Translations under genes and position numbers: made by a program
Shown: positions 1-59,845 of the stretch, piece by piece
How the letters are laid out: each line of letters opens with the position of its first letter
Position numbering within the stretch: position 1 is the stretch's first letter
The notes under the pieces: model-generated
Told to the model about the DNA's origin: nothing
What the model saw: the letters and a program-made list of their open reading frames with translations, nothing else
Databases searched by the model: none
Origin: an uncultured Candidatus Saccharibacteria bacterium
GTDB taxonomy: Bacteria; Patescibacteriota; Minisyncoccia; Phycocordibacterales; CAZPGN01
Length of the DNA stretch: 59,845 nt
Assembly (NCBI GenBank): GCA_964586635.1
Contig: CAZPGN010000001.1
Span: 11,087 to 70,931, forward strand
Reading direction: 5' to 3'

Positions 1-252
1 AGACATCAAGCGATTCGAGCAAGACGGACGGGAAGGCATGCAGCAGTTCAATGAGCAGTTCAATGAATTTCTACCCCACGAAGGCAGTGTGGTTCCGATG
101 ATGCGGCCTGAATTCGACCCTTCTCTCGGCGGGCCTGGTCCAAGAATGGAAGACATCAAGCGATTCGAGCAAGACGGACGGGAAGGCATGCAGCAGTTCA
201 ATGAGTTTCTACCTCACGAAGGCAATGTGGATCCGATGATGCGACCTGAATT
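1..252 (+). repeat. Coding tandem repeat, period 150 bp (138-bp core plus a 12-bp internal duplication in copy 1)
   Basis: 1-55 is identical to 151-205; similarity continues to ~252; copy 1 has cagttcaatga twice (QFNE QFNE). Confidence 0.92.
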
Positions 253-478
253 TCGCCAGGAAAATGAATTTTTCACTCCGCCCAGCCAACCACAACAATT
301 TGACAGAGCGATAGGGAATCCTCCCTCATTCCAGCCAGGTACGCAAATGATAGAGCCTCCACATATGGAAGCGCCTCCACCAATTGATATGCACGCCGCA
401 GAGCCGGTATCTCTTCTTGACTTCGTCATTAAGTCAGCCGCGACAATATTAGGTCCATTCATTAACATTACTCATTAG
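2..478 (+). CDS. C-terminal part of a repeat-containing, Pro/Gln/Met/Phe-rich hypothetical protein (5' end outside window)
   Basis: Frame is open from base 2 (DIKRFEQDGREGM...) to the stop at 478; contains ~46-50 aa repeats and a hydrophobic C-terminal tail; followed by a terminator hairpin. Confidence 0.8.
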   Translation, partial: DIKRFEQDGREGMQQFNEQFNEFLPHEGSVVPMMRPEFDPSLGGPGPRMEDIKRFEQDGREGMQQFNEFLPHEGNVDPMMRPEFRQENEFFTPPSQPQQFDRAIGNPPSFQPGTQMIEPPHMEAPPPIDMHAAEPVSLLDFVIKSAATILGPFINITH

Positions 479-499
479 ATGTTGCATAGGGAGTAGTTG

Positions 500-536
500 T
501 AACAAAAACAGTCATCTTGCATGACTGTTTTTGTTA
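500..536. terminator. Bidirectional intrinsic terminator
   Basis: Perfect 16-bp inverted repeat TAACAAAAACAGTCAT-cttgc-ATGACTGTTTTTGTTA between convergent genes, with A/T tracts on both arms. Confidence 0.8.
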
Positions 537-653
537 TACCAGTATTTGGTGCTAGCAGGTAAAATCTGTGCAAATGTCGCAAAACAGACATTGTGCGACA
601 CACAATCTCAACAGTTAGAAGTCTAATGTACCATCCCCTACTCTCCCACTAAT

Positions 654-830
654 TTATGCGATCGAGGCTACCAGACCCGATATCGCGTTGTATATCGCCG
701 CTATAAAGCCGCTAACCCAATTCACCAAGCCACCAGGCGTTACTCCAAGCCAAATTAAAAACGCCACAACTATGACAAGTAGCACAAGCGTTCTCACAAA
801 CCCACCTTTTTGAGTCTGTTGTTGTATCAT
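654..830 (-). CDS. 58-aa small membrane protein with a prepilin-like N-terminus (below the ORF-track cutoff)
   Basis: Manual translation MIQQQTQKGGFVRTLVLLVIVVAFLIWLGVTPGGLVNWVSGFIAAIYNAISGLVASIA*; ATG 830, TAA 654-656; K-G-G-F followed by a ~18-aa hydrophobic run. Confidence 0.7.
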   Translation of the reverse strand: MIQQQTQKGGFVRTLVLLVIVVAFLIWLGVTPGGLVNWVSGFIAAIYNAISGLVASIA

Positions 831-853
831 CGTTTAATTTTAACAGATATTTA

Positions 854-2161
854 TTATCCTGGCAAGTATTCTATTGGGTCGAGGTAGGCATTCAGGGCCG
901 CCCGAGGGATCGTGTAGGTGCCACATCCAGGAGTACGACTACGAAGCTGTCCAATTTGAACGGCGGCGCTTGCATATACGGTGAAGTGCAGATGGGGTCC
1001 CGTAGAGTAACCTGTATTTCCACTATACCCAATAAGCTGACCACGAGCGACCTTTGTGCCAGCAGACACACTGATTAGCGATAGGTGCGCATAGAGCGTC
1101 GTGAGACCATTATCATGCTCGACAAGCGCCCACTTGCCATACGATGAACCGCGGCATGTTAAATCCGTATCCCCAGTGCCGAGAACGGTTCCGCTTGCGG
1201 CGGCGATGACTGAAGTGCCGATACTTGCGCGCAGATCAATTCCGTTGTGTCCTTGTCCATTGTAGACGCCCCTGTTCGCCGCGGCGAACTTCGTATTACC
1301 AAACTCTTGAGTAATAACGGGGTTTGGAACGGGCCATGACAGTACCCCTTTCCCTGTCGCCGGAATAGTAGCGGGGTCGAGTGTAAACTTAAGTTCCGAT
1401 TCCAATTGGAATAGCTCATCCTCAAATGCTCGTTTCTTTGCTAAATGCTCGGCCAATAATTGCTGATATTCCGCCTCAAGGCTCTTTGTTTCAGCAAGAA
1501 GAGAGCGTTTATGTTCTCGTGCGATATCGGCAAGTCGTTTTTTATCACCAAGCTCGTCACGGAGTTCGACAAGCGAACGCTTCTCACTGCTCCTCAAAAT
1601 TCGATCGCTCTCAAGACCCTGCTTTGAACGCGAAATGTCCGCAAGACTTCCGTGCAATCGATCCTGGAGTTGTTCAAGCGCAGAAACGCTATTCCAGATG
1701 CTTGCCCATGTATGGCGAGACAGCAATATCTCAAGCGAGGTAGTGTCATTTTCGTTATTCATTTCACGAATTGCCGCGCCGATATGCTTGCGAGCTCGGC
1801 GGATTGCTGACTCGTGCTCGCCGATATCTACATCAATTCGACTTATTGAGAGATCTGCGCGCTCTATTTTCGTACGAGTTAGGTCAATATCCTTCGATAT
1901 TTTTTTTCGGGTTATGTCAATTTCTTTGATCGTGTTGGTTATGCTTTGTTTTTCTTTGTTTACATCGCCGATCTGCGAATCAAGTCTTGCGATTTCGCGT
2001 TCAAGTTCCCCAAGAGCCTCGTTTTTTGAGGCTATGCTGTCCCTTAATTCATCGATCCGATTTTTTGCGCTGGCAAGCGGAGCATACGCAACGGACATAA
2101 CAATTAGAGTTATGATAATGCCGGCGCATAATCCACTTTGTCTAGAATAACTTCTCGGCAT
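854..2161 (-). CDS. M23 family peptidoglycan endopeptidase with N-terminal membrane/signal segment and long coiled coil
   Basis: HNGID (HxxxD) and PHLHF (HxH) zinc motifs; heptad-rich middle; start moved to ATG 2161 because the track's extension lies inside gltX. Confidence 0.88.
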   Translation of the reverse strand: MPRSYSRQSGLCAGIIITLIVMSVAYAPLASAKNRIDELRDSIASKNEALGELEREIARLDSQIGDVNKEKQSITNTIKEIDITRKKISKDIDLTRTKIERADLSISRIDVDIGEHESAIRRARKHIGAAIREMNNENDTTSLEILLSRHTWASIWNSVSALEQLQDRLHGSLADISRSKQGLESDRILRSSEKRSLVELRDELGDKKRLADIAREHKRSLLAETKSLEAEYQQLLAEHLAKKRAFEDELFQLESELKFTLDPATIPATGKGVLSWPVPNPVITQEFGNTKFAAANRGVYNGQGHNGIDLRASIGTSVIAAASGTVLGTGDTDLTCRGSSYGKWALVEHDNGLTTLYAHLSLISVSAGTKVARGQLIGYSGNTGYSTGPHLHFTVYASAAVQIGQLRSRTPGCGTYTIPRAALNAYLDPIEYLPG

Positions 2162-3494
2162 GACTAATGCGTGCGAGCGTCTCGATTTTACCGAGTATGC
2201 CGGCCAGCGTAAACGGATCTGGGGAGCGTTCCCTACCAGAAAGCGCAGCACGCAATGGCCAAAGTACCAGACTTTTGCCTTGCTCTGTCGCAAAACCCCA
2301 AAGCGCTGATTTCACCGCGGAATCAGTGAATGATTCTGCCGTGATTGACTCAAGGAGTTCCCTTGATCTTGAAAGACTTTTGTAAACTGCCTGTTCATCG
2401 AGTTCGCCGTTCTTTCCGAGAAGCAAACCCTTTTCATATTTGGGAGGAGAAAAAAAATACGCAAGATCCTCGGCCATGGAAGCAAGCTCACCAAAACTAC
2501 TAATATGCTGAAGAATAAGCGGAGTTATGGCGTGCACGCGTTCCGTAGAATAATCCGGAAGCTGGCGAATTTCTAACGGGAGCGATTCCGCGATGCGCGC
2601 CGCAAGTTCTTCAGGGTTAATATGTCGCATATGTTCGCGATTCAGATATCGCAGTCTCTCAATGTCGAAAATACCACCGGATCTCTGCACATGCTCCAGC
2701 CTGAAGCGTTCGATAAGCTGCGGCAGAAAAAGAATCTCTGATTCGTCCGAATCGCCTGCATGTTGCGGCGACCATCCCAAAAGCGCAAGGAAATTGATAA
2801 ATGCCGTTGGCAAATACCCCTCTTGTAAATAATCGGAGACCGCTACTGCGCCATGGCGTTTGGACAGTTTAGACCTGTCGCGTGCGAGGATAAGCGGGAG
2901 GTGGGCGTATGCGGGACGCGGAGCTCCGATTGCCTGCTGGATCAGAATTTGGCGTGGAGTGTTCGCGATATGGTCCTCGCCTCGAATAACATGGCTGATG
3001 CGGCTCTCGAAATCATCGACGACGACGGCAAAATGATACAGCGGCGTATCGAGGTCCTTGGCGATAATGAAGTCCCCAAGATCGGTTGTGTCTACAGTGA
3101 TATCGCCGCGAATGATGTCGTGAAATGTTATGACGGAGGCTGGATTTCGGAATCTGATTACCTCGGATCGCTCATTCGCTTCCCTCTGCACTTCCTTTGA
3201 CACATATGCGGCTCCAGAGACAAGCAGTTTCTCTAGATATGAACGATAGAGCTGAATCCGCTCCGATTGGCGGTACATTTCATCTGCTGTAAGGCCTAAC
3301 AGGAGAAGTCCTTTCAGAATGTCAGCTTCGTATTCTGCTTTTGACCGCTCTCTGTCTGTGTCCTCTATCCTCAAAATAAATGTGCCCCCAAATTGGCGCG
3401 CAACGAGAAAGTTGAATAATGCAGTGCGTGCGCTCCCTACATGGAAAAAGCCAGTTGGAGATGGAGCAAAGCGAGTGATAGTTGAGGTTTCCAT
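2142..3494 (-). CDS. gltX: Glutamyl-tRNA synthetase
   Basis: TRFAPSPTG, HVGS (HIGH), LRIEDTD, VIRGEDH, KLSKR (KMSKS). Confidence 0.97.
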   Translation of the reverse strand: METSTITRFAPSPTGFFHVGSARTALFNFLVARQFGGTFILRIEDTDRERSKAEYEADILKGLLLLGLTADEMYRQSERIQLYRSYLEKLLVSGAAYVSKEVQREANERSEVIRFRNPASVITFHDIIRGDITVDTTDLGDFIIAKDLDTPLYHFAVVVDDFESRISHVIRGEDHIANTPRQILIQQAIGAPRPAYAHLPLILARDRSKLSKRHGAVAVSDYLQEGYLPTAFINFLALLGWSPQHAGDSDESEILFLPQLIERFRLEHVQRSGGIFDIERLRYLNREHMRHINPEELAARIAESLPLEIRQLPDYSTERVHAITPLILQHISSFGELASMAEDLAYFFSPPKYEKGLLLGKNGELDEQAVYKSLSRSRELLESITAESFTDSAVKSALWGFATEQGKSLVLWPLRAALSGRERSPDPFTLAGILGKIETLARISHAEKLF

Positions 3495-3506
3495 CGAGCT
3501 TTAGAA

Positions 3507-4634
3507 TTAGGACTCATGCGCGAGGGCAATCTCTACAATGGCATGCGCGATTTTCTGTGCGGCGTCTGGCCTGGCAAAGGCGCGCGCCGCCGCGCCCATT
3601 TTCTGCCGCAATCCCTTGTCGGCCATGAGTCTCTGTATCTCCGAGACCATGATATGCTGGGCGAGATTCTTTTCCTCGATGACTTCAGCGGCGCCCGTTC
3701 GCGCGTACGCATACGCGTTCTTGCGCTGATGATCGCCGTGCGTGTCCGTGATCGGAATTATTATTGAGGGGAGACCCCATTGCGCGATCTCAAAGATGCC
3801 GCTCCCACCGCGAGAAACAACGAGCTCGGCCGCACCAGCGGACATTTTTAGAGCTGTGTCATCAAGATACCCAAAAGCTCTATAGCGGTTTTTATTTGGA
3901 TGATCCGCCAGCACAAGCTCGGCTCGCGCCAAAGCCGCAGATATATTCTTTTCACCGACTTGATGAATTATCTGAAAGGAGTTTACGAGTTGAGGCACGG
4001 CATCGATCACAATATCGTTGATCGCCGCCGCGCCTTGCGACCCACCGAGTATGAGAAGGGTTGGTATGGTCCTGTCTAGCTTGAGGAATTCATGTGCTCC
4101 CTCTGACAGCGGTTTTAGGAGTATTTTGCGTATCGGGTTTCCAACTACCGCGGTCTTTTCCTTGGGGAAATGGGTGACAGCTTCAGGCCATGAAAGTGCT
4201 ACGCGCTCGGCAAATTTACCAGCCCATATGTTCGCGCGTCCCGGGACGGTATCGGAATCGTGAATAATAACCGGTATACCAAGGACTCGCGCGGCTAGGA
4301 GCGTTGGGAACGATGGATACGCGCCTTTACTGAAAACAACATCTGGAAAAAGCATATACATAGTAAAGAGGGCCCGAAATATGCCGAAAAAGGTTTTTAC
4401 TAAGTCTACAATATTGAGAATGGAAGCATACCGCCGCAACTTTCCCGCAGGAACATACACATACTCGATGTGATTCTCGAACAGAAGTCGCTTATTGTAT
4501 GGACTGTCAGCTAAATAGTATAAATCAGCATCGACATATTTTTCAATATCAGATAGGTCATTGATCGCTTCTGCAACTGCGATAATGGGATAGAAATGAC
4601 CCCCGCTTCCTCCGCCCGTAAATACGATTTTCAT
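3507..4634 (-). CDS. murG: Lipid II GlcNAc transferase
   Basis: GGGSGGHFYP, GNPIR, GGSQGA, SRGG, HQRKNA. Confidence 0.96.
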   Translation of the reverse strand: MKIVFTGGGSGGHFYPIIAVAEAINDLSDIEKYVDADLYYLADSPYNKRLLFENHIEYVYVPAGKLRRYASILNIVDLVKTFFGIFRALFTMYMLFPDVVFSKGAYPSFPTLLAARVLGIPVIIHDSDTVPGRANIWAGKFAERVALSWPEAVTHFPKEKTAVVGNPIRKILLKPLSEGAHEFLKLDRTIPTLLILGGSQGAAAINDIVIDAVPQLVNSFQIIHQVGEKNISAALARAELVLADHPNKNRYRAFGYLDDTALKMSAGAAELVVSRGGSGIFEIAQWGLPSIIIPITDTHGDHQRKNAYAYARTGAAEVIEEKNLAQHIMVSEIQRLMADKGLRQKMGAAARAFARPDAAQKIAHAIVEIALAHES

Positions 4635-4667
4635 ATTTTCATTATAGGGGTTTTTGGATGCGCTAAA

Positions 4668-5768
4668 TTAGCGTCTCGCATAGCGTGAAATATTCAGAAT
4701 AATGCCTACCTCAAATAATGCAAGTAGCAGCGCCGTTCCCCCTTGGCTCACAAAGAGCAATGGCACTCCCGTGAGAGGCACAATGTTCAGCATTGCCGCG
4801 ATATTTACGAATGATTGAGACGATATTAGTATAACAAGTCCGAGCGCGAGCAGTCTACCGAATGAATCCTCGGCCCGCGCCGCAATGCGGAGTCCACGGA
4901 GCGTAAAGAGTAGGAATAGTACTATAATTACCGATGAGCCAACGAAGCCAAATTCCTCGGCCGCAATGGCAAAAATTGAATCACCAACAGGCTCTGGTAG
5001 GAAATTGAACTTCTGGACGCTTTGACCAAAGCCTCGTCCGATGAGCTCTCCCGATCCTATGGCAAGTAGCGCCTGGCGTACCTGATAGGACGCGCCGAGC
5101 GTGTCGCGCTCCATGTCGAGAAATGTGACCAGTCGGTCGAGCACATAGGGACGCATATACGCGAGGCCCGCAAGTACGGCAATAGAGAGGACTATAAAGA
5201 ATGAAAAATGTTTCCAGGACCCACCTGCAACGAGGAACATGGCTAGAATTGTCATAAAAATAACAGCAAAGGTTCCCGTATCGGGTTGCTTCAGTAGGAG
5301 TGTCCCAACAACGGCCATGACCGCGAGTAGCGGCAATATTCCGTGCTTGAATGAGGATATTTTGTATGTTCGCGATGAAAAGAGCGAGGCAAGATAGACA
5401 ACAACTCCGAATTTAAGCAACTCGGCCGGTTGGAGAGAAAATCCGTATATGCTTATCCAGCGAGACGCTCCGCCGTGCGAAAGTCCTAGACTGGGAACGA
5501 ACACAAGGAGCGTCAGCATGGCCGTGCCTAGAAAGATATAGAGCGATGCCTTTCTATATGCGTGGTAGTTCAGCCGCAGTGCAAGAATGAGGGCGATGCT
5601 TCCGCCAAGAAGTCCGAGACCGAATTGTCGAAACGCAATGTCAGTGAACGATGACCCCTTTGCCACGAGCCCAAGTGAGGCTGAAGAGAATATGAAAACG
5701 CCCGCAAGAACTAGCGTGGCTACAATTCCGAAAAAGAGCTTATCGAAAGGTTTGCGCATTATTGTCAC
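4668..5768 (-). CDS. ftsW: SEDS family peptidoglycan polymerase FtsW
   Basis: GASRW, LQPAELLK, QPDTG, YQVRQ, GRGFGQS, LPEPVGDSIF, TGVPLLFVSQGG; start GTG 5768 or ATG 5759. Confidence 0.93.
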   Translation of the reverse strand: MTIMRKPFDKLFFGIVATLVLAGVFIFSSASLGLVAKGSSFTDIAFRQFGLGLLGGSIALILALRLNYHAYRKASLYIFLGTAMLTLLVFVPSLGLSHGGASRWISIYGFSLQPAELLKFGVVVYLASLFSSRTYKISSFKHGILPLLAVMAVVGTLLLKQPDTGTFAVIFMTILAMFLVAGGSWKHFSFFIVLSIAVLAGLAYMRPYVLDRLVTFLDMERDTLGASYQVRQALLAIGSGELIGRGFGQSVQKFNFLPEPVGDSIFAIAAEEFGFVGSSVIIVLFLLFTLRGLRIAARAEDSFGRLLALGLVILISSQSFVNIAAMLNIVPLTGVPLLFVSQGGTALLLALFEVGIILNISRYARR

Positions 5769-6856
5769 CCGATAATGGCTATGACCATTCCAACCAGCGC
5801 CATGATAATACTAATAATCCAAAAACGCATGGTAACTTGGTATTCTGGCCAACCGAGCGCTTCAAAGTGATGGTGAATCGGAGCAACGAGAAATATTTTT
5901 TTCCCACGCAGTTTTTTTGAAAGAATCTGGAGTATAACAGAGCCAGATTCAACGAACAGCGGTAATGCGATAAGCGCGAGGGCTGGAACTTGACGCGTTA
6001 AAAAGGCGAATACGGAGAGCGTGACCGTGAGTCCGAGCATGCCTGTCTCTCCCATATAAAACCGCGCGGGCGGAATGTTGAACCAGAGGAATGCGAGGAT
6101 CGCTCCAGTAATGACGAGCGCAAGCGCCGCGAGATCTATTTGATCCTGAAAGAATGCGATGCCCGCGTAACCAACGAATGCCGAAGCCATTACTCCGCCG
6201 GCAAGACCATCGATGCCGTCAATCACGCCGCCCGAAAACAGAGCGAGTGTAACAACCATAAATAACGGCACAATGTAGAATCCGAGATCGTATGTCCCCG
6301 TAAACGGAATGGTCAAGGTCGAATAGCCTAACTTCGAGTAGAACCACCAGCCGCCAACGGCGCCAATGAATAGAACGGCAGTGATACGTTCAACGAGCGA
6401 TAGTCCACCAGCAACATAATTCCCTTTCCCGCGGATTACCAATATATCGTCTGCGAGGCCGACAAACGATGCGGCCAGAAGTGTAAACAATGGCAACCAT
6501 GTCTGGCTACGCGACAGAAAGTTCATTTTTTCAGTCAACTCTGTTGGCGACACTACGCCTATTATTGCGAATAGAATAATGGTAAATAAAGTACTTCCCC
6601 AGATAATAATGCCTCCCATACGTGGCGTGGTCGTCTCCTTCTGTTTGTGGAGTTTGTTGAATATCGGTGCACCGCCACCGCCGAGTGCCTGCGTTCGCGC
6701 CATTTTTTTCCACATCTTGTACTTGTAGAGTGATCGGGTAACAAGCGGGGTTATCAAAAGCCCGAAAAAGAAGGCCACAGCCATGGGAATCAGTATTTTT
6801 GCAACATTGATGGCGGTTGGCGCAAAAATCTTTATTACATTCCCGAGTTCGATCAT
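5765..6856 (-). CDS. mraY: Phospho-MurNAc-pentapeptide transferase
   Basis: TPRMGG, GLADD, DGIDGLA, FMGETG-like FYMGETG, APIHHHFE; start set at ATG 6856 (the track's TTG start is the -35 box). Confidence 0.95.
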   Translation of the reverse strand: MIELGNVIKIFAPTAINVAKILIPMAVAFFFGLLITPLVTRSLYKYKMWKKMARTQALGGGGAPIFNKLHKQKETTTPRMGGIIIWGSTLFTIILFAIIGVVSPTELTEKMNFLSRSQTWLPLFTLLAASFVGLADDILVIRGKGNYVAGGLSLVERITAVLFIGAVGGWWFYSKLGYSTLTIPFTGTYDLGFYIVPLFMVVTLALFSGGVIDGIDGLAGGVMASAFVGYAGIAFFQDQIDLAALALVITGAILAFLWFNIPPARFYMGETGMLGLTVTLSVFAFLTRQVPALALIALPLFVESGSVILQILSKKLRGKKIFLVAPIHHHFEALGWPEYQVTMRFWIISIIMALVGMVIAIIG

Positions 6857-6866
6857 ACTTGACCAA

Positions 6867-6895
6867 ATTATGGCAAATATGGCGAATATTAGCAA
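6867..6895 (-). promoter_or_regulatory. Sigma70-type promoter of mraY
   Basis: TTGCTA-17 bp-CATAAT, 10 nt upstream of the ATG; overlapped by CCATATTT(T)GC direct repeats. Confidence 0.55.
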
Positions 6896-6960
6896 AATAT
6901 GGTACCTTCTTTACGGATTGAGTCATTCCGAAGGATTCATGTTCGAATGAGGAGGAACTA

Positions 6961-7803
6961 ATGCAGGCATGCGAACATACTGAAAAGCACACTCTTTTCT
7001 GCGGACGAGTTTCAGTTTCGCTGTTTGGAGCGGGAAGGGACTGGAAATTGAGCGACCGCAGCACCGTCGCGACCATCTCAATGGCCGCACATATGTCAGG
7101 GGTCTGTCAGGTATATTCCCCTAACATATCGCAATTCAATGCCCGTATCTGCAAGCACGATGAACTAACTGAAGATGTGACTACCGGCATCGTGGACGCC
7201 AAGGTTCCGATATTTCGTGGCGCTCACGCGGATGGCGTTATCATCGGTCGGCGTTCTGCGTGTTTTCTGGCGACTGCTGATTGCCCCACTGTCATCATGT
7301 GGTCGCACGCGAAGCCGAACCTAGTGTGTCTTCATGCTGGCTTGCGCTCGCTCGTGGATTTCCGCCGTGTCGAAGAGGGCGCATCGAATCGTGTTCATGA
7401 GAGCGTGATTGATGCATCGCTCGAGCTTTTCGGGCGGGACAATGCCCACAAGGTGCATGTCCACGCTCTCTGCGGAATCGCAGCAGACAACTATTCATTT
7501 CCAGAAGACCATGCAGATTGGGGAGGATTCAACAGGAAACTGTTGAAGGCATTGAGAGAGATGAGCAATGGGTATGCTGACGGCGCGGTAAATGGCAACA
7601 GTATCTCACTCCCCCTTCTAATTCGAGCCCAATGCATGGCTCGAGGTGTTCGTGCCGACAGGATCAGTTGGGACACAATTGATACATACTCCGATAGAGA
7701 CCATATCGGTGGTTATCGCTGGAATAGCCATCGAAGGGAGAGGAACGGGGTCTCTTCCGTATATGGCAGGAATAACGGAGTTCTTGTGTCACGACTATGG
7801 TAA
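6961..7803 (+). CDS. Divergent YfiH/PgeF (laccase-domain, purine nucleoside phosphorylase-like) family protein
   Basis: ADGVII, TADCP, LHAG, LCGI, NNGVLV motifs with the His/Cys/His residues present; strong SD GAGGAGG upstream. Confidence 0.75.
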   Translation: MQACEHTEKHTLFCGRVSVSLFGAGRDWKLSDRSTVATISMAAHMSGVCQVYSPNISQFNARICKHDELTEDVTTGIVDAKVPIFRGAHADGVIIGRRSACFLATADCPTVIMWSHAKPNLVCLHAGLRSLVDFRRVEEGASNRVHESVIDASLELFGRDNAHKVHVHALCGIAADNYSFPEDHADWGGFNRKLLKALREMSNGYADGAVNGNSISLPLLIRAQCMARGVRADRISWDTIDTYSDRDHIGGYRWNSHRRERNGVSSVYGRNNGVLVSRLW

Positions 7804-7816
7804 GATAGAGAGCAGA

Positions 7817-7848
7817 AAAGCGGCGGCACGCATTCCCGCCGCTTTCTT
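7817..7848. terminator. Intrinsic terminator between convergent genes
   Basis: AAAGCGGCGG-9 nt-CCGCCGCTTT, 10-bp stem. Confidence 0.75.
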
Positions 7849-8762
7849 CATTGTCCCGTCGCGTACGCGATTGAAGCGTTTATTAGTGCTTCGATATCGC
7901 TGAATCGTTCCTCCGCTGATGAACCAAGAACTACCGCAACCATTGGGCGGTTGAGTCCGACATCAAATATCACTGCGAGGTTGCCGCCCGCAATCTTTGT
8001 ATATCCGGTTTTTGAGGCGATAATACCAAGCGTGGACTTAATGTCTTCATTTGTATTTTTTGCTCGATGCATAGCGCCAGAAAGTGAAGCAACCTGCAGG
8101 GAAGAATGGCGTGTTGGTGCGAATATGCCAGGATACATTTTTATGCCATATGCGAACAGCTTTGCGAATTCTTCTGCGGTACTGTATCCCCCGCTTGTTT
8201 CCACGGATACATCAAGTCCGGTTTCGTTGAAGAAATATGTATTATGGAGGTCAAGCTGTGTGCTCATCTCGTTCATTTGTTGAATGAACTCCTCACGACC
8301 AGTGTGTTCTCCTAGCGCATATGCTCCGTCATTTGATGACGATATGAGTGTGAACCATGAAAGCATGTCGGGCCGCCATACCTCTCCCGCGAAAAGTCCT
8401 TGATTCCCCTCTCGCGCGATCGCCTGTGCGCTGATGGTAACACTGTCGGCGGGATTGTTTAGTCGACCTGCAACGATTGCTGTCATAACCTTTGTGAGAG
8501 ATGCAAGCGGAAGAACAGTATCCGCATTATGGCGATAGATAGTCTCATTGCGAGAAATATCATACACGACTGCGCCACGAGCACGGATTGCGGTTGTATC
8601 GAATGGGTTTGCGGTTAGTGGAGTAACCGCGCGCACTTCCTTTGCTGGAGTTCCTAGTAGATAAAAGTTAGCGCCGAGAATAACCCCAAGCACAAAAAGA
8701 ACCAAGAAGCGGAATGCGTTCGCGATATCTGGATTATTTGCCGTCTTCGCCGTGGTCTCCAT
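7848..8762 (-). CDS. D-alanyl-D-alanine carboxypeptidase (peptidase S11)
   Basis: SxxK (ASLTK), SxN (SSNDGA), KTG motifs; N-terminal TM anchor. Confidence 0.9.
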   Translation of the reverse strand: METTAKTANNPDIANAFRFLVLFVLGVILGANFYLLGTPAKEVRAVTPLTANPFDTTAIRARGAVVYDISRNETIYRHNADTVLPLASLTKVMTAIVAGRLNNPADSVTISAQAIAREGNQGLFAGEVWRPDMLSWFTLISSSNDGAYALGEHTGREEFIQQMNEMSTQLDLHNTYFFNETGLDVSVETSGGYSTAEEFAKLFAYGIKMYPGIFAPTRHSSLQVASLSGAMHRAKNTNEDIKSTLGIIASKTGYTKIAGGNLAVIFDVGLNRPMVAVVLGSSAEERFSDIEALINASIAYATGQ

Positions 8763-9279
8763 TGAAAAAATTCGCTAACGTTGCCTTTGTTTGTTCGTAT
8801 TCTGGCAACTCTGATAGTTTAGTTATACCAAGATATGCCAGGAGCTCAAAGCTCGGACGATACGCGAAGCTACGGTCGCCACCCTCGCTTTGAACTCGCT
8901 CGATTAGGCCGCGAACGAGAAGTGTCCGAAGAATTGCGCTTGAGTTGACGCCTCGTATGTGGTCTATGGCGTGCTTCGATGCAGGCCCGTAGTAACAAAT
9001 AATCGATAGTGTTTCTGTGCCGGCCCGCGGAAGATCGCGCCCTCGTTCTTCGGCAACTAGGGCGCTCACAAGATCGCTTGCTGAAGGCGCAGTGCCGAGT
9101 ACAACAGAGCCATCCTTTTCAATGAGGCGAATTCCGCTAGTCGCAAGTCTCTGCTCGAGTGTGTCGAGCGCAGTTCGCACGCTTTGCGCTGGTAGTGCAA
9201 GTATGCGCGAAAGCTCCGCGATCGGCATAGGCTCTGCAGAGAGAAAAAGAACGGCTTCTATGCGCGCGCTATCATCCAT
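8734..9279 (-). CDS. scpB: SMC-Scp complex subunit ScpB
   Basis: IEAVLF, ETLSII.Y.GP, IDHIRGVNS, L.YLGI..L.ELP. Confidence 0.92.
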   Translation of the reverse strand: MDDSARIEAVLFLSAEPMPIAELSRILALPAQSVRTALDTLEQRLATSGIRLIEKDGSVVLGTAPSASDLVSALVAEERGRDLPRAGTETLSIICYYGPASKHAIDHIRGVNSSAILRTLLVRGLIERVQSEGGDRSFAYRPSFELLAYLGITKLSELPEYEQTKATLANFFNGDHGEDGK

Positions 9280-10042
9280 AATGAGGCGTGCTAATATTAG
9301 CGCTTTCTACTATTATGTCCCCACGATGCGCACGTTGATTCACAAGCACGGCGCCGCGGCGGATAAGCTCAAGTATCGCTAAAAATCCGAGTACGATATT
9401 CATTCGCCCTTCCTTCGTACTTGCGTTGTGCTGGCCATGGAATTCCTGAAAAGAAATTCGCAAGTTTTTCTGTATTCTCGAAACCAGGCGTGTCATCACC
9501 TCTTCAATGCTAACTATCCTTCGCACGGTCGCCTGCGGTATTTGCTCAATCTTCGGAAGACTTTCTATTACCCCACGGATTGCGGATGCGAGCCCTCGCG
9601 GTGTCAGTTGGCCGCTCGTTGGGGCAAAAAATTGCGGCGCAATGCTTTTCGCCCCACTCGTTGTCCTAAACGCGATACGCCGAGTGGCGTCTGCAAGAGA
9701 GATGTGTTTGTCTCCAATGTGTCTGAAAATCTGCAGTAATCGCAGACGATATTCCATGTTCTCTATATCGCCTCGTTCATGTTCTGTAATCTCTAACGAT
9801 GGAAGGAGCGAGCGAGCCTTGATAAGCATGAGCGTCGAGGCGGCGACGATGAAATTTGCTATATCTGGAATGGAGAAATGCTCGAAGTTTCTTATGTACT
9901 CGATAAAATCGTCAGTAACCTGCGCGAGTGAGACTTCGGATATGTGCATTTTTCTCCGCTCAATAAGACTGATTAGAAGCTGAAGAGGCCCCTCAAATGT
10001 ACCCGCTTTGGTTATGAATTGATCTCCAGAAGTATTACTCAT
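9272..10042 (-). CDS. scpA: Segregation/condensation protein ScpA (kleisin)
   Basis: FEGPLQLL, FIVAASTLMLIKARSLLP, FLAILELIR; ATG 10042 lies just inside the end of aspS. Confidence 0.92.
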   Translation of the reverse strand: MSNTSGDQFITKAGTFEGPLQLLISLIERRKMHISEVSLAQVTDDFIEYIRNFEHFSIPDIANFIVAASTLMLIKARSLLPSLEITEHERGDIENMEYRLRLLQIFRHIGDKHISLADATRRIAFRTTSGAKSIAPQFFAPTSGQLTPRGLASAIRGVIESLPKIEQIPQATVRRIVSIEEVMTRLVSRIQKNLRISFQEFHGQHNASTKEGRMNIVLGFLAILELIRRGAVLVNQRAHRGDIIVESANISTPHYG

Positions 10043-11423
10043 TTCCCAAAACACGAATGCCTAGTTCTTGTAACTGCTCCGCCCCAGCCTCGGTCGGGCT
10101 ATCCATCATTAGATCGCGTCCGTCGCCTGTTTTTGGGAATGCGATAACTTCTCGGATATTCGGCTCATTGGCGAGGAGCATGACGAGCCGATCAAACCCG
10201 ATCGCGAAGCCGCCATGCGGCGGCACGCCGTAGGAGAACGCATCTAGCATGTGCCCGAATTTGGCTCGCACGGTGTCCTTACCATATCCGAGGAGAAGGA
10301 ATGCCCGTTCTAGAAGTTCAGGTTTATGATTTCTGATACTGCCGCCGGCAATCTCATAGCCATTAAGCACAAGGTCGTATTGCTCTGCGATGACGCCGCC
10401 AAGATCCGTGCCGTTTTCTGGCAATGTTTCCCCGCGCGGCATACTGAAAGGATTGTGCCCAAAGTCCCACTTTTGCTCCTTCTCACTCCATTCATAAAAT
10501 GGAAAATCAACTATCCATGCGAATGCGAGCTCGTTCGGGTCGCTTGTGTTGTTGCGCAGGTCGGGTCGATCGGTGCCGAATTTTTTCATAGACTCTGCGT
10601 GTGTGAGCCGAGGGAACGGAATATGTGATATATGCTTGTAGGGATAACAAGACGCCACAACATGCACCATAAGCTCCTCAAGCGCTCGCATGACATCATC
10701 ACGGTTTACAAAACTCATTTCAAGATCGACTTGCGTAAATTCTGGCTGTCGATCTCCGCGCGTATCCTCATCGCGGAAACATCGCGCTATCTGAAAATAT
10801 CTTTCCAGGCCAGCGACCATCAAGAGTTGTTTATACTGCTGGGGCGACTGCGGTAGAGCATAAAATGTACCGCGATGAATACGAGATGGTACGAGATAGT
10901 CACGCGCTCCCTCGGGCGTTGACTTACTTAGTGCGGGCGTCTCAACTTCGACAAAGCGGCGTTTTTTGAAAAAATCGGAGATTGCCGCGATGAGGTCGCT
11001 CCTCTGGCGCAAATTATTCAGCAACCGATGCCGTCGCAGGTCGAGATAGCGATATTTCATTCTTACTTCTTCACCTATCTCATATCCATCCGAGTTTAGC
11101 TCCATTGGCGGCGTCTCGGATTCCGAAAATACCGAGAGACCACTCGCCTGTATTTCATATCCGCCGTTCTTCTGCTCGTGATTGATCATGCTAGCGGGAC
11201 GCGGAGCAACCTTACCGCGCACCTCGACGACCCATTCACCTCGGAGTTTATCAGCGCCGTCACGAAGTTCCTTACCAGCAAAAACTACTTGACACTCTCC
11301 GCTCGCGTCTCGAAGATCTATAAAAATGAGCTTGCCATGATCGCGACGGACCGCAACCCAGCCGCATAACTTTACTACTTGGCCGACCTTGCTTCCTATA
11401 TCGCCTATATAAGTTCGTTCCAT
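10035..11423 (-). CDS. aspS: Aspartyl-tRNA synthetase, short form without the GAD insertion domain
   Basis: RRDHG, FIDLRD, LPQSPQQYKQ, FRDED.R.DRQPEF, PPHGGFA.GFDR; 462 aa. Confidence 0.96.
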   Translation of the reverse strand: MERTYIGDIGSKVGQVVKLCGWVAVRRDHGKLIFIDLRDASGECQVVFAGKELRDGADKLRGEWVVEVRGKVAPRPASMINHEQKNGGYEIQASGLSVFSESETPPMELNSDGYEIGEEVRMKYRYLDLRRHRLLNNLRQRSDLIAAISDFFKKRRFVEVETPALSKSTPEGARDYLVPSRIHRGTFYALPQSPQQYKQLLMVAGLERYFQIARCFRDEDTRGDRQPEFTQVDLEMSFVNRDDVMRALEELMVHVVASCYPYKHISHIPFPRLTHAESMKKFGTDRPDLRNNTSDPNELAFAWIVDFPFYEWSEKEQKWDFGHNPFSMPRGETLPENGTDLGGVIAEQYDLVLNGYEIAGGSIRNHKPELLERAFLLLGYGKDTVRAKFGHMLDAFSYGVPPHGGFAIGFDRLVMLLANEPNIREVIAFPKTGDGRDLMMDSPTEAGAEQLQELGIRVLGNE

Positions 11424-11432
11424 AAGTGGAGA

Positions 11433-12515
<1,083 letters not shown>

Positions 12516-12682
12516 CTAGACACCCAGTCTCTCTTGATTTGTATTGTATGTGATCTCGTATTGCGGCGCAGGCCGGCATCTGTTTAGATGAGCCATATGT
12601 GGTAAATAGCACGATAGTTAACCTTTGTCACCCAATAAGATTAGCTGTACAAATACCGTGTGTGCGGTGATACAATTATAAA

Positions 12683-13327
12683 ATGAAAGTAAACATTGTC
12701 TATCTCTTCGGATTATTCGAGAATCACACCGATTCTCTCTTTACATATCTTAAGAAAAATACCGTACATATTGAATGGTGTGGTATTGAATTATACCCAG
12801 AATCAGAATTTGGCTCCTACTCCTTTGCTGAGGAAATGAAAAGGATACAAACCATCATTGACGATATACGCCCTGACATGCTGGTTGCCCATAGTCTCGG
12901 CGCGTATGTTTCAGCACAATTAGTTTTTAATTGCCCTGTCGTTTTTCTAGAACCGTCTCTTGCCATTTCTGATATTGTCCTGCCAAACACAAAACATGGG
13001 AACAACGGGTCTCTGTACGATGACGGGAAACACAAAGTCAAACTATCAACTGAATTTGTAGAATCAATCAAGCTAATGCCGTCAATTAAAGAATTGGCTT
13101 ACTCTTCTAAATTATCGAGTGAGGATGTGTGCATTATAGGAGCTGGGAAAGGAGGACATATCATAGCCCGTCAGTACTGTATACCGAGTTCGCGCTATGT
13201 CTATTTTCCTAATGCCAACCATATGTTTTCGGGTGGAAAAGAAAGGCGGAAAATATTATCACTTATAAAAAAGCGGCTCGACATTATACCGGGCCGCGTA
13301 AGAGATGTTTGCACAATATCTCCGTGA
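12683..13327 (+). CDS. Small alpha/beta-hydrolase fold protein, AT-rich
   Basis: AHSLG nucleophile elbow and C-terminal ANHMF His; ~33% GC by hand count of 12661-12780; TGaTACAAT 6 nt before the ATG. Confidence 0.7.
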   Translation: MKVNIVYLFGLFENHTDSLFTYLKKNTVHIEWCGIELYPESEFGSYSFAEEMKRIQTIIDDIRPDMLVAHSLGAYVSAQLVFNCPVVFLEPSLAISDIVLPNTKHGNNGSLYDDGKHKVKLSTEFVESIKLMPSIKELAYSSKLSSEDVCIIGAGKGGHIIARQYCIPSSRYVYFPNANHMFSGGKERRKILSLIKKRLDIIPGRVRDVCTISP

Positions 13328-13514
13328 TTGGCAGTTTGGTTAACTGCTCTATCCACATCCAATGACCCTGTGCGTTACACTCAAGAAAAACGATTTCCCC
13401 TTCGGTAGAAACAACAAGGTCGATGATCCCAAACTTGAGATTGAGTCTTTTGACCAGCTCCACGCACCTGTCGCTTGTTGAATCGTCAAGCTCATACGGT
13501 TCATGTGGAGTGTT
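13284..13514 (-). pseudogene. C-terminal relic of an ATP-grasp ligase resembling MvdC/MvdD-type graspetide maturases
   Basis: Manual translation NTPHEPYELDDSTSDRCVELVKRLNLKFGIIDLVVSTEGEIVFLECNAQGHWMWIEQLTKLPITEILCKHLLRGPV*; in-frame TAA immediately upstream; no N-terminal domains. Confidence 0.75.
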
Positions 13515-13555
13515 TTAATAATCCATCATCGGTTGTTGTCAACAGCCTTGTGTGG

Positions 13556-15334
13556 CTAGTGTTTGCGGGCCTTTGCGCGATCAGACTCCTTGAGGAACTG
13601 CTTTCTCAATCTGATATTGCTCGGAGTTATCTCAAGATATTCATCATCGGCCATCCATTCTAGACCACGTTCTATCGTAAGCTCAAGGTGTGGTGTGAGC
13701 ATAATTTTCTCATCCGAGCCGCTTGCGCGCATATTGGTAAGCTCCTTGCCCTTGGTTGGATTTACTGTCATCTCCTCTCCTTTTGCCGTGTTGCCTATTA
13801 CCATGCCTTCATATACTTCTGTCGTTGCCCCAATATACAAGGCGCCGCGAGTTTGCAAATTGTCAAGAGAGAAGGCGAGCGACTTTCCAGAAGCCATTGA
13901 GATCATAGAGCCCGCTTTGCGCTTTTGTATTTCGCCAACGAAAGGTCGGAATCCGATTACTCTGCTCGCGAATATTCCTTCGCCCCTCGTATCGATAATG
14001 AATTGTCCGCGATAGCCGAGTAATCCGCGCGTGGGTCCTTCCATGATGAGGCGGACTCGGCTCCCATCCGTCTTTATGTCCTTTGCGAAAACAGCGCGGC
14101 GCGAAAGCTTTTCTATTACTGTTCCTTGTTCCGAAACGGGTATCTCTATGGTTACTTCCTCGAATGGTTCATGCCTAACGCCATCTATATTCTTAAAAAT
14201 TACCTGTGGTTGAGAAACCTGAACTTCATATCCCTCGCGTCGCATATTTTCTAGCAGGATCGCGATATGGAGCTCTCCGCGCCCGTACACGCGCATAACA
14301 TCGCCAGAGAAATCTATCTTGAGGCCGATGTTCACCTCTAACTCTCGTTCAAGCCGTTCGCGTATTTGTCTTCCCGTAACAAATCTTCCGTCCCGTCCAG
14401 CGAATGGAGAATTGTTAACCAGGAAGTTGAGAGCAATGGTTGGCTCGTCAACAGAAATCGTAGGGAGAGGCGCGGTATCGGTAGAATCGCAGACAGTATC
14501 GCCGATGAAAATATCCGGAATACCCGCAAACATGACAATGTCCCCTGCGTAAGCTTCTTGCACCGCAGTGCGGACTAGACCGTTGAATGTGAATATTTTC
14601 GTAATTTTGCCTTTTGCTATTTCAGTATCGTTCTTTTTCACAAATACGGTCGCGCCTTCTCGCAGTGTTCCAGTATAGATGCGTGCTATTGCGAGCCTGC
14701 CGAGAAAGTTATCATATGCGAGATTAAAAGGCTGCGCGGCGAGCGGCGCCGATACATCGTTTCCCGCAGAGGGGATTTTTTCTATGATTGTGTCTAGGAG
14801 CGGATCGAGATTAATGCGCGGGTCATTAGGATTTCTCATTGCGACACCTTCCCTGCCGATCGCATAGATGGTCGAAAATTCAAGCTGTTCATTAGTCGCT
14901 CCGAGCTCGATGAACAATTCCAGCACTTCATCGTGGGCTCTTTTCGGGTCGGCAGAAGGCTTGTCAATTTTGTTCAAAACAAGTATTGGTCGATGTCCAA
15001 TCTCGAGCGATTTCTTGAGCACGAATCGCGTTTGCGGCATCGGACCTTCCTGGGCGTCTACGACAAGCAGCACAGAGTCGATGGAACGCAATACGCGCTC
15101 GACCTCTGATCCAAAATCAGCGTGGCCTGGAGTGTCTACAACATTAATCTTTGTCCCCCTATACTGAACTGATGCGTTTTTCGAATAAATAGTAATCCCG
15201 CGTTCCTGTTCTAGTTGATTTGAATCCATCGTTACGCCTTCCTGAATAGCGCCTGTTTGCCGCATGATGGCATCGGTCAAGGTTGTCTTGCCGTGATCGA
15301 CATGAGCGATGATCGCGATGTTGCGAGTTTCCAT
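13556..15334 (-). CDS. bipA: Translational GTPase BipA/TypA
   Basis: RNIAIIAHVDHGKTT, DTPGHADF, GRGELH, GPTRGL.G, NPTKGK.LTNMRASG. Confidence 0.97.
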   Translation of the reverse strand: METRNIAIIAHVDHGKTTLTDAIMRQTGAIQEGVTMDSNQLEQERGITIYSKNASVQYRGTKINVVDTPGHADFGSEVERVLRSIDSVLLVVDAQEGPMPQTRFVLKKSLEIGHRPILVLNKIDKPSADPKRAHDEVLELFIELGATNEQLEFSTIYAIGREGVAMRNPNDPRINLDPLLDTIIEKIPSAGNDVSAPLAAQPFNLAYDNFLGRLAIARIYTGTLREGATVFVKKNDTEIAKGKITKIFTFNGLVRTAVQEAYAGDIVMFAGIPDIFIGDTVCDSTDTAPLPTISVDEPTIALNFLVNNSPFAGRDGRFVTGRQIRERLERELEVNIGLKIDFSGDVMRVYGRGELHIAILLENMRREGYEVQVSQPQVIFKNIDGVRHEPFEEVTIEIPVSEQGTVIEKLSRRAVFAKDIKTDGSRVRLIMEGPTRGLLGYRGQFIIDTRGEGIFASRVIGFRPFVGEIQKRKAGSMISMASGKSLAFSLDNLQTRGALYIGATTEVYEGMVIGNTAKGEEMTVNPTKGKELTNMRASGSDEKIMLTPHLELTIERGLEWMADDEYLEITPSNIRLRKQFLKESDRAKARKH

Positions 15335-15366
15335 AATTGCAAAAGCCCTCGCGGGCTTGGAGAGCA

Positions 15367-15396
15367 AGACTACCACACCTTGATGAGTAATGTCAA
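15367..15396 (-). promoter_or_regulatory. Sigma70-type promoter of bipA
   Basis: TTGACA-18 bp-(TGg)TAGTCT; short leader with an AAGCCC-gcga-GGGCTT hairpin. Confidence 0.7.
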
Positions 15397-15421
15397 TGAC
15401 GCAGGGGGAGTGAAATAACTT

Positions 15422-17056
15422 TTACTGCAAGGCATTTTGGGACAGAAGTTTTTCCTGAACGCCAGCAGGCAATGAGATGGTGAATGTAGCGCCCTTGCCC
15501 TTCCCGGCGGACTCTGCCCATATGGTTCCGTTATGCGCATCGACTATATTTTTGGCTATATAGAGACCAAGTCCAGTGCCGCTCGTTTTCGCCTTAGCGG
15601 CATCGGCGCGATTGAACTTTTCAAAAAGGCCGTCAATGTTTTCAGGCGAGATTCCGGCGCCGGTATCCTGAATAGATAGCAGAATTACTCCGTCGTTTCG
15701 GCTTAGTGATATATGCACTTTCCCCCCACTTGTATATTTCAGGGCATTGTCCAGGAGATTCAATACGACCTGTCGAATTTTTTCGGAATCAAGCGTCGCC
15801 GTGAAGTCTTTTTTCTTATCCATCGTCAATGTAAACGATAGGCCAGTCTTTTCTATCGCCGGCTTCTGTGATTCGATGGTTTCGCGCAAAAGTCTTCCAA
15901 GATCGGTAGCCTCAAAGTGAAACTTTAGCTTACCAAGTTCAATTCTGGATATATTGAGAAAGTCATCGATTACCGAGACAAGCAGTTGACTAGACTGGAA
16001 AATCTTGTCAACAGCCCCACTCACTTTTTCACCCATTGCACCGAAGGATCCTTCAAGGAGCATAGACGAGTAGCCCTTTATCGCCGTGAGTGGAGAGCGG
16101 AATTGATGCGATGCCATCGAAAGGAATTCGGTTTTTTGACGACTTAATTCCTGCAACTGTTGATTAGCCCCGGCCAATTCACCTGCCAAATGCTCAATCC
16201 TCTCCCGCGATTCAACCTCTTTCAACACAGAGCGGATAAGCAGGATGCCGAAAATCGTAGTAAGGACTAAGAATACAGAATTTACAATTAGATCGCTAGT
16301 TTCAACAGACAAAAATGTTCGAATTAAAATTCCTATCCACATCAAGAAGGTGATTATCTCTGTTGCGATAACCTTGAGATTAAATAAATGATGCTTAACA
16401 ACAGCATAAGCGATGGAAATAATCATTATTATTGTGAAAATCGGTCCAAGCCAAATGTAACTGTAATTGTTAAACCAGGGGAGGATTATATTAAAGATAA
16501 TTCCAAAAAACCATGCGACAGATGTCCCAACAATAATAAAACGATATTGAGCTTTCTCAATATGGTTAGTTGCCTTCCTGTATCCATTTAAAAGATTTTC
16601 AAATGCTGCACTAAGGTAAATAAAGAGAAAAATTAAGAAAAAAGCGTAATTTACAGTATCGATACTTACAGATTTTTGAGTGCCATTTAGCGTGATGTCT
16701 TTAAGGAATAGATATTTATTTGATAGAAACAGGATTGAAAGGAAAATTGATGGAGTGACAACGATAAAGAAATCCAGGGCATCGAACTTTTTCTTTGCGG
16801 GGAATACCCGTGAAAACAATAAAAAAAGGCTTACGAATGTGGCCCCAATAACATAATACGAATTCGCGAAGAAATATGCTGAATCAACTGACGTTGCGTT
16901 CAAAAAAAGAGCTAAACCCAGTGACCAAAATGACAATAATACAACAAATAAACCGAAAACCTTGCCAACAAGATTCTTTTGTCCTAACACTACTAGAAGT
17001 GCTAGAAAACTATTGAGAATCGAGATTATAAATAGAAAAGTTGTCTTAATCTCCAT
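15422..17056 (-). CDS. Membrane sensor histidine kinase with a 7TM (HisKA_7TM-like) input domain; no adjacent response regulator
   Basis: Multiple TM helices in the first ~280 aa; H-box SHQFRSPL, N-box NLLDNALKY, G1 DTGAG, F-box FEKF, G2 GTGLGL. Confidence 0.92.
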   Translation of the reverse strand: MEIKTTFLFIISILNSFLALLVVLGQKNLVGKVFGLFVVLLSFWSLGLALFLNATSVDSAYFFANSYYVIGATFVSLFLLFSRVFPAKKKFDALDFFIVVTPSIFLSILFLSNKYLFLKDITLNGTQKSVSIDTVNYAFFLIFLFIYLSAAFENLLNGYRKATNHIEKAQYRFIIVGTSVAWFFGIIFNIILPWFNNYSYIWLGPIFTIIMIISIAYAVVKHHLFNLKVIATEIITFLMWIGILIRTFLSVETSDLIVNSVFLVLTTIFGILLIRSVLKEVESRERIEHLAGELAGANQQLQELSRQKTEFLSMASHQFRSPLTAIKGYSSMLLEGSFGAMGEKVSGAVDKIFQSSQLLVSVIDDFLNISRIELGKLKFHFEATDLGRLLRETIESQKPAIEKTGLSFTLTMDKKKDFTATLDSEKIRQVVLNLLDNALKYTSGGKVHISLSRNDGVILLSIQDTGAGISPENIDGLFEKFNRADAAKAKTSGTGLGLYIAKNIVDAHNGTIWAESAGKGKGATFTISLPAGVQEKLLSQNALQ

Positions 17057-17058
17057 TT

Positions 17059-17961
17059 TTACTTCTTTGCAACGAGCACATGGTGGATTCGTAGTGGTTC
17101 ATAAATCGCGCGCATTTTATTCGGCTGGAATCCAGATTTTAACGCAAGATCGATGAGCTCTTCTGTGCTTCTATAAATCATTTTCCAATTTACTAAATTG
17201 GTTACGAAACGCCTTTCAATATTATCATCAATGTTGGCTATTATCATTACCCCACCATTTTCTAGACTATTATAAATCACTGACAGTACCTTGACCACCT
17301 GTAAATCATCAAAATAATCCAACAAACCCACCATTTCGACGATATTTATCTTGTCTTTATGTGTTAAATGAGCTGGGAAATTGGAGGCAGTATCTACAAT
17401 CCATCGTAATCTGAATTGTTTTGGGCATATCATCGCAAGACTTTTACTATACTCAATAGCTTCTGGGTTTTTATCCAGAAAAATAACGGATACCCTCAAT
17501 TTTTTAGGTATTTTAAGTCTGGACATTGCTTCGATTACCGCCCGAGCCGACCCGGAAGCAATACTAAGGAGGCCAATATTGACATCTTGTTTTACAAGCT
17601 TCTTTGCTGTATTTCTGATTATTTTCTTAACTAGTCTTAGTCGATTACGCGCCGCCTTTGCATTTATTGTACTGAACCATAGCTTATGCGCTATGGCCTC
17701 AGCCCAGTTAGAAGTTAGATGTGGGTGGCCACCGCTATAAAGTACCTCTAGTGCCTCATGTGTCGTTGCTTTATTGATGACGATTTCTGCGCCTCGATGG
17801 GTTTTTTTTACAAAACCTCCGAGTATTGAAGGGAGTAGATTAATCAATGGAATGATTAATAGATTCAACACACCCCTAGTAGGTCCGATTTTTTCATAAC
17901 CTGCGGCGCTGTCATCGTCAACAGAAATTCTTACTCCTTTATGAATCCATTGATCCCTCAT
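17059..17961 (-). CDS. Class I SAM-dependent methyltransferase, PhcB-like by motif resemblance
   Basis: AKAARNR, LLSIASG, FLDKNPEA, GLLDYF, GG.MIIAN, WKMIYR; AGGAG SD inside the plsC 3' end; stop is 2 nt before the kinase ATG. Confidence 0.75.
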   Translation of the reverse strand: MRDQWIHKGVRISVDDDSAAGYEKIGPTRGVLNLLIIPLINLLPSILGGFVKKTHRGAEIVINKATTHEALEVLYSGGHPHLTSNWAEAIAHKLWFSTINAKAARNRLRLVKKIIRNTAKKLVKQDVNIGLLSIASGSARAVIEAMSRLKIPKKLRVSVIFLDKNPEAIEYSKSLAMICPKQFRLRWIVDTASNFPAHLTHKDKINIVEMVGLLDYFDDLQVVKVLSVIYNSLENGGVMIIANIDDNIERRFVTNLVNWKMIYRSTEELIDLALKSGFQPNKMRAIYEPLRIHHVLVAKK

Positions 17962-18640
17962 AATCTCCTAAAAGCCCTATCTCATTTATTATCAAACTAG
18001 ATATTGATAGCAACTTACTGAAATCGTCCTTGGTTTTTTGATAGACACGATCTCTATGATTGAGAAAAGTTCTTCCAATACGCACTTCGATTCTATGCTT
18101 TCTTAGGAAAAAACGCGATGGGGTGAGACCAAAGGAACCTGTGATGGCGATTGGGATAATGACGGCGCCTGTTTTTTCAACAAGGTAACCGATGCCGGGT
18201 TTGCCCTCGTGCAGTTTACCATCCGGCGTTCGCTGACCTTCAGGAAACATCAATAATGTCCCGCCGCGCCGTAGGAGTTTTACATGGTCTTTAAGCGCTA
18301 CATCATAATCTCCTGTTCCGAGAGGCGTGGAGATGCCGCCAAGAACACTGAACACGATATCGCCTATGATGTATCTGAAGAACGGCATCGAGCGATAGTG
18401 TTCCTTGCTCATTGCCATGTAGAATATTGGATACAATGGCGAAAATAGTCCTGGCGCCACAGAGACGAGAAACGGGTCCATCCACGTTATGTGATTCGAC
18501 GCAAGAATAACACCATGAGACCCGTCGACATTGGCAAGATTTTCGGCTCCTCGTATCCGCAAGCGCACAAAGAAGATAAACAGGATGCGTAGCGGCGCCC
18601 ATACGAGTTTCTCAAAAATATATGGGAGAGCTTGCTTCAC
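17939..18640 (-). CDS. Lysophospholipid acyltransferase (PlsC family)
   Basis: NHITWMD (HxxxxD), FPEG, PIAI.G; GTG start. Confidence 0.9.
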   Translation of the reverse strand: MKQALPYIFEKLVWAPLRILFIFFVRLRIRGAENLANVDGSHGVILASNHITWMDPFLVSVAPGLFSPLYPIFYMAMSKEHYRSMPFFRYIIGDIVFSVLGGISTPLGTGDYDVALKDHVKLLRRGGTLLMFPEGQRTPDGKLHEGKPGIGYLVEKTGAVIIPIAITGSFGLTPSRFFLRKHRIEVRIGRTFLNHRDRVYQKTKDDFSKLLSISSLIINEIGLLGDYEGSMDS

Positions 18641-18658
18641 TGTTTTATGCCGCCTTGG

Positions 18659-19711
18659 TTAGAGAATAATCGGGGTGAGTAGGCGGGCGAATGCTCGTGC
18701 AAGGGGGTAGTACCAGCGCTCTGCATAGATGTCGTCATTGAAAATAGTGGCAGATTTTTTCCACAGCGAGATGATTCTGTTCAGGTCGCGTAGCATTTTC
18801 TTGTCGCTAAACAATACTCCCACCTCCATTGTAACACCAAAGCTGACAGGATCTGTATTCTGGCTTCCAACTATTGCCCGTTCTTCGTCAATGACTAGCG
18901 CTTTTGCGTGTATCATATCTGACGAGAAATGAAATGTGATGCCAGTGGACGCAAGTTCGCGAGCGAATATGCGATGAAATACATTGATATATCTCGGATC
19001 GGTATGTAACGGAAGCACGATGTCTATACTGACATTTCTCCCGCGCGCGGCTCGCAGGGCAGATGACAACCAGCGAGGGGGGATGAAATATGGCGTGACG
19101 ATTACAATTTTGGAATTCGCTTCGTCGATAAGTTCTCGGTATTCCTTTGGGAAAGTCGGTTGTCCTAAATTAGGCCAGTGCTCGAGAATACGCATATGAG
19201 TCTTTCGCAATCTCTGACGCAATGGTGATGCGTGGGCATAGGCGAGAATGCGAGTATCCTTGCCGCCACAGAGTTCATAAAAACGCGCGACAGACCGTAG
19301 AAGCGGCTTTGTTGCAGACCCCGTTATTCGCATATGCAGGTCTGTCCATTTTCTATATTCATCACCGATATTAACGCCACCAATAAACGCGATCTTTTCA
19401 TCGACAATGAGGATTTTGCGATGCGTTCGATACAATATGTGGTTGTAGAAGATTACTTCTGCTCCAGCGGCACGGAGCTTTTCCTGCGTAGCCCGATTGA
19501 ACCAGAGACTACCGAAGCCGTCCGCGACTATCTTTACGGATACTCCCGCTGACGCTTTAGCCTCGAGCGCGGCAATAAAGTCGTGCGTGAGGCGCGTATC
19601 ATTGTTGAAAATATAGATTTCCCAATATATTGAATGGCCCGCACGCTTGATAGCATCAAGCATGGCAGTCCATGCCGCCTCGGAATTGATATAAAATTTA
19701 TATTTTCTCAC
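18659..19711 (-). CDS. Phospholipase D superfamily, ClsB-like cardiolipin synthase without N-terminal TM helices
   Basis: Two HKD motifs: HRKILIVDEK...GGVN and HAKALVIDEE...GSQN; starts 3 nt after the dnaJ stop. Confidence 0.9.
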   Translation of the reverse strand: MRKYKFYINSEAAWTAMLDAIKRAGHSIYWEIYIFNNDTRLTHDFIAALEAKASAGVSVKIVADGFGSLWFNRATQEKLRAAGAEVIFYNHILYRTHRKILIVDEKIAFIGGVNIGDEYRKWTDLHMRITGSATKPLLRSVARFYELCGGKDTRILAYAHASPLRQRLRKTHMRILEHWPNLGQPTFPKEYRELIDEANSKIVIVTPYFIPPRWLSSALRAARGRNVSIDIVLPLHTDPRYINVFHRIFARELASTGITFHFSSDMIHAKALVIDEERAIVGSQNTDPVSFGVTMEVGVLFSDKKMLRDLNRIISLWKKSATIFNDDIYAERWYYPLARAFARLLTPIIL

Positions 19712-19714
19712 GAA

Positions 19715-20797
19715 TCATATCCCCTCCTCGCGAAGTTCCTCGGCAAGTTTTCGAACTTTGCGAGAAAGATGTTGGGGGGTCGCGATATTGAGCCGAACGA
19801 AGAGGTCGCCTGTCTTGCCATTCAGCGGAACACCCTTCCCGCGCACGCGCAATGTCTCCCCATACGAAACGCCAGCAGGTATTTTAAGTGTGATGGATGA
19901 ACTGTCGAGAAGCGCCACAGGATACTCCGCGCCAAGAAGCGCATCACTCAACTTAATAGTGAGCTCCATCACAAGGTTCACCCCATCGCGCCTCCACTCG
20001 GAATGCGGTTCCACATGTATTTTGGCATAGAGATCGCCTGCCATGCCGCCTGGTATCGATTCCCCTCGGCCCGTTAGTCGTATCATTTCCCCATCTCCAA
20101 TACCGGCGGGCAAAGTAATTGCGATTTCCTCGCTTCTCTTCGCTACGCCATGGCCGCCGCATCTCTTGCAGGGCTTCTTGGGTATTTCTCCCTTGCCGAA
20201 GCATGTATCGCATGTTCGCTCCGTGGTGACATTGCCAAGGAGCGACCGCCGTGCCTCACGGAGTCTGCCCTTACCGCCACAGATGGTGCATTTTGTCATC
20301 GCAGAGTCAGCTTCCTTGCCACTCCCCTTGCATTCATCGCAGACACCAACCTTATTTATGAGAACGGTTCGTTTGGTGCCGTAAATCGAGTCTGCAAATG
20401 ATACCTGCAGATCTATAGAAATGTCTCTGCCTCGCGGTTGGCGTCGCGCTCTGCCCCCACCGAAGAACTCGCTGAATATATCCCCAAGATCAACATTTTG
20501 AAAATCCCCAGCGCCAGTAAAATCAAACCCGGAGAAATCAAAGCCGTTAAAGCCGCCGCCCGGCGGCGCACCAGCAGTATCGCCAAAGACACGGCCGTAT
20601 GTGTCATATTCAGCGCGTTTTTTATCATCCGATAGCACTTGATATGCCTCGTTCACTTCCTTGAAGCGTTGGTCGTCAGCCGATTCGTTTTTGTCGGGAT
20701 GGTATTTGTGCGCCATCTTTCGGAAGGCCTTTTTGATGTCATCCTTGGAGGAATTTCGCTCCACGCCAAGAATTTTGTAGTAATCCTTGTTATTCAT
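19715..20797 (-). CDS. dnaJ: Chaperone DnaJ (class A)
   Basis: J domain with HPD, G/F region, four CxxCxGxG repeats. Confidence 0.97.
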   Translation of the reverse strand: MNNKDYYKILGVERNSSKDDIKKAFRKMAHKYHPDKNESADDQRFKEVNEAYQVLSDDKKRAEYDTYGRVFGDTAGAPPGGGFNGFDFSGFDFTGAGDFQNVDLGDIFSEFFGGGRARRQPRGRDISIDLQVSFADSIYGTKRTVLINKVGVCDECKGSGKEADSAMTKCTICGGKGRLREARRSLLGNVTTERTCDTCFGKGEIPKKPCKRCGGHGVAKRSEEIAITLPAGIGDGEMIRLTGRGESIPGGMAGDLYAKIHVEPHSEWRRDGVNLVMELTIKLSDALLGAEYPVALLDSSSITLKIPAGVSYGETLRVRGKGVPLNGKTGDLFVRLNIATPQHLSRKVRKLAEELREEGI

Positions 20798-20820
20798 TGC
20801 AGAAGTATATCACGCGCTCT

Positions 20821-22731
20821 CTACGAGGCTGTCGCATTCGGATTGCTGGCGTCGTCCCCATTCTTTTTATCGTCGAACTCCGCATCTCGTACACCACCGT
20901 TGCCCTGCTGTTGTCCTTGCGACGCCGCCATCGCAGGGCCAATTTTTTGGATTTCCGTTGAGAGTCCCTCGGTAGCCCTTTGTATTACCTCCGCATCGGA
21001 GCCACCAAGAGCCTGTTTTAGGGCTGCGATTTTATCCTCTACAGACTTCCTCAACTCCGATGGTATTTTGTCGCCCGCTTCCTTAATCGATTTCTCTGCG
21101 GTATACGCAAGTGATTCGCCAATATTGCGCGCCTCGGCATGCTCTTTCTTTTTAGCATCTTCTGCGGCATGTAATTCGGCATCTTTCTTCATTTGTTCAA
21201 TATCGTCCTTCGTAAGGCTAGAGCGCGCCTCGATGCGTATTGATTGTTCCTTCCCGCTCGTTTTGTCCTTTGCCTTGACTGACAGTATGCCGTTCGCGTC
21301 TATATCGAAGCTCACCTCGACTTGAGGAACACCGCGCGACGCCGGCGGTATACCCTCGAGTGTGAATTTCCCGAGTGTTTTATTGTCGTGCGCCATTTGT
21401 CGTTCGCCCTGCACGACATGTATCTCAACAGCAGTCTGGTTGTCGGCTGCCGTTGAAAAGATTTGGGTTTTTGAGACGGGGATAGTCGTATTACGATCAA
21501 TGAGTCTGGTTGCGACACCACCCAGCGTTTCAAGTCCAAGCGAGAGCGGCGTAACGTCCAGAAGAAGAACATCCTTTACATCGCCTTGAAAGATACCGGC
21601 CTGTACGGAGGCACCGATTGCAACGACTTCGTCTGGGTTTATTGATTTATTTGGTTCTTTTCCGAATAAATTTCTTACTGCATCGACAATCGCTGGCATT
21701 CGCGTTTGCCCGCCGACCATGATGATTTCGTCAATGTCCGTCTTTTGAAATCCAGACGCCGCAACAGCGCGTTCGGTGATCAGAACAGAACGGTCAATAT
21801 ATTCACGCGCAATCTCCTCGAGTTTTGCGCGTGACATTTTTAACAAAAGGTGTTTTGGACCGCTTTGATCAGATGTTATGAACGGGATGTTTATTTCCGT
21901 TTCCACGGTAGTTGATAGTTCATGCTTCGCGCGTTCGGCCGAGTCCTTCAGGCGTTGTAGCGCGAGCGGGTCTTTCGTGATATCGACTGCTGAATCCTTC
22001 CTGAATTCGTCAGCTATCCATCGAATTATTTTCTGGTCTATGTCTTCTCCGCCCATGTGCGAATCACCGTCGGTGGCTTTCACCTCGATGCTCTGCTCCG
22101 TTCCGTCTCCAGAAATATCGAGTACCGACACATCGAATGTGCCACCGCCGAAATCGTATACAACTATTTGCTCGTTCTTTTTCTTATTAAAACCATACGC
22201 GAGCGCCGCTGCGGTCGGTTCATTGATAATGCGTCGAACGGTAAAGCCCGCAATTTCGCCGGCATCTTTAGTCGCCTTGCGCTGAGAATCATCGAAGTAT
22301 GCAGGCACTGTAATAACAGCCTCTGTAATCTTCTCGCCAATCTTCGCCTCCGCGTCGCTCTTTAGCTTCTGCAAAATTTTAGCTGAGATTTCTTCGGGAC
22401 GGTACTCCTTGCCACCCATTGCTACTTTTACGCCGCCGTCATCGGCTGCTTTGATTGAATACGGAACTGCTGACTTGTCTCGCTGAACTTCGGGCGCATC
22501 AAATCGATGTCCCATGAGTCGCTTCACGCCATAAATAGTGTTCTCGGCATTCGTAATTGCTTGACGTTTTGCAACAAGCCCGACGAGCTGTTCGCCGGTT
22601 TTTGATGCGGCAACGATAGACGGTGTTGTCCTCGCGCCTTCGCTATTCTCTATGATTCTCGGTTGTCCACCCTCAACGATCGCCATCGCCGAATTAGTAG
22701 TCCCGAGATCTATGCCTAATATTTTTGCCAT
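20821..22731 (-). CDS. dnaK: Chaperone DnaK
   Basis: [41 protein letters not shown]. Confidence 0.98.
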
Positions 22732-22740
22732 ACGATTGAA

Positions 22741-23310
22741 TTACGTTTTATTTTGCCGATAACTGCCGACCTTCACCTGCGCGGGGCGTATGACGCGATT
22801 CCCGCGCCTATATCCATCCTGAAGCACCTCGATCACCTGGTGGTCATTTTTCTCATCATCAACATCCACAACGGCCACAGCTTGATGAAAATTCGGATCG
22901 AATTGCTCGCCGCTCGGATTGAATTTCTCAACATGGTGCTTTGCAAGCATTGACGACAGTTGATTATATATCTGCTCTACCCCAACGCGCCAATGTGCCT
23001 CTATGTCCGCCCATCCATGGCCTGACATGGCCATGCTGAAACTGTCCAAAATTGGAACAAGGTCGTGGAAGCACTCGTCGCGTACAGTCTCCATTAATCG
23101 CTCACGAGATGATGATTCCTCCTTGCGCGCATTCACATAATCCGCCTGCGCCCGTTGCCACCCATCGAGATAATCCTTGCGTTGCACCTCGCATGCGCTA
23201 AGTTCATCGCGTAATTTCTTGATTTTAATCTGTGCGCCTTGTTCGGATTCAGTAGCATCCGTCGGCTCGATCTCAAAATCATTTTGTTCTGCCGTATTGT
23301 CCTCAACCAT
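22741..23310 (-). CDS. grpE: Nucleotide exchange factor GrpE
   Basis: RAQADYVN, FDPNFHQA, GYRRGNRVIRPAQV. Confidence 0.95.
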   Translation of the reverse strand: MVEDNTAEQNDFEIEPTDATESEQGAQIKIKKLRDELSACEVQRKDYLDGWQRAQADYVNARKEESSSRERLMETVRDECFHDLVPILDSFSMAMSGHGWADIEAHWRVGVEQIYNQLSSMLAKHHVEKFNPSGEQFDPNFHQAVAVVDVDDEKNDHQVIEVLQDGYRRGNRVIRPAQVKVGSYRQNKT

Positions 23311-23378
23311 AGTACACGCATTATATCACTTATTCTCAATTGCGCAAGGCCTCTCTCATAATCGAGAACACCTCACCG

Positions 23379-24683
23379 CTAGTAATTCATGAGTTTCTTG
23401 GCCTTGTCGTGAAGCCGAATTTTCTCATGTGCTTTCGCTTCAATTTGACGGATGCGCTCGCGAGTAACCCCGAACTCCTTCCCCACCTCTTCAAGCGTGT
23501 GCATAATACCATCAGTTAGTCCATGACGCATTTCTAGTATACGGCGCTCTTTTGGCGTGAGGTCATTGAGGATTTCCTTAATTTGGTCGGCAAGTATTCG
23601 CTGTGCCGATTGTTGATCTGGGGAGAGCAATTTGTCATCTGGTATAAACTCTCCCAGCGTCGACCGATCATCCTCGTCTCCGATCGGCCGTTCAAGACTT
23701 ACAGTATTTTGGTCAATTTTTTCTATAGTATGAATCTTTTCGACATCAACGCCCATTTCGGTTGCTATCTCCTCTGGAAGCGGTTCGCGGCCGAGGTCTT
23801 GCGAGAGACGGCGCACAACTTGCTTGTATTTGGCAATCGTTTCTACCATATGCACCGGTATTCGGATGGTGCGCGACTGGTCTGCGATCGCGCGCGTTAC
23901 CGCCTGTCGTATCCACCAAGTGGCATAGGTCGAGAATTTGTAGCCTTTTGTCCAGTCAAATTTTTCGACCGCCTTGAACAATCCGAGATTTCCCTCCTGA
24001 ATTAGGTCAAGTAGCGTGAGATCACTCGAGCGCCCGACATACTTTTTCGCGATGGATACGACAAGGCGGAGGTTCGCCTTTATAAGAATATTCGCCGCCT
24101 CGCGGTCGCCTAACTCAATGCGCTTTGCAAGTTCGCGCTCGTCTGCGGCAGAGATAAGTTTGTAATTGCCGATCTCTTTTAAGTACATTTGAACCGAGTC
24201 GAGCTGGGTGCTTTCCGACACGCGACCACTCGTTGGGAGTAGGTCATCAGAACCGGTCTCGAGGAGCTTCCCACCTTCAAGAACATCTATTCCAGCCGCT
24301 CCGAACCGTTCATACAACTCATCGAGAAACAGCACATCGTCCTCAATATCAGGGAATTCTTTCAGTATCTCATTGTAGGTAACGAACCCGCGGTGCTTTC
24401 CTCGCGCAAGAAGAACATCAGCGCGTTGTTCGCGGACTTGCTTTGACAGTTTCTTTCTGCGAGCTGGCAATTTCCTTTTTTTGGCGGGAGATTTGCTGGA
24501 TTGAGGACTTGAACGTATCCGTGAATCGCTTCGCTTCGCAACGGCTCGCATTGTGGCCTTTTTTCCGGCAGGCTTGTGTTTCGCGCGTATTTTTATTCGT
24601 GGCGCGACCTTGCGTGCCCCGCGCGCAGTACGAGCCGTTCGAGCCGCTGACCTTTTTCTTTGTGTTGTTGTTTTTACCGGCAT
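23379..24683 (-). CDS. rpoD: Primary sigma factor RpoD with a basic N-terminal extension
   Basis: [48 protein letters not shown]. Confidence 0.96.
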
Positions 24684-24695
24684 ACGAGTATCTGA

Positions 24696-26429
24696 TTACA
24701 TTAATTCATTGTCGCGCAAGGTACTGTGCGCTAGTTTTTGGTTAAGGTCATTACAGCGACTGACTGCTTCTCGGACCGCCTGCGGGTCACCGCTTGACTC
24801 TATCTGCCGCAACGAACGCACTGCGGCATTGAGCTCCTGCTTGATAACCTCATGGCGCAGGTGCTCAAGCAACTGCTCAATTTCCACATTGGGCGGGCTC
24901 TTTCCAAAATACATTTCTGCCTCGAACAGAAGTGCTTCGCGTTCATCTATGCACTTCGACATGGCGGCATGCCATGTCGCCGACCCTACGATCGTCTCCG
25001 CAATACCTGCAAGGCCTTCGTCTTTTGTCCACCAAAATATACCTAACAGACGGCGTAGAAGGATCTCCATCCGAGTTTTTTCTCGAGAATTCAGCGTCTC
25101 GCTACTGCGCTGTGCGGAGGTTGCTCGTGCAGATGAGTCTTTTGCTGTCCGCATTATCTGTTCGCAGTCCTTCCAGAGCGGCTCCTCCGGAAGGCCCAAC
25201 GCAGTAGAGATCCTGCCAATAAAATGCGCTCGTTCCGTTGCTTTTTCAAGAAGCGCGACAAATGGCAGGATGCTTTCCGTTGCCTTGACGGCCTGCCTAT
25301 GTCGATCTCCGCCCTCGTCTATAAGGAGACCGAGAAAGTAGTCAATAATATGCTCGGCATTCCGAACAATACGATGCCACTCATTTGGGTCTTTGCGAGC
25401 GAGGTCAGCAGGGTCACTCCCTTGAGGCAATCGAACCGCCCGCGAGTCAATCCCGCGGGCAAGCATAAGCTCGATCGCGCGCTTCGAGGCACGAATGCCT
25501 GCGTCATCGCCGTCAAATGCCGTAATTATGGTATTAGCGAATCTTGCAACTAGCTCAATATGAGATTCAGTGAGCGCAGTTCCTGACACAGCGACCGCAT
25601 TGGTTATACCGACTTTATGTGAGAGAACGACATCAAATTGTCCCTCTACGAATACTGCTGTACCGAGTTGCCTTATGGATGTCTTAGCAAGATCAAATCC
25701 AAACAAAGCCCGCGACTTGTCATATATCGGCGAATCAGGACTGTTGATGTACTTCCCCGGGACCTGACCTATTCGCCGATTCTCATCCGATGCCTCGTCT
25801 CCGAACATTCGTCCCGAAAATGCTATAGGGTGTCCGTGCGTGTCGTTAATGGGGAACATTATCCGATTGCGGAATCGATCGTATGTTCTTCCCTTTGATG
25901 TCGCCGATACTCCGACCCGAACTAGGTCCTCGGGTTTGTGCTTCTTAACGAGCGAGTCATACAAGGAGCGCCACTCGGCCGGCGCGTATCCGATACCGAA
26001 ACGCTCTATCGCCTCGGAGTCGACGCCGCGCGTATTGAGATACATGAGAGCGCCCTGGTTACTAGTCAGGCGTTCGCGGTAGAACAGAACGGCATCCCGC
26101 AATATCGCGCGATATCGCATGCGCTCATCATCGCCGTGCTCGAATGTCTCCATGACGGACACGCCGGCGCGGTCAGCAAGAATACGAAGGGCATCCTTGA
26201 ATTGAACGCCCTCAAGTTCCTGCACAAAGGTGAAAATATCACCTCCGCGGGCACATCCAAAGCAGTAATAACTGTCACGCGAGGGCGAAACGAAGAATGA
26301 GGGCGTTTTCTCGTTATGGAATGGGCACCTTGCCTTGAAATTAACCCCCGCCTTCTCCAGTTTTATGTATGTTCCTACTACCGCCTCAATGCCCAGCCGG
26401 CTTTTAATTTGCTCGACTGTTGACGACAT
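24696..26429 (-). CDS. dnaG: DNA primase
   Basis: CPFHNEKTPSF...CFGC zinc finger, KYINSP, EGQFD TOPRIM, DGDDAG. Confidence 0.96.
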   Translation of the reverse strand: MSSTVEQIKSRLGIEAVVGTYIKLEKAGVNFKARCPFHNEKTPSFFVSPSRDSYYCFGCARGGDIFTFVQELEGVQFKDALRILADRAGVSVMETFEHGDDERMRYRAILRDAVLFYRERLTSNQGALMYLNTRGVDSEAIERFGIGYAPAEWRSLYDSLVKKHKPEDLVRVGVSATSKGRTYDRFRNRIMFPINDTHGHPIAFSGRMFGDEASDENRRIGQVPGKYINSPDSPIYDKSRALFGFDLAKTSIRQLGTAVFVEGQFDVVLSHKVGITNAVAVSGTALTESHIELVARFANTIITAFDGDDAGIRASKRAIELMLARGIDSRAVRLPQGSDPADLARKDPNEWHRIVRNAEHIIDYFLGLLIDEGGDRHRQAVKATESILPFVALLEKATERAHFIGRISTALGLPEEPLWKDCEQIMRTAKDSSARATSAQRSSETLNSREKTRMEILLRRLLGIFWWTKDEGLAGIAETIVGSATWHAAMSKCIDEREALLFEAEMYFGKSPPNVEIEQLLEHLRHEVIKQELNAAVRSLRQIESSGDPQAVREAVSRCNDLNQKLAHSTLRDNELM

Positions 26430-26438
26430 GGCTATGAA

Positions 26439-29400
26439 TTATATCCTAATGGACGACTCATTGTCTGCTTGTGTAGGGTCTATAGTTTCAGTTTTATCAC
26501 GCACGGAGCGTTCTGCATGATAACCAGTTCCAACGGGAACAAGCTTACCGACTATTACATTTTCCTTCACGCCTCGAAGTCGGTCAGTCTTTCCCGCGAT
26601 TGACGCATCGATGAGCACGCGTGTTGTGTTTAGGAAGGACGCCGCAGATAGCCAGCTAGATGTGTTCAGAGCGACTTCGGTAATGCCAAGAACAAGTGCC
26701 TCTACTGTCGCACTCTCTTCTCCGCGTGACTGTGCGGCGGCGTTTTCGATTTCAAGTTCCCCTGCGTCGACGACCTCTCCAACGATATATCGCGTGCCGC
26801 CCTGCGATGTTATCTTTCGCCGTGAGAACATTTGGCGAACGATGACCTCCACATGCTTTGGAGACACTGCCTCTCCCTGCAGGGAGTACACGGCAATGAT
26901 CTCCCGTATAATGTAGTTCTCGGCAGCTTCTTTGCCGCCATATTTGAATAGCTCGGAAATATCTACAGCGCCATCAGTAAGTATGTCCCCCTTCTTCACG
27001 CGGGCGCCGCGATCAACGAGTATAGTCCGATTTGGTAAAACTGGATATGTGATCGATTCTTGTTTTGCCTTCTTGCCTCCCTCGCCGAGGATTACGATGC
27101 GCTTTTCCTTGCGGTCTCGGCTAATCTCAATTACCTCGCCGTCATCGTGCGCGATAACTGCTGGATTTGCGGGTGAGCGACGCTCAAAGATTTCATCTAC
27201 GCGCGGGAGACCCATAGTTATATCTCCTTCCGCTGAAGCAATGCCTCCGGCATGGAATGTGCGCATGGTAAGCTGTGTGCCAGGTTCGCCGATTGCTTGG
27301 GCCGCTACGATGCCTACGGCTTCACCGAGAGATACAATTTGGTTGCGGCCGAGATCGTAACCATAGCATTTCTGACAGATACCGCGTGTCGCAAGACATG
27401 AAAGCGGAGAACGAGCGTACACTTCCTCTATGCCGCTTGCGCCGACAAGCGATGCATCTTCCTTGCTAAGCAAGTAACCCGCCTTGAAAATCGTTTCGCC
27501 GCTCTCTGCTGTGATCGTCTTGGCGAGTATTCTTCCGCGAATTGAGTTTGCAATATTCGTTTCTAGGCCGAAAGCGTTTTTCTTGGAATAGCGTCTGCCC
27601 TTCGTGTCCTTGCAATCTTCGAGCAGAATAACGCTCTCCTGCGCAACATCAACGAGTCGGCGCGTTAAGTATCCTGACTTAGCCGTATTGAGCGCGGTGT
27701 CAGATTGCCCCTTACGCGAACCGTGAGTTGTAATGAAATATTCAAGAGGAGAAAGACCTTCAATGTATGACGAGATGATCGGAAGTTCGTTGATACGCCC
27801 AGTAGGTCCTTGAATGAGACCTTTCATGCCGGTCATTTGGTTTAACTGTCCGAGAGTGCCACGCGCTTTGGATGTGATGATATCGACGATCGCTCCGTTT
27901 TTTTCGACCGCTGTAAGAAGATTGTCCTCAATGATATCCTTCACTCCCTGCCAGACTTCGATAAGCATGCGATAGCGTTCGTCGTCGGAGATATATCCCT
28001 CCGCATACTTTTCATCAATCGTCGCCGCGTCTGCCTTAGCCCTTGAAACAGTTTCCAATTTTATTGGTGGAGTGATAAAATCCGACAACCCCAGACTAAT
28101 GCCGCTCGCCATTGCATAGCGATATCCAAGATCCTTAATTTTATCCAGAATGGACGGTGTTTCGTTTGTCCCATACCTTGAGATAAGTTGCTCCATTATC
28201 AGACCGATCTCCTTCGAGGTCACGTCTCGATTTATGAATGGAAAATCGCTCGGCAGAACACTGTTGAAGAGAAGGCGGCCTACGGTTGTTTCGAATACCG
28301 AACCCGCGAACTCTCTATACTTTGGAGTGTCCGACGCCTTCAGCTTGATGGGTGCGCGAAAATCAATGCGCCCTAGATCGTGCGCCAGTATTGCACTGTT
28401 GGTGCTCGCAAACAACTCGCCCTCGCCGATAGTTCCTGGCGCGAGCTTCGTCATCCAATAGCATCCAAGTATCATATCCTGACGCGGCGTGACGATGGGA
28501 TCACCGCTTCCAGGACGCAATAAGTTTTTGTTTGATGCCATAAGCTCACGCGCCTCTCGCTGTGCTTCGGGGGTGAGCGGAACATGCACCGCCATCTGGT
28601 CGCCATCGAAGTCGGCATTGAACGCGGTGCATACGAGTGGATGCAGCTGGATTGCGTTACCCTCGATCAATATCGGCTGAAATGCTTGGATGCCAAGACG
28701 GTGAAGCGTGGGTGCGCGATTCAGCAGTACATATTTATCCTTAATGACCTCCTCGAGAATCGCCCAGACTTCCGGCGCCCCTTCCTCTATAAGGCGACCT
28801 GCTCCGCGGATATTGTAGGCAAGCTCTCCCGCGAGAATCTTTGAGATCACGAACGGACGAAATAATTCAAGGGCCATATGTTTCGGCAGTCCGCACTGAT
28901 GTAGTTTGAGTTCGGGACCGACGACGATAACACTGCGACCAGAATAGTCTACGCGCTTGCCGAGAAGGTTGCCGCGGAAGCGCCCTTGCTTACCTTTTAG
29001 CATATCGGCGAGGCTTTTGAGTGGGCGGCGTCCACCTTGACTTGTTGCAACTGCGCCCTGTGTGCCATATCGTATCGAATTGTCTATAAGGGCATCGACC
29101 GCCTCCTGCAAAATACGCTTCTCGTTACGCTGGATGACTTCAGGCGCGCCAATGTCTTTCAATTTCTTTAAGCGATTATTGCGATTGATGACGCGACGAT
29201 ATAGATCGTTGATATCACTGGTGGCATGTCGTCCCCCATCGAGCGCCACCATTGGGCGAAGCGCTGGCGGTGTCACGGGCACGACAGTGAGAAACATCCA
29301 CTCGGGACGGCTTCCAGCTCTAAGGAGCGAGCGCGCAAGATTAAGGCGCTTTCGGATGCGAATGCGTTCGGCGGCGGGCGCATGTTCCAATTCGCGCTCG

Positions 29401-30107
29401 AGCTCATCCGCGAGCTTACCAAGATCAAGCGAGGCGCATATTTTGTAAACAGCCTCTGCGCCGATCTCTGCGTCGAACATTCCGCCATAACGCAATGATG
29501 CGCCATGATATGTCGGCTCATCGATAACGCGACCGACTCTAATAGACTCTATCTCTTTTTTGAGATCGTTCATCGACTGCTTGATTTTCTCGCGCTGGGA
29601 TTCGCTCTCGATGGTCTTCACTTTTGCCCGATATTCCGCATCCAAATCTTTAAGGATGCGGTTCCGTTCGTTTTCATTGACATGCGTAATAAGGTAGCCG
29701 GCAAAATACACGACTCGCTCCAGATCGGAGAGTGTCATGCCAAGCAGGTTGCCAATGCGCGACGAACCACCTCCGCGCAAGAACCAAATATGTGCGACAG
29801 GCGAGGCTAGCTCTATGTGGCCCATTCGTTCACGGCGAACTATTGAACGAGTAACTTCTACGCCGCATTTCTCGCAGATAATGTCTTTGTAACGAATGCG
29901 CCGATATTTGCCGCAGTAACATTCATAGTCTTTTTCTGGACCGAAGATTCGCTCGTCAAAAAGTCCCGCTCGTTCGCTACGCTGTGTGCGATAATTTATG
30001 GTCTCCGGCTTCGTCACTTCACCGAATGACCACTCGCGAATTCGTTCCGGAGACGCGATTTTTATCGAAATCGCCTTGAAATGGTCCTTTGGATTAGCGT
30101 ATTGCAT
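26439..30107 (-). CDS. rpoC: RNA polymerase beta-prime
   Basis: [33 protein letters not shown]. Confidence 0.98.
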
Positions 30108-30109
30108 GG

Positions 30110-33100
30110 TTATTCGTAGATAAGGTTGATATCGAGCGCGAGACCCTTGAGTTCTGACACAAGCACATTAAAGGATTCTGGCAAGTTCGGTTCGGGAAGC
30201 TCGCTGTTTTTTACGATCGCGTCAAACGCCGCCGCGCGGCCGCGAATGTCGTCCGATTTTATGGTAAGAACTTCACGAAGAGTATGCGATGCGCCATATC
30301 CCTCAAGCGCCCAGACCTCCATCTCTCCGAACCGTTGACCGCCTCCCTGTGCCTTGCCTCCGAGAGGTTGCTGTGTAATGAGCGAATATGGACCAATCGA
30401 GCGCATGTGAATCTTGTCTTCGACCATGTGGTGCAGCTTCAGAATATACATATATCCGATGGCGATGTCTTGCGCGAACTTATCGCCCGTCCGACCATCG
30501 TAAAGAGGAACCTTGCCCGAACGCGGGTATCCTGCGCGCAAAAGCTCGCTGTGTATCTCCGTTGCCGTTGCTCCCATGAATGAAGGAACGATTGCCTGAT
30601 AGCCGAGTGTGTGCGCCGCAAGCCCAAGGTGCATTTCAAGTATTTGTCCAAGATTCATGCGGCTCGGCACGCCAAGTGGCGTTAGGATAACATCGATCGG
30701 AGTCCCATCCGCGAGATAGGGCATATCCTCTTCCGGAAGAATGCGCGAGATAATGCCCTTGTTTCCATGACGCCCCGCTAACTTGTCGCCGACCGAAATA
30801 TTGCGGACTTGCGCAACTTCTACATAGACCTTTTTTATAATTCCCGATTCGAGCCTGTCGCCGCGATCGCGCGAAAATACCTTTATGCCGACAACGCGGC
30901 CTTTCTTGCCATGCTCCATGCGGAGCGATGTATCCTTAACATCGCGAGACTTCTCGCCGAAGATGGAACGGAGAAGCCTCTCCTCTGGCGTGAGCTCCGT
31001 TTCGCCCTTTGGCGTGATTTTGCCGACGAGAATGTCATTCGGGTGCACCTCCGCGCCTATACGAATGATACCGTCCTCGTCCAAATCCTTGAGTTTCGAC
31101 TCGCCAACATTTGGAATATCGTGAGTTGTTATTTCCGGACCAAGCTTCGTGTCGCGAACATTCACCGAAAATTCTTCTATGTGTATGCTTGTAAATTTGC
31201 TCTTTTTCACGAGGCGCTCCGAGAGAATGATGGCATCCTCGTAATTTGCTCCGCCCCACGACATGAATGCCACAAGCGCATTCTGGCCCAGCGCGACTTG
31301 GCCATGTTCGGATGTCGATGCGTCTGCAAGCAAGTCGCCCTTTTTAACTTTCTGTCCGATCGATACAACAGGACGCTGGTGAAATGCAGTGAACTGATTG
31401 GTTCGAGAAAAATTGACGAGGCTATATGACTCCGTCTTTCCTTTACCGGAAACCTCTATCTGGCGGGCATCAACCTTCGAAATTTCTCCATCGATGCCAC
31501 TGTATATTAATCGTCCACTGTATTTTGCCGCGGCTGATTCTATTCCAGTCGCAACTACCGGCGCTTCGGGCACAATGCAAGGGGTTGCCTGTTTTTGCAT
31601 GTTCGAACCCATTGCGGCGCGCGTTGCGTCATCGTGCTCAAGGAATGGGATCATGCATGCGGCGAGCGAGTATGCTTGGTTGGTCGCCACATCTATGTAC
31701 TGTATCCGATCACGAGAAACGAATTCCGGTTTAGTCTTCACGCGAGCTTCGACTTCAGTATCGAGCAGTATCCCATCGTCTCCATAGCGGACTCCGGCGT
31801 GTGCTATCACGGCGTTCTCTTCTTCGAGCGCGTTCAAATAGGCGATCTCGTCGGTGATCCTACCATCAACAACCTTCCTGTATGGGGTTTCAATCACTCC
31901 AAACTCATTAAGGCGGGCGTATGCCGCGAGATGCAGAATCAATCCGATATTCGGGCCTTCAGGTGTTTGAATTGGACACACGCGACCATAATGGGAAGTA
32001 TGCACATCGCGAACTTCAAAACCGGCACGCTCGCGCGTGAGACCCCCGGGACCTAGAGCTGAAAGACGACGCAGATGTTCAAGCTCCGCGATTATATTCT
32101 CTTGACCCATGAACTGTGACAGCTGGTTGGTCGTGAAAAATTCCTTGAGACGGGCCTGAAGCGGTCGAGGACTTATGAGCTGTGTGGGGAGCGTGATATC
32201 CGTGTCGACAGTTGACATCCTATCCTGAATATACCGCTTCATTTGGGTCAGTCCCAGACGTATCTTGAGTTGCAACAACTCACCCACTCCGCGCACGCGA
32301 CGCACACCAAGGTGGTCAATGTCATCCTCCTTCGCATCGGGGGTGTTGTTGAGAGATATCATGTGCTTTACAATGAGAACAAGATCGTTAAACGACATTG
32401 TGCGTCGTGCCATTTCATTCTCCCCCATATCAAGCGAAAAACGATCATTGAAGCGATACCGACCGACAAGGGACAAGTCATAACGCTCTTTTCCAAGGAT
32501 GCCCGTAATGAATTCGCGAGCATTCGAAGCATTAGCAAGATCGTTATCCCGTATCTTTTTGTAAATTTCTAGATATGATTCGTCGACGGTGCGCGCCGAG
32601 TCCTTTTCAAATGAGTGTTTGATGGACGCAATTCGTTCTCCTAGGGAATCGAATGCGTCAAAGATTTCCGAATCGCCCTTTCCCTCGATATCGGCGAGCA
32701 CGCGCAATAGTGAGGCGACGGAGAATTTTCGACGACGATCTATACGCACATAAATAGCGCCATCCGCCTCCGTTTCGAATTCAACCCACACGCCGCGTAC
32801 TGGGATAATCTTCGCGCCAAAGAGGAGCTTGCCCTTTACTTCATTGGTTGTGAAGAATACACCGAAGCTTCTTGCGAGCTGGGGAACAACGATACGCTCA
32901 TTGCCATTGACAACAAATGTGCCGTGCGGCGTCATCATTGGGAAGTCTGCGAGAAATATTTCCTGCTCCTTGCTCTCGCCGAGTATTTTGTTGGTGAGAC
33001 GAATAGTTGCCTTAAGCTGACCGTCAAGTGAGAGCTTGTTCGCTTTTGCATAATGCTCGTTAAACTTGGGTTCCTTCAATTCGAGATTTACGAATTCAAG

Positions 33101-33268
33101 AGTAAATTTCTTACCCGTATAATCATCGATTGGAGAGAACTCCTTGAATGTCTCCTGGACCCCCTCCTTCAGAAGCCATGCATATGACTTCTGTTGCATC
33201 TCTATTAGATTCGGAAACTCGGCAAGAGGCGCCTTATATTTCGAGAAATGCTTCTGCTGTGTTGTCAT
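30110..33268 (-). CDS. rpoB: RNA polymerase beta (compact, 1052 aa)
   Basis: HYGRVCPIQTPEG, GSNMQKQ, GDKLAGRHGNKG, GQRFGEME. Confidence 0.98.
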   Translation of the reverse strand: MTTQQKHFSKYKAPLAEFPNLIEMQQKSYAWLLKEGVQETFKEFSPIDDYTGKKFTLEFVNLELKEPKFNEHYAKANKLSLDGQLKATIRLTNKILGESKEQEIFLADFPMMTPHGTFVVNGNERIVVPQLARSFGVFFTTNEVKGKLLFGAKIIPVRGVWVEFETEADGAIYVRIDRRRKFSVASLLRVLADIEGKGDSEIFDAFDSLGERIASIKHSFEKDSARTVDESYLEIYKKIRDNDLANASNAREFITGILGKERYDLSLVGRYRFNDRFSLDMGENEMARRTMSFNDLVLIVKHMISLNNTPDAKEDDIDHLGVRRVRGVGELLQLKIRLGLTQMKRYIQDRMSTVDTDITLPTQLISPRPLQARLKEFFTTNQLSQFMGQENIIAELEHLRRLSALGPGGLTRERAGFEVRDVHTSHYGRVCPIQTPEGPNIGLILHLAAYARLNEFGVIETPYRKVVDGRITDEIAYLNALEEENAVIAHAGVRYGDDGILLDTEVEARVKTKPEFVSRDRIQYIDVATNQAYSLAACMIPFLEHDDATRAAMGSNMQKQATPCIVPEAPVVATGIESAAAKYSGRLIYSGIDGEISKVDARQIEVSGKGKTESYSLVNFSRTNQFTAFHQRPVVSIGQKVKKGDLLADASTSEHGQVALGQNALVAFMSWGGANYEDAIILSERLVKKSKFTSIHIEEFSVNVRDTKLGPEITTHDIPNVGESKLKDLDEDGIIRIGAEVHPNDILVGKITPKGETELTPEERLLRSIFGEKSRDVKDTSLRMEHGKKGRVVGIKVFSRDRGDRLESGIIKKVYVEVAQVRNISVGDKLAGRHGNKGIISRILPEEDMPYLADGTPIDVILTPLGVPSRMNLGQILEMHLGLAAHTLGYQAIVPSFMGATATEIHSELLRAGYPRSGKVPLYDGRTGDKFAQDIAIGYMYILKLHHMVEDKIHMRSIGPYSLITQQPLGGKAQGGGQRFGEMEVWALEGYGASHTLREVLTIKSDDIRGRAAAFDAIVKNSELPEPNLPESFNVLVSELKGLALDINLIYE

Positions 33269-33438
33269 AAATATTTGTATTGAGGGCCAAAAAACAAAAA
33301 TGCCACCTATATCTCTACAGGTGTTTATTGCGCTTGGTTTTTATGAGCCGGTCGGCATTCGAACAAGCGTTTATCGAATAGATATTCCTCCTTTGGCGGC
33401 ACTTGGTTTAGCACCTAATGGCCGTATATGCAAGTGTA
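33269..33438 (-). promoter_or_regulatory. ~170-nt rpoB 5' leader with a GNRA-capped hairpin and U-tract (candidate attenuator)
   Basis: CACCTGTA-GAGA-TATAGGTG (33304-33323) followed by GCATTTTTGTTTTTT; AATGCC/GGCATT outer pairing; two AAACCAAGYGC repeats. Confidence 0.5.
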
Positions 33439-33444
33439 TAAGCG

Positions 33445-33473
33445 AGTATATAGATGGTCGAATATCCTGTCAA
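33445..33473 (-). promoter_or_regulatory. Near-consensus sigma70 promoter of rpoBC
   Basis: TTGACA-17 bp-TATACT. Confidence 0.8.
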
Positions 33474-33518
33474 GCAGTTATCCACCGATTACTATACCAC
33501 ATCCTGCTGGGCTGAATG

Positions 33519-33547
33519 AAAAAAGAAACGGCCCACATTTATGGGCC
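33519..33547 (-). terminator. Intrinsic terminator of the small unit upstream of rpoB
   Basis: GGCCCAT-aaat-GTGGGCC followed by GTTTCTTTTTT. Confidence 0.8.
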
Positions 33548-33577
33548 TTGCAACAGGTTCATCAGGTCGTTCCTAAA

Positions 33578-33781
33578 CTAAATCCAAAATCCGCCGTCGT
33601 ACCGGAGGAGATGCTCCTCTTCCGTCGTGAACGGTGGTTTCGCGATAACCACCGTCTTGCCATCCTGCGCCGCCCTATATGCGGCGTAGAATGTCCACAT
33701 ACGTGGATCCACTCGCAGGATGTTTCCATCTCTGCGAGAAATCCTGCTTCTGGAACGAACTGATGCTGATGCCTTCATCAT
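33578..33781 (-). CDS. 67-aa hypothetical protein in its own transcription unit (alternatively a structured RNA)
   Basis: Promoter, GAGGAG SD, ATGATG start and terminator all present; five stem-loops inside the reading frame. Confidence 0.55.
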   Translation of the reverse strand: MMKASASVRSRSRISRRDGNILRVDPRMWTFYAAYRAAQDGKTVVIAKPPFTTEEEHLLRYDGGFWI

Positions 33782-33816
33782 TCTCCTCTACTTACTCTAC
33801 TTCCAATTCACCTTCA

Positions 33817-33845
33817 ATCCTATCAGTGTATTGATAAAATGTCAA
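33817..33845 (-). promoter_or_regulatory. Sigma70 promoter of the small unit
   Basis: TTGACA-17 bp-(TGa)TAGGAT. Confidence 0.75.
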
Positions 33846-33855
33846 TCCAGCCGCA

Positions 33856-34545
33856 TTATTCGCCACGTGCGGGATATTTCCGATGCTCTGACTGCCACGC
33901 TTCTATCTTGCGATGATGTCCTCCGCGCAAGACTTCCGGCACAGAATACTTTTTCTTCTTATAAATAATCGTTTCAGGCCTTGTGTAGACCTTGGCGCTC
34001 GCAACCCTACCCTCTTCGATAGATTCAGATTTGCCAAGGACTCCCGGGATACGGCGAGTGATTGCATCGATAATGACAAGCGCAGGCAATTCTCCTCCTG
34101 TCAAAACATACTCCCCAACAGAATACTCTTCCGCCTTTAACGCCTCTGTAACCCTCGCGTCAATCCCTTCATAACGACCAGCTACAAGAATGATGTCACG
34201 CTTGCTCGTAGCCCACTCTTCTGCAACCGTATTATCAAAGGTTTTACCCTGCGCCGAAAGCACTACGATACGAACGCCGCGCCGCTTTCCTCTGATAGCG
34301 TCTACTGTCCTTAATAGCGGTTCCGCCATAAGAATCATCCCAGGGCCACCGCCATACGGACGGTCATCAACGGTTCTGTGCGCATCGCTCGTAAAATCAC
34401 GCGGATTGGTCGCGCGCACGGAAATCAAACCCTGCTCTTGCGCGCGTCCGATAATGGAAGCTCCTAAATACGAACTAAGGCTCTCCGGAAATAGAGTTAC
34501 GACATCGAAACGCATCTGTTTTTTCCTTTGAAGAGCCATGCTCAA
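33856..34545 (-). CDS. trmD: tRNA (guanine37-N1)-methyltransferase
   Basis: VDDRPYGGGPGM, GRYEGID.R, GEYVLTGGE, R.IPGVLG, VPEVLRGGHH; true start may be 34539 or 34515. Confidence 0.96.
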   Translation of the reverse strand: MSMALQRKKQMRFDVVTLFPESLSSYLGASIIGRAQEQGLISVRATNPRDFTSDAHRTVDDRPYGGGPGMILMAEPLLRTVDAIRGKRRGVRIVVLSAQGKTFDNTVAEEWATSKRDIILVAGRYEGIDARVTEALKAEEYSVGEYVLTGGELPALVIIDAITRRIPGVLGKSESIEEGRVASAKVYTRPETIIYKKKKYSVPEVLRGGHHRKIEAWQSEHRKYPARGE

Positions 34546-34600
34546 ATGAACGCACGTTCACACTTGACCATGCGTACTGTATAGGCGCCACTATTATGAA

Positions 34601-34915
34601 CTACAAGTTCAAGTCGGCCATCGCTTCATCAACGGTTTTGGTGGTCGGACTCGGCAGTGGGGACATTCCGCCGGCGGGCTCGTTGATCTTCAATGTAACG
34701 CGCGCGCGATTTTTCATACCAACGACACGAAGAAGCGTGCGTATCGCTTCTGCCGTCTTGCCTTTGCGCCCAATTATCTTTCCCATGTCTTCGGCATGCA
34801 CATCGAGCGTTATGAGAACTCCCATTTCATCGACAATTCGTTGTATCTGTATATCTTCCGGATGATCAACAAGCATCTTAACTACATACTCAAGAAATTC
34901 CTGGTCTTTCTCCAT
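34601..34915 (-). CDS. khpA: KH-domain RNA-binding protein (KhpA/YlqC)
   Basis: LVDHPED, DMGKIIGRKGKTA.AIRTLL; usual rpsP-khpA-trmD context. Confidence 0.9.
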   Translation of the reverse strand: MEKDQEFLEYVVKMLVDHPEDIQIQRIVDEMGVLITLDVHAEDMGKIIGRKGKTAEAIRTLLRVVGMKNRARVTLKINEPAGGMSPLPSPTTKTVDEAMADLNL

Positions 34916-35035
34916 GACATTCTTTGCAGATTAGTTTTCTAAACAATACAGCTCTGTCCATCCCATCGGCGCCCATATAAGTATACCGCTCTCTGTTCGG
35001 TTCGCAATAAGGGTGGGGTACACAACTCGCGCCAT

Positions 35036-35422
35036 CTAATTGCCGGATGTTTCCGGAGCATGTTCGGTGGCCGCAACAGGTTCCGTTGCTTCGGACTCTG
35101 CTCTTGCCTGTGTTTTCGCGATGCGTTCCTCCTCCATTAGTTTCATTTTTTTGCGCGGAAGAACATCCTTTTTCCCGCCATCAATAAGTCGCTTGCTGAT
35201 GAGAAGATTTCGGACAGTGTTGGACAATTGAGCGCCATTTGAAATCCAGTATCGTATACGGTCGGCGTCAAACCGTGCTGGAGATTTACCCTTACGGGCA
35301 TCGTAAAACCCGAGTACCTCAATGGCATTTCCGCTCTTTGTCTTGCGGCGTGAATCAACAGCCACAACCCGATACGACGGATCATGCTTTTTGCCTACGC
35401 GCTGTAATCGTATCATCAACAT
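35036..35422 (-). CDS. rpsP: 30S ribosomal protein S16
   Basis: IRLQRVGKKHDPSYRVV, IEVLGFYD, YWISNGAQ.S.TV. Confidence 0.95.
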   Translation of the reverse strand: MLMIRLQRVGKKHDPSYRVVAVDSRRKTKSGNAIEVLGFYDARKGKSPARFDADRIRYWISNGAQLSNTVRNLLISKRLIDGGKKDVLPRKKMKLMEEERIAKTQARAESEATEPVAATEHAPETSGN

Positions 35423-35439
35423 ATTGTGCGCGTATGCTA

Positions 35440-36693
35440 TCACGCTCGTTTATGAGGGTCAACAGAGCCCATTAGTTCGCACCTCCTTTTCGCTCGATGG
35501 AATGATATGGCGAAACGGTGCGCTTCGGCATTGGCAAGCAAAATAGAGCTGGCATGCGAGTCGCGATATATTTTGAGCCCCTTTAATTCACGGGGACGAT
35601 GATTATTGTCCTTTGTCACCGCAATAACCGGTATATCTTGTTTGTTCTTCCTTAGCAGGACCTCTGCAGCATTCTTTTGAGCAATACCACCGTCTACGAC
35701 AATGATATCTGGGTAACGCCATTCGTGGTGAGCCAGGCGCCTTTCGAGTATTTCCTTGAGACCCGCTATGTCATCAATGAGATTTGCTTCAAGCGTAAAC
35801 TTGCGATATTCCTTGTTCAGCGGCTCATTGTCACACACAACAGCCATCGCGCCAACGCGCGCACCGCCGAAAAGATGCGCGACATCGTATGCTTCGATCC
35901 TAGGGGAGCGCTGTGTTCTCTCCGAAAAAAGGACGCCCGTATCGCGACGCTTCAAGAGCGCAATGTCATTAATGTGTTCGAGTGCGGCAATTTGTTTCCG
36001 CAGAATGGCCGCGCGCTCAAACGCTTCTTTTATTGCGGCCGCTTTCATTTCCCTTTTTAACGAACGCACGAGAGCCTGTTTTTTGGCTTCGAAGAGCAAT
36101 CGAATACTTCGTATCTGTTTTCTGTACTCCGAAATGGACATCGTCCCCGCGCAAACACCGGGGCATAGTCCTATCTGTGCATTGAAACATGCCTTGCCGA
36201 CCATCGGCTGGCATCTATCCCGATATGGAAATATTCGTCTAATTATACGAAGCGCATCGCGAAGTTCAACATTGCTTGGAAAAGGTCCGAATATATGAGC
36301 CGCTGGAGATGAGAGGCGCTTTCCATCCAATTCTCTTCCCCGTATTGTGAGCACGCGTGGATATTCCTCGTTTGTGATAGCCACAAATGAATAGCTCTTA
36401 TCGTCTTTTTCGCGCGTGTTGAAATACGGCTGATATTTTTTAATCAGCGAGGATTCAAGCAGAAGCGCCTCAAGAACAGAGTCCGTTTTCCGCCAACGAA
36501 CAGAGTCGGCCGCTGTAATCATATGCACTATCTTTGGACCTCGCGCTGTGCGGATGTCAGACGAAAAATATGACCTAATCCGACTCTGAAGGGAAGTCGC
36601 CTTCCCGACATAGAGTATCTCCCTTCCGCGTTTGAAGAAATACACACCTGGAACATCTGGGATTTCTCTTTTTAGAGTATCGACTAGTCTCAT
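35440..36693 (-). CDS. uvrC: UvrC-like excinuclease (GIY-YIG + UVR + RNase H-like, no C-terminal HhH)
   Basis: PGVYFF, LYVGKA.SL.SR, RIEAYD, VVDGG, EAHRFA; ends just after the nuclease domain. Confidence 0.9.
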   Translation of the reverse strand: MRLVDTLKREIPDVPGVYFFKRGREILYVGKATSLQSRIRSYFSSDIRTARGPKIVHMITAADSVRWRKTDSVLEALLLESSLIKKYQPYFNTREKDDKSYSFVAITNEEYPRVLTIRGRELDGKRLSSPAAHIFGPFPSNVELRDALRIIRRIFPYRDRCQPMVGKACFNAQIGLCPGVCAGTMSISEYRKQIRSIRLLFEAKKQALVRSLKREMKAAAIKEAFERAAILRKQIAALEHINDIALLKRRDTGVLFSERTQRSPRIEAYDVAHLFGGARVGAMAVVCDNEPLNKEYRKFTLEANLIDDIAGLKEILERRLAHHEWRYPDIIVVDGGIAQKNAAEVLLRKNKQDIPVIAVTKDNNHRPRELKGLKIYRDSHASSILLANAEAHRFAISFHRAKRRCELMGSVDPHKRA

Positions 36694-36710
36694 TTTTTAT
36701 ATATATGCCG

Positions 36711-39242
36711 CTAGGCAGATTTCTTTTTGAGGGCGCGTTTCAAATACTTCGCTGTATGTCCATTCCCTTCCAGCGCGACTTCTTCGGGTGTTCCTGCCGC
36801 AACCAATTTCCCGCCTCCCGCACCGCCCTCCGGGCCCATGTCAATTATATAATCGGCTGATGCGATGACATCCATATTATGTTCGATAGTTACCACGCTG
36901 TTCCCTTTATCTACGAGCTTCTGGAGCACCAAAAGAAGATTTTTCACATCATCATAATGAAGACCGATCGTCGGCTCGTCGAGAAGGTAGATAGTTTTCG
37001 CGATGTGTTGACGATACAATTCGGAGGCGATCTTGATGCGTTGACTTTCGCCGCCAGAGAGGGTGGTGGATGGTTGGCCAAGTTCGAGGTATCCAAGACC
37101 TACCTCCTCGACAACCTTCAGGCGGTCTGAAATCGCCGGAATATCTTCGAGAAAGGCATGGGCCTCCTCAACGGTCATCCGCAATATGTCATAGATGTTT
37201 TTATCCCGATATGCAATCTCGAGGGTTTCTTTCTCAAACCTTTTGCCGTGGCACACATCGCATGTTACATAGACTGTGGGCAAAAAATGCATCTCTACCG
37301 CAACAAGACCGTTGCCTTGGCATGCCTCACATCGCCCACCTTTCACATTAAAAGAGAAGCGTCCAGATTTCCAGCCACGCACGCGCGCCTCTGGCGTCGC
37401 GGCAAACAGATCTCGGATATGCGTCCACGCGCCGATGTAGGTTGCGGGATTTGAACGCGGGGTCCTGCCGATCGGCGACTGGTCTACTAGCACAACACGC
37501 GAGAGGTATTCGGCCCCGAGAAAATGCGCACAGTTATAGGTGTCATTACTCCGATACCGCCGCTCATATTTAGCTTGCAGATTCTTATTCAATATCTCAT
37601 AAAGAAGCGTTGACTTTCCTGAACCTGATACCCCGGTGATGGCGACGAATTGGCCAAGCGGCATGTCAAGCGAGAGATTTTTTATACTGAATATTTTCCC
37701 TCCACGAATCTTGAGTACCCCTTTATTCTTTTCGCGCCTTGCCTTCGGCATCTCTATTCTCTCTTCATCTCGCAGATATTTCAGCGTGCGAGATTCAATC
37801 ATATTCCGCTTCGCAGTGATTAGTTTTTCGGTCTGACCGGCGACCACAACATGGCCGCCATGTACACCCGCACCCGGCCCGATATCCACGAGATAGTCAG
37901 ATGCGAAAATAGTGTCCTCGTCATGTTCGACAACAATGATGGTATTGCCAGCATCCGCAAGTCCACGCAGGGTTTTAATCAGACGCTCGTTATCGCGCGA
38001 GTGCAAGCCAATGGTTGGCTCGTCTAATACATAGAGCGCCCCAACAAGACGCGAACCAAGCTGGCTTGCGAGTCGTATGCGCTGGGCCTCACCGCCAGAG
38101 AGAGTATGAGCGCGACGGTCTAGCGTGAGATATTCCAGGCCAACGCCCATCATAAATGCAAGACGACTTTTTATCTCCTTCGTAACTGGCAATGATATTT
38201 CCGTTTCCATCCTCGATAGTTTCAGCTTTTCAAAAAACGCATGCGCCTTCTCGATTGACAGCGAGGAAAGCTCTACGATATTTTTCCCACCTATTCGAAC
38301 GGCAAGCGCTTCTGGCCGAAGACGCTGGTTGTTGCATACCCCGCACAGCTCCTCGCCGAAAAAGTGCTTCGTGCCAAGTCCGTGACATTCAGGACATGCT
38401 CCATACGGCGAGTTGAAGGAAAACAGTCGTGGTTCGACTTCGATGAAGGAAAATCCATCTCTCGGGCAAGTAAATGAAGTAGAGAAAATCTTCTCCGAGC
38501 CATCAAGACGAACGCGCACGACCCCATCAGCCTCTCGCAAGGCGTATTCAACATCCTCTGTCAGGCGTTCGCGAAGTCCTTTCTCATTGCTTCCGTAATC
38601 GTCTGTATTCACCGTATCAATAACTACATCGATGTCGTGTTTTTTATTCTTATCGAGCACGATGCGTTCGCGAAGACTATGAACATTTCCTTCGATGAGC
38701 ACCCGCTGGTATCCTTTGCCGAGTAGGTCGTAGAGAAGCTGGTAATACTCCCCTTTTCTGCCGCGCACAACGGGCGCGAAGATGGCGACTGATTTTACGC
38801 CGTCTTTTTGAGCTCCTGCGGCAATGAAATTGACGATTTCTTCCTTGGAGACTCGGGTTATCGATTCCCCGCAAAGAAGGCAGTGTGGAACCCCAACTCG
38901 CGCATAAAACACGCGCATGTAATCGTATATTTCAGTTATCGTTGCGACTGTTGAGCGAGGATTGTTCGAGCGCGATTTCTGGTCAATTGAGATGGCGGGG
39001 GAAAGGCCGGTAATCTCATCCACATCGGGTTTTTGCATCTGGCGCAAGAATTGGCGCGCGTATGCGGACAAACTCTCTACATACCGCCGTTGACCTTCAG
39101 CGAAAATGGTGTCGAATGCAAGCGACGACTTTCCTGAACCCGAAAGTCCTGTAAAAACCACGAACTGATTTCGCGGTATATCAAGGTCGATATTCTTCAA
39201 ATTGTGCGTCCGAGCGCCCTTTATGCGAATTGCGTCTTCCAT
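36711..39242 (-). CDS. uvrA: Excinuclease ABC subunit A, lacking the insertion domain
   Basis: GARTHNLKN, two Walker A motifs (GLSGSGKSS, GVSGSGKST), LSGGEAQR/LSGGESQR; start at ATG 39242 (MEDAIRIK). Confidence 0.97.
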   Translation of the reverse strand: MEDAIRIKGARTHNLKNIDLDIPRNQFVVFTGLSGSGKSSLAFDTIFAEGQRRYVESLSAYARQFLRQMQKPDVDEITGLSPAISIDQKSRSNNPRSTVATITEIYDYMRVFYARVGVPHCLLCGESITRVSKEEIVNFIAAGAQKDGVKSVAIFAPVVRGRKGEYYQLLYDLLGKGYQRVLIEGNVHSLRERIVLDKNKKHDIDVVIDTVNTDDYGSNEKGLRERLTEDVEYALREADGVVRVRLDGSEKIFSTSFTCPRDGFSFIEVEPRLFSFNSPYGACPECHGLGTKHFFGEELCGVCNNQRLRPEALAVRIGGKNIVELSSLSIEKAHAFFEKLKLSRMETEISLPVTKEIKSRLAFMMGVGLEYLTLDRRAHTLSGGEAQRIRLASQLGSRLVGALYVLDEPTIGLHSRDNERLIKTLRGLADAGNTIIVVEHDEDTIFASDYLVDIGPGAGVHGGHVVVAGQTEKLITAKRNMIESRTLKYLRDEERIEMPKARREKNKGVLKIRGGKIFSIKNLSLDMPLGQFVAITGVSGSGKSTLLYEILNKNLQAKYERRYRSNDTYNCAHFLGAEYLSRVVLVDQSPIGRTPRSNPATYIGAWTHIRDLFAATPEARVRGWKSGRFSFNVKGGRCEACQGNGLVAVEMHFLPTVYVTCDVCHGKRFEKETLEIAYRDKNIYDILRMTVEEAHAFLEDIPAISDRLKVVEEVGLGYLELGQPSTTLSGGESQRIKIASELYRQHIAKTIYLLDEPTIGLHYDDVKNLLLVLQKLVDKGNSVVTIEHNMDVIASADYIIDMGPEGGAGGGKLVAAGTPEEVALEGNGHTAKYLKRALKKKSA

Positions 39243-39305
39243 ACCAATGCACGATTCCCCAAGATGATGCTTGGGGTTACTGTGTGAATATATCAAAGTT
39301 GCTCC

Positions 39306-39333
39306 AAAAAAGAAACCCGCCAAGGAGGGCGAG
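39306..39333 (-). terminator. Intrinsic terminator downstream of the tRNA-like gene
   Basis: CTCGCC-ctcctt-GGCGGG followed by TTTCTTTTTT. Confidence 0.75.
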
Positions 39334-39344
39334 CATAAACTTCT

Positions 39345-39419
39345 TCCCATCGGCAGGACTCGAACCTGCAACCTCCGATCTTTTTGAGATCGGTGTTCAG
39401 TCCATTGAACTTCGATGGG
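39345..39419 (-). tRNA. tRNA-like gene, identity undetermined (19-nt anticodon arm; A8, U21; no encoded CCA)
   Basis: CCCATCG-AA-GTTC-AATGGACT-GAAC-A-CCGATCTCAAAAAGATCGG-AGGTT-GCAGG-TTCGAGT-CCTGC-CGATGGG-A; all four stems fully paired. Confidence 0.8.
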
Positions 39420-39444
39420 CAGAAAGTCTTACAATGTATGTCTC

Positions 39445-39472
39445 ATTATATCCAATTTCGAATGAAAGTCAA
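39445..39472 (-). promoter_or_regulatory. Sigma70 promoter of the tRNA-like gene
   Basis: TTGACT-16 bp-TATAAT, ~25 nt upstream of the acceptor stem. Confidence 0.7.
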
Positions 39473-39565
39473 AATTAAGTATAGTTAGTCATGCGGGATG
39501 GCATTTCTGCTAGATTGGTGTAATGAAATGAATGTTAACTTTATGCAGTATGATATAGTTTTGCA

Positions 39566-39910
39566 ATGGATATACAGATTCTTGAGAAACCAATAAGTAT
39601 TGATTCTGCTCGAGAATTTGGGGCACATTGGTACCCAGATTTCTTAAAGGGTTCAGTGGATATTTCAGAAAACAAAATTGCTCTTGGCGGTGATTATCAT
39701 ATTGAATCGGCAGAGCTCTTGGTGAAGCGAGGCTCAAGGCATGAAAATGTGTGGGGATTTAATATTCGCTTCGACGAAAAAGCATCGAAAATCGAATTTG
39801 ACTCTATGATAAACATAAAGCCGCAGTTTAACAATCGAAGCAGAATCATCACGAATGATGAAATCGCGCGCAAGGTCGAGAATATTGTTCGATCATGGAT
39901 TCTATTTTAA
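39566..39910 (+). CDS. DUF5674-like hypothetical protein
   Basis: KGSVDI, IALGGDYH, GS...NVWGFNI, IEFDSMINIKP..NNRS pattern recognised from memory; AT-rich. Confidence 0.7.
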   Translation: MDIQILEKPISIDSAREFGAHWYPDFLKGSVDISENKIALGGDYHIESAELLVKRGSRHENVWGFNIRFDEKASKIEFDSMINIKPQFNNRSRIITNDEIARKVENIVRSWILF

Positions 39911-39917
39911 TCCTTCT

Positions 39918-40223
39918 ATGCTGATCAAGGACGCTCTCTTTTATATGGCGAATGCGCATCCGGAGATCGGCAGAATGGCTGACGCAGAACAAGAAGGAGA
40001 TTTGAGGCGCGCGAACAATGCGCGCATGCGAATACTAGATATTATTGACTGCATTCTTTCGTTCGATACCATCTCGTTTGCGGCCCGCGAGGAATGGTCT
40101 GCTGTCAGAAATCTTATACAGGCGTACGAAATGCTTAGCATATTTGAGCAAAGTATAGTGAAGAATTACGCTGAACCGTTCGCTTTCAAATTTATGCGGA
40201 AATTAGAGTGCGGAGCTCTTTGA
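39918..40223 (+). CDS. Small alpha-helical hypothetical protein paired with the DUF5674-like gene
   Basis: ATG 7 nt after the upstream stop; MAN..PEIGR...YAEPFA pattern; 3' end overlaps the uvrB 3' end. Confidence 0.65.
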   Translation: MLIKDALFYMANAHPEIGRMADAEQEGDLRRANNARMRILDIIDCILSFDTISFAAREEWSAVRNLIQAYEMLSIFEQSIVKNYAEPFAFKFMRKLECGAL

Positions 40224-42213
40224 GCTCGTCCCGCAACACTGCTGCCGTCTCAAAATCGAGCGCTTTTACGACATCAGACATCTGGTCTTCTTTGTCTTTG
40301 ATAAGTTTCTTAAGTTCCTTTGGCTTGTCGGCGATCGAGGCAATATCAATGCCTGCGAGCAGGTGTCCTGCCTTTTCGTGTTCTGTTTGAATGAGGTCTG
40401 TAATATCAGAGATATTTTTCTTGATGGAGGCGGGCGTTACGCCATGCTTTGCATTGTAGGCGAGCTGTCGTTCACGGCGGCGATTAGTCTCATCAACAGC
40501 GGCTTTTATACTGCCGGTTATTTGGTCGGCATACAAGATGACGCGTCCTGCAACATTGCGCGCCGCGCGGCCGATGGTCTGAATAAGTGCGGTTTGCGAA
40601 CGAAGAAAACCTTCTTTGTCTGCATCTAAAATGGCGACGAGTTCTACCTCTGGCAAATCAAGTCCTTCGCGTAAAAGATTAACTCCGACTAGACAATCGA
40701 ATTCCCCTCTGCGAAATGCTGACAGTATTTTGATGCGCTCGATCGTCTTTATTTCTGAATGGAGATATTCCGCCTTGACGCCGCGCTCCTTAAGGTATGA
40801 TGACAGGTCTTCCGCCATTTTTTTCGTGAGAACCGTCACGAGCGTGCGGGCCTTGCGTGCTGTTACTTTCTCAACTTCCTGAATCATGTCGGCGATCTGT
40901 CCTGCATGCCCATCACGCTCCACGATCGGTCGTATGTCTAACAAAGGGTCGACAAGGCCTGTGGGGCGGATTATTTGTTCCACGATCTGTTTGCTCTCAT
41001 CGTATTCATAGTCGCCGGGTGTTGCTGAAGTGAATATCATCTGTCCGACAAGTCTCTCAAATTCTTCAAAGCGAAGAGGGCGGTTATCGAGCGCTGAAGG
41101 CAGACGGAAACCATGCTGAACGAGCGTTTGCTTGCGAGAGCGGTCTCCAGCGTACATTCCCGCGATTTGCGGAATAGTAACATGCGATTCGTCTACGACG
41201 ACAACAAAATCAGCCGATCCATCAGTTTTTTTCGGAAAATATGAAATAAGTGTATCTGGAGTTTCGCCGACCTTCCGTCCGGAAAAATGACGAGAGTAGT
41301 TTTCGATGCCAGAACAATAACCTGTTTCTTTCATCATTGCGAGATCGTATGTCGTTCGACGTCTAAGCCGCTCCGCCTCGAGCACTTTGTCTTCCTTCTC
41401 GAGTTCGGCGAGACGACCCGCAAGCTCTTCGCGAATGGAATCAAACGCACGTTTTTTCATATCTTCCGGCATTACGAAGTGCTTTGCGGGAAAGATAAAG
41501 ATAGAATCTTCGACCCGAATAACGCTTCTCGTGATCGCGTCAATGCGACGGATACCCGCAATATGCTTTCCAGCAAGCGTTATCTCTATAATTTCATTTT
41601 CCGAGGCGGGCATTATCTCTATGACAGATCCATGTGTCCGAAATGTGCCGGGCTTGAGGTCTGCATTAGTTCGTTCGAAATATATACCAACAAAGGCCTT
41701 CAGCAGACCAAGTCGCTCGAACTCCTCTCCAACAACGAGGCGAAGATTGCTCGCGAGATATTCCTCCGGACTGCCAAGGCCATAAATGCACGAAACCGAT
41801 GCGACGACAATGACATCGCGGCGGGTGAGCAGGGCCTGTGTCGCTCCGTGCCGCAGACGCTCTATTTCCTGATTTATCTTCGCATCTTTCTCGATATATG
41901 TATCGGTAATTGGTAGATATGCTTCCGGCTGATAGTAATCATAATATGAGACAAAATAGTGAACTGCGTTGTCAGGGAAAAAGTCGCGGTATTCCTGCGC
42001 GAGTTGTGCGGCAAGCGTTTTGTTGTGAGCAATGACAAGCCCTGGTTTGCCAATTTCAGCTATGACTTTAGCGGCGGTAAATGTCTTGCCAGAACCAGTT
42101 ACCCCAAGCAATGTCTGCTTGGCAAATCCACGCCGCAAGCCATCAGCAAGCGCGCGTATCGCCTGCGGCTGGTCGCCGTCAGGTTTGAATTGTGATGATA
42201 ATTTAAATTCCAC
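40192..42213 (-). CDS. uvrB: Excinuclease ABC subunit B
   Basis: GVTGSGKT, YYDYYQPEAY, VDESH, LLREGLD, QTIGRAARN, C-terminal UVR; GTG start. Confidence 0.97.
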   Translation of the reverse strand: MEFKLSSQFKPDGDQPQAIRALADGLRRGFAKQTLLGVTGSGKTFTAAKVIAEIGKPGLVIAHNKTLAAQLAQEYRDFFPDNAVHYFVSYYDYYQPEAYLPITDTYIEKDAKINQEIERLRHGATQALLTRRDVIVVASVSCIYGLGSPEEYLASNLRLVVGEEFERLGLLKAFVGIYFERTNADLKPGTFRTHGSVIEIMPASENEIIEITLAGKHIAGIRRIDAITRSVIRVEDSIFIFPAKHFVMPEDMKKRAFDSIREELAGRLAELEKEDKVLEAERLRRRTTYDLAMMKETGYCSGIENYSRHFSGRKVGETPDTLISYFPKKTDGSADFVVVVDESHVTIPQIAGMYAGDRSRKQTLVQHGFRLPSALDNRPLRFEEFERLVGQMIFTSATPGDYEYDESKQIVEQIIRPTGLVDPLLDIRPIVERDGHAGQIADMIQEVEKVTARKARTLVTVLTKKMAEDLSSYLKERGVKAEYLHSEIKTIERIKILSAFRRGEFDCLVGVNLLREGLDLPEVELVAILDADKEGFLRSQTALIQTIGRAARNVAGRVILYADQITGSIKAAVDETNRRRERQLAYNAKHGVTPASIKKNISDITDLIQTEHEKAGHLLAGIDIASIADKPKELKKLIKDKEDQMSDVVKALDFETAAVLRDELKELRTLISA

Positions 42214-42247
42214 AGAGACATGTCTCTCCTATTACGGCCTTCTCTGT

Positions 42248-44224
42248 TTATGCGTCCACTGTTGCCAATTTTGCGTTCGTTTGAATGAAAAGCTTGCGTG
42301 GCGCCACTTCAGAGCCCATGAGAACATTGAATGTCTTATCGGCCGCCTCTGCGTCCTCGACAGTAATGCGTTTTAGTACTCGCGTTTCGGGATTCATGGT
42401 CGTTTCCCACAATTCATCCGGATTCATCTCTCCAAGACCCTTGTAGCGTTGGATTGAATAGGCAGAGGCATCTCGGCCGACTATTTTTTCTTTCTGGCTA
42501 TCACTATATGCATAATTCACTTCCTTGCCTTTTTTAATTTTATACAGTGGCGGTTGTGCGATATATATATTGCCCGAGTCAATGAGCGCACGGAAGTATC
42601 GGTAAAAGAGAGTAAGCAGGAGCGTCCGAATGTGTGCGCCGTCAACATCAGCATCGGTCGCAATGATTACTTTATGATATCGAAGCTTTTCGATCTCAAA
42701 TGTATCGCCAATCGCGGTACCAAGGGCGATAATAAGAGACTTAATCTCTTCAGATGAAAGCATTTTATCGAGGCGAGCTTTCTCAACATTTAGAATCTTA
42801 CCCTTGAGCGGCAGTATTGCTTGGGTGCGGCGGTCCCGTCCCATTTTACTTGATCCTCCAGCGCTGTCCCCCTCTACTATGAACAGCTCGGCTTCGTCTC
42901 TGCTGCGAGTCTGGCAATCAGCAAGCTTGCCGGGGAGCGTCATACCTTCGAGCGCGCCTTTACGGAGCACAGTTTCCTTTGCCGCTTTCGCTGCCTTTCG
43001 AGCGCGCATCGCAAGCAGTATTTTGTTTATAATTGCGCGGGCATCTTCTGGATGTTCTTCGAGATATATGCCAAACGCGTCACTAAAAACAGATTCCACC
43101 GCAGTCCGTGCTTCGGGACTTCCGAGTTTTGCTTTGGTCTGTCCTTCAAATTGCGCATTCTGCATTTTTACCGATATGACCGCTATAAGTCCTTCACGCA
43201 CGTCCTCGGCAGTGAATGCGTCACCGTCCTTCTGGCTTATATTTTTCTTAGCATAGGCATTAAGCGTGCGTGTCAACACGGCGCGAAATCCAGTCAGATG
43301 CATGCCGCCTTCTGGCGTAGCTGTGTTGTTCGCAAAACTAACCTCCCTGCCTGTAATATCATCGATATACTGTAGCGCAATCTCAACGAAGATATTTTCC
43401 TGCTCTTTGTCTACATAAAAAATAGAACGATTTATCGCCTTTTCACCAAGATTATAAAAATTGATGAGCGACAATAATCCTCCCTCAAAATAAAACGAAT
43501 GCAATGGAACATCGACCGCGAGGTCTTTAAAATAAAAAACTGAATCAATCTTTTTTAACGCGCCATTAAGATCCGCATCGCGGGCATCTAGTATGCGTAC
43601 GCGGAGTTTCTTAGTCAGATACGCCTGTTCGCGCAGATGATTGATGATACGGTGGCGGTCAAATTCAAGAGCAGAGAAGATCTCCGGATCTGGCTTGAAT
43701 AGGACAATGGTGCCGTGCTTTCTAGATGCGCTCACTTTCTTCACCGCCGAAACCTTCTTGCCGCGCCGATATTCCTGCATATACAAACCTCCATCCCGAT
43801 GCACGAATACTCTCATCCACTCCGAAAGCGCGTTTACCACAGATGCGCCTACGCCATGCAGGCCTCCCGCGATTTTATAACTTTCAGAGTCGAACTTTCC
43901 ACCGGCGTGAAGAACGGTCATAACAGTCTCGAGTGCGGACACTTTTGTTTTTTTATGGACATCAATGGGTATGCCTCGGCCATTGTCAGCGACTCGAACA
44001 ACGCCGTCAGGGAGTAATGCAACTTCCACTTCATCTGCGAATCCTCCCATCGCCTCATCACGGCCATTGTCAAAGATCTCGACAAGCATGTGATGCAAGC
44101 CATCGGGCCCTGTCGAGCCGATATACATGCCGGGCCGCTTACGAACAGCCTCAAGCCCTTCAAGCACCGTGATTTGTTCGGCCCCATACAATGGGGCCTT
44201 TTTCGACACTTTTCTTGCCGCCAT
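42248..44224 (-). CDS. gyrB: DNA gyrase subunit B
   Basis: EAVRKRPGMYIG, DNGRGIP, GGLHGVG, EGDSAGG, PLKGK, DADVDG, RYKGLGEMN. Confidence 0.97.
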   Translation of the reverse strand: MAARKVSKKAPLYGAEQITVLEGLEAVRKRPGMYIGSTGPDGLHHMLVEIFDNGRDEAMGGFADEVEVALLPDGVVRVADNGRGIPIDVHKKTKVSALETVMTVLHAGGKFDSESYKIAGGLHGVGASVVNALSEWMRVFVHRDGGLYMQEYRRGKKVSAVKKVSASRKHGTIVLFKPDPEIFSALEFDRHRIINHLREQAYLTKKLRVRILDARDADLNGALKKIDSVFYFKDLAVDVPLHSFYFEGGLLSLINFYNLGEKAINRSIFYVDKEQENIFVEIALQYIDDITGREVSFANNTATPEGGMHLTGFRAVLTRTLNAYAKKNISQKDGDAFTAEDVREGLIAVISVKMQNAQFEGQTKAKLGSPEARTAVESVFSDAFGIYLEEHPEDARAIINKILLAMRARKAAKAAKETVLRKGALEGMTLPGKLADCQTRSRDEAELFIVEGDSAGGSSKMGRDRRTQAILPLKGKILNVEKARLDKMLSSEEIKSLIIALGTAIGDTFEIEKLRYHKVIIATDADVDGAHIRTLLLTLFYRYFRALIDSGNIYIAQPPLYKIKKGKEVNYAYSDSQKEKIVGRDASAYSIQRYKGLGEMNPDELWETTMNPETRVLKRITVEDAEAADKTFNVLMGSEVAPRKLFIQTNAKLATVDA

Positions 44225-44268
44225 ATTGTTTTGTATTATAGCATATTTTGCTCCGAAATGCTAGCTAG

Positions 44269-46209
44269 TTAACGAATCTCCCAACCTTCTTTTCGAGCCG
44301 CCGAGGCATAGAGCGGAGCCATGAGCGCATTAACCTCGTCATCTGTAAGAGTGCGGTCAGGTGCCTGAAAAACAATCCGGTATGCGTACGAGGTGCGGCC
44401 GTTCTTTGTATACGAGTCAAAAAGAGTTACTCTCTTCTTTAACGCTGTATCATTCTCTGCAATGAGACTTTCTAATTCAGTCGAATCCGCGCCTTCAGGC
44501 ATCCATACAGCAATATCGCGCGTAATGAAAGGGTATTGAGAAATTGGTTCATATACTATGTGCTCCGCTGAAATACGAACAAGGTCTTCATAATTTGCTG
44601 GTTCGGACAGTTTATCAAAGAACATCGTCAAATCTATTTCAGCACATCGGCCACTCCGCATAGGTTCGCATTGCGCACCAAGCGTATCGTTAAGAACATG
44701 GATCGCTGGCTCTATGTTTAGTTTCTTCCCATTTTTGTCCCCGCCGCACATTGCAAGAGTTGTCCATTCGCGATCTTTATTGAATACATTGCCAATCTCA
44801 AATATTTTCACTTGTTCAATACCAAGGAGATCAGCGTTTTTTATATTTTCATCGAGCTTCTGTTCCAAGCTGTGCGAAAGCTCATGTCGCATAAATCGTT
44901 TATTGTCCGCGATAGGATTCTCAATCGCAACATGCGCATCAGTATCGCCATCGCCAACAAACGAATATGTGTATACCTCACTGAATCCGCAAGAGATGAG
45001 AGTTTGACGGATGAGCTCGCTGTAATAATACTTCTTCAAGACACGCGGGATTAATACGGAACTAGGCGCAACCTCAGCGATTCTGTCATATCCGACAATC
45101 CGCCCGATTTCCTCAATAAGATCTGCTGATACGCCCCCGCTCCACTCACCTCTGCCTGGATTCATGAGATCAAGTCGTTCGGCGGGAATTGAAACAAAAA
45201 ATCTGTCGTCCTCCTTTCTGTATCTAAAACCTGCGCGAGTCATTCGTTGCAGGACTAAAGCCATGTCCTGTTCGACAAGAGTAGTGCCGAGCAGGGCGTT
45301 CGTCTCATGCACGCTCGCAGAAATCTCTACGGGCATCGCTTTATGAGGATACTCATCAAGTATGTCCTTGGTTGCCTGTCCGCCAGATGTTTCGATTACA
45401 AGTGTCGTAAGCCGCTCAATGCCGACACCTACGAGCTCCGTCGTAAGCTCCTGCCTGAAACGCTTGGCGGCGTCGGTAACTAATTTCAATCTATCGCTTG
45501 TTTTGCGGATATTTGTTGCATTAAAATTACAGACAGACAAAAGTACATTCTTTGTACTTTTATCGATCGCCGCTCGAGCGCCTCCCTTCACTCCAGCAAC
45601 ATCAAGTGCGCCAGCATCATCAGCGATAACGAGCATCGATGGTTCGAGTGAATATTCAATCCCGTCAAGCAAGACGATCTTTTCATTATCTCTTGCGTGG
45701 CGGATGTATATATTTTTTGCTCCCATTCCAGCGATTTTGTCATAATCGAAGGCGTGCACCGGCTGACCCATCTCGAATGTGACATAATTCGTGGCGTCCA
45801 CTATATTGTTGATTGAACGCTGACCAATGGCGACGAGTCGTCTTTTCATCCACTCGCTCGAATCGCCAACCGTCACATTTTTGATCACGCGCTTGCTCGC
45901 ACGACGCACCAGACCATCCTCTGGTATTCGAAGCGTCAGCAATGTCGGCATGCGTTCGATATCATATGCAATATTAGCCTCGCTTGAGGGCATCACTATC
46001 TCGCGATCAAGCAATACCGCAATTTCTCGCGCAACACCGAGATGACAAAGCGAATCATGTCCTCGATTTGGCAGAATATCTATGACCAACGACTCCTCGG
46101 CGATTTCTTCAACTTCATATGCGTGCGCAGTCAAAAGTCCTGCCAGCTCACGTATTTCAGGAAGCGGTTCAGCAAAGAAGGACTGGAGCCATTCGTATGA
46201 GATATTCAT
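44269..46209 (-). CDS. pheT: Phe-tRNA synthetase beta subunit, lacking the B2 OB-fold
   Basis: ISYEWL, PNRG, INNIVDATNY, GQPVHAFD, DLIEEIGR, C-terminal anticodon-binding domain; 646 aa. Confidence 0.95.
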   Translation of the reverse strand: MNISYEWLQSFFAEPLPEIRELAGLLTAHAYEVEEIAEESLVIDILPNRGHDSLCHLGVAREIAVLLDREIVMPSSEANIAYDIERMPTLLTLRIPEDGLVRRASKRVIKNVTVGDSSEWMKRRLVAIGQRSINNIVDATNYVTFEMGQPVHAFDYDKIAGMGAKNIYIRHARDNEKIVLLDGIEYSLEPSMLVIADDAGALDVAGVKGGARAAIDKSTKNVLLSVCNFNATNIRKTSDRLKLVTDAAKRFRQELTTELVGVGIERLTTLVIETSGGQATKDILDEYPHKAMPVEISASVHETNALLGTTLVEQDMALVLQRMTRAGFRYRKEDDRFFVSIPAERLDLMNPGRGEWSGGVSADLIEEIGRIVGYDRIAEVAPSSVLIPRVLKKYYYSELIRQTLISCGFSEVYTYSFVGDGDTDAHVAIENPIADNKRFMRHELSHSLEQKLDENIKNADLLGIEQVKIFEIGNVFNKDREWTTLAMCGGDKNGKKLNIEPAIHVLNDTLGAQCEPMRSGRCAEIDLTMFFDKLSEPANYEDLVRISAEHIVYEPISQYPFITRDIAVWMPEGADSTELESLIAENDTALKKRVTLFDSYTKNGRTSYAYRIVFQAPDRTLTDDEVNALMAPLYASAARKEGWEIR

Positions 46210-46218
46210 AACTGCATA

Positions 46219-46950
46219 TCAAAACTGATTCACTAGCCGCAGGTCGCCGTCGTAGAATAGGCGAATGTCATCAATGCCGTATTTCAACATTGTCATACGA
46301 TCCACGCCTCCTCCGAATGCAAATCCAGAATACTTACGAGGATCAATGCCGACTCCATAAAGCACCTGCGGATGCACCATCCCAGCGCCCATGATCTCTA
46401 CCCATCCACTCTGCTTGCAAAGCGAACAACCACTGCCACCGCACTTGAAACATGACATGTCTATCTCGACACCGGGCTCAACAAAAGGGAAATAACTTGG
46501 TCTCAAACGTACGCGTGTCTGTGTGTTGAAAAAACGCGAGAAGAAATTGGCGAGTGTGCCCTTCAAATGCCCGAGCGTTATGCCCGCACCGACCATAAGG
46601 CCTTCGATCTGATGGAATTGGGCTTCATGCGTAGCATCGGTTGCCTCATATCGAAATGTTTTACCCGGCACCACAATGGCAAGAGGTGGCCTGTGAGTCT
46701 CCATATAGCGTATCTGCACGGGTGATGTATGTGTTCGCAGCAGTTTGCCGAGCGAGCGCGGTTGTATCCAAAATGTATCCCAGAGATCGCGAGCTGGGTG
46801 TTCTGCAGGAATATTGAGTGCGTCAAAATTGTAGTGCTCGGTCTCTATCTCGGGACCATCCGCAACCGCAAAACCGAGCGCCGTAAGGATCTCCACCATC
46901 TCACGAATTGATCTCGAAAGCGGATGTCTATGCCCTGGTTCGGTTATCAT
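46219..46950 (-). CDS. pheS: Phe-tRNA synthetase alpha subunit, catalytic core only (no N-terminal coiled coil)
   Basis: [41 protein letters not shown] 46950; tRNA-Thr lies immediately upstream. Confidence 0.95.
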
Positions 46951-47033
46951 ATTCGAAGTTAAGTATAGCAAATAATGCCAGCACGAATAAGCCTGCCATC
47001 AATTCATTCGTCAAAAATCGGAAAGCCTAATCT

Positions 47034-47109
47034 TGGAGCCGCCTCGCGGGCTCGAACCGCGGACCTATAGTTTACAAAACTATTGCTCTACCAACTGAGC
47101 TAAGGCGGC
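47034..47109 (-). tRNA. tRNA-Thr(TGT) with encoded CCA
   Basis: Canonical 76-nt cloverleaf; anticodon arm ATAGT-TT-TGT-AA-ACTAT; U73; CCA. Confidence 0.97.
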
Positions 47110-47116
47110 TGTTAGT

Positions 47117-47485
47117 TTAACGCGTTTTCCGGTGCTCATTCAGATTGCGCAGGAAAAGTGATGTGGCGCCTCGATTGTCTCGCATCATGTTCTTACCCCT
47201 GATGACACGCGAGAGGCGCGTCAGCTGTCGACCGCTTTTTTCTGCGGCATGGTATGTAAGATACTGCACCCATGCATTCAACCGAGCAAGTATTGGGGTA
47301 ATGTGCATACCAATCGCTCGAAGCGTGGAACGGACTTTTTTGTCAGTAAATTGCGCGAGTTGGTCAAAGCCGGATGTCGATCGGACAGAGATGCCTTCCC
47401 TTTCTCGGATGGCGGCCATTTTTCGGTATACAAGGAACAGCACACCGAATAGCGAAATATACAACAGAACAAGAAAAAGAGCCAT
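47117..47485 (-). CDS. Hypothetical membrane-anchored basic protein
   Basis: N-terminal TM helix, Arg/Lys-rich remainder; TATACT 11 nt upstream. Confidence 0.75.
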   Translation of the reverse strand: MALFLVLLYISLFGVLFLVYRKMAAIREREGISVRSTSGFDQLAQFTDKKVRSTLRAIGMHITPILARLNAWVQYLTYHAAEKSGRQLTRLSRVIRGKNMMRDNRGATSLFLRNLNEHRKTR

Positions 47486-47510
47486 ATTGTGTAGTTAGTA
47501 TAAGTATACC

Positions 47511-47969
47511 TTAATTGCCAAGAACCGAGAAGCGGGAGAAGCGGGATATCTCCGTCCGTTCGCCAAATTTCTGAACATTCGATGATATGAGGTCAGCGAC
47601 AGTTTTCGACGGATCCTTCACAAATGGTTGTGCCGCCAACTCTTCCGTATTTTCAGGAGCCATAGCCGCAACATGCATTACGAGATCGGAAGCCAGGGCT
47701 TTGAATTCAGGATTTTTCGCTACGAAATCTGTCTCGCAATTAAGCTCAAGAAGTGCTCCGATGGCGCCTCCCGTGTGGATATATGAGGCAACGACGCCCG
47801 CTCCAAGCGCTCGACCGCTCTTCTTTTGCGCGATCGCGGAGCTTTGCTTTTGTAATACGAAGAGTGCCTTTTCCATGTCGCCCTTGGCCTCCTCGAGCGC
47901 TTGACGACATTGCATCACGGACACCCCAGTTTTGTCTCGTAATGCCTTGATTGTATCAATGGAAATCAT
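47511..47969 (-). CDS. tsf: Elongation factor Ts, short form (152 aa)
   Basis: IKALRDKTGVSVMQCRQAL, ELNCETDFVA, QPFVKD, GE..I.RF.RF. Confidence 0.95.
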   Translation of the reverse strand: MISIDTIKALRDKTGVSVMQCRQALEEAKGDMEKALFVLQKQSSAIAQKKSGRALGAGVVASYIHTGGAIGALLELNCETDFVAKNPEFKALASDLVMHVAAMAPENTEELAAQPFVKDPSKTVADLISSNVQKFGERTEISRFSRFSVLGN

Positions 47970-47980
47970 GGGGGTTTGGA

Positions 47981-48730
47981 TTATTTCTCGATTGATTCCA
48001 GCGCAACAACTTCAGGGAGAGCCGCGCGTTTTAAACCGCGCTCGTATGCGCCCATGAGACGGTTTACGAGAAAGTGAATGGAGGACGGGGAGGCATCATT
48101 TGCGACAATAGGATATGCGATGCCCGAAATATCGCAATCCGAACCTGCAACAGCAAAAATTGGTACATGCTTCGCCTGGGCTTCGCGAACTGCGGTGTCC
48201 TCGTATCGCGGATCAACGATGACGATCGCATCTGGGACCCGCGCGAGAGAGCGAATGCCGCCGAAGTTCTGTTCCAGCTTCTCTGCTTCCTTTGCAATCA
48301 TTCCTTGTTCACGCTTCGTATATACGGACAGTTCGCCAGTTGTTGTCTTCGTTTCAATTTCATCAAGCCGCTTCAGTCGTTTTGCAATTTCTGAAAAATT
48401 GGTGAGTGTGCCGCCGATCCAACGATGCGCAACGAACGGCGCGCCGATGTTCCGTGCTCCTTCTCTCACTATGGCCTGCGCCTCTTTTTTATTTCCAACG
48501 AACAGCACAATCTTTTTTTCTGCCCCGATTTCTTCGATAGCCTGCTCTGCCCGAGACATGAGTTGTATGGTTTGAGAAAGATCGAGGATGTCGATCGAAT
48601 TCTTTGCTCCATAAATGTATTGTCGTACGGATGGATGTCTGCGCGAGCGCGCAAAACCATAATGCGCTCCCGATGCAAAAAGCTCCTCAACGAGAGGGTT
48701 TTGCGTAATTTCAGCGCTTTCGGTCATCAT
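47981..48730 (-). CDS. rpsB: 30S ribosomal protein S2
   Basis: GAHYG, RHPSV..YIYG, LFVGNK, RWIGGTLTNF, PIVANDAS; ATG 48730. Confidence 0.95.
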   Translation of the reverse strand: MMTESAEITQNPLVEELFASGAHYGFARSRRHPSVRQYIYGAKNSIDILDLSQTIQLMSRAEQAIEEIGAEKKIVLFVGNKKEAQAIVREGARNIGAPFVAHRWIGGTLTNFSEIAKRLKRLDEIETKTTTGELSVYTKREQGMIAKEAEKLEQNFGGIRSLARVPDAIVIVDPRYEDTAVREAQAKHVPIFAVAGSDCDISGIAYPIVANDASPSSIHFLVNRLMGAYERGLKRAALPEVVALESIEK

Positions 48731-48749
48731 AGGCATTGATGATAGCAAA

Positions 48750-49697
48750 TTATTCAGTTCGATGCAACGCGGAGATAATGGCATCAATATCACCACCTAG
48801 TATATTCTCAATATTGTGCCAGGATTCCTTTATTCGATGGTCGGTGACCCGATCCTGCAATATGTTGTATGTCCGTATTTTTTCCGAACGATCCCCGGTG
48901 CCTATCTGCCCTCGCCGCAGAGCGGCTTCTTTGACAGATTCCTCCGTATGCATGTGATCGCTCACCTTCGCCAGCAATATTTCCATCGCTTTTTCTCTAT
49001 TTCTTTGTTGACTTCGTTCACTAGTGCTACGAACCGCTATTCCCGTCGGTTTATGCACCAAACGCACCGCCGTCTCAACTTTGTTCACATTCTGACCGCC
49101 TGCTCCGCCGGAGCGTGAGAAATCCATTTCAATGTCCGTGGGTGAGATTGTAATATCAGACTTCTCCCGCAGTGGCATAATAACGACAGATGCTGTAGAG
49201 GTATGAATGCGACCAGATTTTTCAGTTGCCGGAACCCTTTGAACGCGATGAACGCCTGTTTCAAAGCGGAGCGCTTCATATGCATCCTTACCCTCCACTT
49301 CAAATATCGCTTCCTTGTATCCACCGCCCTCGGAACGGGATTCATCGACAGACATGAATTTCCAGCCCTTCCGCTCCGCATATCGCGAGTACATGCGAGC
49401 AATGTCGGCGGCAAAAATCGATGCCTCATCGCCACCGGCGCCCGCGCGAATTTCAAGCAGAAGTTTTTTCGGGTACAGTACCCGCGTTTCGTCTGCGGTG
49501 ACGATTTCCTGCATTTTCTCGGCGAGGGCGCGCATCCCTTCCTCGAGCTCTTCAAGCTCAACGCGAGCGAGCTCACGAAGATCCGAGTCGTCTGACTCGG
49601 CAACAGTTTTCGTCTCTTCTGCGCGTTGTACTAGCCGATCATATTCCTCGGCGTAAAATGCAGTTTTTGGATTCTCTCTAAAAGAGGAGATGTCCAT
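48750..49697 (-). CDS. prfA: Peptide chain release factor 1 (shortened termini)
   Basis: [19 protein letters not shown] (PxT), [20 protein letters not shown]. Confidence 0.95.
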
Positions 49698-49724
49698 TGA
49701 GAATGCGCGAGGTGCGCGCAGTAT

Positions 49725-49967
49725 CTAGGCGGCCTTCTTTTTTTTAGGCTTCGCTTGCGTGGCGGCGGCTTTTGACTGTCGAACCTTGAACTTTTCAACA
49801 CGCCCTGCAGTGTCCACGATTTTTTCAAGGCCCGTAAAAAATGGGTGGCAGTCGCCACAAATCTCAACAGATATATCGGGTCTGGTTGAGCCGACCTCAA
49901 ATGCGCTTCCGCACGAACACGACACTTTCGCATTTGGGAAGTATGTTGGGTGAATTTCCGCCTTCAT
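49725..49967 (-). CDS. rpmE: 50S ribosomal protein L31, Zn-binding type
   Basis: [29 protein letters not shown]. Confidence 0.96.
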
Positions 49968-49976
49968 AACGCGATC

Positions 49977-50006
49977 ACGATAGCATGTGTTATATTTGCG
50001 CGTCAA
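49977..50006 (-). promoter_or_regulatory. Sigma70 promoter of rpmE
   Basis: TTGACG-18 bp-(TGc)TATCGT, 9 nt before the ATG. Confidence 0.65.
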
Positions 50007-51375
50007 GAAAGTCAACATCTTTTTGGAACTCGGCGGCTCGATTCGCTACGCGCGCGCCGTATCCGCTCATGTGCCTTCGCCAGTTGCCGCCAGCATAGTA
50101 TTTTGCTGCTGCACAACTCTGTCTTGAATGCTGACTATCGTAGATTTGACTACAACCCGAAAGGCCGTCAGACAAATACAGCGCGGTTCCCGTAAAGGCG
50201 TCAAGATTATCAAATGGCGACGGTGGATTGTGGCCTGTAATTTTTCCGATGCGAGTGGAATACCCAGCTCCCGCATCGACATCCCACCATGTGCGGGGCA
50301 TAAACTGTGACGGTCCCATCGCGCCACCATATGAACCATCGCTTGGAATAGGACATGACACGGGCGTAGTGTTTGGTTCAAGTCCGAGCTGGTCCAAAAT
50401 ATACAAAAATGAGGACTTCTGCGTATCGCTCATGACGGTTCCAGCCGCATTTTTCCAGGGTGTGTTGTAGAAACATCTGCCGAGATTTCTGCCGATAACG
50501 CCATCTATGGCGGACTCTTGAGTCAAAACGGCAAGCGTAAGTGAGGCAGGAACACCAAGCTCCCGTTCAGGAACGCGCGCGATCTGAAGCGCCTCGCCGA
50601 AAGTGAGTTCTCCGCCCCCTTGCAAGCGCAGTATGCGATTCTTGATCTCGGCGGCCACTCGTTGCTTTTGGCGCAGAATTTCCTGATATTCCTTTTCCTC
50701 GCCACGCGTCAGCGCAAGTATTCGATTTTTCTCTCGCTCTTTCTGCTCATTCTTCCGCTTATCGATAACTTGGAGTTGTTTGAGCCTGTCTTCATCCAGG
50801 GTCTTTTTTTCAAGGATTTCCTTGCGTGCGTGCGTTTCGGCTCGAACATCGCGTATTTCCTCAAAGGCCCCCTGCATGCCGGCACGAAGAACATGGATCG
50901 ATCCTAGCCCCTCAAAAAAATGCGACAAAGTAGCCCCCGAGAGGATTATCTCGATGAGAGGGGATGTGTCGAGTTCATTTGTTCTGCGCATAAGTTCGCT
51001 CGCCGACACTCGAAGACTTTCGCTCTTCGCGTTCAATTTCACGATTGCGGCATTTTGCGCTCCAATGTCGCGGGTCAGTTTATGAATGTTCAAGTCACGC
51101 GCCTTAATTTCGAGCTGTGATTTGTTAACCTGATAATTGAGAATATCAATATCGCGCTCAAGGGTTGTGGATTCGCGCTGTTTTGCCTGCAATTCGGCAG
51201 TTTGTTGTGCAATTTCAACCTCACACTGCCGCAGGCGCTCCGCAAGTTCTGATTCTGCCGCTTGTTCTCGAATGGCGATCGAGCATTCCACCGCATGAGC
51301 ATGTCGCATCGGCAATGCGATGAATGCTAAAAACAACATCGTCAATGAAAACCAGAACGATAGAGTACGCATCAT
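49990..51375 (-). CDS. Secreted coiled-coil protein with an MltB/SLT_2-like lytic transglycosylase domain
   Basis: Signal peptide (AHA cleavage-like), long heptad region, LTQES catalytic Glu, [10 protein letters not shown]. Confidence 0.85.
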
Positions 51376-51444
51376 AGTATTTGAAACCAGTCTAACACAG
51401 CAAAAAGCACTGTGGGATAGATAGGCTCGTGTTTGTGCCAGTAC

Positions 51445-52095
51445 CTACTTACTATTGCCACCTTCAGTTTCAGTCTCCTTCTTGCCCTTCTTCTCTACGG
51501 CGATCTGTGTGAAATCTGGAGTCTGAACAGTTTCTGGCTTTTCTTCTTCCTGTATTGAGATATTCGCGATAACCTCATCTTCTTCTGCGAGCGCATGCGC
51601 GGTCTGCGGGAGTGCAATATTTTTGACTAAAATTTGACTATCCATTTCGGTAAGCGAGGATATGTCCACGACGATCTCGTGTGGAATATCCTTCGGCAGG
51701 ACCTCGATCGGAAGCTCCTGCATAACCCTAACCAAAATGCCGCCAAGATTTTTTACAGCGGGAGCAACTCCGCGAAAAACGAGAGGGACTGTCACCTCAA
51801 TAGGTTTATCGCCTTCAACAACATAGAAATCAGCGTGCGTTATCTCACCTGATACCGGATTTCTGTCAATGGCATGCACCAAGACTTCTCTTGTCCCATG
51901 AGGAGCGCTGATTGAGATGATAGACGACTCACCGGCCTCACGGAATATCTTTTCAAATTCACGCGCCGAAACAAAGTACGAGCGCGTTCCCTCCTTGGCG
52001 CCCCCGTACATAACTATCGGTAGCTTGCCAGCTTGGCGGCATTTTGAGAGCCGCTTACCGAATACATCCCTTTTTTCAGCCTGCAACTCAAACAT
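51445..52095 (-). CDS. rplY: 50S ribosomal protein L25/Ctc (long form)
   Basis: LQAEKR, LPIVMYG, HADFY, P.VF.G.APAVK..GG, LP.DIP.EI.VD; start ATG 52095. Confidence 0.93.
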   Translation of the reverse strand: MFELQAEKRDVFGKRLSKCRQAGKLPIVMYGGAKEGTRSYFVSAREFEKIFREAGESSIISISAPHGTREVLVHAIDRNPVSGEITHADFYVVEGDKPIEVTVPLVFRGVAPAVKNLGGILVRVMQELPIEVLPKDIPHEIVVDISSLTEMDSQILVKNIALPQTAHALAEEDEVIANISIQEEEKPETVQTPDFTQIAVEKKGKKETETEGGNSK

Positions 52096-52203
52096 GTGCG
52101 TTAGTATACATTTTATTCCCGCATTGTCCACACCTTGTATGACCTAATGTACTTTTGCACTCCGCTAGTAATTTCTCATAGTGTAAAAGATATATAAAAT
52201 GAA

Positions 52204-52240
52204 GGCTCCTGACCCCTTCACCTCCTTGGGGAAAAGAGCC
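52204..52240 (+). other. Hairpin displaying a perfect anti-Shine-Dalgarno sequence in its loop
   Basis: GGCTC-ctga-CCCC-TTCACCTCCTT-GGGG-aaaa-GAGCC. Confidence 0.5.
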
Positions 52241-52276
52241 AATTAGCGCCCTGGGGTTGTGATAAACTATATGGGA

Positions 52277-52849
52277 ATGAATCCAAAAGAGAAAATTCTC
52301 CTCTATGCAAGCAATATGTGGACATTCGCTGATGGGATGCTTGGCCCACTGCTTGCAATTTTTACCGAACGAATAGGCGGAAGCATTCTCGATGTTTCCT
52401 CCGCATGGGCAATATACTGGATGGTAACTGGCATCTTCGTAATCATCATCGGACGATTTTCTGACCACCATCCTAAAGAGAAAATCCTCATCGCGGGCTA
52501 TGCCCTCTCGGCATTATTTACATTTTCTTATCTTCTCGTTAGAAGTCCAACGCATCTATTTTTTGTGCAAGCAGGGTCTGGCTTCGCGCTCGCGTTGAGT
52601 AATCCTTCATGGTATGCGCTCTACGGCAAATATTCAGACAAGAAACGCGCTGGCGCTATGTGGGGACTTGCAGATGGCGAAGGAAAAATTATGAATGGAA
52701 TCGCCATACTGCTTGGCGGTTATATCGTAAAAACATACTCGTTCGACATTTTGTTTGTGATCATGGGAGTCGTGCAAATAATAGCAACCTTATATCTTGC
52801 GCGTATTCTCCACACACGCAGATTTCGCCGAGCCGCCATTACACGATAG
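52277..52849 (+). CDS. Half-size (~6 TM) MFS-type transporter
   Basis: Motif-A-like GRFSD; about six hydrophobic segments; ~190 aa with a clean start and stop; TGaTAAACT 8 nt upstream. Confidence 0.8.
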   Translation: MNPKEKILLYASNMWTFADGMLGPLLAIFTERIGGSILDVSSAWAIYWMVTGIFVIIIGRFSDHHPKEKILIAGYALSALFTFSYLLVRSPTHLFFVQAGSGFALALSNPSWYALYGKYSDKKRAGAMWGLADGEGKIMNGIAILLGGYIVKTYSFDILFVIMGVVQIIATLYLARILHTRRFRRAAITR

Positions 52850-52867
52850 CGACGAGTTTAGTACCTT

Positions 52868-53842
52868 TCATTTAACTACATTTGGCGGTGTTCTTCCATC
52901 GAAAAATGCGATGATATTTTCTGCGGCGAGGCGGGACATTGCGGCGCGGGTCCGAACGGTCGCCGAAGCGATGTGCGGAGTTACAATCACATTCTCAAGC
53001 TCCGTGAGTCCTTGCGCGAGCGCAGGCTCGTTCTCGAAAACATCAAGCGCCGCGCCCTGAATGATGCGCCGCTTGAGCGCCTCCACGAGGGCGGCCTCGT
53101 CAACCACTGGCCCGCGTGAAGTGTTCACGAGATATGCTGTCGGCTTCATGAGCGCTAGGCTCTGTGCGTTTATTAAATGGCGCGTGGAGTCGAGCAGTGG
53201 AACATGCACTGATACGATGTCTGCCTCCTTGAGTAGATCCTCCGGCGTAAACCGATATTCCGCCCCATACTCTTTTTCAAATTGCTCGTTTCGTGCCAAA
53301 TCGTAATAGATGACGCGCATATCAAAACCGCGGGAACCGTGATGCGCAACTCGTGAGCCGATCCGTCCAAGACCAAGCACGCCGAGTGTCATTCCCGCAA
53401 GGTCGCTCCCGAGTAGAAGTTCTGGAGCCCATCCCATATATTTTCCTGCGCGCGTAAAATGGTCGGCCTCAACCACACGATGCGCAAGCGCCATAATAAG
53501 GGCGAATGTGTGTTCCGCGACCGTGTTTGTAAGAACGCCTGGAGTATTAGCAATTGTTATCCCTCGTTCTTTGGCGGCCGTGATATCAATGTTATTGAAA
53601 CCGACCGCATAATTGGCAAAAATCTTAGCAGTTGGCGCGGCATCAAAAACTTCAGCATCAATCACGTCTGTCAACAGACAAAGTACTGCGTCGTATTGCT
53701 TCCTGTGGAGGACGGAGATAAGTTCGCTTTTTGAAAGCACCCTATCGTGCGGGCTCACCTCAACTTCATATCCTTTCTCTCGCAAGAGCAAAGGCCCCGC
53801 ATCCGGAATTTTCCTCGTGATGTATACAGACGGCATAGGCAT
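52868..53842 (-). CDS. D-2-hydroxyacid dehydrogenase (glyoxylate/hydroxypyruvate reductase-like)
   Basis: AVGFNNID, NTPGVL, GLGRIG, VNTSRG, LDVFENEP, PHIASAT; ATG 1 nt after the fba stop. Confidence 0.92.
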   Translation of the reverse strand: MPMPSVYITRKIPDAGPLLLREKGYEVEVSPHDRVLSKSELISVLHRKQYDAVLCLLTDVIDAEVFDAAPTAKIFANYAVGFNNIDITAAKERGITIANTPGVLTNTVAEHTFALIMALAHRVVEADHFTRAGKYMGWAPELLLGSDLAGMTLGVLGLGRIGSRVAHHGSRGFDMRVIYYDLARNEQFEKEYGAEYRFTPEDLLKEADIVSVHVPLLDSTRHLINAQSLALMKPTAYLVNTSRGPVVDEAALVEALKRRIIQGAALDVFENEPALAQGLTELENVIVTPHIASATVRTRAAMSRLAAENIIAFFDGRTPPNVVK

Positions 53843-53843
53843 C

Positions 53844-54707
53844 TTATTTTCCGCAAAATAGTGAAAGGCGGTCGGCAACAACTTTTCGCATCGCATCTCT
53901 GCCCCCCACTAGAAGTTTATATGGCGCGACATCGTTGCTCGACTTTAGAGATTCTTCGATAGAACCCCTCCAGGCAACACGAAGCTCTGTGTTTATGTGT
54001 ATAACACTAATTCCAGCTTGCGTGGCGGCGCGAAAGTCGTCATCGAGTATGCCGGATCCGCCGTGTAATACTAGGGGCTTATCGACAGCGCCAGCGATGT
54101 TCTTAACAAGCTCTATATCGAGTCGAGGATTAGGGGTATTTTTTAGCATGCCGTGAATATTTCCAACCGCAGGAGCAAACAGGTCTACGTCAGTCTCTCT
54201 CACAAACCGCTCCGCGTCTTCCGGAGCAGTCATTTGCTCGCGAGTAACCGCAACGCCTTCTGGTAATACATCGAGCACATTGGAGGATGTCCCAATGTAT
54301 CCAAGCTCACCTTCTATGACAACATCCCGCTTGCTCGCTCGCGAATATGCAACACACTCTTTTGTCAATGCAATATTTTCATCGATAGGCAGTCTTGCGC
54401 CGTCAAAAATGGCCGAATCGAAACCGACATCGATGGCCTCTTTTACTCGTTTTACCGAATAGGTATGGTCTGCATTTATGAATATCGGGTAATTGAATTC
54501 GTCTCGAATACTCTTCACTAGAGCAACCGCCTGACGCATGCCGATAAAATCCCGTTCGCCCTCTGATACACCAATGATAACTGCCTGCCTCGCCTCCCGC
54601 GCCGCGTCAAAAATCGCCCAAAGAGTCTCTATTGTTGAGATATTGAAATGGCCGAGCGCATAACGGTCTCTGCTCGCATCGGCTAGATATTCTCGATATG
54701 TCTTCAT
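53844..54707 (-). CDS. fba: Class II fructose-bisphosphate aldolase
   Basis: NADH (metal ligand), FDG, EGELG, AVGNIHG, LVLHGGSG, INTE. Confidence 0.92.
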   Translation of the reverse strand: MKTYREYLADASRDRYALGHFNISTIETLWAIFDAAREARQAVIIGVSEGERDFIGMRQAVALVKSIRDEFNYPIFINADHTYSVKRVKEAIDVGFDSAIFDGARLPIDENIALTKECVAYSRASKRDVVIEGELGYIGTSSNVLDVLPEGVAVTREQMTAPEDAERFVRETDVDLFAPAVGNIHGMLKNTPNPRLDIELVKNIAGAVDKPLVLHGGSGILDDDFRAATQAGISVIHINTELRVAWRGSIEESLKSSNDVAPYKLLVGGRDAMRKVVADRLSLFCGK

Positions 54708-54747
54708 GATATACTGTATTCTATCACTAACGAATTAAATCACCATA

Positions 54748-55746
54748 ATGGCTGACTATGATTTCGTCGCGATTGGCGACATTGTTACCGATGCGTTCAT
54801 CAAGATACAGGACCCGAATGCGCACGCCGACACACATGATGGGAAACGAGAAATTTGTTTCGCTTTCGGCGCGAAAGTCCCCTACGAATCGGTAACGGTC
54901 ATTCCCGGGGTAGGAAATTCTCCTAACGCGGCGGTTGCGGCCGCACGACTCGGTCTTCGGTCGGCTATTGTGTCTGACCATGGCGATGACGATCATGCGA
55001 AGGAACAACGCGCAACGCTTGAAAGAGAAAATGTTGCAACTGAATTTCTCCGTAATCATTCCGGTATTGCAACCAATTATCACTATGTGCTGTGGTACCG
55101 CGAAGAACGCACCATTCTCATCAAGCACCATGCCTATGAATACTCTCTCCCCAATATCGGCAACCCAAAATGGATTTATGTGAGTTCTCTTGGCGAACAA
55201 CTTGCGCCCTATCACGCACAAATTGAGACATTTCTCGATTCACACCCGATCACCATGCTCGCCTATCAGCCCGGGACATTCCAGATCTCCCTCGGATACG
55301 AAAAAACTAGAGGAATGTACGAGCGGTCGGCTATTTTCTTCTGCAATACTGATGAAGCGCGGCGCATACTGAAGACAGGTGAACAAAATGGCGCCCTGCT
55401 CGCAAAAAATATTTCGAAACTTGGTCCGAAAATCGCCGTGATTACGGACGGCCCGAAAGGACTATATGCACACGACAGCACGACAGGAGCGACATGGTTT
55501 ATGCCCCCATACCCCGACCCGAAGCCGCCCGTAGACCGAACTGGCGCAGGTGACTCATTCTCCTCGACAGTAACCATTGCGCTCTTATTAGGTCTACCGC
55601 TTCAAGAAGCGTTGCGTTGGGGTCCTATAAACTCCATGTCTGTCGTGCAATATGTCGGCGCGCAGGAGGGCCTCCTGTCGCGTGAAAGGCTTGAAGCGTA
55701 CTTGTCTACCGCACCAGCAGACTATCTGCCTCATCGCTTAGACTAG
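54748..55746 (+). CDS. PfkB/ribokinase family sugar kinase
   Basis: GNSPNAAVAAARLG, AVITDGPKG, DRTGAGDSF. Confidence 0.92.
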   Translation: MADYDFVAIGDIVTDAFIKIQDPNAHADTHDGKREICFAFGAKVPYESVTVIPGVGNSPNAAVAAARLGLRSAIVSDHGDDDHAKEQRATLERENVATEFLRNHSGIATNYHYVLWYREERTILIKHHAYEYSLPNIGNPKWIYVSSLGEQLAPYHAQIETFLDSHPITMLAYQPGTFQISLGYEKTRGMYERSAIFFCNTDEARRILKTGEQNGALLAKNISKLGPKIAVITDGPKGLYAHDSTTGATWFMPPYPDPKPPVDRTGAGDSFSSTVTIALLLGLPLQEALRWGPINSMSVVQYVGAQEGLLSRERLEAYLSTAPADYLPHRLD

Positions 55747-55754
55747 GGGGGGTT

Positions 55755-56750
55755 CTACTTTTTTCTTGCGATAACACGCTTTACGGCTTCCACGATAGAC
55801 GATGCGCCGAGGCCATAGTGTTCAACAAGTTCTTCGGGCGTCCCCGATTGTCCAAATCTATCATCAACGCCCAGAAATTCGATTGGCACCGGATGATGAG
55901 ATGCAAGAGCTTCGGCAACCGCAGAACCCATTCCACCTGCGCGCTGATGCTCCTCTATAGTTACAATCGCACCTGATCTTTTCGCCGCCGCAATGATGGC
56001 ATTAGTATCTATCGGCTTCACGCTGTGATTGTTCATGACACTGACAATGACTCCCTCCTTAGCAAGCATGTCGGCTGCAATAAGGGCGTTATAGAGCACC
56101 GCCCCACAACCCACGATCGTCACCTGCGGCGACGGCGCATCAATAAACATATTTGCCTTTCCTATCTCAAATGGCGAATCTTCGGTAGTCATTAAGGGAG
56201 TCTTCTCGCGAGCAAGTCGCACATAGGCGGGGCTTTCATTTTGCGTCATTGCTAGGATGGCTTTTTTTGCCTCGATACTGTCGCACGGCACGATGACTTG
56301 CATCCGCGGGATGACGCGCATAATGGCAATATCCTCTACCGCTTGATGAGTCCCGCCGTCGGGACCAACAGACACCCCGGCATGTGAACCAGCGATCTTG
56401 ACTGGACGATTGTTATAACAAATAGTGGTGCGTATCTGCTCCCAATTGCGCCCAGGACTGAACATCGCATATGATGATATGACTGGTATTTTGCCAACCG
56501 CGGAAAGTCCGGAAGCGACCGTCGCAAGGTTCTGCTCCGCAACACCTATTTCAATGAATCGCTTTGGAAATTTTTTGACGAAGAGAGACATCTTCGTTGA
56601 ATCGGTAAGATCGGCGCATAAAGCAACAATGCGCGGGTCGCGCTCGCCTGCAGAAAGCAATCCTTCACCGAATCCCTGACGGATAGGGACTTGTTCGATA
56701 TCTTCAGTAAACAATTTCGGATTCAGTTTTTGTGCTTGGTTTATTTCCAT
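55755..56750 (-). CDS. Transketolase, C-terminal subunit (split type)
   Basis: GVAEQN, GPDGGTHQ, YVRL.R, IEEH, D.FGQSG. Confidence 0.94.
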   Translation of the reverse strand: MEINQAQKLNPKLFTEDIEQVPIRQGFGEGLLSAGERDPRIVALCADLTDSTKMSLFVKKFPKRFIEIGVAEQNLATVASGLSAVGKIPVISSYAMFSPGRNWEQIRTTICYNNRPVKIAGSHAGVSVGPDGGTHQAVEDIAIMRVIPRMQVIVPCDSIEAKKAILAMTQNESPAYVRLAREKTPLMTTEDSPFEIGKANMFIDAPSPQVTIVGCGAVLYNALIAADMLAKEGVIVSVMNNHSVKPIDTNAIIAAAKRSGAIVTIEEHQRAGGMGSAVAEALASHHPVPIEFLGVDDRFGQSGTPEELVEHYGLGASSIVEAVKRVIARKK

Positions 56751-56765
56751 ATTCTAGACAGAAGA

Positions 56766-57665
56766 CTATTCATGCTCGCCCTTGATCGCCCCGCCAAGCG
56801 TGCGCAGTTCGTTCAGAAATGCATCTGCTTGATCTTTTTTAGCAAAATTATCTTCGGGGCCTTGCCCGGGTGGAGAACCATGCCATGAAAACTTTCGTTC
56901 CGCGAATGACACGCCCTTGCCAGGAACTGTATGCGCAATGATAACCGAGGGCTTCTCGAATACAGACTTCGCCTGACCCACCGCCTCATGTATGGCCTCA
57001 AAATTGTGCCCATCGATTTCCTGCACATGCCAATTCCACGCTTCCCACTTCTCGCGAAGCGGTTCAAGCGGCATAATATCCTCGGTGTATCCGTCTATTT
57101 GAATATTGTTTCGATCAATGATAGCAATCACATTATGCAATTTTTCCCTTCCTGCGAGCATAGCACCTTCCCATGTATTACCCGCGTCCAATTCGCCATC
57201 ACTCATAAGACAATAAACAAATCTATCGGACGAGGTGCCGTAATCCATTCGCAATCCAAACGCCATGCCGATGGCCTGCGACAATCCCGAGCCGAGCGGC
57301 CCCGAACTTGTTTCGAGGCTCGGAAGGTACTCTCTGTGGGGATGCCCCTGATACGGAGAACCGAACGCGCGAAGTCGATTCTCAAAATCTTCTACCGGAA
57401 AATATCCCGCATGCGCCATCGTGGAGTACAAAACTGGGCAAATGTGTCCGTTTGATAGCACGAGGTAGTCGCGCTCCGGCCATGTCGGATTTTTTGGGTC
57501 ATGCTTCAGCGCGTGAAAATAGAGGTATGTAAAAATTTCGGCCATGCCAAGTGGGCCAGCCGTGTGTCCCGATCCTGCTTTTACCAGGGCATTCACCAAA
57601 GACACGCGGACTTTCTGTGCCATCTCTTCTAGCTCCTTTATTTTATCGTCGTGCAAATGGTTCAT
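56766..57665 (-). CDS. Transketolase, N-terminal subunit (split type)
   Basis: GSGH, LSNGH, QGHP, SGPLGSG, SDGE.DAG..WE, D.NNIQ.DG, KGV.F.E..F.WHG; ATG 57665. Confidence 0.94.
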   Translation of the reverse strand: MNHLHDDKIKELEEMAQKVRVSLVNALVKAGSGHTAGPLGMAEIFTYLYFHALKHDPKNPTWPERDYLVLSNGHICPVLYSTMAHAGYFPVEDFENRLRAFGSPYQGHPHREYLPSLETSSGPLGSGLSQAIGMAFGLRMDYGTSSDRFVYCLMSDGELDAGNTWEGAMLAGREKLHNVIAIIDRNNIQIDGYTEDIMPLEPLREKWEAWNWHVQEIDGHNFEAIHEAVGQAKSVFEKPSVIIAHTVPGKGVSFAERKFSWHGSPPGQGPEDNFAKKDQADAFLNELRTLGGAIKGEHE

Positions 57666-57675
57666 ACGATATAGG

Positions 57676-58323
57676 TTACATATTTTGAAATTCTTTGATT
57701 GTTCTTGCAACATCGCCGCTTTTCCAGATAGCCGAACCGACAACGAGCGCATCTGCCCCTGCCGCAATAAGATGGGGCGCATTTCGTAGCGTAACGCCTC
57801 CATCAACGGCGATATGGAGATCGGGATATGAGCTCCGCAGGGCGATGATTCTTTCATATACGCCATCATCGAAGGGAATGCCGTAGGCCCCGATCTCGGC
57901 AATACTCATAAACTGAACATATTTGATGCTACCGAGAAAAGGATAGAGCGCCTCAACTGGCGTATCCATAAGAATCGCGATGCCCGCTTCAACGCCGGCC
58001 GAACCGTTGATGACCATAAGCAGGTCATCTAGGTTTGGTGTTGATTCGTAGTGAACTAGTATCCGCTTCGCACCCGACTCGAGCCATTCCTCGATCATAT
58101 GCTCTGGTTTCTTGATCATGAGATGTAATTCAATGTTCATCTCAAGTGCGATGTCGGAAAGATCTCCCGGACTGCCATCGGTAAAAGGCCATGATCGCTG
58201 TGAGGAAAATTCGCCATCAATGACATCTATTTGCACCCAATCAACCAAACCCCGAAGTTCTTCAGTTTTCGCGGCAATATCCTCGATGGTTTTCCCGATT
58301 ATAGCTGGTAATACTTCTCGCAT
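57676..58323 (-). CDS. rpe: Ribulose-phosphate 3-epimerase
   Basis: IDVIDG.F, ELHLM, VHYE, FMS, VDGGV, LVVGSAI. Confidence 0.92.
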   Translation of the reverse strand: MREVLPAIIGKTIEDIAAKTEELRGLVDWVQIDVIDGEFSSQRSWPFTDGSPGDLSDIALEMNIELHLMIKKPEHMIEEWLESGAKRILVHYESTPNLDDLLMVINGSAGVEAGIAILMDTPVEALYPFLGSIKYVQFMSIAEIGAYGIPFDDGVYERIIALRSSYPDLHIAVDGGVTLRNAPHLIAAGADALVVGSAIWKSGDVARTIKEFQNM

Positions 58324-58778
58324 ACGTCTTTTGTAACCGAATCTATCTCATGAAGGCGGCGTGTATGCCGCTGTTCGCCGCTAAACTCGGCCGCGAGCCA
58401 TCGCAGGACCGCCTCCACTGCTTCTTCGTCAGAGAGAAAGCGCGCGGCGAGTGAAAGTATGTTCGCATTATTGTGCGACCGTGATAAATCAAGTATATCA
58501 AAATTGGGGGAGTAGTAGACGGCGGCGCGCACATGCGGAAATCGATTAGCAACCATCGCCTCACCTTGTCCCGAACCGCCAATGATTATGCCGCGGCTGC
58601 GTTCGGGGTCTTGCGATATCGCTTGCGCCACGGGAACCATAAAATCGGGATAATCATCAGCAGGGTCGTTCTGAAATGCGCCCTTATCAACAATTTCATG
58701 CCCTGCAGATTGTAGTGTCGCCTTGAGTTTCTCCTTAAGATTAAAGCCAGCATGGTCAGCTCCGATATAGATCCGCAT
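58299..58778 (-). CDS. rpiB: Ribose-5-phosphate isomerase B
   Basis: IGADHAG, DYPD, GGSGQG, HNNANIL, RH.RR. Confidence 0.93.
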   Translation of the reverse strand: MRIYIGADHAGFNLKEKLKATLQSAGHEIVDKGAFQNDPADDYPDFMVPVAQAISQDPERSRGIIIGGSGQGEAMVANRFPHVRAAVYYSPNFDILDLSRSHNNANILSLAARFLSDEEAVEAVLRWLAAEFSGEQRHTRRLHEIDSVTKDVCEKYYQL

Positions 58779-58783
58779 AGTGT

Positions 58784-59812
58784 CTATGAAAGGTACCTGC
58801 CGCTTTTAATCACATGCTCGACAAGCGTATAGGTATAGCCCATTTCGTTATCGTACCATGACAATACCTTGAGCAAATTGCCGCCGACGACCTTGGTGAA
58901 GCTCAAATCGGCGATCGCGGCATAGGGACTGCCGATAATGTCCGAGGAAACAATAGGGTCTTCGGTGGTCGTATAGATTCCCTTCCAGCGCGTCTCGGAT
59001 GCGGCTTCTTTCAATATGCGGTTTACTTCGCCTGATGTCACTTCGCGCTTCATGACTGCGGTAATATCGGCGATGGAGCCGGTAACAACCGGCACGCGAA
59101 ACGCGATGCCATCAAAATTCCCCTCTAACTCGGGCATAGCTTTTGTAACTGCTATCGCGGCGCCGGTCGTGGAGGGGACTATATTTTGCGCCGCAGCTCG
59201 ACCGCGCCGCCAATCCTTCGCATCAGGCCCGTCGACTATCTTTTGGCTTGCGGTGTATCCATGAACCGTAGAGAGCATGGCCTTCTCTATGCCGAAGGCA
59301 TCGTTCAGAATTCTCATTACAGGACTTGCGGCATTCGTCGTGCACGATGCGTTGGATGAAATATCGCACTGCGCGAGAGCTTCATCATTTATACCCATGA
59401 GCACTGTCGCCCCGCGCACTCCCTGGGGCGGCTCGTCTTTTATCGGCGCGGAAATGACAACGCGCTTCGCGCCCGCGCGCAAGTGCGCGCGGGCTTTTTC
59501 GTATGTCTCAAAAACACCGGTGGATTCGACTGCAACATCGATGTGTAAATCCGCCCAAGGTAAATCAGCAGGATTTTTCTCTTGGCAGATTTTTATCGAC
59601 TGCTTATTGACATGCAAGAAACTGTCTACGCGTTTAATATCAAAACCCGAACCGCCATACACGGTATCGTATTTGAGGAGGTATGCGAGATTATCTATAT
59701 CAGCGAGATCGTTAATAGCTACCAATTCAAGTTCCGGCCGCGTGATCGCAAGCTTCAGAAATGCTCGCCCGATCCGTCCCAATCCATTAACCGCAACGCG
59801 AATCTTTTTCAT
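58784..59812 (-). CDS. gap: Type I glyceraldehyde-3-phosphate dehydrogenase
   Basis: NGLGRIGR, ESTGVF, NASCTTN, PSTTGAA, WYDNE; ATG 59812, 6 nt after TATAAT. Confidence 0.97.
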   Translation of the reverse strand: MKKIRVAVNGLGRIGRAFLKLAITRPELELVAINDLADIDNLAYLLKYDTVYGGSGFDIKRVDSFLHVNKQSIKICQEKNPADLPWADLHIDVAVESTGVFETYEKARAHLRAGAKRVVISAPIKDEPPQGVRGATVLMGINDEALAQCDISSNASCTTNAASPVMRILNDAFGIEKAMLSTVHGYTASQKIVDGPDAKDWRRGRAAAQNIVPSTTGAAIAVTKAMPELEGNFDGIAFRVPVVTGSIADITAVMKREVTSGEVNRILKEAASETRWKGIYTTTEDPIVSSDIIGSPYAAIADLSFTKVVGGNLLKVLSWYDNEMGYTYTLVEHVIKSGRYLS

Positions 59813-59845
59813 AGGCACATTATACCGCAGTCAAACAAATACAAT

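Follow-up and report, generated by a model that had tools for sequence, protein, structure and literature searches.

What do the four genes that follow dnaJ in this patescibacterial locus do together? A sequence-only reading had taken them for a lipid-derived signal system, in which a PLD-like enzyme, an acyltransferase and a methyltransferase supply a ligand to a linked histidine kinase. In the window (the whole 59.8-kb stretch of DNA analysed), dnaJ (19715–20797) lies upstream of open reading frames for the PLD-like protein (18659–19711; 350 aa), the acyltransferase (17939–18640; 233 aa), the methyltransferase (17059–17961; 300 aa) and the histidine kinase (15422–17056; 544 aa), these four all on the minus strand, with successive gaps of 3, 18, −23 and 2 nt. 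The four genes, their spacing and their intact motifs were all borne out by open reading frame coordinates, domain matches and translations, and the same boundaries were obtained for five further contigs with this methyltransferase, whose genes had been called independently.

The remaining large open reading frames of the window are housekeeping genes, forming a dense co-directional run in which neighbouring minus-strand genes are mostly −29 to +33 nt apart, with two gaps of 45 and 68 nt. Because short gaps are normal here, tight packing alone is little evidence of a shared function, and it is the comparative data that carry weight. No terminator-like site was found on the minus strand between the methyltransferase and kinase genes.

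A Patescibacteria-centred methyltransferase family

The core of the module is a SAM-dependent methyltransferase that passes the gathering threshold for Pfam PF12147 (Methyltransf_20; 31.9 bits against a cut-off of 21, residues 92–284). Its SAM loop (motif I, LSIASGSARA) and an acidic residue, D163, do not vary across 53 methyltransferase sequences, and a hydrophobic helix at residues 31–49 is also conserved. We found 332 homologues, the closest non-self sequence being 60% identical, and a profile search gave 378 clusters (at 50% identity) at E ≤ 1e-30. The family is Patescibacteria-centred and uncharacterised; its members are typically 42–49% identical to the window protein and apparently occur as one copy per genome among these species representatives.

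An AF2 model (pLDDT 96, pTM 0.93) has a Rossmann-type core with a helical N-terminal lid. The nearest folds were 3OCJ, natural-product O- and C-methyltransferases, polyketide synthase C-methyltransferase domains and the mycolic-acid methyltransferase UmaA. 3OCJ, a ‘putative exported protein’ of Bordetella parapertussis, was the top structural match (TM 0.60, E = 2.6e-10) and also the top PDB sequence match for a profile of the non-Patescibacteria relatives (1.3e-8); histamine N-methyltransferase was the best sequence match among solved structures. Protein methyltransferases matched weakly and in the SAM-binding core only (for example CheR, E = 0.016–0.024, below cut-off). The modelled fold therefore points to the small-molecule, polyketide and lipid methyltransferases rather than to those acting on RNA or DNA, in line with the lipid substrate first proposed.

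The adjacent kinase has an all-membrane sensor

The sensor half of the kinase (residues 1 to ~290; 16187–17056, minus strand) comprises a HisKA_7TM domain plus two helices, and the catalytic half (15422–16186, minus strand) a DHp domain with the H-box and an ATP-binding domain with the N, G1 and G2 boxes, all readable in the translation. HisKA_7TM (PF16927; residues 8–227, 46.3 bits against a cut-off of 28.6), HisKA (PF00512; 53.8 bits, 2.1e-14) and HATPase_c (PF02518; 107.4 bits, 7.1e-31) each scored above threshold, which with the catalytic boxes places the protein among the HisKA_7TM sensor kinases. Its description as a 7TM histidine kinase held for the domain and the intact boxes but not for the helix count, since the hydropathy plot shows about nine hydrophobic segments (ten peaks, two overlapping) instead of seven. 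The kinase is non-hybrid, and by hydropathy its sensor is wholly intramembrane, with no sizeable extracytoplasmic loop. Within the sensor, W44 and Y217 are invariant, Y137 is 98% conserved and a YA..LFN.K...TE motif is kept in 60 orthologues; no ligand for the HisKA_7TM sensor domain was reported in the literature searched.

Methyltransferase and kinase remain paired while their flanks turn over

We compared 80 species-level genomes with the PF12147 methyltransferase, of which 78 loci had room downstream. A HisKA_7TM-type kinase lay directly 3′ of the methyltransferase in 70 of these 78 (~90%), and 68 of the 70 kinases matched the 7TM sensor. The projected gap between the two genes had a median of ~3 nt and was ≤20 nt in 80%. 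The pair was kept in ~90% of loci, with methyltransferase identity falling as low as ~30–35%, and in a more distant subfamily of 388-aa methyltransferases a 7TM-kinase also comes next, its sensor and kinase core set apart by ~220 additional residues. Restriction of the pairing to this one genome had been named beforehand as grounds for abandoning the proposal; the 70 related loci and the distant subfamily instead place it well beyond this genome.

The surroundings of the pair were far less constant. No gene downstream of the kinase was shared by more than 11 of 59 loci (19%), and the upstream acyltransferase was adjacent or fused in ~28 of 72 (39%). That the pair is stable while its flanks turn over puts the pairing far above background synteny. 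It occurred without the acyltransferase in 18 loci, an arrangement seen also on two contigs binned outside Patescibacteria (L050 and L067), and two relatives outside Patescibacteria (L069 and L079) had the methyltransferase without an adjacent kinase. In about nine loci extra 7TM-kinase paralogues adjoin the pair, and no methyltransferase–kinase fusion was present among the best 150 representatives.

Base composition divides the kinase in two. GC3 in the window kinase was 0.36 in the sensor half and 0.49 in the kinase core, and in 76–79% of loci the methyltransferase and the sensor half both had GC3 ~0.06–0.07 below that of the core, suggesting that methyltransferase and sensor are inherited jointly as a module. 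Distance matrices of methyltransferase and sensor were only weakly correlated (r = 0.29–0.30), in the 17-genome set no better than those of methyltransferase and kinase core, so no co-evolution signal was visible.

The acyltransferase can be fused to the methyltransferase

The acyltransferase, whose gene runs 23 nt into that of the methyltransferase, is a PlsC/lysophospholipid-type enzyme by its PF01553 match (4.3e-18, 65.8 bits against 23) and its NHITWMD (HX4D) and FPEGQRT motifs. Its best NCBIfam matches, the Aas-type acyl-ACP-phospholipid acyltransferase domain (3.8e-14) and AGP_acyltrn (9e-12), were both below cut-off, as was TIGR00530 (44.9 against 102.95), and the closest solved structure was Thermotoga PlsC (5KYM; 2.7e-9). 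Membership of the PF01553 family is sound by sequence, and the protein is a candidate PlsC equivalent.

Linkage of this enzyme to the methyltransferase, as first proposed, was upheld by in-frame fusions of the two in four loci (L027, L039, L041 and L078) and by several database proteins. P0134, P0135 and P0194 combine PF01553 with PF12147; P0195, listed with PF01553 alone, nonetheless matches the methyltransferase profile; and P0248, P0325 and P0344 are of fusion length (511–555 aa), their C-terminal half holding the methyltransferase. The unfused acyltransferase was adjacent to the methyltransferase in ~24 further loci, while in some loci variable cargo separates the two. Between genomes whose DnaJ is 61–69% identical, the acyltransferase is 28–34% identical.

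The PLD-like gene and the chaperone genes are neighbours of the module

The PLD-like gene encodes a PLD-superfamily, cardiolipin-synthase-like transphosphatidylase. PLDc_2 matched twice (1.1e-35) and both HKD motifs were read (HRKILIVD...GGVN and HAKALVID...GSQN). It could not be certified as a cardiolipin synthase, as its scores were well below the cut-offs for TIGR04265 (170.5 against 290) and ClsB (126.5 against 281) and it has no transmembrane helices. Among the 80 loci it was found only in L073; L081 and L082, which are close relatives, have it too, with its order relative to the acyltransferase changed. The PLD-like gene, which had been counted as part of the module, is thus confined to the window’s clade at varying positions, and is a peripheral, clade-specific neighbour outside the conserved module.

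A tie to the chaperone operon had also been suggested. The acyltransferase comes after grpE–dnaK–dnaJ in ~20 loci. In 24 loci the gene order is broken by 0.3–6 kb of unrelated genes, and no CIRCE heat-shock operator is present. The tie is accordingly one of inherited gene order, through the acyltransferase.

Response regulators are usually encoded elsewhere

A profile trained on receivers of related loci detected no receiver domain in any open reading frame of the window, even at E ≤ 10, extending to the whole 59.8 kb the earlier observation that no response regulator lies nearby. A receiver was near the pair in only 8 of the 80 related loci, and the seven read out were single-domain and CheY-like. 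The kinase is therefore linked more strongly to the enzyme than to a regulator.

Resemblance to known enzyme–receptor systems

In the Phc system of Ralstonia solanacearum, phcB immediately precedes phcS, which encodes the sensor kinase, the substrate is lipid-derived and PhcQ is a CheY-type receiver (PMC7694676, PMC6580516, PMC6989110); the operon structure and co-evolution of PhcB and PhcS are documented (PMC7694676, PMC6580516). The likeness to the window lies in gene arrangement, the sequence kinship of the methyltransferase to PhcB that was first suggested being putative. In both, a methyltransferase gene comes just before, and is read the same way as, that of a membrane sensor kinase (2 nt apart in the window; 70 of 78 loci). 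The phcBSRQ genes are chromosomal (Rmet_2949-52, RSc2735-38) with phcR and phcQ inside the operon, whereas the window has no receiver and one was adjacent in only 7–8 of 80 loci, the regulator being usually unlinked. The window type further differs in its HisKA_7TM kinase of about nine helices, its attached PlsC-type acyltransferase and a host lineage thought to be without fatty-acid synthesis. PhcB appears as a ‘Class I SAM-dependent methyltransferase’ in the table of one paper, and no PhcB- or K19620-type name occurred among the named methyltransferase homologues. The window methyltransferase, at 300 aa, is also shorter than PhcB (~467 aa). The product that defines the Phc system is a 3-hydroxy fatty acid methyl ester acting on the kinase.

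In Vibrio-type quorum circuits the synthase gene adjoins the receptor kinase gene and the regulator is encoded elsewhere. LuxM–LuxN, AinS–AinR and CqsA–CqsS thus share with the present loci a synthase beside a multi-helix kinase (nine helices in LuxN), a lipophilic ligand (here proposed) and an unlinked regulator. Unlike the window kinase, the Vibrio kinases are hybrids with a receiver domain, and their synthases are of unrelated enzyme families making acyl-homoserine lactones or hydroxyketones. The contested acyl-homoserine lactone synthases of the HdtS/Act type are, like the window acyltransferase, PlsC-family enzymes implicated in a SAM-derived acyl signal, but later work reportedly identified HdtS as a lysophosphatidic acid acyltransferase, and neither a kinase nor a SAM-binding partner is fused to it or encoded beside it. 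DesK–DesR/Des of Bacillus subtilis likewise couples a membrane-helix-only sensor kinase to a lipid-modifying enzyme (here a candidate one), but DesK has five helices, an adjacent DNA-binding regulator and no methyltransferase, and Des is a regulated target, not a ligand maker.

A candidate lipid-sensing or signalling module

We propose that the acyltransferase, the methyltransferase and the kinase work as a single unit, and tentatively favour a reading in which the kinase senses a methylated, lipid-like ligand made by the two enzymes. Anchored in the membrane, the PlsC-type acyltransferase would cooperate at the inner face with the methyltransferase, to which it is joined in a single polypeptide in some lineages. 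We infer that their substrate would be an acyl compound from a phospholipid or lysolipid and their product methylated and lipophilic; this product would be bound within the bilayer by the adjacent kinase, whose sensor consists of membrane helices only, and may also leave the cell. The kinase would then signal to a small single-domain receiver protein, usually encoded elsewhere, and the circuit could report cell density or contact with a lipid-donating host. Its logic would be that of an enzyme–receptor pair such as PhcB–PhcS, LuxM–LuxN or CqsA–CqsS.

Several observations count against such a ligand. PF12147 has no known chemistry and 3OCJ no assigned function; the weak distance-matrix correlations show no co-evolution of methyltransferase and sensor; the apparent single copy and 42–49% identity are more housekeeping-like than hypervariable pherotype loci; sparse epibionts have no obvious need of density signalling; and the linkage of the acyltransferase to a cardiolipin-synthase-like gene and the dnaK operon fits bulk membrane-lipid metabolism.

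The main rival, which we consider only somewhat less probable than the favoured reading, is that the genes remodel membrane lipids and that the kinase senses the state of the membrane as DesK does, no molecule being exchanged between cells. The acyltransferase would re-acylate scavenged lysolipids, the methyltransferase would modify the head group or acyl chain of bulk phospholipid, and the all-membrane kinase would monitor bilayer composition or fluidity and adjust the system. Sensors of membrane helices only are typical of membrane-state sensors (DesK, LiaS). The PlsC/Aas-like character of the acyltransferase, with a true PlsC as its closest solved structure, is consistent with remodelling, as are its places after the chaperone genes and, in the window’s clade, beside the cardiolipin-synthase-like gene, the tethering of the methyltransferase to the membrane surface by fusion, the methyltransferase’s own hydrophobic helix, and a single-copy, moderately conserved family. 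Patescibacteria are moreover thought to depend on lysolipids of their neighbours, the handling enzymes not being identified (PMC11665869). Against remodelling, a regulated-target layout normally has a response regulator beside the kinase, here usually absent; the pair persists without the acyltransferase, also on contigs binned outside Patescibacteria; the low identity of the acyltransferase beside that of DnaJ is odd for an essential housekeeping PlsC; and the nearest folds are small-molecule enzymes, not phospholipid N-methyltransferases.

A direct partnership, in which the kinase is itself the target of the methyltransferase-fold protein (CheR-like methylation) or has it as a cytoplasmic co-sensor of SAM or another metabolite, is improbable. 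The very tight, near-universal adjacency, with 2–3-nt gaps suggesting stoichiometric co-production, and the stronger linkage of kinase to enzyme than to regulator would suit such a partnership, but the closest structural matches are small-molecule methyltransferases that carry a helical substrate lid, CheR matching only weakly; the fusion partner is a lipid acyltransferase, never the kinase among the representatives searched; and no demethylase lies nearby. That the genes are mere neighbours in an old, slowly rearranging Patescibacteria core genome is very improbable and already disfavoured: the window is a housekeeping run with some long-range synteny with L082 (TrpRS, AspRS and ScpAB follow the kinase in both), but flanks turn over freely where the pair is kept.

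We found no earlier description of this module in the literature searched. The methyltransferase–kinase pair, with its occasional acyltransferase fusion, marks out an undescribed candidate module for lipid sensing or signalling that lends itself to testing.

Gene content of the locus

Calling open reading frames (ORFs) gave the layout claimed by the sequence-only reading, with gaps of 3, 18, -23 and 2 nt between dnaJ (19715-20797), upstream, and four minus-strand genes: a phospholipase D (PLD)-like gene (18659-19711; 350 aa, Pfam PLDc_2 twice), an acyltransferase gene (17939-18640; 233 aa, PF01553), a methyltransferase gene (17059-17961; 300 aa, Methyltransf_20, PF12147, at 31.9 bits against a cut-off of 21) and a histidine kinase gene (15422-17056; 544 aa, HisKA_7TM, HisKA and HATPase_c). 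The HKD, HX4D, SAM-loop and H/N/G motifs, described there as intact, were all legible in the translations, and the boundaries agreed with those called on five further contigs that have an identical methyltransferase. The nearest NCBIfam models to the PLD-like protein were cardiolipin synthases, with scores well under their equivalog cut-offs, and those to the acyltransferase were Aas/PlsC-type lysophospholipid acyltransferases, its closest solved structure being Thermotoga PlsC.

Packing alone is no evidence of an operon, because short gaps are usual across this dense, co-directional window. There was no convincing terminator between the genes, promoter and terminator scans giving results near shuffle expectation, and two tRNAs were the only Rfam matches in the window, with no riboswitch or other family found. 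Core genes lie on both flanks, with murG, ftsW, mraY, scpAB, aspS, trpS and typA on one side and grpE-dnaK-dnaJ, rpoD, dnaG, rpoBC, uvrABC, gyrB and pheST on the other. The window holds no second kinase, and the claimed absence of a response regulator held up: a receiver-domain profile trained on receivers of related loci matched no window ORF, even at E<=10.

Two other features of the window were recorded. A tRNA at 39345-39419 (minus strand; Rfam tRNA, 54 bits), to which ARAGORN assigns Phe and the anticodon AAA, overlaps the start of a uvrA-like ORF (36711-39371) by 27 nt; its anticodon arm can alternatively be drawn with a 7-bp stem and a 5-nt loop, in which position 33 would be C. The ORF at 12683-13327, which has low GC (0.39-0.42) and is among the few genes of the run on the plus strand, encodes a 214-aa product with an AHSLGA nucleophile-elbow motif and weak alpha/beta-hydrolase matches (E=0.006), and could from its sequence be a small esterase or lipase, some 2 kb from the kinase. 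No homologue of it was found in the 80 related loci described below, and a proposed link to the gene that follows the kinase in a close relative of the window (L081) was rejected, as the two are unrelated.

A methyltransferase-kinase pair conserved across genomes

An alignment-based scan of species-representative genomes returned 80 loci (L001-L080) with relatives of the methyltransferase, unlike a scan with a single-protein query, which returned none; ORFs were called at these loci and searched with the window proteins. The adjacency anticipated from the single locus proved general, with a same-strand kinase directly behind the methyltransferase in 70 of the 78 loci with room for one, at a median projected gap of about 3 nt, and with the 7TM sensor matched by the kinase in 68 of the 70 pairs. 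Several of the eight exceptions have less than 1.4 kb of sequence remaining beyond the methyltransferase, and two relatives closer to the PF12147 core (L069 and L079) are without the kinase. As controls, the most frequent gene downstream of the kinase was common to 11 of 59 loci, and the region upstream of the methyltransferase was often filled with unrelated cargo. A 7TM kinase also comes directly after the methyltransferase in a distant 388-aa subfamily, there with about 220 additional residues between sensor and kinase core, and the pair was found on contigs that, according to their bins, belong to Planctomycetes and Gammaproteobacteria (L067 and L050, respectively).

The acyltransferase is a frequent third member. 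Among 72 loci with room upstream, it is fused in frame to the methyltransferase in 4, adjacent to it in about 24, located 0.3-6 kb upstream on the same strand in 24, on the opposite strand or downstream in 2, and not detected nearby in 18. In the databases, in-frame fusions were also called as one protein each, 520-539 aa long (P0134, P0135, P0194 and P0195); PF01553 and PF12147 are both present in the first three, and P0195 is listed with PF01553 only, its residues 247-534 matching the methyltransferase profile. Three further proteins of 511-555 aa (P0248, P0325 and P0344), with the methyltransferase in their C-terminal half, are probably also such fusions. The AlphaFold2 (AF2) model of a natural fusion reached an overall pTM of 0.63, with low confidence in the acyltransferase half. 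One and the same position is taken by two or more subtypes of the acyltransferase. The window acyltransferase is 28-34% identical to its counterparts in the close relatives L081 (5542-6192) and L082 (6965-7615); in the same genomes DnaJ is 61-69% identical, and DnaJ, PLD and methyltransferase together span 48-70%.

The conserved unit is (acyltransferase)-methyltransferase-kinase. The PLD gene, initially counted as a member, is a neighbour only, confined to the clade of the window (L073, L081 and L082) and lying on either side of the acyltransferase. The suggested tie to the chaperone operon likewise reduced to neighbourhood outside the unit: grpE-dnaK-dnaJ lies ahead of the acyltransferase in about 20 loci, and no CIRCE operator was found at the four-gene locus. 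Distance-matrix correlations, used for tree congruence, were weak, which saturation of the distances probably explains. A pherotype-like hypervariable region was considered and rejected, the methyltransferase and sensor being 53-61% identical to those of close relatives, barely below neighbouring genes.

Several loci carry additional genes around the unit. The acyltransferase-to-methyltransferase interval is an insertion hot spot in L001-L051, holding 0.3-6 kb of unrelated cargo; among it are genes for HisRS, for phosphoglycerate-mutase-like products and for large proteins of secreted or repeat type, and in L007 a transposase that is REP-associated or IS200-like. In seven loci (L024-L027, L031, L033 and L035) the gene directly behind the kinase encodes another class I SAM methyltransferase, of the VLDLGCGTG type and unrelated to the first. 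Extra 7TM-kinase paralogues without a methyltransferase of their own adjoin the pair downstream (L007, L008, L023 and L042-L044) or upstream and divergent (L020, L030 and L048), and L052 has three 7TM ORFs without a kinase part ahead of the methyltransferase.

Fold and family of the methyltransferase

Detectable homologues of the methyltransferase numbered 332, of about 300 aa each and with a best non-self identity of 60%, nearly all from genomes of Paceibacteria/Parcubacteria-type Patescibacteria. HMMER search of 1.84 billion representatives, clustered at 50% identity, gave 378 cluster representatives at E<=1e-30 and 2020 at E<=1e-10. The AF2 model (pLDDT 96, pTM 0.93) had as its top Foldseek match in the PDB an uncharacterised Bordetella protein, 3OCJ, which a profile built from non-Patescibacteria relatives also found. 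Natural-product O- and C-methyltransferases came next, with further matches to polyketide synthase C-methyltransferase domains (PsoF, CurJ and citrinin) and the mycolic-acid enzyme UmaA; by sequence search the best solved relative was histamine N-methyltransferase. The modelled fold favours a small-molecule or lipid substrate over RNA or DNA.

The family showed no PhcB-like NCBIfam match, even at E<=10, and there were no PhcB-type names among the homologues, the cluster names of longer members being uninformative. Seeding a search with L079, the relative closest to PF12147, gave 13 matches, all unnamed or generically named methylases, and plasmid tblastn with a non-Patescibacteria relative matched only a polyketide synthase and generic methyltransferases. 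Literature searches returned no description of PF12147 (Methyltransf_20), and papers on PhcB assigned that enzyme to no Pfam family.

In six family members (P0155, P0164, P0177, P0179, P0186 and P0196), part of the SAM-binding core gives matches below threshold to DUF3419 (24-27 bits, cut-off 28.2) and to spermidine-synthase models; the window methyltransferase itself matches neither. DUF3419 includes BtaA, which forms a betaine-lipid head group from SAM, and the resemblance may hint at SAM chemistry other than methyl transfer.

Sensor domain, receivers and base composition

Hydropathy places about nine membrane segments in the first 275 residues of the kinase, with loops all of about 25 residues or fewer. 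Across 60 orthologues W44 and Y217 never vary, conservation of Y137 reaches 98% and the motif YA..LFN.K...TE is kept. HisKA_7TM is a catalogued sensor domain for which searchable papers reported no ligand. The kinase is not of the hybrid type; a stand-alone, divergent CheY-like receiver lies upstream of the conserved unit at four loci, and one lies shortly downstream of the kinase at three.

GC3 is 0.35-0.36 in the methyltransferase and in the kinase's sensor half, compared with 0.47-0.54 in the kinase core and neighbouring genes, and GC over this stretch (16200-18000) drops to 0.33-0.42, the window as a whole having about 0.49. The GC3 offset recurred, at about -0.06 to -0.07, in 76-79% of the related loci (L001-L080). 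The enzyme and sensor domain may have an evolutionary history apart from the kinase core, and the GC dip may be a sign that they were inherited or exchanged together.

Discussion

The linkage of the kinase to an enzyme more than to a regulator, the small-molecule-type fold, the fusion to a membrane acyltransferase and the bilayer-buried sensor make an enzyme-receptor pair the best explanation of the module, which is of a known general type, the enzyme-coupled sensor kinase. Acyltransferase and methyltransferase together would produce a methylated, lipophilic compound, which the bilayer-buried sensor of the kinase would detect; we favour this reading tentatively, at somewhat short of even chances. 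By analogy, PhcB-PhcS of Ralstonia solanacearum, a quorum-sensing methyltransferase and its sensor kinase, would share this enzyme-receptor logic, as would LuxM-LuxN. The Phc operon includes its regulators, one of its defining features, whereas the window module has none; functioning like Phc is a live hypothesis. The resemblance of the methyltransferase to PhcB is the weakest point of the sequence-only reading, and a place in the PhcB family would be a candidate assignment at most.

The main rival, which we consider possible but rather doubtful, is remodelling of membrane lipids from scavenged lysolipids, coupled to a DesK-like sensor of membrane state. The acyltransferase is PlsC-like and linked to a Cls-like gene, and the lipid dependence of Patescibacteria is known (PMC11665869), but the regulator is missing, the pair persists without the acyltransferase, and the acyltransferase diverges unusually fast where DnaJ does not. 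That the methyltransferase acts on the kinase itself is improbable and less likely than these two leading readings; its modelled fold makes a protein substrate less likely. Mere synteny of methyltransferase and kinase falls below both leading readings too, and we regard it as very improbable.

The enzyme-receptor reading extends, more speculatively and with perhaps one chance in a few, to native chemical communication in Patescibacteria, in which a host-derived lipid would become a released acyl signal, methylated or derived from SAM in another way, that the nine-helix kinase would take as a measure of kin density or host contact; in a bolder variant, a part of SAM other than the methyl group would be transferred. 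Full-text searches found no description of the methyltransferase-kinase pairing, and none, for Patescibacteria, of lipid enzymes linked to two-component or quorum signalling. A recent perspective calls lipid acquisition and handling in these bacteria unidentified, and is silent on two-component or quorum signalling (PMC11665869).

The module is widespread, with at least 378 clusters at 50% identity, and is suited to expression and assay in E. coli, for which cultivation of the organism is not needed. Both PF12147 and the HisKA_7TM sensor domain would gain from it their first functional context. Patescibacteria account for a large part of bacterial diversity and, lacking lipid synthesis of their own, live on other cells; a lipid acyltransferase and a SAM enzyme coupled to a membrane kinase offer a three-gene handle on their lipid handling and signalling.

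Follow-up and report, generated by a model that had tools for sequence, protein, structure and literature searches.

Unit U1, a short predicted transcription unit between trmD and rpoB, is best read as a fast-evolving, lineage-specific orphan gene for a small protein, in which the structure of the mRNA is itself selected. We give this reading a rough probability of 0.55. An initial annotation of the locus had offered a non-coding RNA, a dual-function RNA or a small basic protein, and the data favor the third of these, here as an orphan gene subject to selection on its mRNA structure. U1 belongs to no known RNA or protein family.

The window, the whole stretch of DNA that was analyzed (59,845 nucleotides), corresponds to C1:11087-70931 of the genome. 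This genome is of the ~600-kb Parcubacteria type, contains 599,820 bp in 12 contigs and is rated 100% complete. The genes on the minus strand are arranged in the order uvrA, a short uvrC, rpsP, the gene for a KhpA-type KH protein, trmD, U1, the rpoB promoter, rpoB and rpoC. The promoter, C-free purine-rich leader, 67-codon ORF and terminator of U1 were all found where the initial annotation had placed them, on the minus strand. The features of U1 and its surroundings, in window coordinates, are as follows.

34545..33856, minus strand: trmD, the upstream neighbor of U1
33845..33519, minus strand: the whole of U1, promoter through terminator
33840..33845, minus strand: -35 hexamer TTGACA, 10 nt past the trmD stop codon
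33817..33825, minus strand: extended -10 element, TGATAGGAT, in which TG precedes the second hexamer TAGGAT
33782..33816, minus strand: purine-rich, C-free leader bearing GAGGAG, mostly unpaired in the predicted fold; putative extent
33578..33781, minus strand: orphan ORF of 67 codons, with a second ATG at 33778
33752..33765, minus strand: 5' strand of the predicted closing helix, CAUCAG.UCGUUCC, in codons 6-10; pair probabilities 0.97-1.0
33712..33738, minus strand: predicted hairpin of 7 bp, an A bulge and 4 bp with a GAAA loop, extended by GGAUUU/GGAUCC
33625..33704, minus strand: three-way junction with hairpins 33686-33668 and 33655-33631 in the predicted fold
33605..33619, minus strand: hairpin GAGGAG-CAU-CUCCUC in the predicted fold, with SD-like and anti-SD-like arms
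33560..33573, minus strand: 3' strand of the predicted closing helix, GGAACGA.CUGAUG, starting 4 nt past the stop codon
33549..33560, minus strand: motif GAACCTGTTGCA, identical in the unit of relative G088 and common to units U2 and U3
33519..33547, minus strand: predicted intrinsic terminator, GGCCCAT-AAAT-GTGGGCC followed by a T tract
33445..33473, minus strand: rpoB's own promoter, TTGACA-17-TATACT, outside U1 and kept in relatives

The promoter-like site of U1 (33845..33817) is composed of TTGACA, a 17-nt spacer and TG-n-TAGGAT. It agrees with the consensus at 10 of 12 positions and has the additional TG, and is predicted to be a sigma-70-type extended -10 promoter (TTGACA, 16-18 nt, TG-n-TAnnnT). 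The same architecture is found at rpoB, U2, U5 and the csp gene. The leader extends for about 35 nt beyond the -10 box, and its GAGGAG is located 1 nt and 4 nt ahead of the two ATGs, the short spacing that had been noted before. At the other end, a 7-bp stem (33547..33530) with 5 G-C pairs is followed by GTTTCTTTTT; this G+C-rich hairpin and U tract form a predicted intrinsic (Rho-independent) terminator. Both the promoter and the terminator are consensus matches. Since there is no terminator between trmD and U1, the U1 terminator probably also ends the rpsP-KH-trmD transcript.

The RNA of U1 is far more stable than expected by chance. Its folding z-score is -6.48 over 294 nt and -4.91 over 261 nt without the terminator, and none of 200 dinucleotide shuffles was as stable. 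For comparison, 161 random 200-nt windows of the genome have a mean z of -0.21 (sd 1.31), and 1.2% of them are below -4. Codon-order shuffles gave a z of -5.1. A comparison with codon-preserving shuffles, which the initial annotation had proposed, also places the folding energy beyond chance: z is -4.0 when synonymous codons are permuted and -4.2 when they are resampled by genomic codon usage. Because the fold outdoes these protein-preserving shuffles, synonymous positions appear to be used for pairing.

Both the MFE and the centroid folds include hairpins 33738-33712, 33686-33668, 33655-33631 (9-10 bp) and 33619-33605. These are four of the five consecutive hairpins described in the initial annotation. 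The fifth, 33707-33694, can form, but the MFE fold spends its bases on the three-way junction instead, and it stands only as an alternative to that junction. A predicted helix that had been missed closes the whole structure. It is composed of 13 bp between codons 6-10 and the 3'UTR, with a pair probability of ~1.0. Ranked by openness, the start region falls in the top 12% of windows in the U1 RNA, and the start codon is not sequestered by the long-range helix. The second ATG can become part of a local hairpin of 5 bp (p = 0.8).

The codon usage of the ORF is gene-like. With codon log-odds derived from a training set of 357 long open frames, the ORF frame scores 0.081 per codon, the other forward frames -0.133 and 0.047, and all three reverse frames are negative. 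Genes in this genome score 0.131 +/- 0.078 and off-frames -0.118 +/- 0.071. Among shadow ORFs of 55-90 codons, the fairer null, 8% score as high (n=1140), and 9% of the dinucleotide shuffles of U1 hold an ORF this long. The coding statistics for the U1 ORF alone are therefore modest. The product is basic and hydrophilic, contains no membrane helix and has an Arg/Ser-rich N-terminus.

The homologue search suggested by the initial annotation covered sets of 5.8 billion and 1.8 billion proteins and found no real homologue in either. In the larger set, a k-mer search returned only the U1 product itself, which is present in identical form in other assemblies; a 40-aa entry is an internal-start call of the same ORF. 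In the smaller, a full HMMER search of 1.84 billion representatives returned the product and two repetitive proteins, whose matches look spurious. Pfam-A and NCBIfam contain no family matching the 67-aa product at E <= 1, the best PHROGs match is not significant (E = 0.12), and nothing matching U1 was found in viral contigs and phage records. Models of the product are poor, both from AlphaFold2 in single-sequence mode (pLDDT 48) and in the ESM Atlas (0.43). No DNA homologue of U1 was found in 60 relatives. A search of metagenomes through RpoB gave relatives with at most 61% identity, a value from which records of this genome itself were possibly excluded.

The usual neighbor of trmD is the gene for ribosomal protein L19. 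In this genome L19 (PF01245) is encoded at C8:21480-21752, away from trmD. With L19 on contig 8 and the U1 ORF lacking any Pfam match, we rejected the idea that the ORF is a degenerate L19 gene or operon remnant.

Three further units in the genome bear on whether U1 is translated. The element ACCTGTTGCA followed by a terminator is found at two further places, U2 and U3, and U5 came from a scan of all promoter-to-terminator units.

U2 (G000:C2, L094 1540-1880, minus strand): flanked by an MFS-type transporter gene and a convergent gene for a helicase/nuclease
U3 (G000:C4, L095 1450-1780, plus strand): flanked by leuS and a convergent gene for a YchF-like GTPase
U5 (G000:C2:62300-62615, L130 1001-1316, plus strand): a unit with its own strong promoter and terminator

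U2 has a TTGACA-17-TG-n-TATCAT promoter, a hydrophobic ORF of 67 codons whose stop codon sits within CATCGTAAACCTGTTGCA, and a 17-bp terminator. Its GGAGG is paired with a 3' CCUCC, and z is -9.3 to -11.5. U3 contains a promoter-like site and an orphan ORF (62-75 codons), followed by CATCGTACCTGTTGCA and a hairpin; its RNA is not unusually structured (z = -1.2). U5 has a 60-codon orphan ORF with GAGGAG at the start, a z of -7.3 and a weaker version of the motif, CATCGTCCTGCCCA, ahead of the terminator; it was not found in 200 relatives from the order. The U2 and U3 ORFs are unrelated to that of U1, no similarity was detected between the U1 and U5 peptides, and the products of U1, U2, U3 and U5 have no family matches. 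The codon scores are 0.127 for U2, 0.102 for U3 and 0.081 for U5, and the chance of an ORF that long is 4.5% for U2, 7.7% for U3 and 21% for the unit in G088. It was the motif or the structure, and not the ORF, that led to each of these units, yet all of them hold codon-biased ORFs that fill the unit. This is the strongest argument that the class, U1 included, is translated.

Scanning k-mers ahead of 303 terminator-like sites indicated that the shared motif is not a general terminator feature, and its complement does not recur in the genome. Across 400 genomes of the order the 12-mer is 3-fold more frequent than the control, mostly in coding E-P-V-A repeats without terminators. The pre-terminator 12-mer is thus not spread through the order. 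Matches with one mismatch in G088 revealed no second unit there.

Heavy structure is shared more widely. The mRNA of the cold-shock protein (G000:C12:182-532, plus strand) has a z of -9.8, and the other highly structured promoter-to-terminator units of the genome are mostly protein genes. Because the csp mRNA is equally structured, heavy structure seems to be a habit of short stand-alone genes here and not the mark of a non-coding RNA. As with cspA-type mRNAs, the predicted U1 transcript is short and stands alone, is framed by a strong promoter and terminator of its own, and has a folding energy far below that of shuffles. It differs from them in that its protein has no family, it has no known temperature-switch structure, and the closing helix joins early codons to the 3'UTR. 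A further structured unit, at G000:C9:17587-17894 (plus strand), contains a lysine-rich ORF of 77 codons and has a z of -5.5.

The region between trmD and rpoB is variable in the order. In 17 of 29 loci from relatives, trmD is found in the 1.5 kb that precede rpoB, and in most of these a gap of 170-530 nt contains the rpoB promoter and leader only. In the nearest relative, G088 (67% identical over the RpoB N-terminus), the gap spans 1.2 kb. It contains an 81-codon ORF with its own terminator, then a U1-like unit composed of TTGACA-17-TATCTT, an unrelated 50-codon ORF, the 12-mer identical to that of U1, and a terminator. Scored with G088's own codon table, this ORF reaches 0.185 in its frame, against -0.16 and -0.21 for the out-of-frame readings. 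The RNA has a z of -2.5, and the hairpins of U1 are not recognizably conserved in it. An alignment of the two units showed the 12-mer and a 10-mer in common and nothing more. No protein similarity was detected between the U1 ORF and its syntenic counterpart, and tblastn of the U1 peptide against the G088 gap gave noise only. G305 belongs to G088's family and has no unit between trmD and rpoB.

Because the site is variably occupied, the link between U1 and rpoB is attributable to positional chance or an insertion hot spot, and the site seems prone to lineage-specific fillers. The placement directly before the rpoBC promoter pointed out in the initial annotation is correct in this genome but is not a conserved association in the order relatives. 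The analysis therefore reveals no new rpoBC regulator.

Translation of U1 would not begin by Shine-Dalgarno (SD) pairing. The 3' tail of the 16S rRNA after helix 45 is GGAACAAUUCAAUUG, which lacks CCUCC (G000:C3, L097 about 500-560, minus strand). The tail in G088, GGAAUUUUUCAAUG, also lacks it (L132 149-200). SD-like 4-mers precede 5.4% of first starts, compared to 7.9% of internal ATGs, so starts are not enriched for them. In addition, the GAGGAG of U1 is 1 or 4 nt from the ATGs, compared to the 5-9 nt expected of an SD-led mRNA. Given the 16S tail and the lack of SD enrichment, GAGGAG cannot act as an SD, contrary to its earlier assignment. Loss of the anti-SD has already been published for a subgroup of Parcubacteria (Tsurumaki et al., 2022, PMC9297842). 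This genome resembles that subgroup in its 16S tail without CCUCC and its lack of SD enrichment, and G088 shares the tail. That study covers the rRNA trait and not the units described here, which paradoxically bear GAGGAG or GGAGG by their putative starts. U1, U2, U5 and the unit of G088 all have such a sequence near the putative start, and elsewhere in each RNA lies a partner of the CCUCC type. The two pair in a hairpin in U1 and G088, and in a 5'-3' helix in U2.

Several observations count against a small protein as the product of U1. No homologue exists in any collection searched. Twelve nucleotides of the 3'UTR are identical in G088 and the peptide there is dissimilar. The Arg/Ser-rich N-terminus is encoded by stem strands, as would be expected of a chance frame through a structured RNA. 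The structure models are poor, the coding statistics lie in modest tails, and the second ATG can be drawn into a hairpin. On the other side, the open start region and the absence of any Rfam family at E <= 10 count for the protein.

A rival reading is a novel structured non-coding RNA. Such an RNA would be ~240-290 nt long, its function residing in the closing helix and the four or five hairpins, with an incidental ORF and a conserved 3' element, GAACCUGUUGCA, as a functional part of the RNA. We consider it unlikely. The structure is strong and outdoes synonymous shuffles, and the encoded protein is an orphan without a confident fold. This genome and G088 have only the RNA-level 12-mer and the architecture in common, and not the peptide. 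With no anti-SD, GAGGAG lends translation no support, and the SD-like and anti-SD-like arms pair together inside the RNA. However, gene-like codon usage is found in exactly the ORF frame, in U1 as in four sister units, and each of these units is filled by its ORF. As expected of an mRNA, a long unstructured 5' leader runs up to the ATG. The hairpins are not recognizably conserved in G088, whose unit folds with a z of -2.5, and no Rfam family matches.

The Rfam comparison that had been proposed earlier yielded no known RNA family at gathering or permissive thresholds. At the gathering threshold, Rfam 15 identified two tRNAs in the window and nothing at U1. A permissive scan of 33200-34000 (E <= 10) gave a lone chance match to a vertebrate lncRNA model, at 13 bits against a gathering threshold of 80. 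6S RNA was rejected: RF00013 has no match in the genome, and the U1 fold is a multi-branch junction and not a rod with a central bubble. RNase P RNA and tmRNA are both located elsewhere (C9:7128-7486 and C2:76005-76384).

A divergent SRP RNA was briefly a candidate for U1, because no SRP RNA was detected in the genome. RF00169 has no match even at E <= 10, and RF01854 has none. It was ruled out since Ffh and FtsY are missing from the genome and the order as well. The GAAA hairpin is also unlike SRP helix 8, since its helix is almost perfect and lacks the symmetric and asymmetric loops. Neither the SRP54 GTPase (PF00448) nor the SRP M domain (PF02978) was found in this genome, rated 100% complete. 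RF00169 was found in 0 of 61 genomes of the order, our own included, and RF01854 in 0 of 40; PF00448 matched only P-loop fragments in 31 genomes. With both protein and RNA models, the signal recognition particle was thus not detected in this genome or its order relatives.

It is quite unlikely that U1, U2 and U5, together with the G088 unit and possibly U3, make up a new class of self-contained structured RNAs of Parcubacteria without an anti-SD, acting at the RNA level. The proposed marks of such a class are a strong promoter, internal pairings of the GGAGG/CCUCC type, a pre-terminator CAUCGUA-ACCUGUUGCA and a terminator. Its members would be regulatory, protein-binding or dual-function, and their ORFs secondary or freely replaceable.

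A dual-function RNA, which would encode a small protein and also act as RNA, with the 3' motif or the CUCCUC/GAGGAG arms as possible means, appears improbable. Codon bias and structure beyond the needs of the protein are both present, and the 3' motif is common to units with unrelated ORFs. No target or partner was found, however, and the complement of the motif does not recur in the genome; the csp mRNA is equally over-structured, so excess structure alone implies no second function. Like SgrS/SgrT, RNAIII/hld and SR1/SR1P, which are structured RNAs of 200-500 nt with a small ORF, U1 combines both elements. Unlike in these systems, its ORF fills most of the RNA, and no base-pairing target, chaperone context or conservation of either part was seen.

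There is a similarly small chance that U1 is a decaying or neutral insertion, such as what remains of a mobile cassette or of a structured element, with no present function. The gap between trmD and rpoB is variably filled, being empty in most relatives, occupied by a different cassette in G088 and without a unit in G305, and the ORF is an orphan. But the near-consensus promoter, the intact terminator and ORF, and the extreme folding energy argue for maintenance, and a 12-mer shared without change by different families points to constraint.

A type I toxin-like module, in which the mRNA of a toxic peptide is held inert by a 5'-3' helix as in hok or AapA1, is very improbable: U1 shares with hok/Sok and AapA1/IsoA1 a small ORF, a self-contained unit, a very stable and compact mRNA and a 5' region beside the start that pairs with the 3' end, and U2 pairs its GGAGG with a 3' CCUCC and encodes a hydrophobic peptide, but U1 encodes a hydrophilic, basic peptide that lacks a membrane helix, the start codon is free of the long-range helix and not occluded, no antisense gene was found in that a consensus scan (which weak promoters could escape) showed no opposite-strand promoter inside U1, and neither a significant PHROG match nor an NCBIfam match exists.

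For the orphan small-protein gene, we infer translation, the role of the structure and the role of the motif as follows. U1 would be monocistronic, with a product of 66-67 aa. Its own extended -10 promoter would drive it, and polymerases reading through from trmD would probably transcribe it too. Its strong intrinsic terminator would insulate rpoBC from the rpsP-trmD transcript. The open, unstructured, C-free leader would present the AUG, and because the organism has no anti-SD, start selection would rely on this open leader. Downstream, the mRNA would form a compact multi-hairpin body closed by the 13-bp helix between codons 6-10 and the region past the stop. Since this helix spans codons 6-10 and the post-stop 3'UTR, every translating ribosome would have to open the whole fold, which could re-form behind it. 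The folded body may protect the short mRNA from decay, limit ribosome loading, or both. The 3' motif may be an RNA-level signal shared by a small group of units and recognized by a putative reader.

If this reading of U1 as an orphan small-protein gene is correct, it adds one more orphan small gene. It would also be a clean example of mRNA structure selected atop coding, in a bacterium that initiates without SD/anti-SD pairing. U1 would then be a compact test object for start choice and for the stabilization of short mRNAs in ultra-small bacteria. The 3' motif on unrelated small ORFs, together with SD-like motifs that the genome cannot read, could point to an undescribed RNA-level signal.

Several other features were observed at the loci compared here. 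In two other families (L018 and L029), a structured stretch of 250-300 nt with a small ORF and a terminator follows trmD. The ORFs have 71-75 and 58 codons, and the stretches are unrelated to U1 in sequence. In G088 (L012), a perfect 24-bp inverted repeat, CAGCCCGGTACTCTCATTTTGAAG ... CTTCAAAATGAGAGTACCGGGCTG, lies between the terminator of the unit and the rpoB promoter, with a loop of ~65 nt and a local z of about -7.5. Ten Ns at the terminator of the G088 unit are probably a scaffold gap.

The 16S rRNA gene of this genome (G000:C3) contains an insertion of ~530 nt near its 3' end (L097 about 620-1140, minus strand). It is located between ...CCTTGTAC and ...CCGCCCGTCA, in the region of E. 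coli positions ~1390-1400. Because of this insertion, the Rfam glocal alignment of the 16S rRNA stops early, at L097:1086.

The rpoB leaders of the order share a motif of their own. GATTGAGT(T/C/A/G) follows the TATACT -10 box of rpoB at a distance of ~20-30 nt and is conserved in many families, including the leaders in L012, L018, L019, L021, L024, L029, L030, L031, L032, L037 and L128. At the equivalent position, about 33420-33440 of the window on the minus strand, this genome carries CACTTGCATATACGGCC.

Follow-up and report, generated by a model that had tools for sequence, protein, structure and literature searches.

A probable maintained tRNA-like RNA with an overlong anticodon arm upstream of uvrA in Patescibacteria

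The DNA analyzed here, a stretch of 59,845 nucleotides that we call the window, carries just upstream of uvrA a gene for what appears to be a maintained, non-standard tRNA-like RNA, and not a sequencing error or plain decay. Its cloverleaf is fully paired, its anticodon arm is two nucleotides too long, and a gene of the same design stands at the same locus in a second genus. For its function we tentatively prefer, at somewhat less than an even chance, a maintained tRNA mimic that would be processed like a tRNA without normal decoding.

Results

A cloverleaf with its own promoter and terminator upstream of uvrA

ARAGORN calls the gene as tRNA-Phe with the anticodon aaa at position 35, and the Rfam tRNA model RF00005 scores it at 54.1 bits (gathering score 29, E 6.9e-09). 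Its alignment to this model is regular except for 2 nt inserted in the anticodon loop. The 5' part parses as CCCAUCG AA GUUC AAUGGACU GAAC A CCGAU CUCAAAAAG AUCGG and the 3' part, after AUCGG, as AGGUU GCAGG UUCGAGU CCUGC CGAUGGG A. These segments give a 7-bp acceptor stem, a 2-nt connector, a 4-bp D stem with an 8-nt D-loop, a 5-nt variable loop, and a 5-bp T arm, and all 21 stem pairs are Watson-Crick. The elbow is intact, with G18G19 in the D-loop AAUGGACU, and with the T-loop UUCGA, G53-C61, and A58 in the arm GCAGG-UUCGAGU-CCUGC. A15/U48 is present as well.

The core reads A8, A14, and U21, against U8/A14/A21 in the universal tRNA core. The discriminator is A73 and the 3' flank is AGA, with no CCA encoded; a tRNA-Thr(UGU) gene at 47034-47109, 7.6 kb away, has an encoded CCA. 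Among phage tRNAs, the weak blastn resemblance of the gene is nearest to tRNA-Trp. The GC content is 0.489.

The gene forms a predicted transcription unit with its own promoter and terminator (Table 1). From the promoter-inferred start point, the leader is about 19-20 nt long. In the RNAfold model of the whole unit, the leader and the initial 8 nt of the 3' trailer may pair and so lengthen the acceptor helix; this pairing is not conserved in the relative L133 (below).

Table 1. Features of the uvrA locus in the window
Feature	Position	Strand	Basis
tRNA-like gene, 75 nt	39345..39419	-	ARAGORN, Rfam, direct read; three identical assemblies; covariation with L133B and L071
Overlong anticodon arm CCGAU-CUCAAAAAG-AUCGG	39375..39393	-	Direct read; folded alone
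5' leader of the tRNA-like gene	39420..39438	-	RNAfold of whole unit
Sigma-70-type promoter, TTGACT, 16-nt spacer, TATAAT	39445..39472	-	11/12 consensus matches
Intrinsic terminator, 7-bp stem (39334-39315), 6-nt loop, T-run	39305..39334	-	Sequence read
uvrA-leader hairpin CCCCAAG..CUUGGGG	39257..39276	-	Locus context, outside the RNA gene; marks conserved edge
uvrA, 843 aa, directly downstream; synteny anchor	36711..39242	-	Homologue comparison
ORF1, DUF5674	39566-39910	opposite to uvrA	Pfam, 107/109 positions matched
ORF2, orphan	39918-40223	opposite to uvrA	No Pfam link

Along the direction of transcription, uvrB (40192-42213) and two small opposite-strand ORFs precede the tRNA-like unit, and the leader hairpin, uvrA, uvrC, rpsP, a KH-domain gene, and trmD follow it. 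The CCCCA..UGGGG hairpin just upstream of uvrA also occurs in three relatives (L004, L005, and L133). Apart from the DUF5674 match in Table 1, the small ORFs adjoining the tRNA-like genes showed no defence, phage, or Pfam links.

An open reading frame listed at 36711-39371, which overlaps the tRNA-like gene, is an artefact of the ORF listing, since uvrA starts at 39242.

The host is a tiny-genome groundwater bacterium (Patescibacteria), of Parcubacteria type to judge by the organisms named for its nearest UvrA homologues and by its short housekeeping genes.

A 19-nt anticodon arm in three assemblies

The anticodon arm measures 19 nt, against the canonical 17 nt of a 5-bp stem with a 7-nt loop. 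It can be drawn in three registers, namely 5 bp with a 9-nt loop, 6 bp with UCAAAAA, or 7 bp with CAAAA. Folded in isolation, the 19-nt arm takes the last of these, closing to 7 bp with a 5-nt CAAAA loop at -8.2 kcal/mol (z = -4.5).

An earlier note, made from the letters of this DNA, had described the promoter, the 75-nt cloverleaf with its canonical elbow, A8, U21, and missing CCA, the terminator, and the 19-nt arm with its three registers. We find all of these on the minus strand as it described them, and ARAGORN, one of the finders it called for, gives the Phe(aaa) isotype above.

The same note had asked whether reads would correct the homopolymer run in the loop. The MAG contig that matches the window, JACOVY010000015.1 (GCA_016177055.1), is 100% identical over 6.4-6.9 kb to two Logan assemblies built independently from other runs (SRR12113385 and SRR12113431), and all three contain the identical 19-nt arm. 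The A5 run is thus not an indel artefact, and the independent assemblies leave the loop uncorrected. An assembly or indel error is thereby excluded.

A relative with the same design and a different sequence

Relatives were chosen by UvrA identity, which gave four clusters at 75-78% with the remainder at or below 71%. Three of the four could be read upstream of uvrA; the contig of the fourth, P0006, is too short there. In L004 (78%) and L005 (76%), uvrA directly follows uvrB, and the spacer has no tRNA by either ARAGORN or Rfam; in L004 it holds an unrelated 72-nt hairpin and a terminator. The more distant relatives L137 and L138 (UvrA 70-71%) are likewise without a tRNA upstream of uvrA.

The third readable relative, L133 (GCA_030698975.1, UvrA 75%), does carry such genes. 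Upstream of its uvrA are the terminator of the preceding gene, a TTGACA-16-TAATAT promoter, and two adjacent tRNA-like genes, followed by a spacer of about 100 nt, a terminator, the same leader hairpin as in the window, and uvrA. The locus, with both genes, was confirmed in a second assembly, the Logan assembly L134. Counting the window and the three relatives, a tRNA-like gene is therefore present in two of the four genomes with readable DNA upstream of uvrA. Because it is absent from the equally close L004 and L005, the gene is dispensable or mobile. At this site the relatives have either nothing or the same non-standard arm, and never the ordinary tRNA that the earlier note had considered.

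The second L133 gene, L133B, matches the window gene in layout. It is also 75 nt long and parses as GGACCUG AU GCUC UGUAGGGU GAGC G UUAGG GUUAAAAUC CCUAA, continuing after CCUAA with AGGUC GGAGG UUCGAUU CCUCC CAGGUCC A. Its anticodon arm is UUAGG-GUUAAAAUC-CCUAA, and ARAGORN again calls Phe(aaa). Both genes have A8, U21, A73, no CCA, and the 19-nt arm; position 14 is A in the window gene and U in L133B. Only 36 of the 75 positions are identical (48%). All 22 cloverleaf pairs, counting a sixth anticodon-stem pair, are nonetheless standard in both genes. Between the two, 14 pairs have changed on both sides and none on one side only. The single conserved loop stretch is U-Y-A-A-A-A, where Y is C in the window (UCAAAA) and U in L133B (UUAAAA).

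The first L133 gene, L133A, has a 'Met' loop CGCAUCG with G33 and C37 that closes to a CAU triloop, so that the anticodon is buried there too.

The comparison bears on which register is used. The sixth pair, which closes the 7-nt loop, is C-G in the window, G-C in L133B, and unformed (C/U) in a metagenomic analogue, L071. The switch from C-G to G-C favours the register that ARAGORN also chose, with a 7-nt loop on a 6-bp stem, and with two sequences and the C/U of L071 it does so weakly; the earlier note's 6-bp stem gains to this extent. In this register the window loop reads C33-AAA-A37 and that of L133B U33-AAA-A37. A 9-nt loop counted from U33 would fit the pair equally well, giving U33, then CAA (window) or UAA (L133B), A37 A38, and two extra bases.

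Positions of the kind that set tRNA identity are not shared. The window gene has C1-G72 and A20, and L133B has G1-C72 and G20. The Pro-like C1-G72 and Arg-like A20 to which the earlier note had pointed are therefore not conserved and do not define the family. By blastn, the phage tRNAs nearest to L133B are, weakly, tRNA-Phe. With a Trp-like window copy and a Phe-like L133B, both weak, no parent isotype can be named.

Evidence against decay and against an ordinary isoacceptor

The gene could be a relic, that is, a former tRNA gene, possibly from a phage or mobile element, which was disabled by the 2-nt insertion and lingers without function in a variable spacer. We consider this unlikely. It would account for the patchy distribution, for several departures from the universal core (A8, U21, and C1), and for the different content of the uvrB-uvrA spacer in each relative; the odd tRNA-like gene of the phage-like contig L071 is also not kept by related phages. 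A relic does not readily explain, however, how two sequences that have diverged by 52% show no mismatch in 21-22 stem pairs in either genome, with all 14 changes compensatory. Near-consensus promoters and terminators are also kept in both genomes, the same rare design has been found twice, and dead genes would not be expected to last long in such small genomes. A sequence rewritten almost wholly by compensatory changes, with its shape kept, argues against decay, and the judgement of the earlier note that this is not simple decay is supported by L133B at the same locus. The pattern argues for an RNA whose shape would be under selection while its sequence is free, across two genera.

An ordinary isoacceptor fits no better. 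Sequences of ordinary isoacceptors are nearly constant, held by synthetases, elongation factor, and ribosome, and change little at such a distance. The divergence of the two genes, together with a longer arm that lacks compensations, argues against this class.

Searches beyond the locus

The genome and metagenome scans used exact matches to fixed patterns, which diverged members would escape. The exact loop and T-loop pattern, run on 185,579 GTDB species genomes (the window's own genome is absent from this set), had no match in Patescibacteria. It matched tRNA arrays with normal 7-nt CUCAAAA loops, archaeal tRNAs that contain introns, one tRNA-like family in Bacteroidota, and noise. Among viral contigs the same pattern gave 23 matches, none of them a tRNA. 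A pattern of the T arm and variable loop found 57 ordinary tRNAs of many isotypes in viral contigs, which marks that part of the molecule as generic.

The D-arm and T-loop pattern gave one clear analogue (L071) and one partial analogue (L074, the same as L075) in JGI metagenomes, and L075 only in viral contigs. L071 scores 48.7 bits against the Rfam tRNA model and has A8, A73, and a 5-bp anticodon stem with the 9-nt loop CACUAUGGU, a likeness to the window gene that is partly forced by the search pattern. A TGnTATAAT motif is read 6 nt upstream. The contig looks phage-derived, judging by the gene for an RNA ligase directly downstream and RtcB 5 kb upstream; none of the phages related through this RNA ligase has the tRNA-like gene. 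The known chromosomal members are two, the window gene and L133B.

A covariance model of the three RNAs scores its members at about 90 bits and ordinary tRNAs at no more than 57 bits. In two genomes of Crocinitomicaceae, an unrelated lineage, it also picks up tandem tRNA-like units that follow tRNA-Val. All of these units have the hairpin UCCCGA-CU[G/C/A]AAAAA[G/A]-UCGGGA, a similarly overlong arm rich in A.

Many tRNA genes serve as attachment or recombination sites, and the window gene could matter mainly at the DNA level, as such a site or its remnant. This would explain the variable content between uvrB and uvrA, which is DUF5674 and the orphan ORF in the window, a Na/Ca exchanger and a hypothetical gene in L133, and the hairpin RNA in L004. 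The Crocinitomicaceae tandem units with their similar long hairpin point the same way, as does the Bacillus cereus pseudo-tRNA tRNAOther, which flanks an island (PMC3399842). Against this stand the lack of an integrase or other mobility gene among the neighbours, the lack of a repeat of either tRNA half in the 60-kb window at up to three mismatches, and an extra segment of less than 1 kb. A strong promoter and terminator would be left unexplained, and we give the DNA-level reading only a slim chance.

A working decoder is unlikely

The RNA could also be a working non-standard decoder, with AAA on a 6-bp stem reading UUU, or a tRNA with a 9-nt loop. In the latter form it might read YAA from U33 (UUR, Leu), or an expanded YAAA or YAAAA that would read UUUR or UUUUR with a shift of frame. 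Several features suit a decoder. ARAGORN calls Phe(aaa) in both genomes, and the one loop segment conserved between them is U-Y-A-A-A-A. tRNA-Leu(UUR) loops have U33, CAA or UAA, then A37 A38, and the 9-nt register keeps this arrangement in both genes; engineered five-base decoding uses 9-nt loops. L133B has U33 and A37 in the 6-bp register, A73 and the elbow are intact, and the phage tRNAs nearest to L133B are tRNA-Phe.

The other observations weigh against decoding, and we judge it improbable. The gene has none of the compaction of natural 6-bp-stem tRNAs, since its connector is 2 nt and its variable loop 5 nt, and the window copy has C33 in the 6-bp register. A34 lies outside normal bacterial use; to our knowledge it occurs in bacteria only in tRNA-Arg(ACG) and a few exceptions. 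The similarity of the tRNA body is inconsistent, being Trp-like in the window and Phe-like in L133B, and the gene is missing at the locus in L004 and L005. Coding is dense, and no split or frameshifted gene is seen in the 60-kb window, so that the frameshift suppression raised by the earlier note has no target gene there. In the window, 73 of the 378 in-frame UUU codons are followed by U; with these sites at risk, an efficient UUUU reader made from a strong promoter would be harmful. The narrower proposal of a natural decoder with a lengthened arm in some Patescibacteria, with either an unmodified AAA on a 6-bp stem or a 9-nt loop that reads UUUU(R) at a few programmed sites, seems to us quite doubtful.

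The sole suggestive site is the end of ORF1 (CUA UUU UAA), at which ORF1 and ORF2 could form one +1-shifted gene. Homologues do not support this. A fused ORF1/ORF2 query has only two homologues, both of which cover ORF1 alone and are complete DUF5674 proteins, and L133 has no ORF1/ORF2 gene pair.

Discussion

In the mimic reading that we prefer, a small RNA derived from a class I tRNA would be transcribed strongly and separately from its own promoter. Because the acceptor/T minihelix and the D/T elbow are intact, the RNA would be expected to pass through RNase P, the CCA-adding enzyme, and the enzymes that trim 3' ends as a tRNA does. The anticodon arm would be one base pair too long, with a 6-bp stem and a 7-nt loop U-Y-A-A-A-A-N that can close to a 7-bp hairpin. 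The long arm and the departure from the universal U8/A21 make it most likely that the RNA is no ordinary ribosomal decoder. It would more likely act by binding or titrating a factor that recognizes tRNAs, as a tRNA-binding partner or decoy, or else in regulation, or possibly by carrying an aminoacyl group outside translation. The neighbouring proteins, compared between the window and L133, include no conserved partner, so no specific non-translational role can be named.

Its own promoter with 11/12 consensus matches, its own terminator, and the divergence of the identity-type positions 1-72 and 20 would all speak for a mimic. On the other side, the inner loop of L133B (UUAAAAU) is fully canonical, with U33 and A37, and would suit a real decoder; the absence of the gene at the locus in L004 and L005, with only two chromosomal members known, also counts against it.

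The gene matters in practice whichever reading holds. Since bacteria do not normally use an AAA anticodon, the 'tRNA-Phe(AAA)' call of tRNA finders can mislead tRNA censuses and inference of the genetic code in candidate-phyla genomes. If the RNA is a mimic, it would be a conserved, strongly expressed tRNA-shaped RNA in minimal genomes, where each retained gene is informative, and it would be worthwhile to look for its target, which could be a synthetase, a modification enzyme, a nuclease, or a transferase. Should it be a decoder instead, it would reveal how much lengthening of the anticodon arm ribosomes tolerate in nature, which is directly relevant to expanded-codon work; a true lengthened-arm decoder would be a natural, chromosomally conserved case of non-triplet or geometry-shifted decoding in bacteria.

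The literature that we searched contains no description of a conserved bacterial tRNA-like gene of this design, and several known systems share parts of it. Anticodon stems of 6 bp occur in tRNAPyl, tRNASec, and mammalian mitochondrial tRNASer(UCN), and the window gene and L133B are likewise best drawn with a 7-nt loop on 6 bp. Those tRNAs make up for the longer stem elsewhere, through a connector of 1 nt, a short variable loop, or changed acceptor and T lengths, and they have stop-codon or defined anticodons and dedicated partner enzymes. The window gene differs in having no such compaction and no CUA or UCA in register, and no dedicated partner enzymes of the Pyl or Sec type are found among its neighbours (uvrA, uvrB, uvrC, DUF5674, and the orphan ORF).

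Enlarged loops are known from the frameshift suppressors sufD, sufA6, sufB2, and sufJ, which are single-base insertions in normal isoacceptors, give an 8-nt loop, and arise as mutants. Yeast mitochondrial tRNAThr has an 8-nt anticodon loop (PMC7609411). The suf suppressors and the engineered decoders with 9-nt loops resemble the window gene in combining an enlarged loop with an intact cloverleaf, and the 9-nt register keeps U33 and an A after the anticodon. Unlike in the suf mutants, the expansion in the window gene is 2 nt, comes with A8, U21, and C1, and recurs in a second genus, and no target site turned up in the window.

Some phage tRNAs evade the anticodon nucleases of their host through altered anticodon loops (PMC10264068). 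As in those tRNAs, the variation here is centred on the anticodon loop, and L071 sits in a phage-like contig beside an RNA ligase and near RtcB. The phage tRNAs still decode, however, and have 5-bp stems with 7-nt loops, whereas the window gene stands in a chromosome among core repair genes, and no defence or counter-defence gene adjoins it.

For the proposed role, the non-proteinogenic tRNAGly of Staphylococcus, which serves cell-wall synthesis and has a normal anticodon arm, is a parallel. It too is a tRNA kept for non-ribosomal use, with changes at positions relevant to translation. The window gene, by contrast, has no linked transferase of the Fem or a similar type.

By analogy, the nearest described case would be B. 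cereus tRNAOther, a precedent for a pseudo-tRNA at work outside translation; it has a Trp anticodon (CCA) and is reported to be poorly charged, to be absent from polysomes, and to have regulatory effects (PMC3399842). Like the predicted window RNA, it is a tRNA-shaped, separately expressed RNA that departs from conserved features and adjoins variable DNA. Its anticodon arm is presumably of normal length, whereas the window RNA has the 19-nt arm, A8, and U21.

The uvrA leader and neighbouring genes in relatives

The hairpin found just upstream of uvrA in the window is kept in four of the four related genomes (the window, L004, L005 and L133), and is possibly a regulatory element. The window copy comes after an extended -10-like motif, TGaTATATT. 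The spacer between uvrB and uvrA in L004 carries a hairpin RNA, which is unrelated to the tRNA-like gene of the window whose place it occupies. Its 12-bp closing stem (GGUGUCGGGGGC...GCCCCCGACACC) is followed by a terminator, and no Rfam family matched it.

In the window, the small DUF5674 ORF between uvrB and the tRNA-like gene ends in CUA UUU UAA, with the next ORF in the +1 frame, so that a UUUU reading would fuse both. This fusion was rejected, as homologues lend it no support. GyrB of L005 has 902 aa and contains an intein domain (PF14890); GyrB of the window has 658 aa and is without it. The position of a Fic-domain gene in L133, the relative with two tRNA-like genes, is taken in the window by rpsP.

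Features located in the window, its relatives and other loci
Feature	Location	Strand	Context
Hairpin RNA, ~72 nt	L004 about 7830-7945		uvrB-uvrA spacer; site matching the window tRNA-like gene
uvrA-leader hairpin, CCCCA(N)..UGGGG	window 39257-39276	-	just upstream of uvrA, as in L004, L005, L133
-10-like motif	window 39287-39295		
DUF5674 ORF end and next ORF	window 39896-39925		
GyrB	L005 934-3642; window 42248-44224		
Fic-domain protein	L133 10134-11036		downstream of uvrC; PADLOC candidate-defence models PDC-S04, SoFic matched
L133A, second odd tRNA-like gene	L133 (GCA_030698975.1) 5616-5690		7 nt upstream of L133B; ARAGORN, Rfam
Motif (A)AAAGU.A.AAU.GGCAG ... ACCUCAAAAAGUUU ... GGUUCGAYUCC	L029 5274-5306; L046 7938-7970; L054 527-559		
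Tandem tRNA-like units, Crocinitomicaceae	L040 2604-2677, 2715-2799; L060 6917-6990, 7076-7139		downstream of tRNA-Val(tac)
Viral tRNA-like element	L075 = L074 5239-5311		IMG/VR UViG_3300002168_000016
RtcB	L071 5992-7158		
Degenerate tRNA-like element	L071 11865-11954		
9-nt-loop tRNA-like gene	L071 12173-12247		
Phage-type RNA ligase	L071 12428-end		

The companion gene in L133

L133A, the neighbour of the window gene's counterpart (L133B), is called 'tRNA-Met(cat)' by ARAGORN and scores 41.6 bits with Rfam. It carries a C1-G72 pair and a C discriminator. The anticodon loop is CGCAUCG, with G33 and C37, and it closes so that the stem reaches 6 bp and a CAU triloop is left.

Unusual tRNA-like genes elsewhere

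Dense tRNA gene arrays, of up to 33 genes per 8 kb, were seen in Pyrinomonadaceae/Acidobacteriota loci (L032, L035, L038, L039, L044, L047, L048, L052, L053, L055, L058, L059 and L064) and in Gemmataceae (L034). Among their members are 'tRNA-Leu' genes (caa, cag, taa) of 74-78 nt that lack the long variable arm, as well as tRNA-Thr(agt) and several genes with A at position 8.

One motif is common to three phyla (Leptospirillum, Bdellovibrionales and Anaerolineales); ARAGORN called neither a tRNA nor a tmRNA at its three sites. The Crocinitomicaceae units, each with a terminator behind it, reuse the T arm and acceptor 3' strand of tRNA-Val, and a 21-nt hairpin, UCCCGA-CU[G/C/A]AAAAA[G/A]-UCGGGA, replaces the anticodon arm. 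One unit has G3-U70.

The viral element has A8 and a 16-nt anticodon arm, its acceptor helix being extended through flanking pairing (CGUGU...ACACG). On the phage-like metagenome contig L071, the four tabulated elements are consecutive, and the row looks like an RNA-repair neighbourhood.
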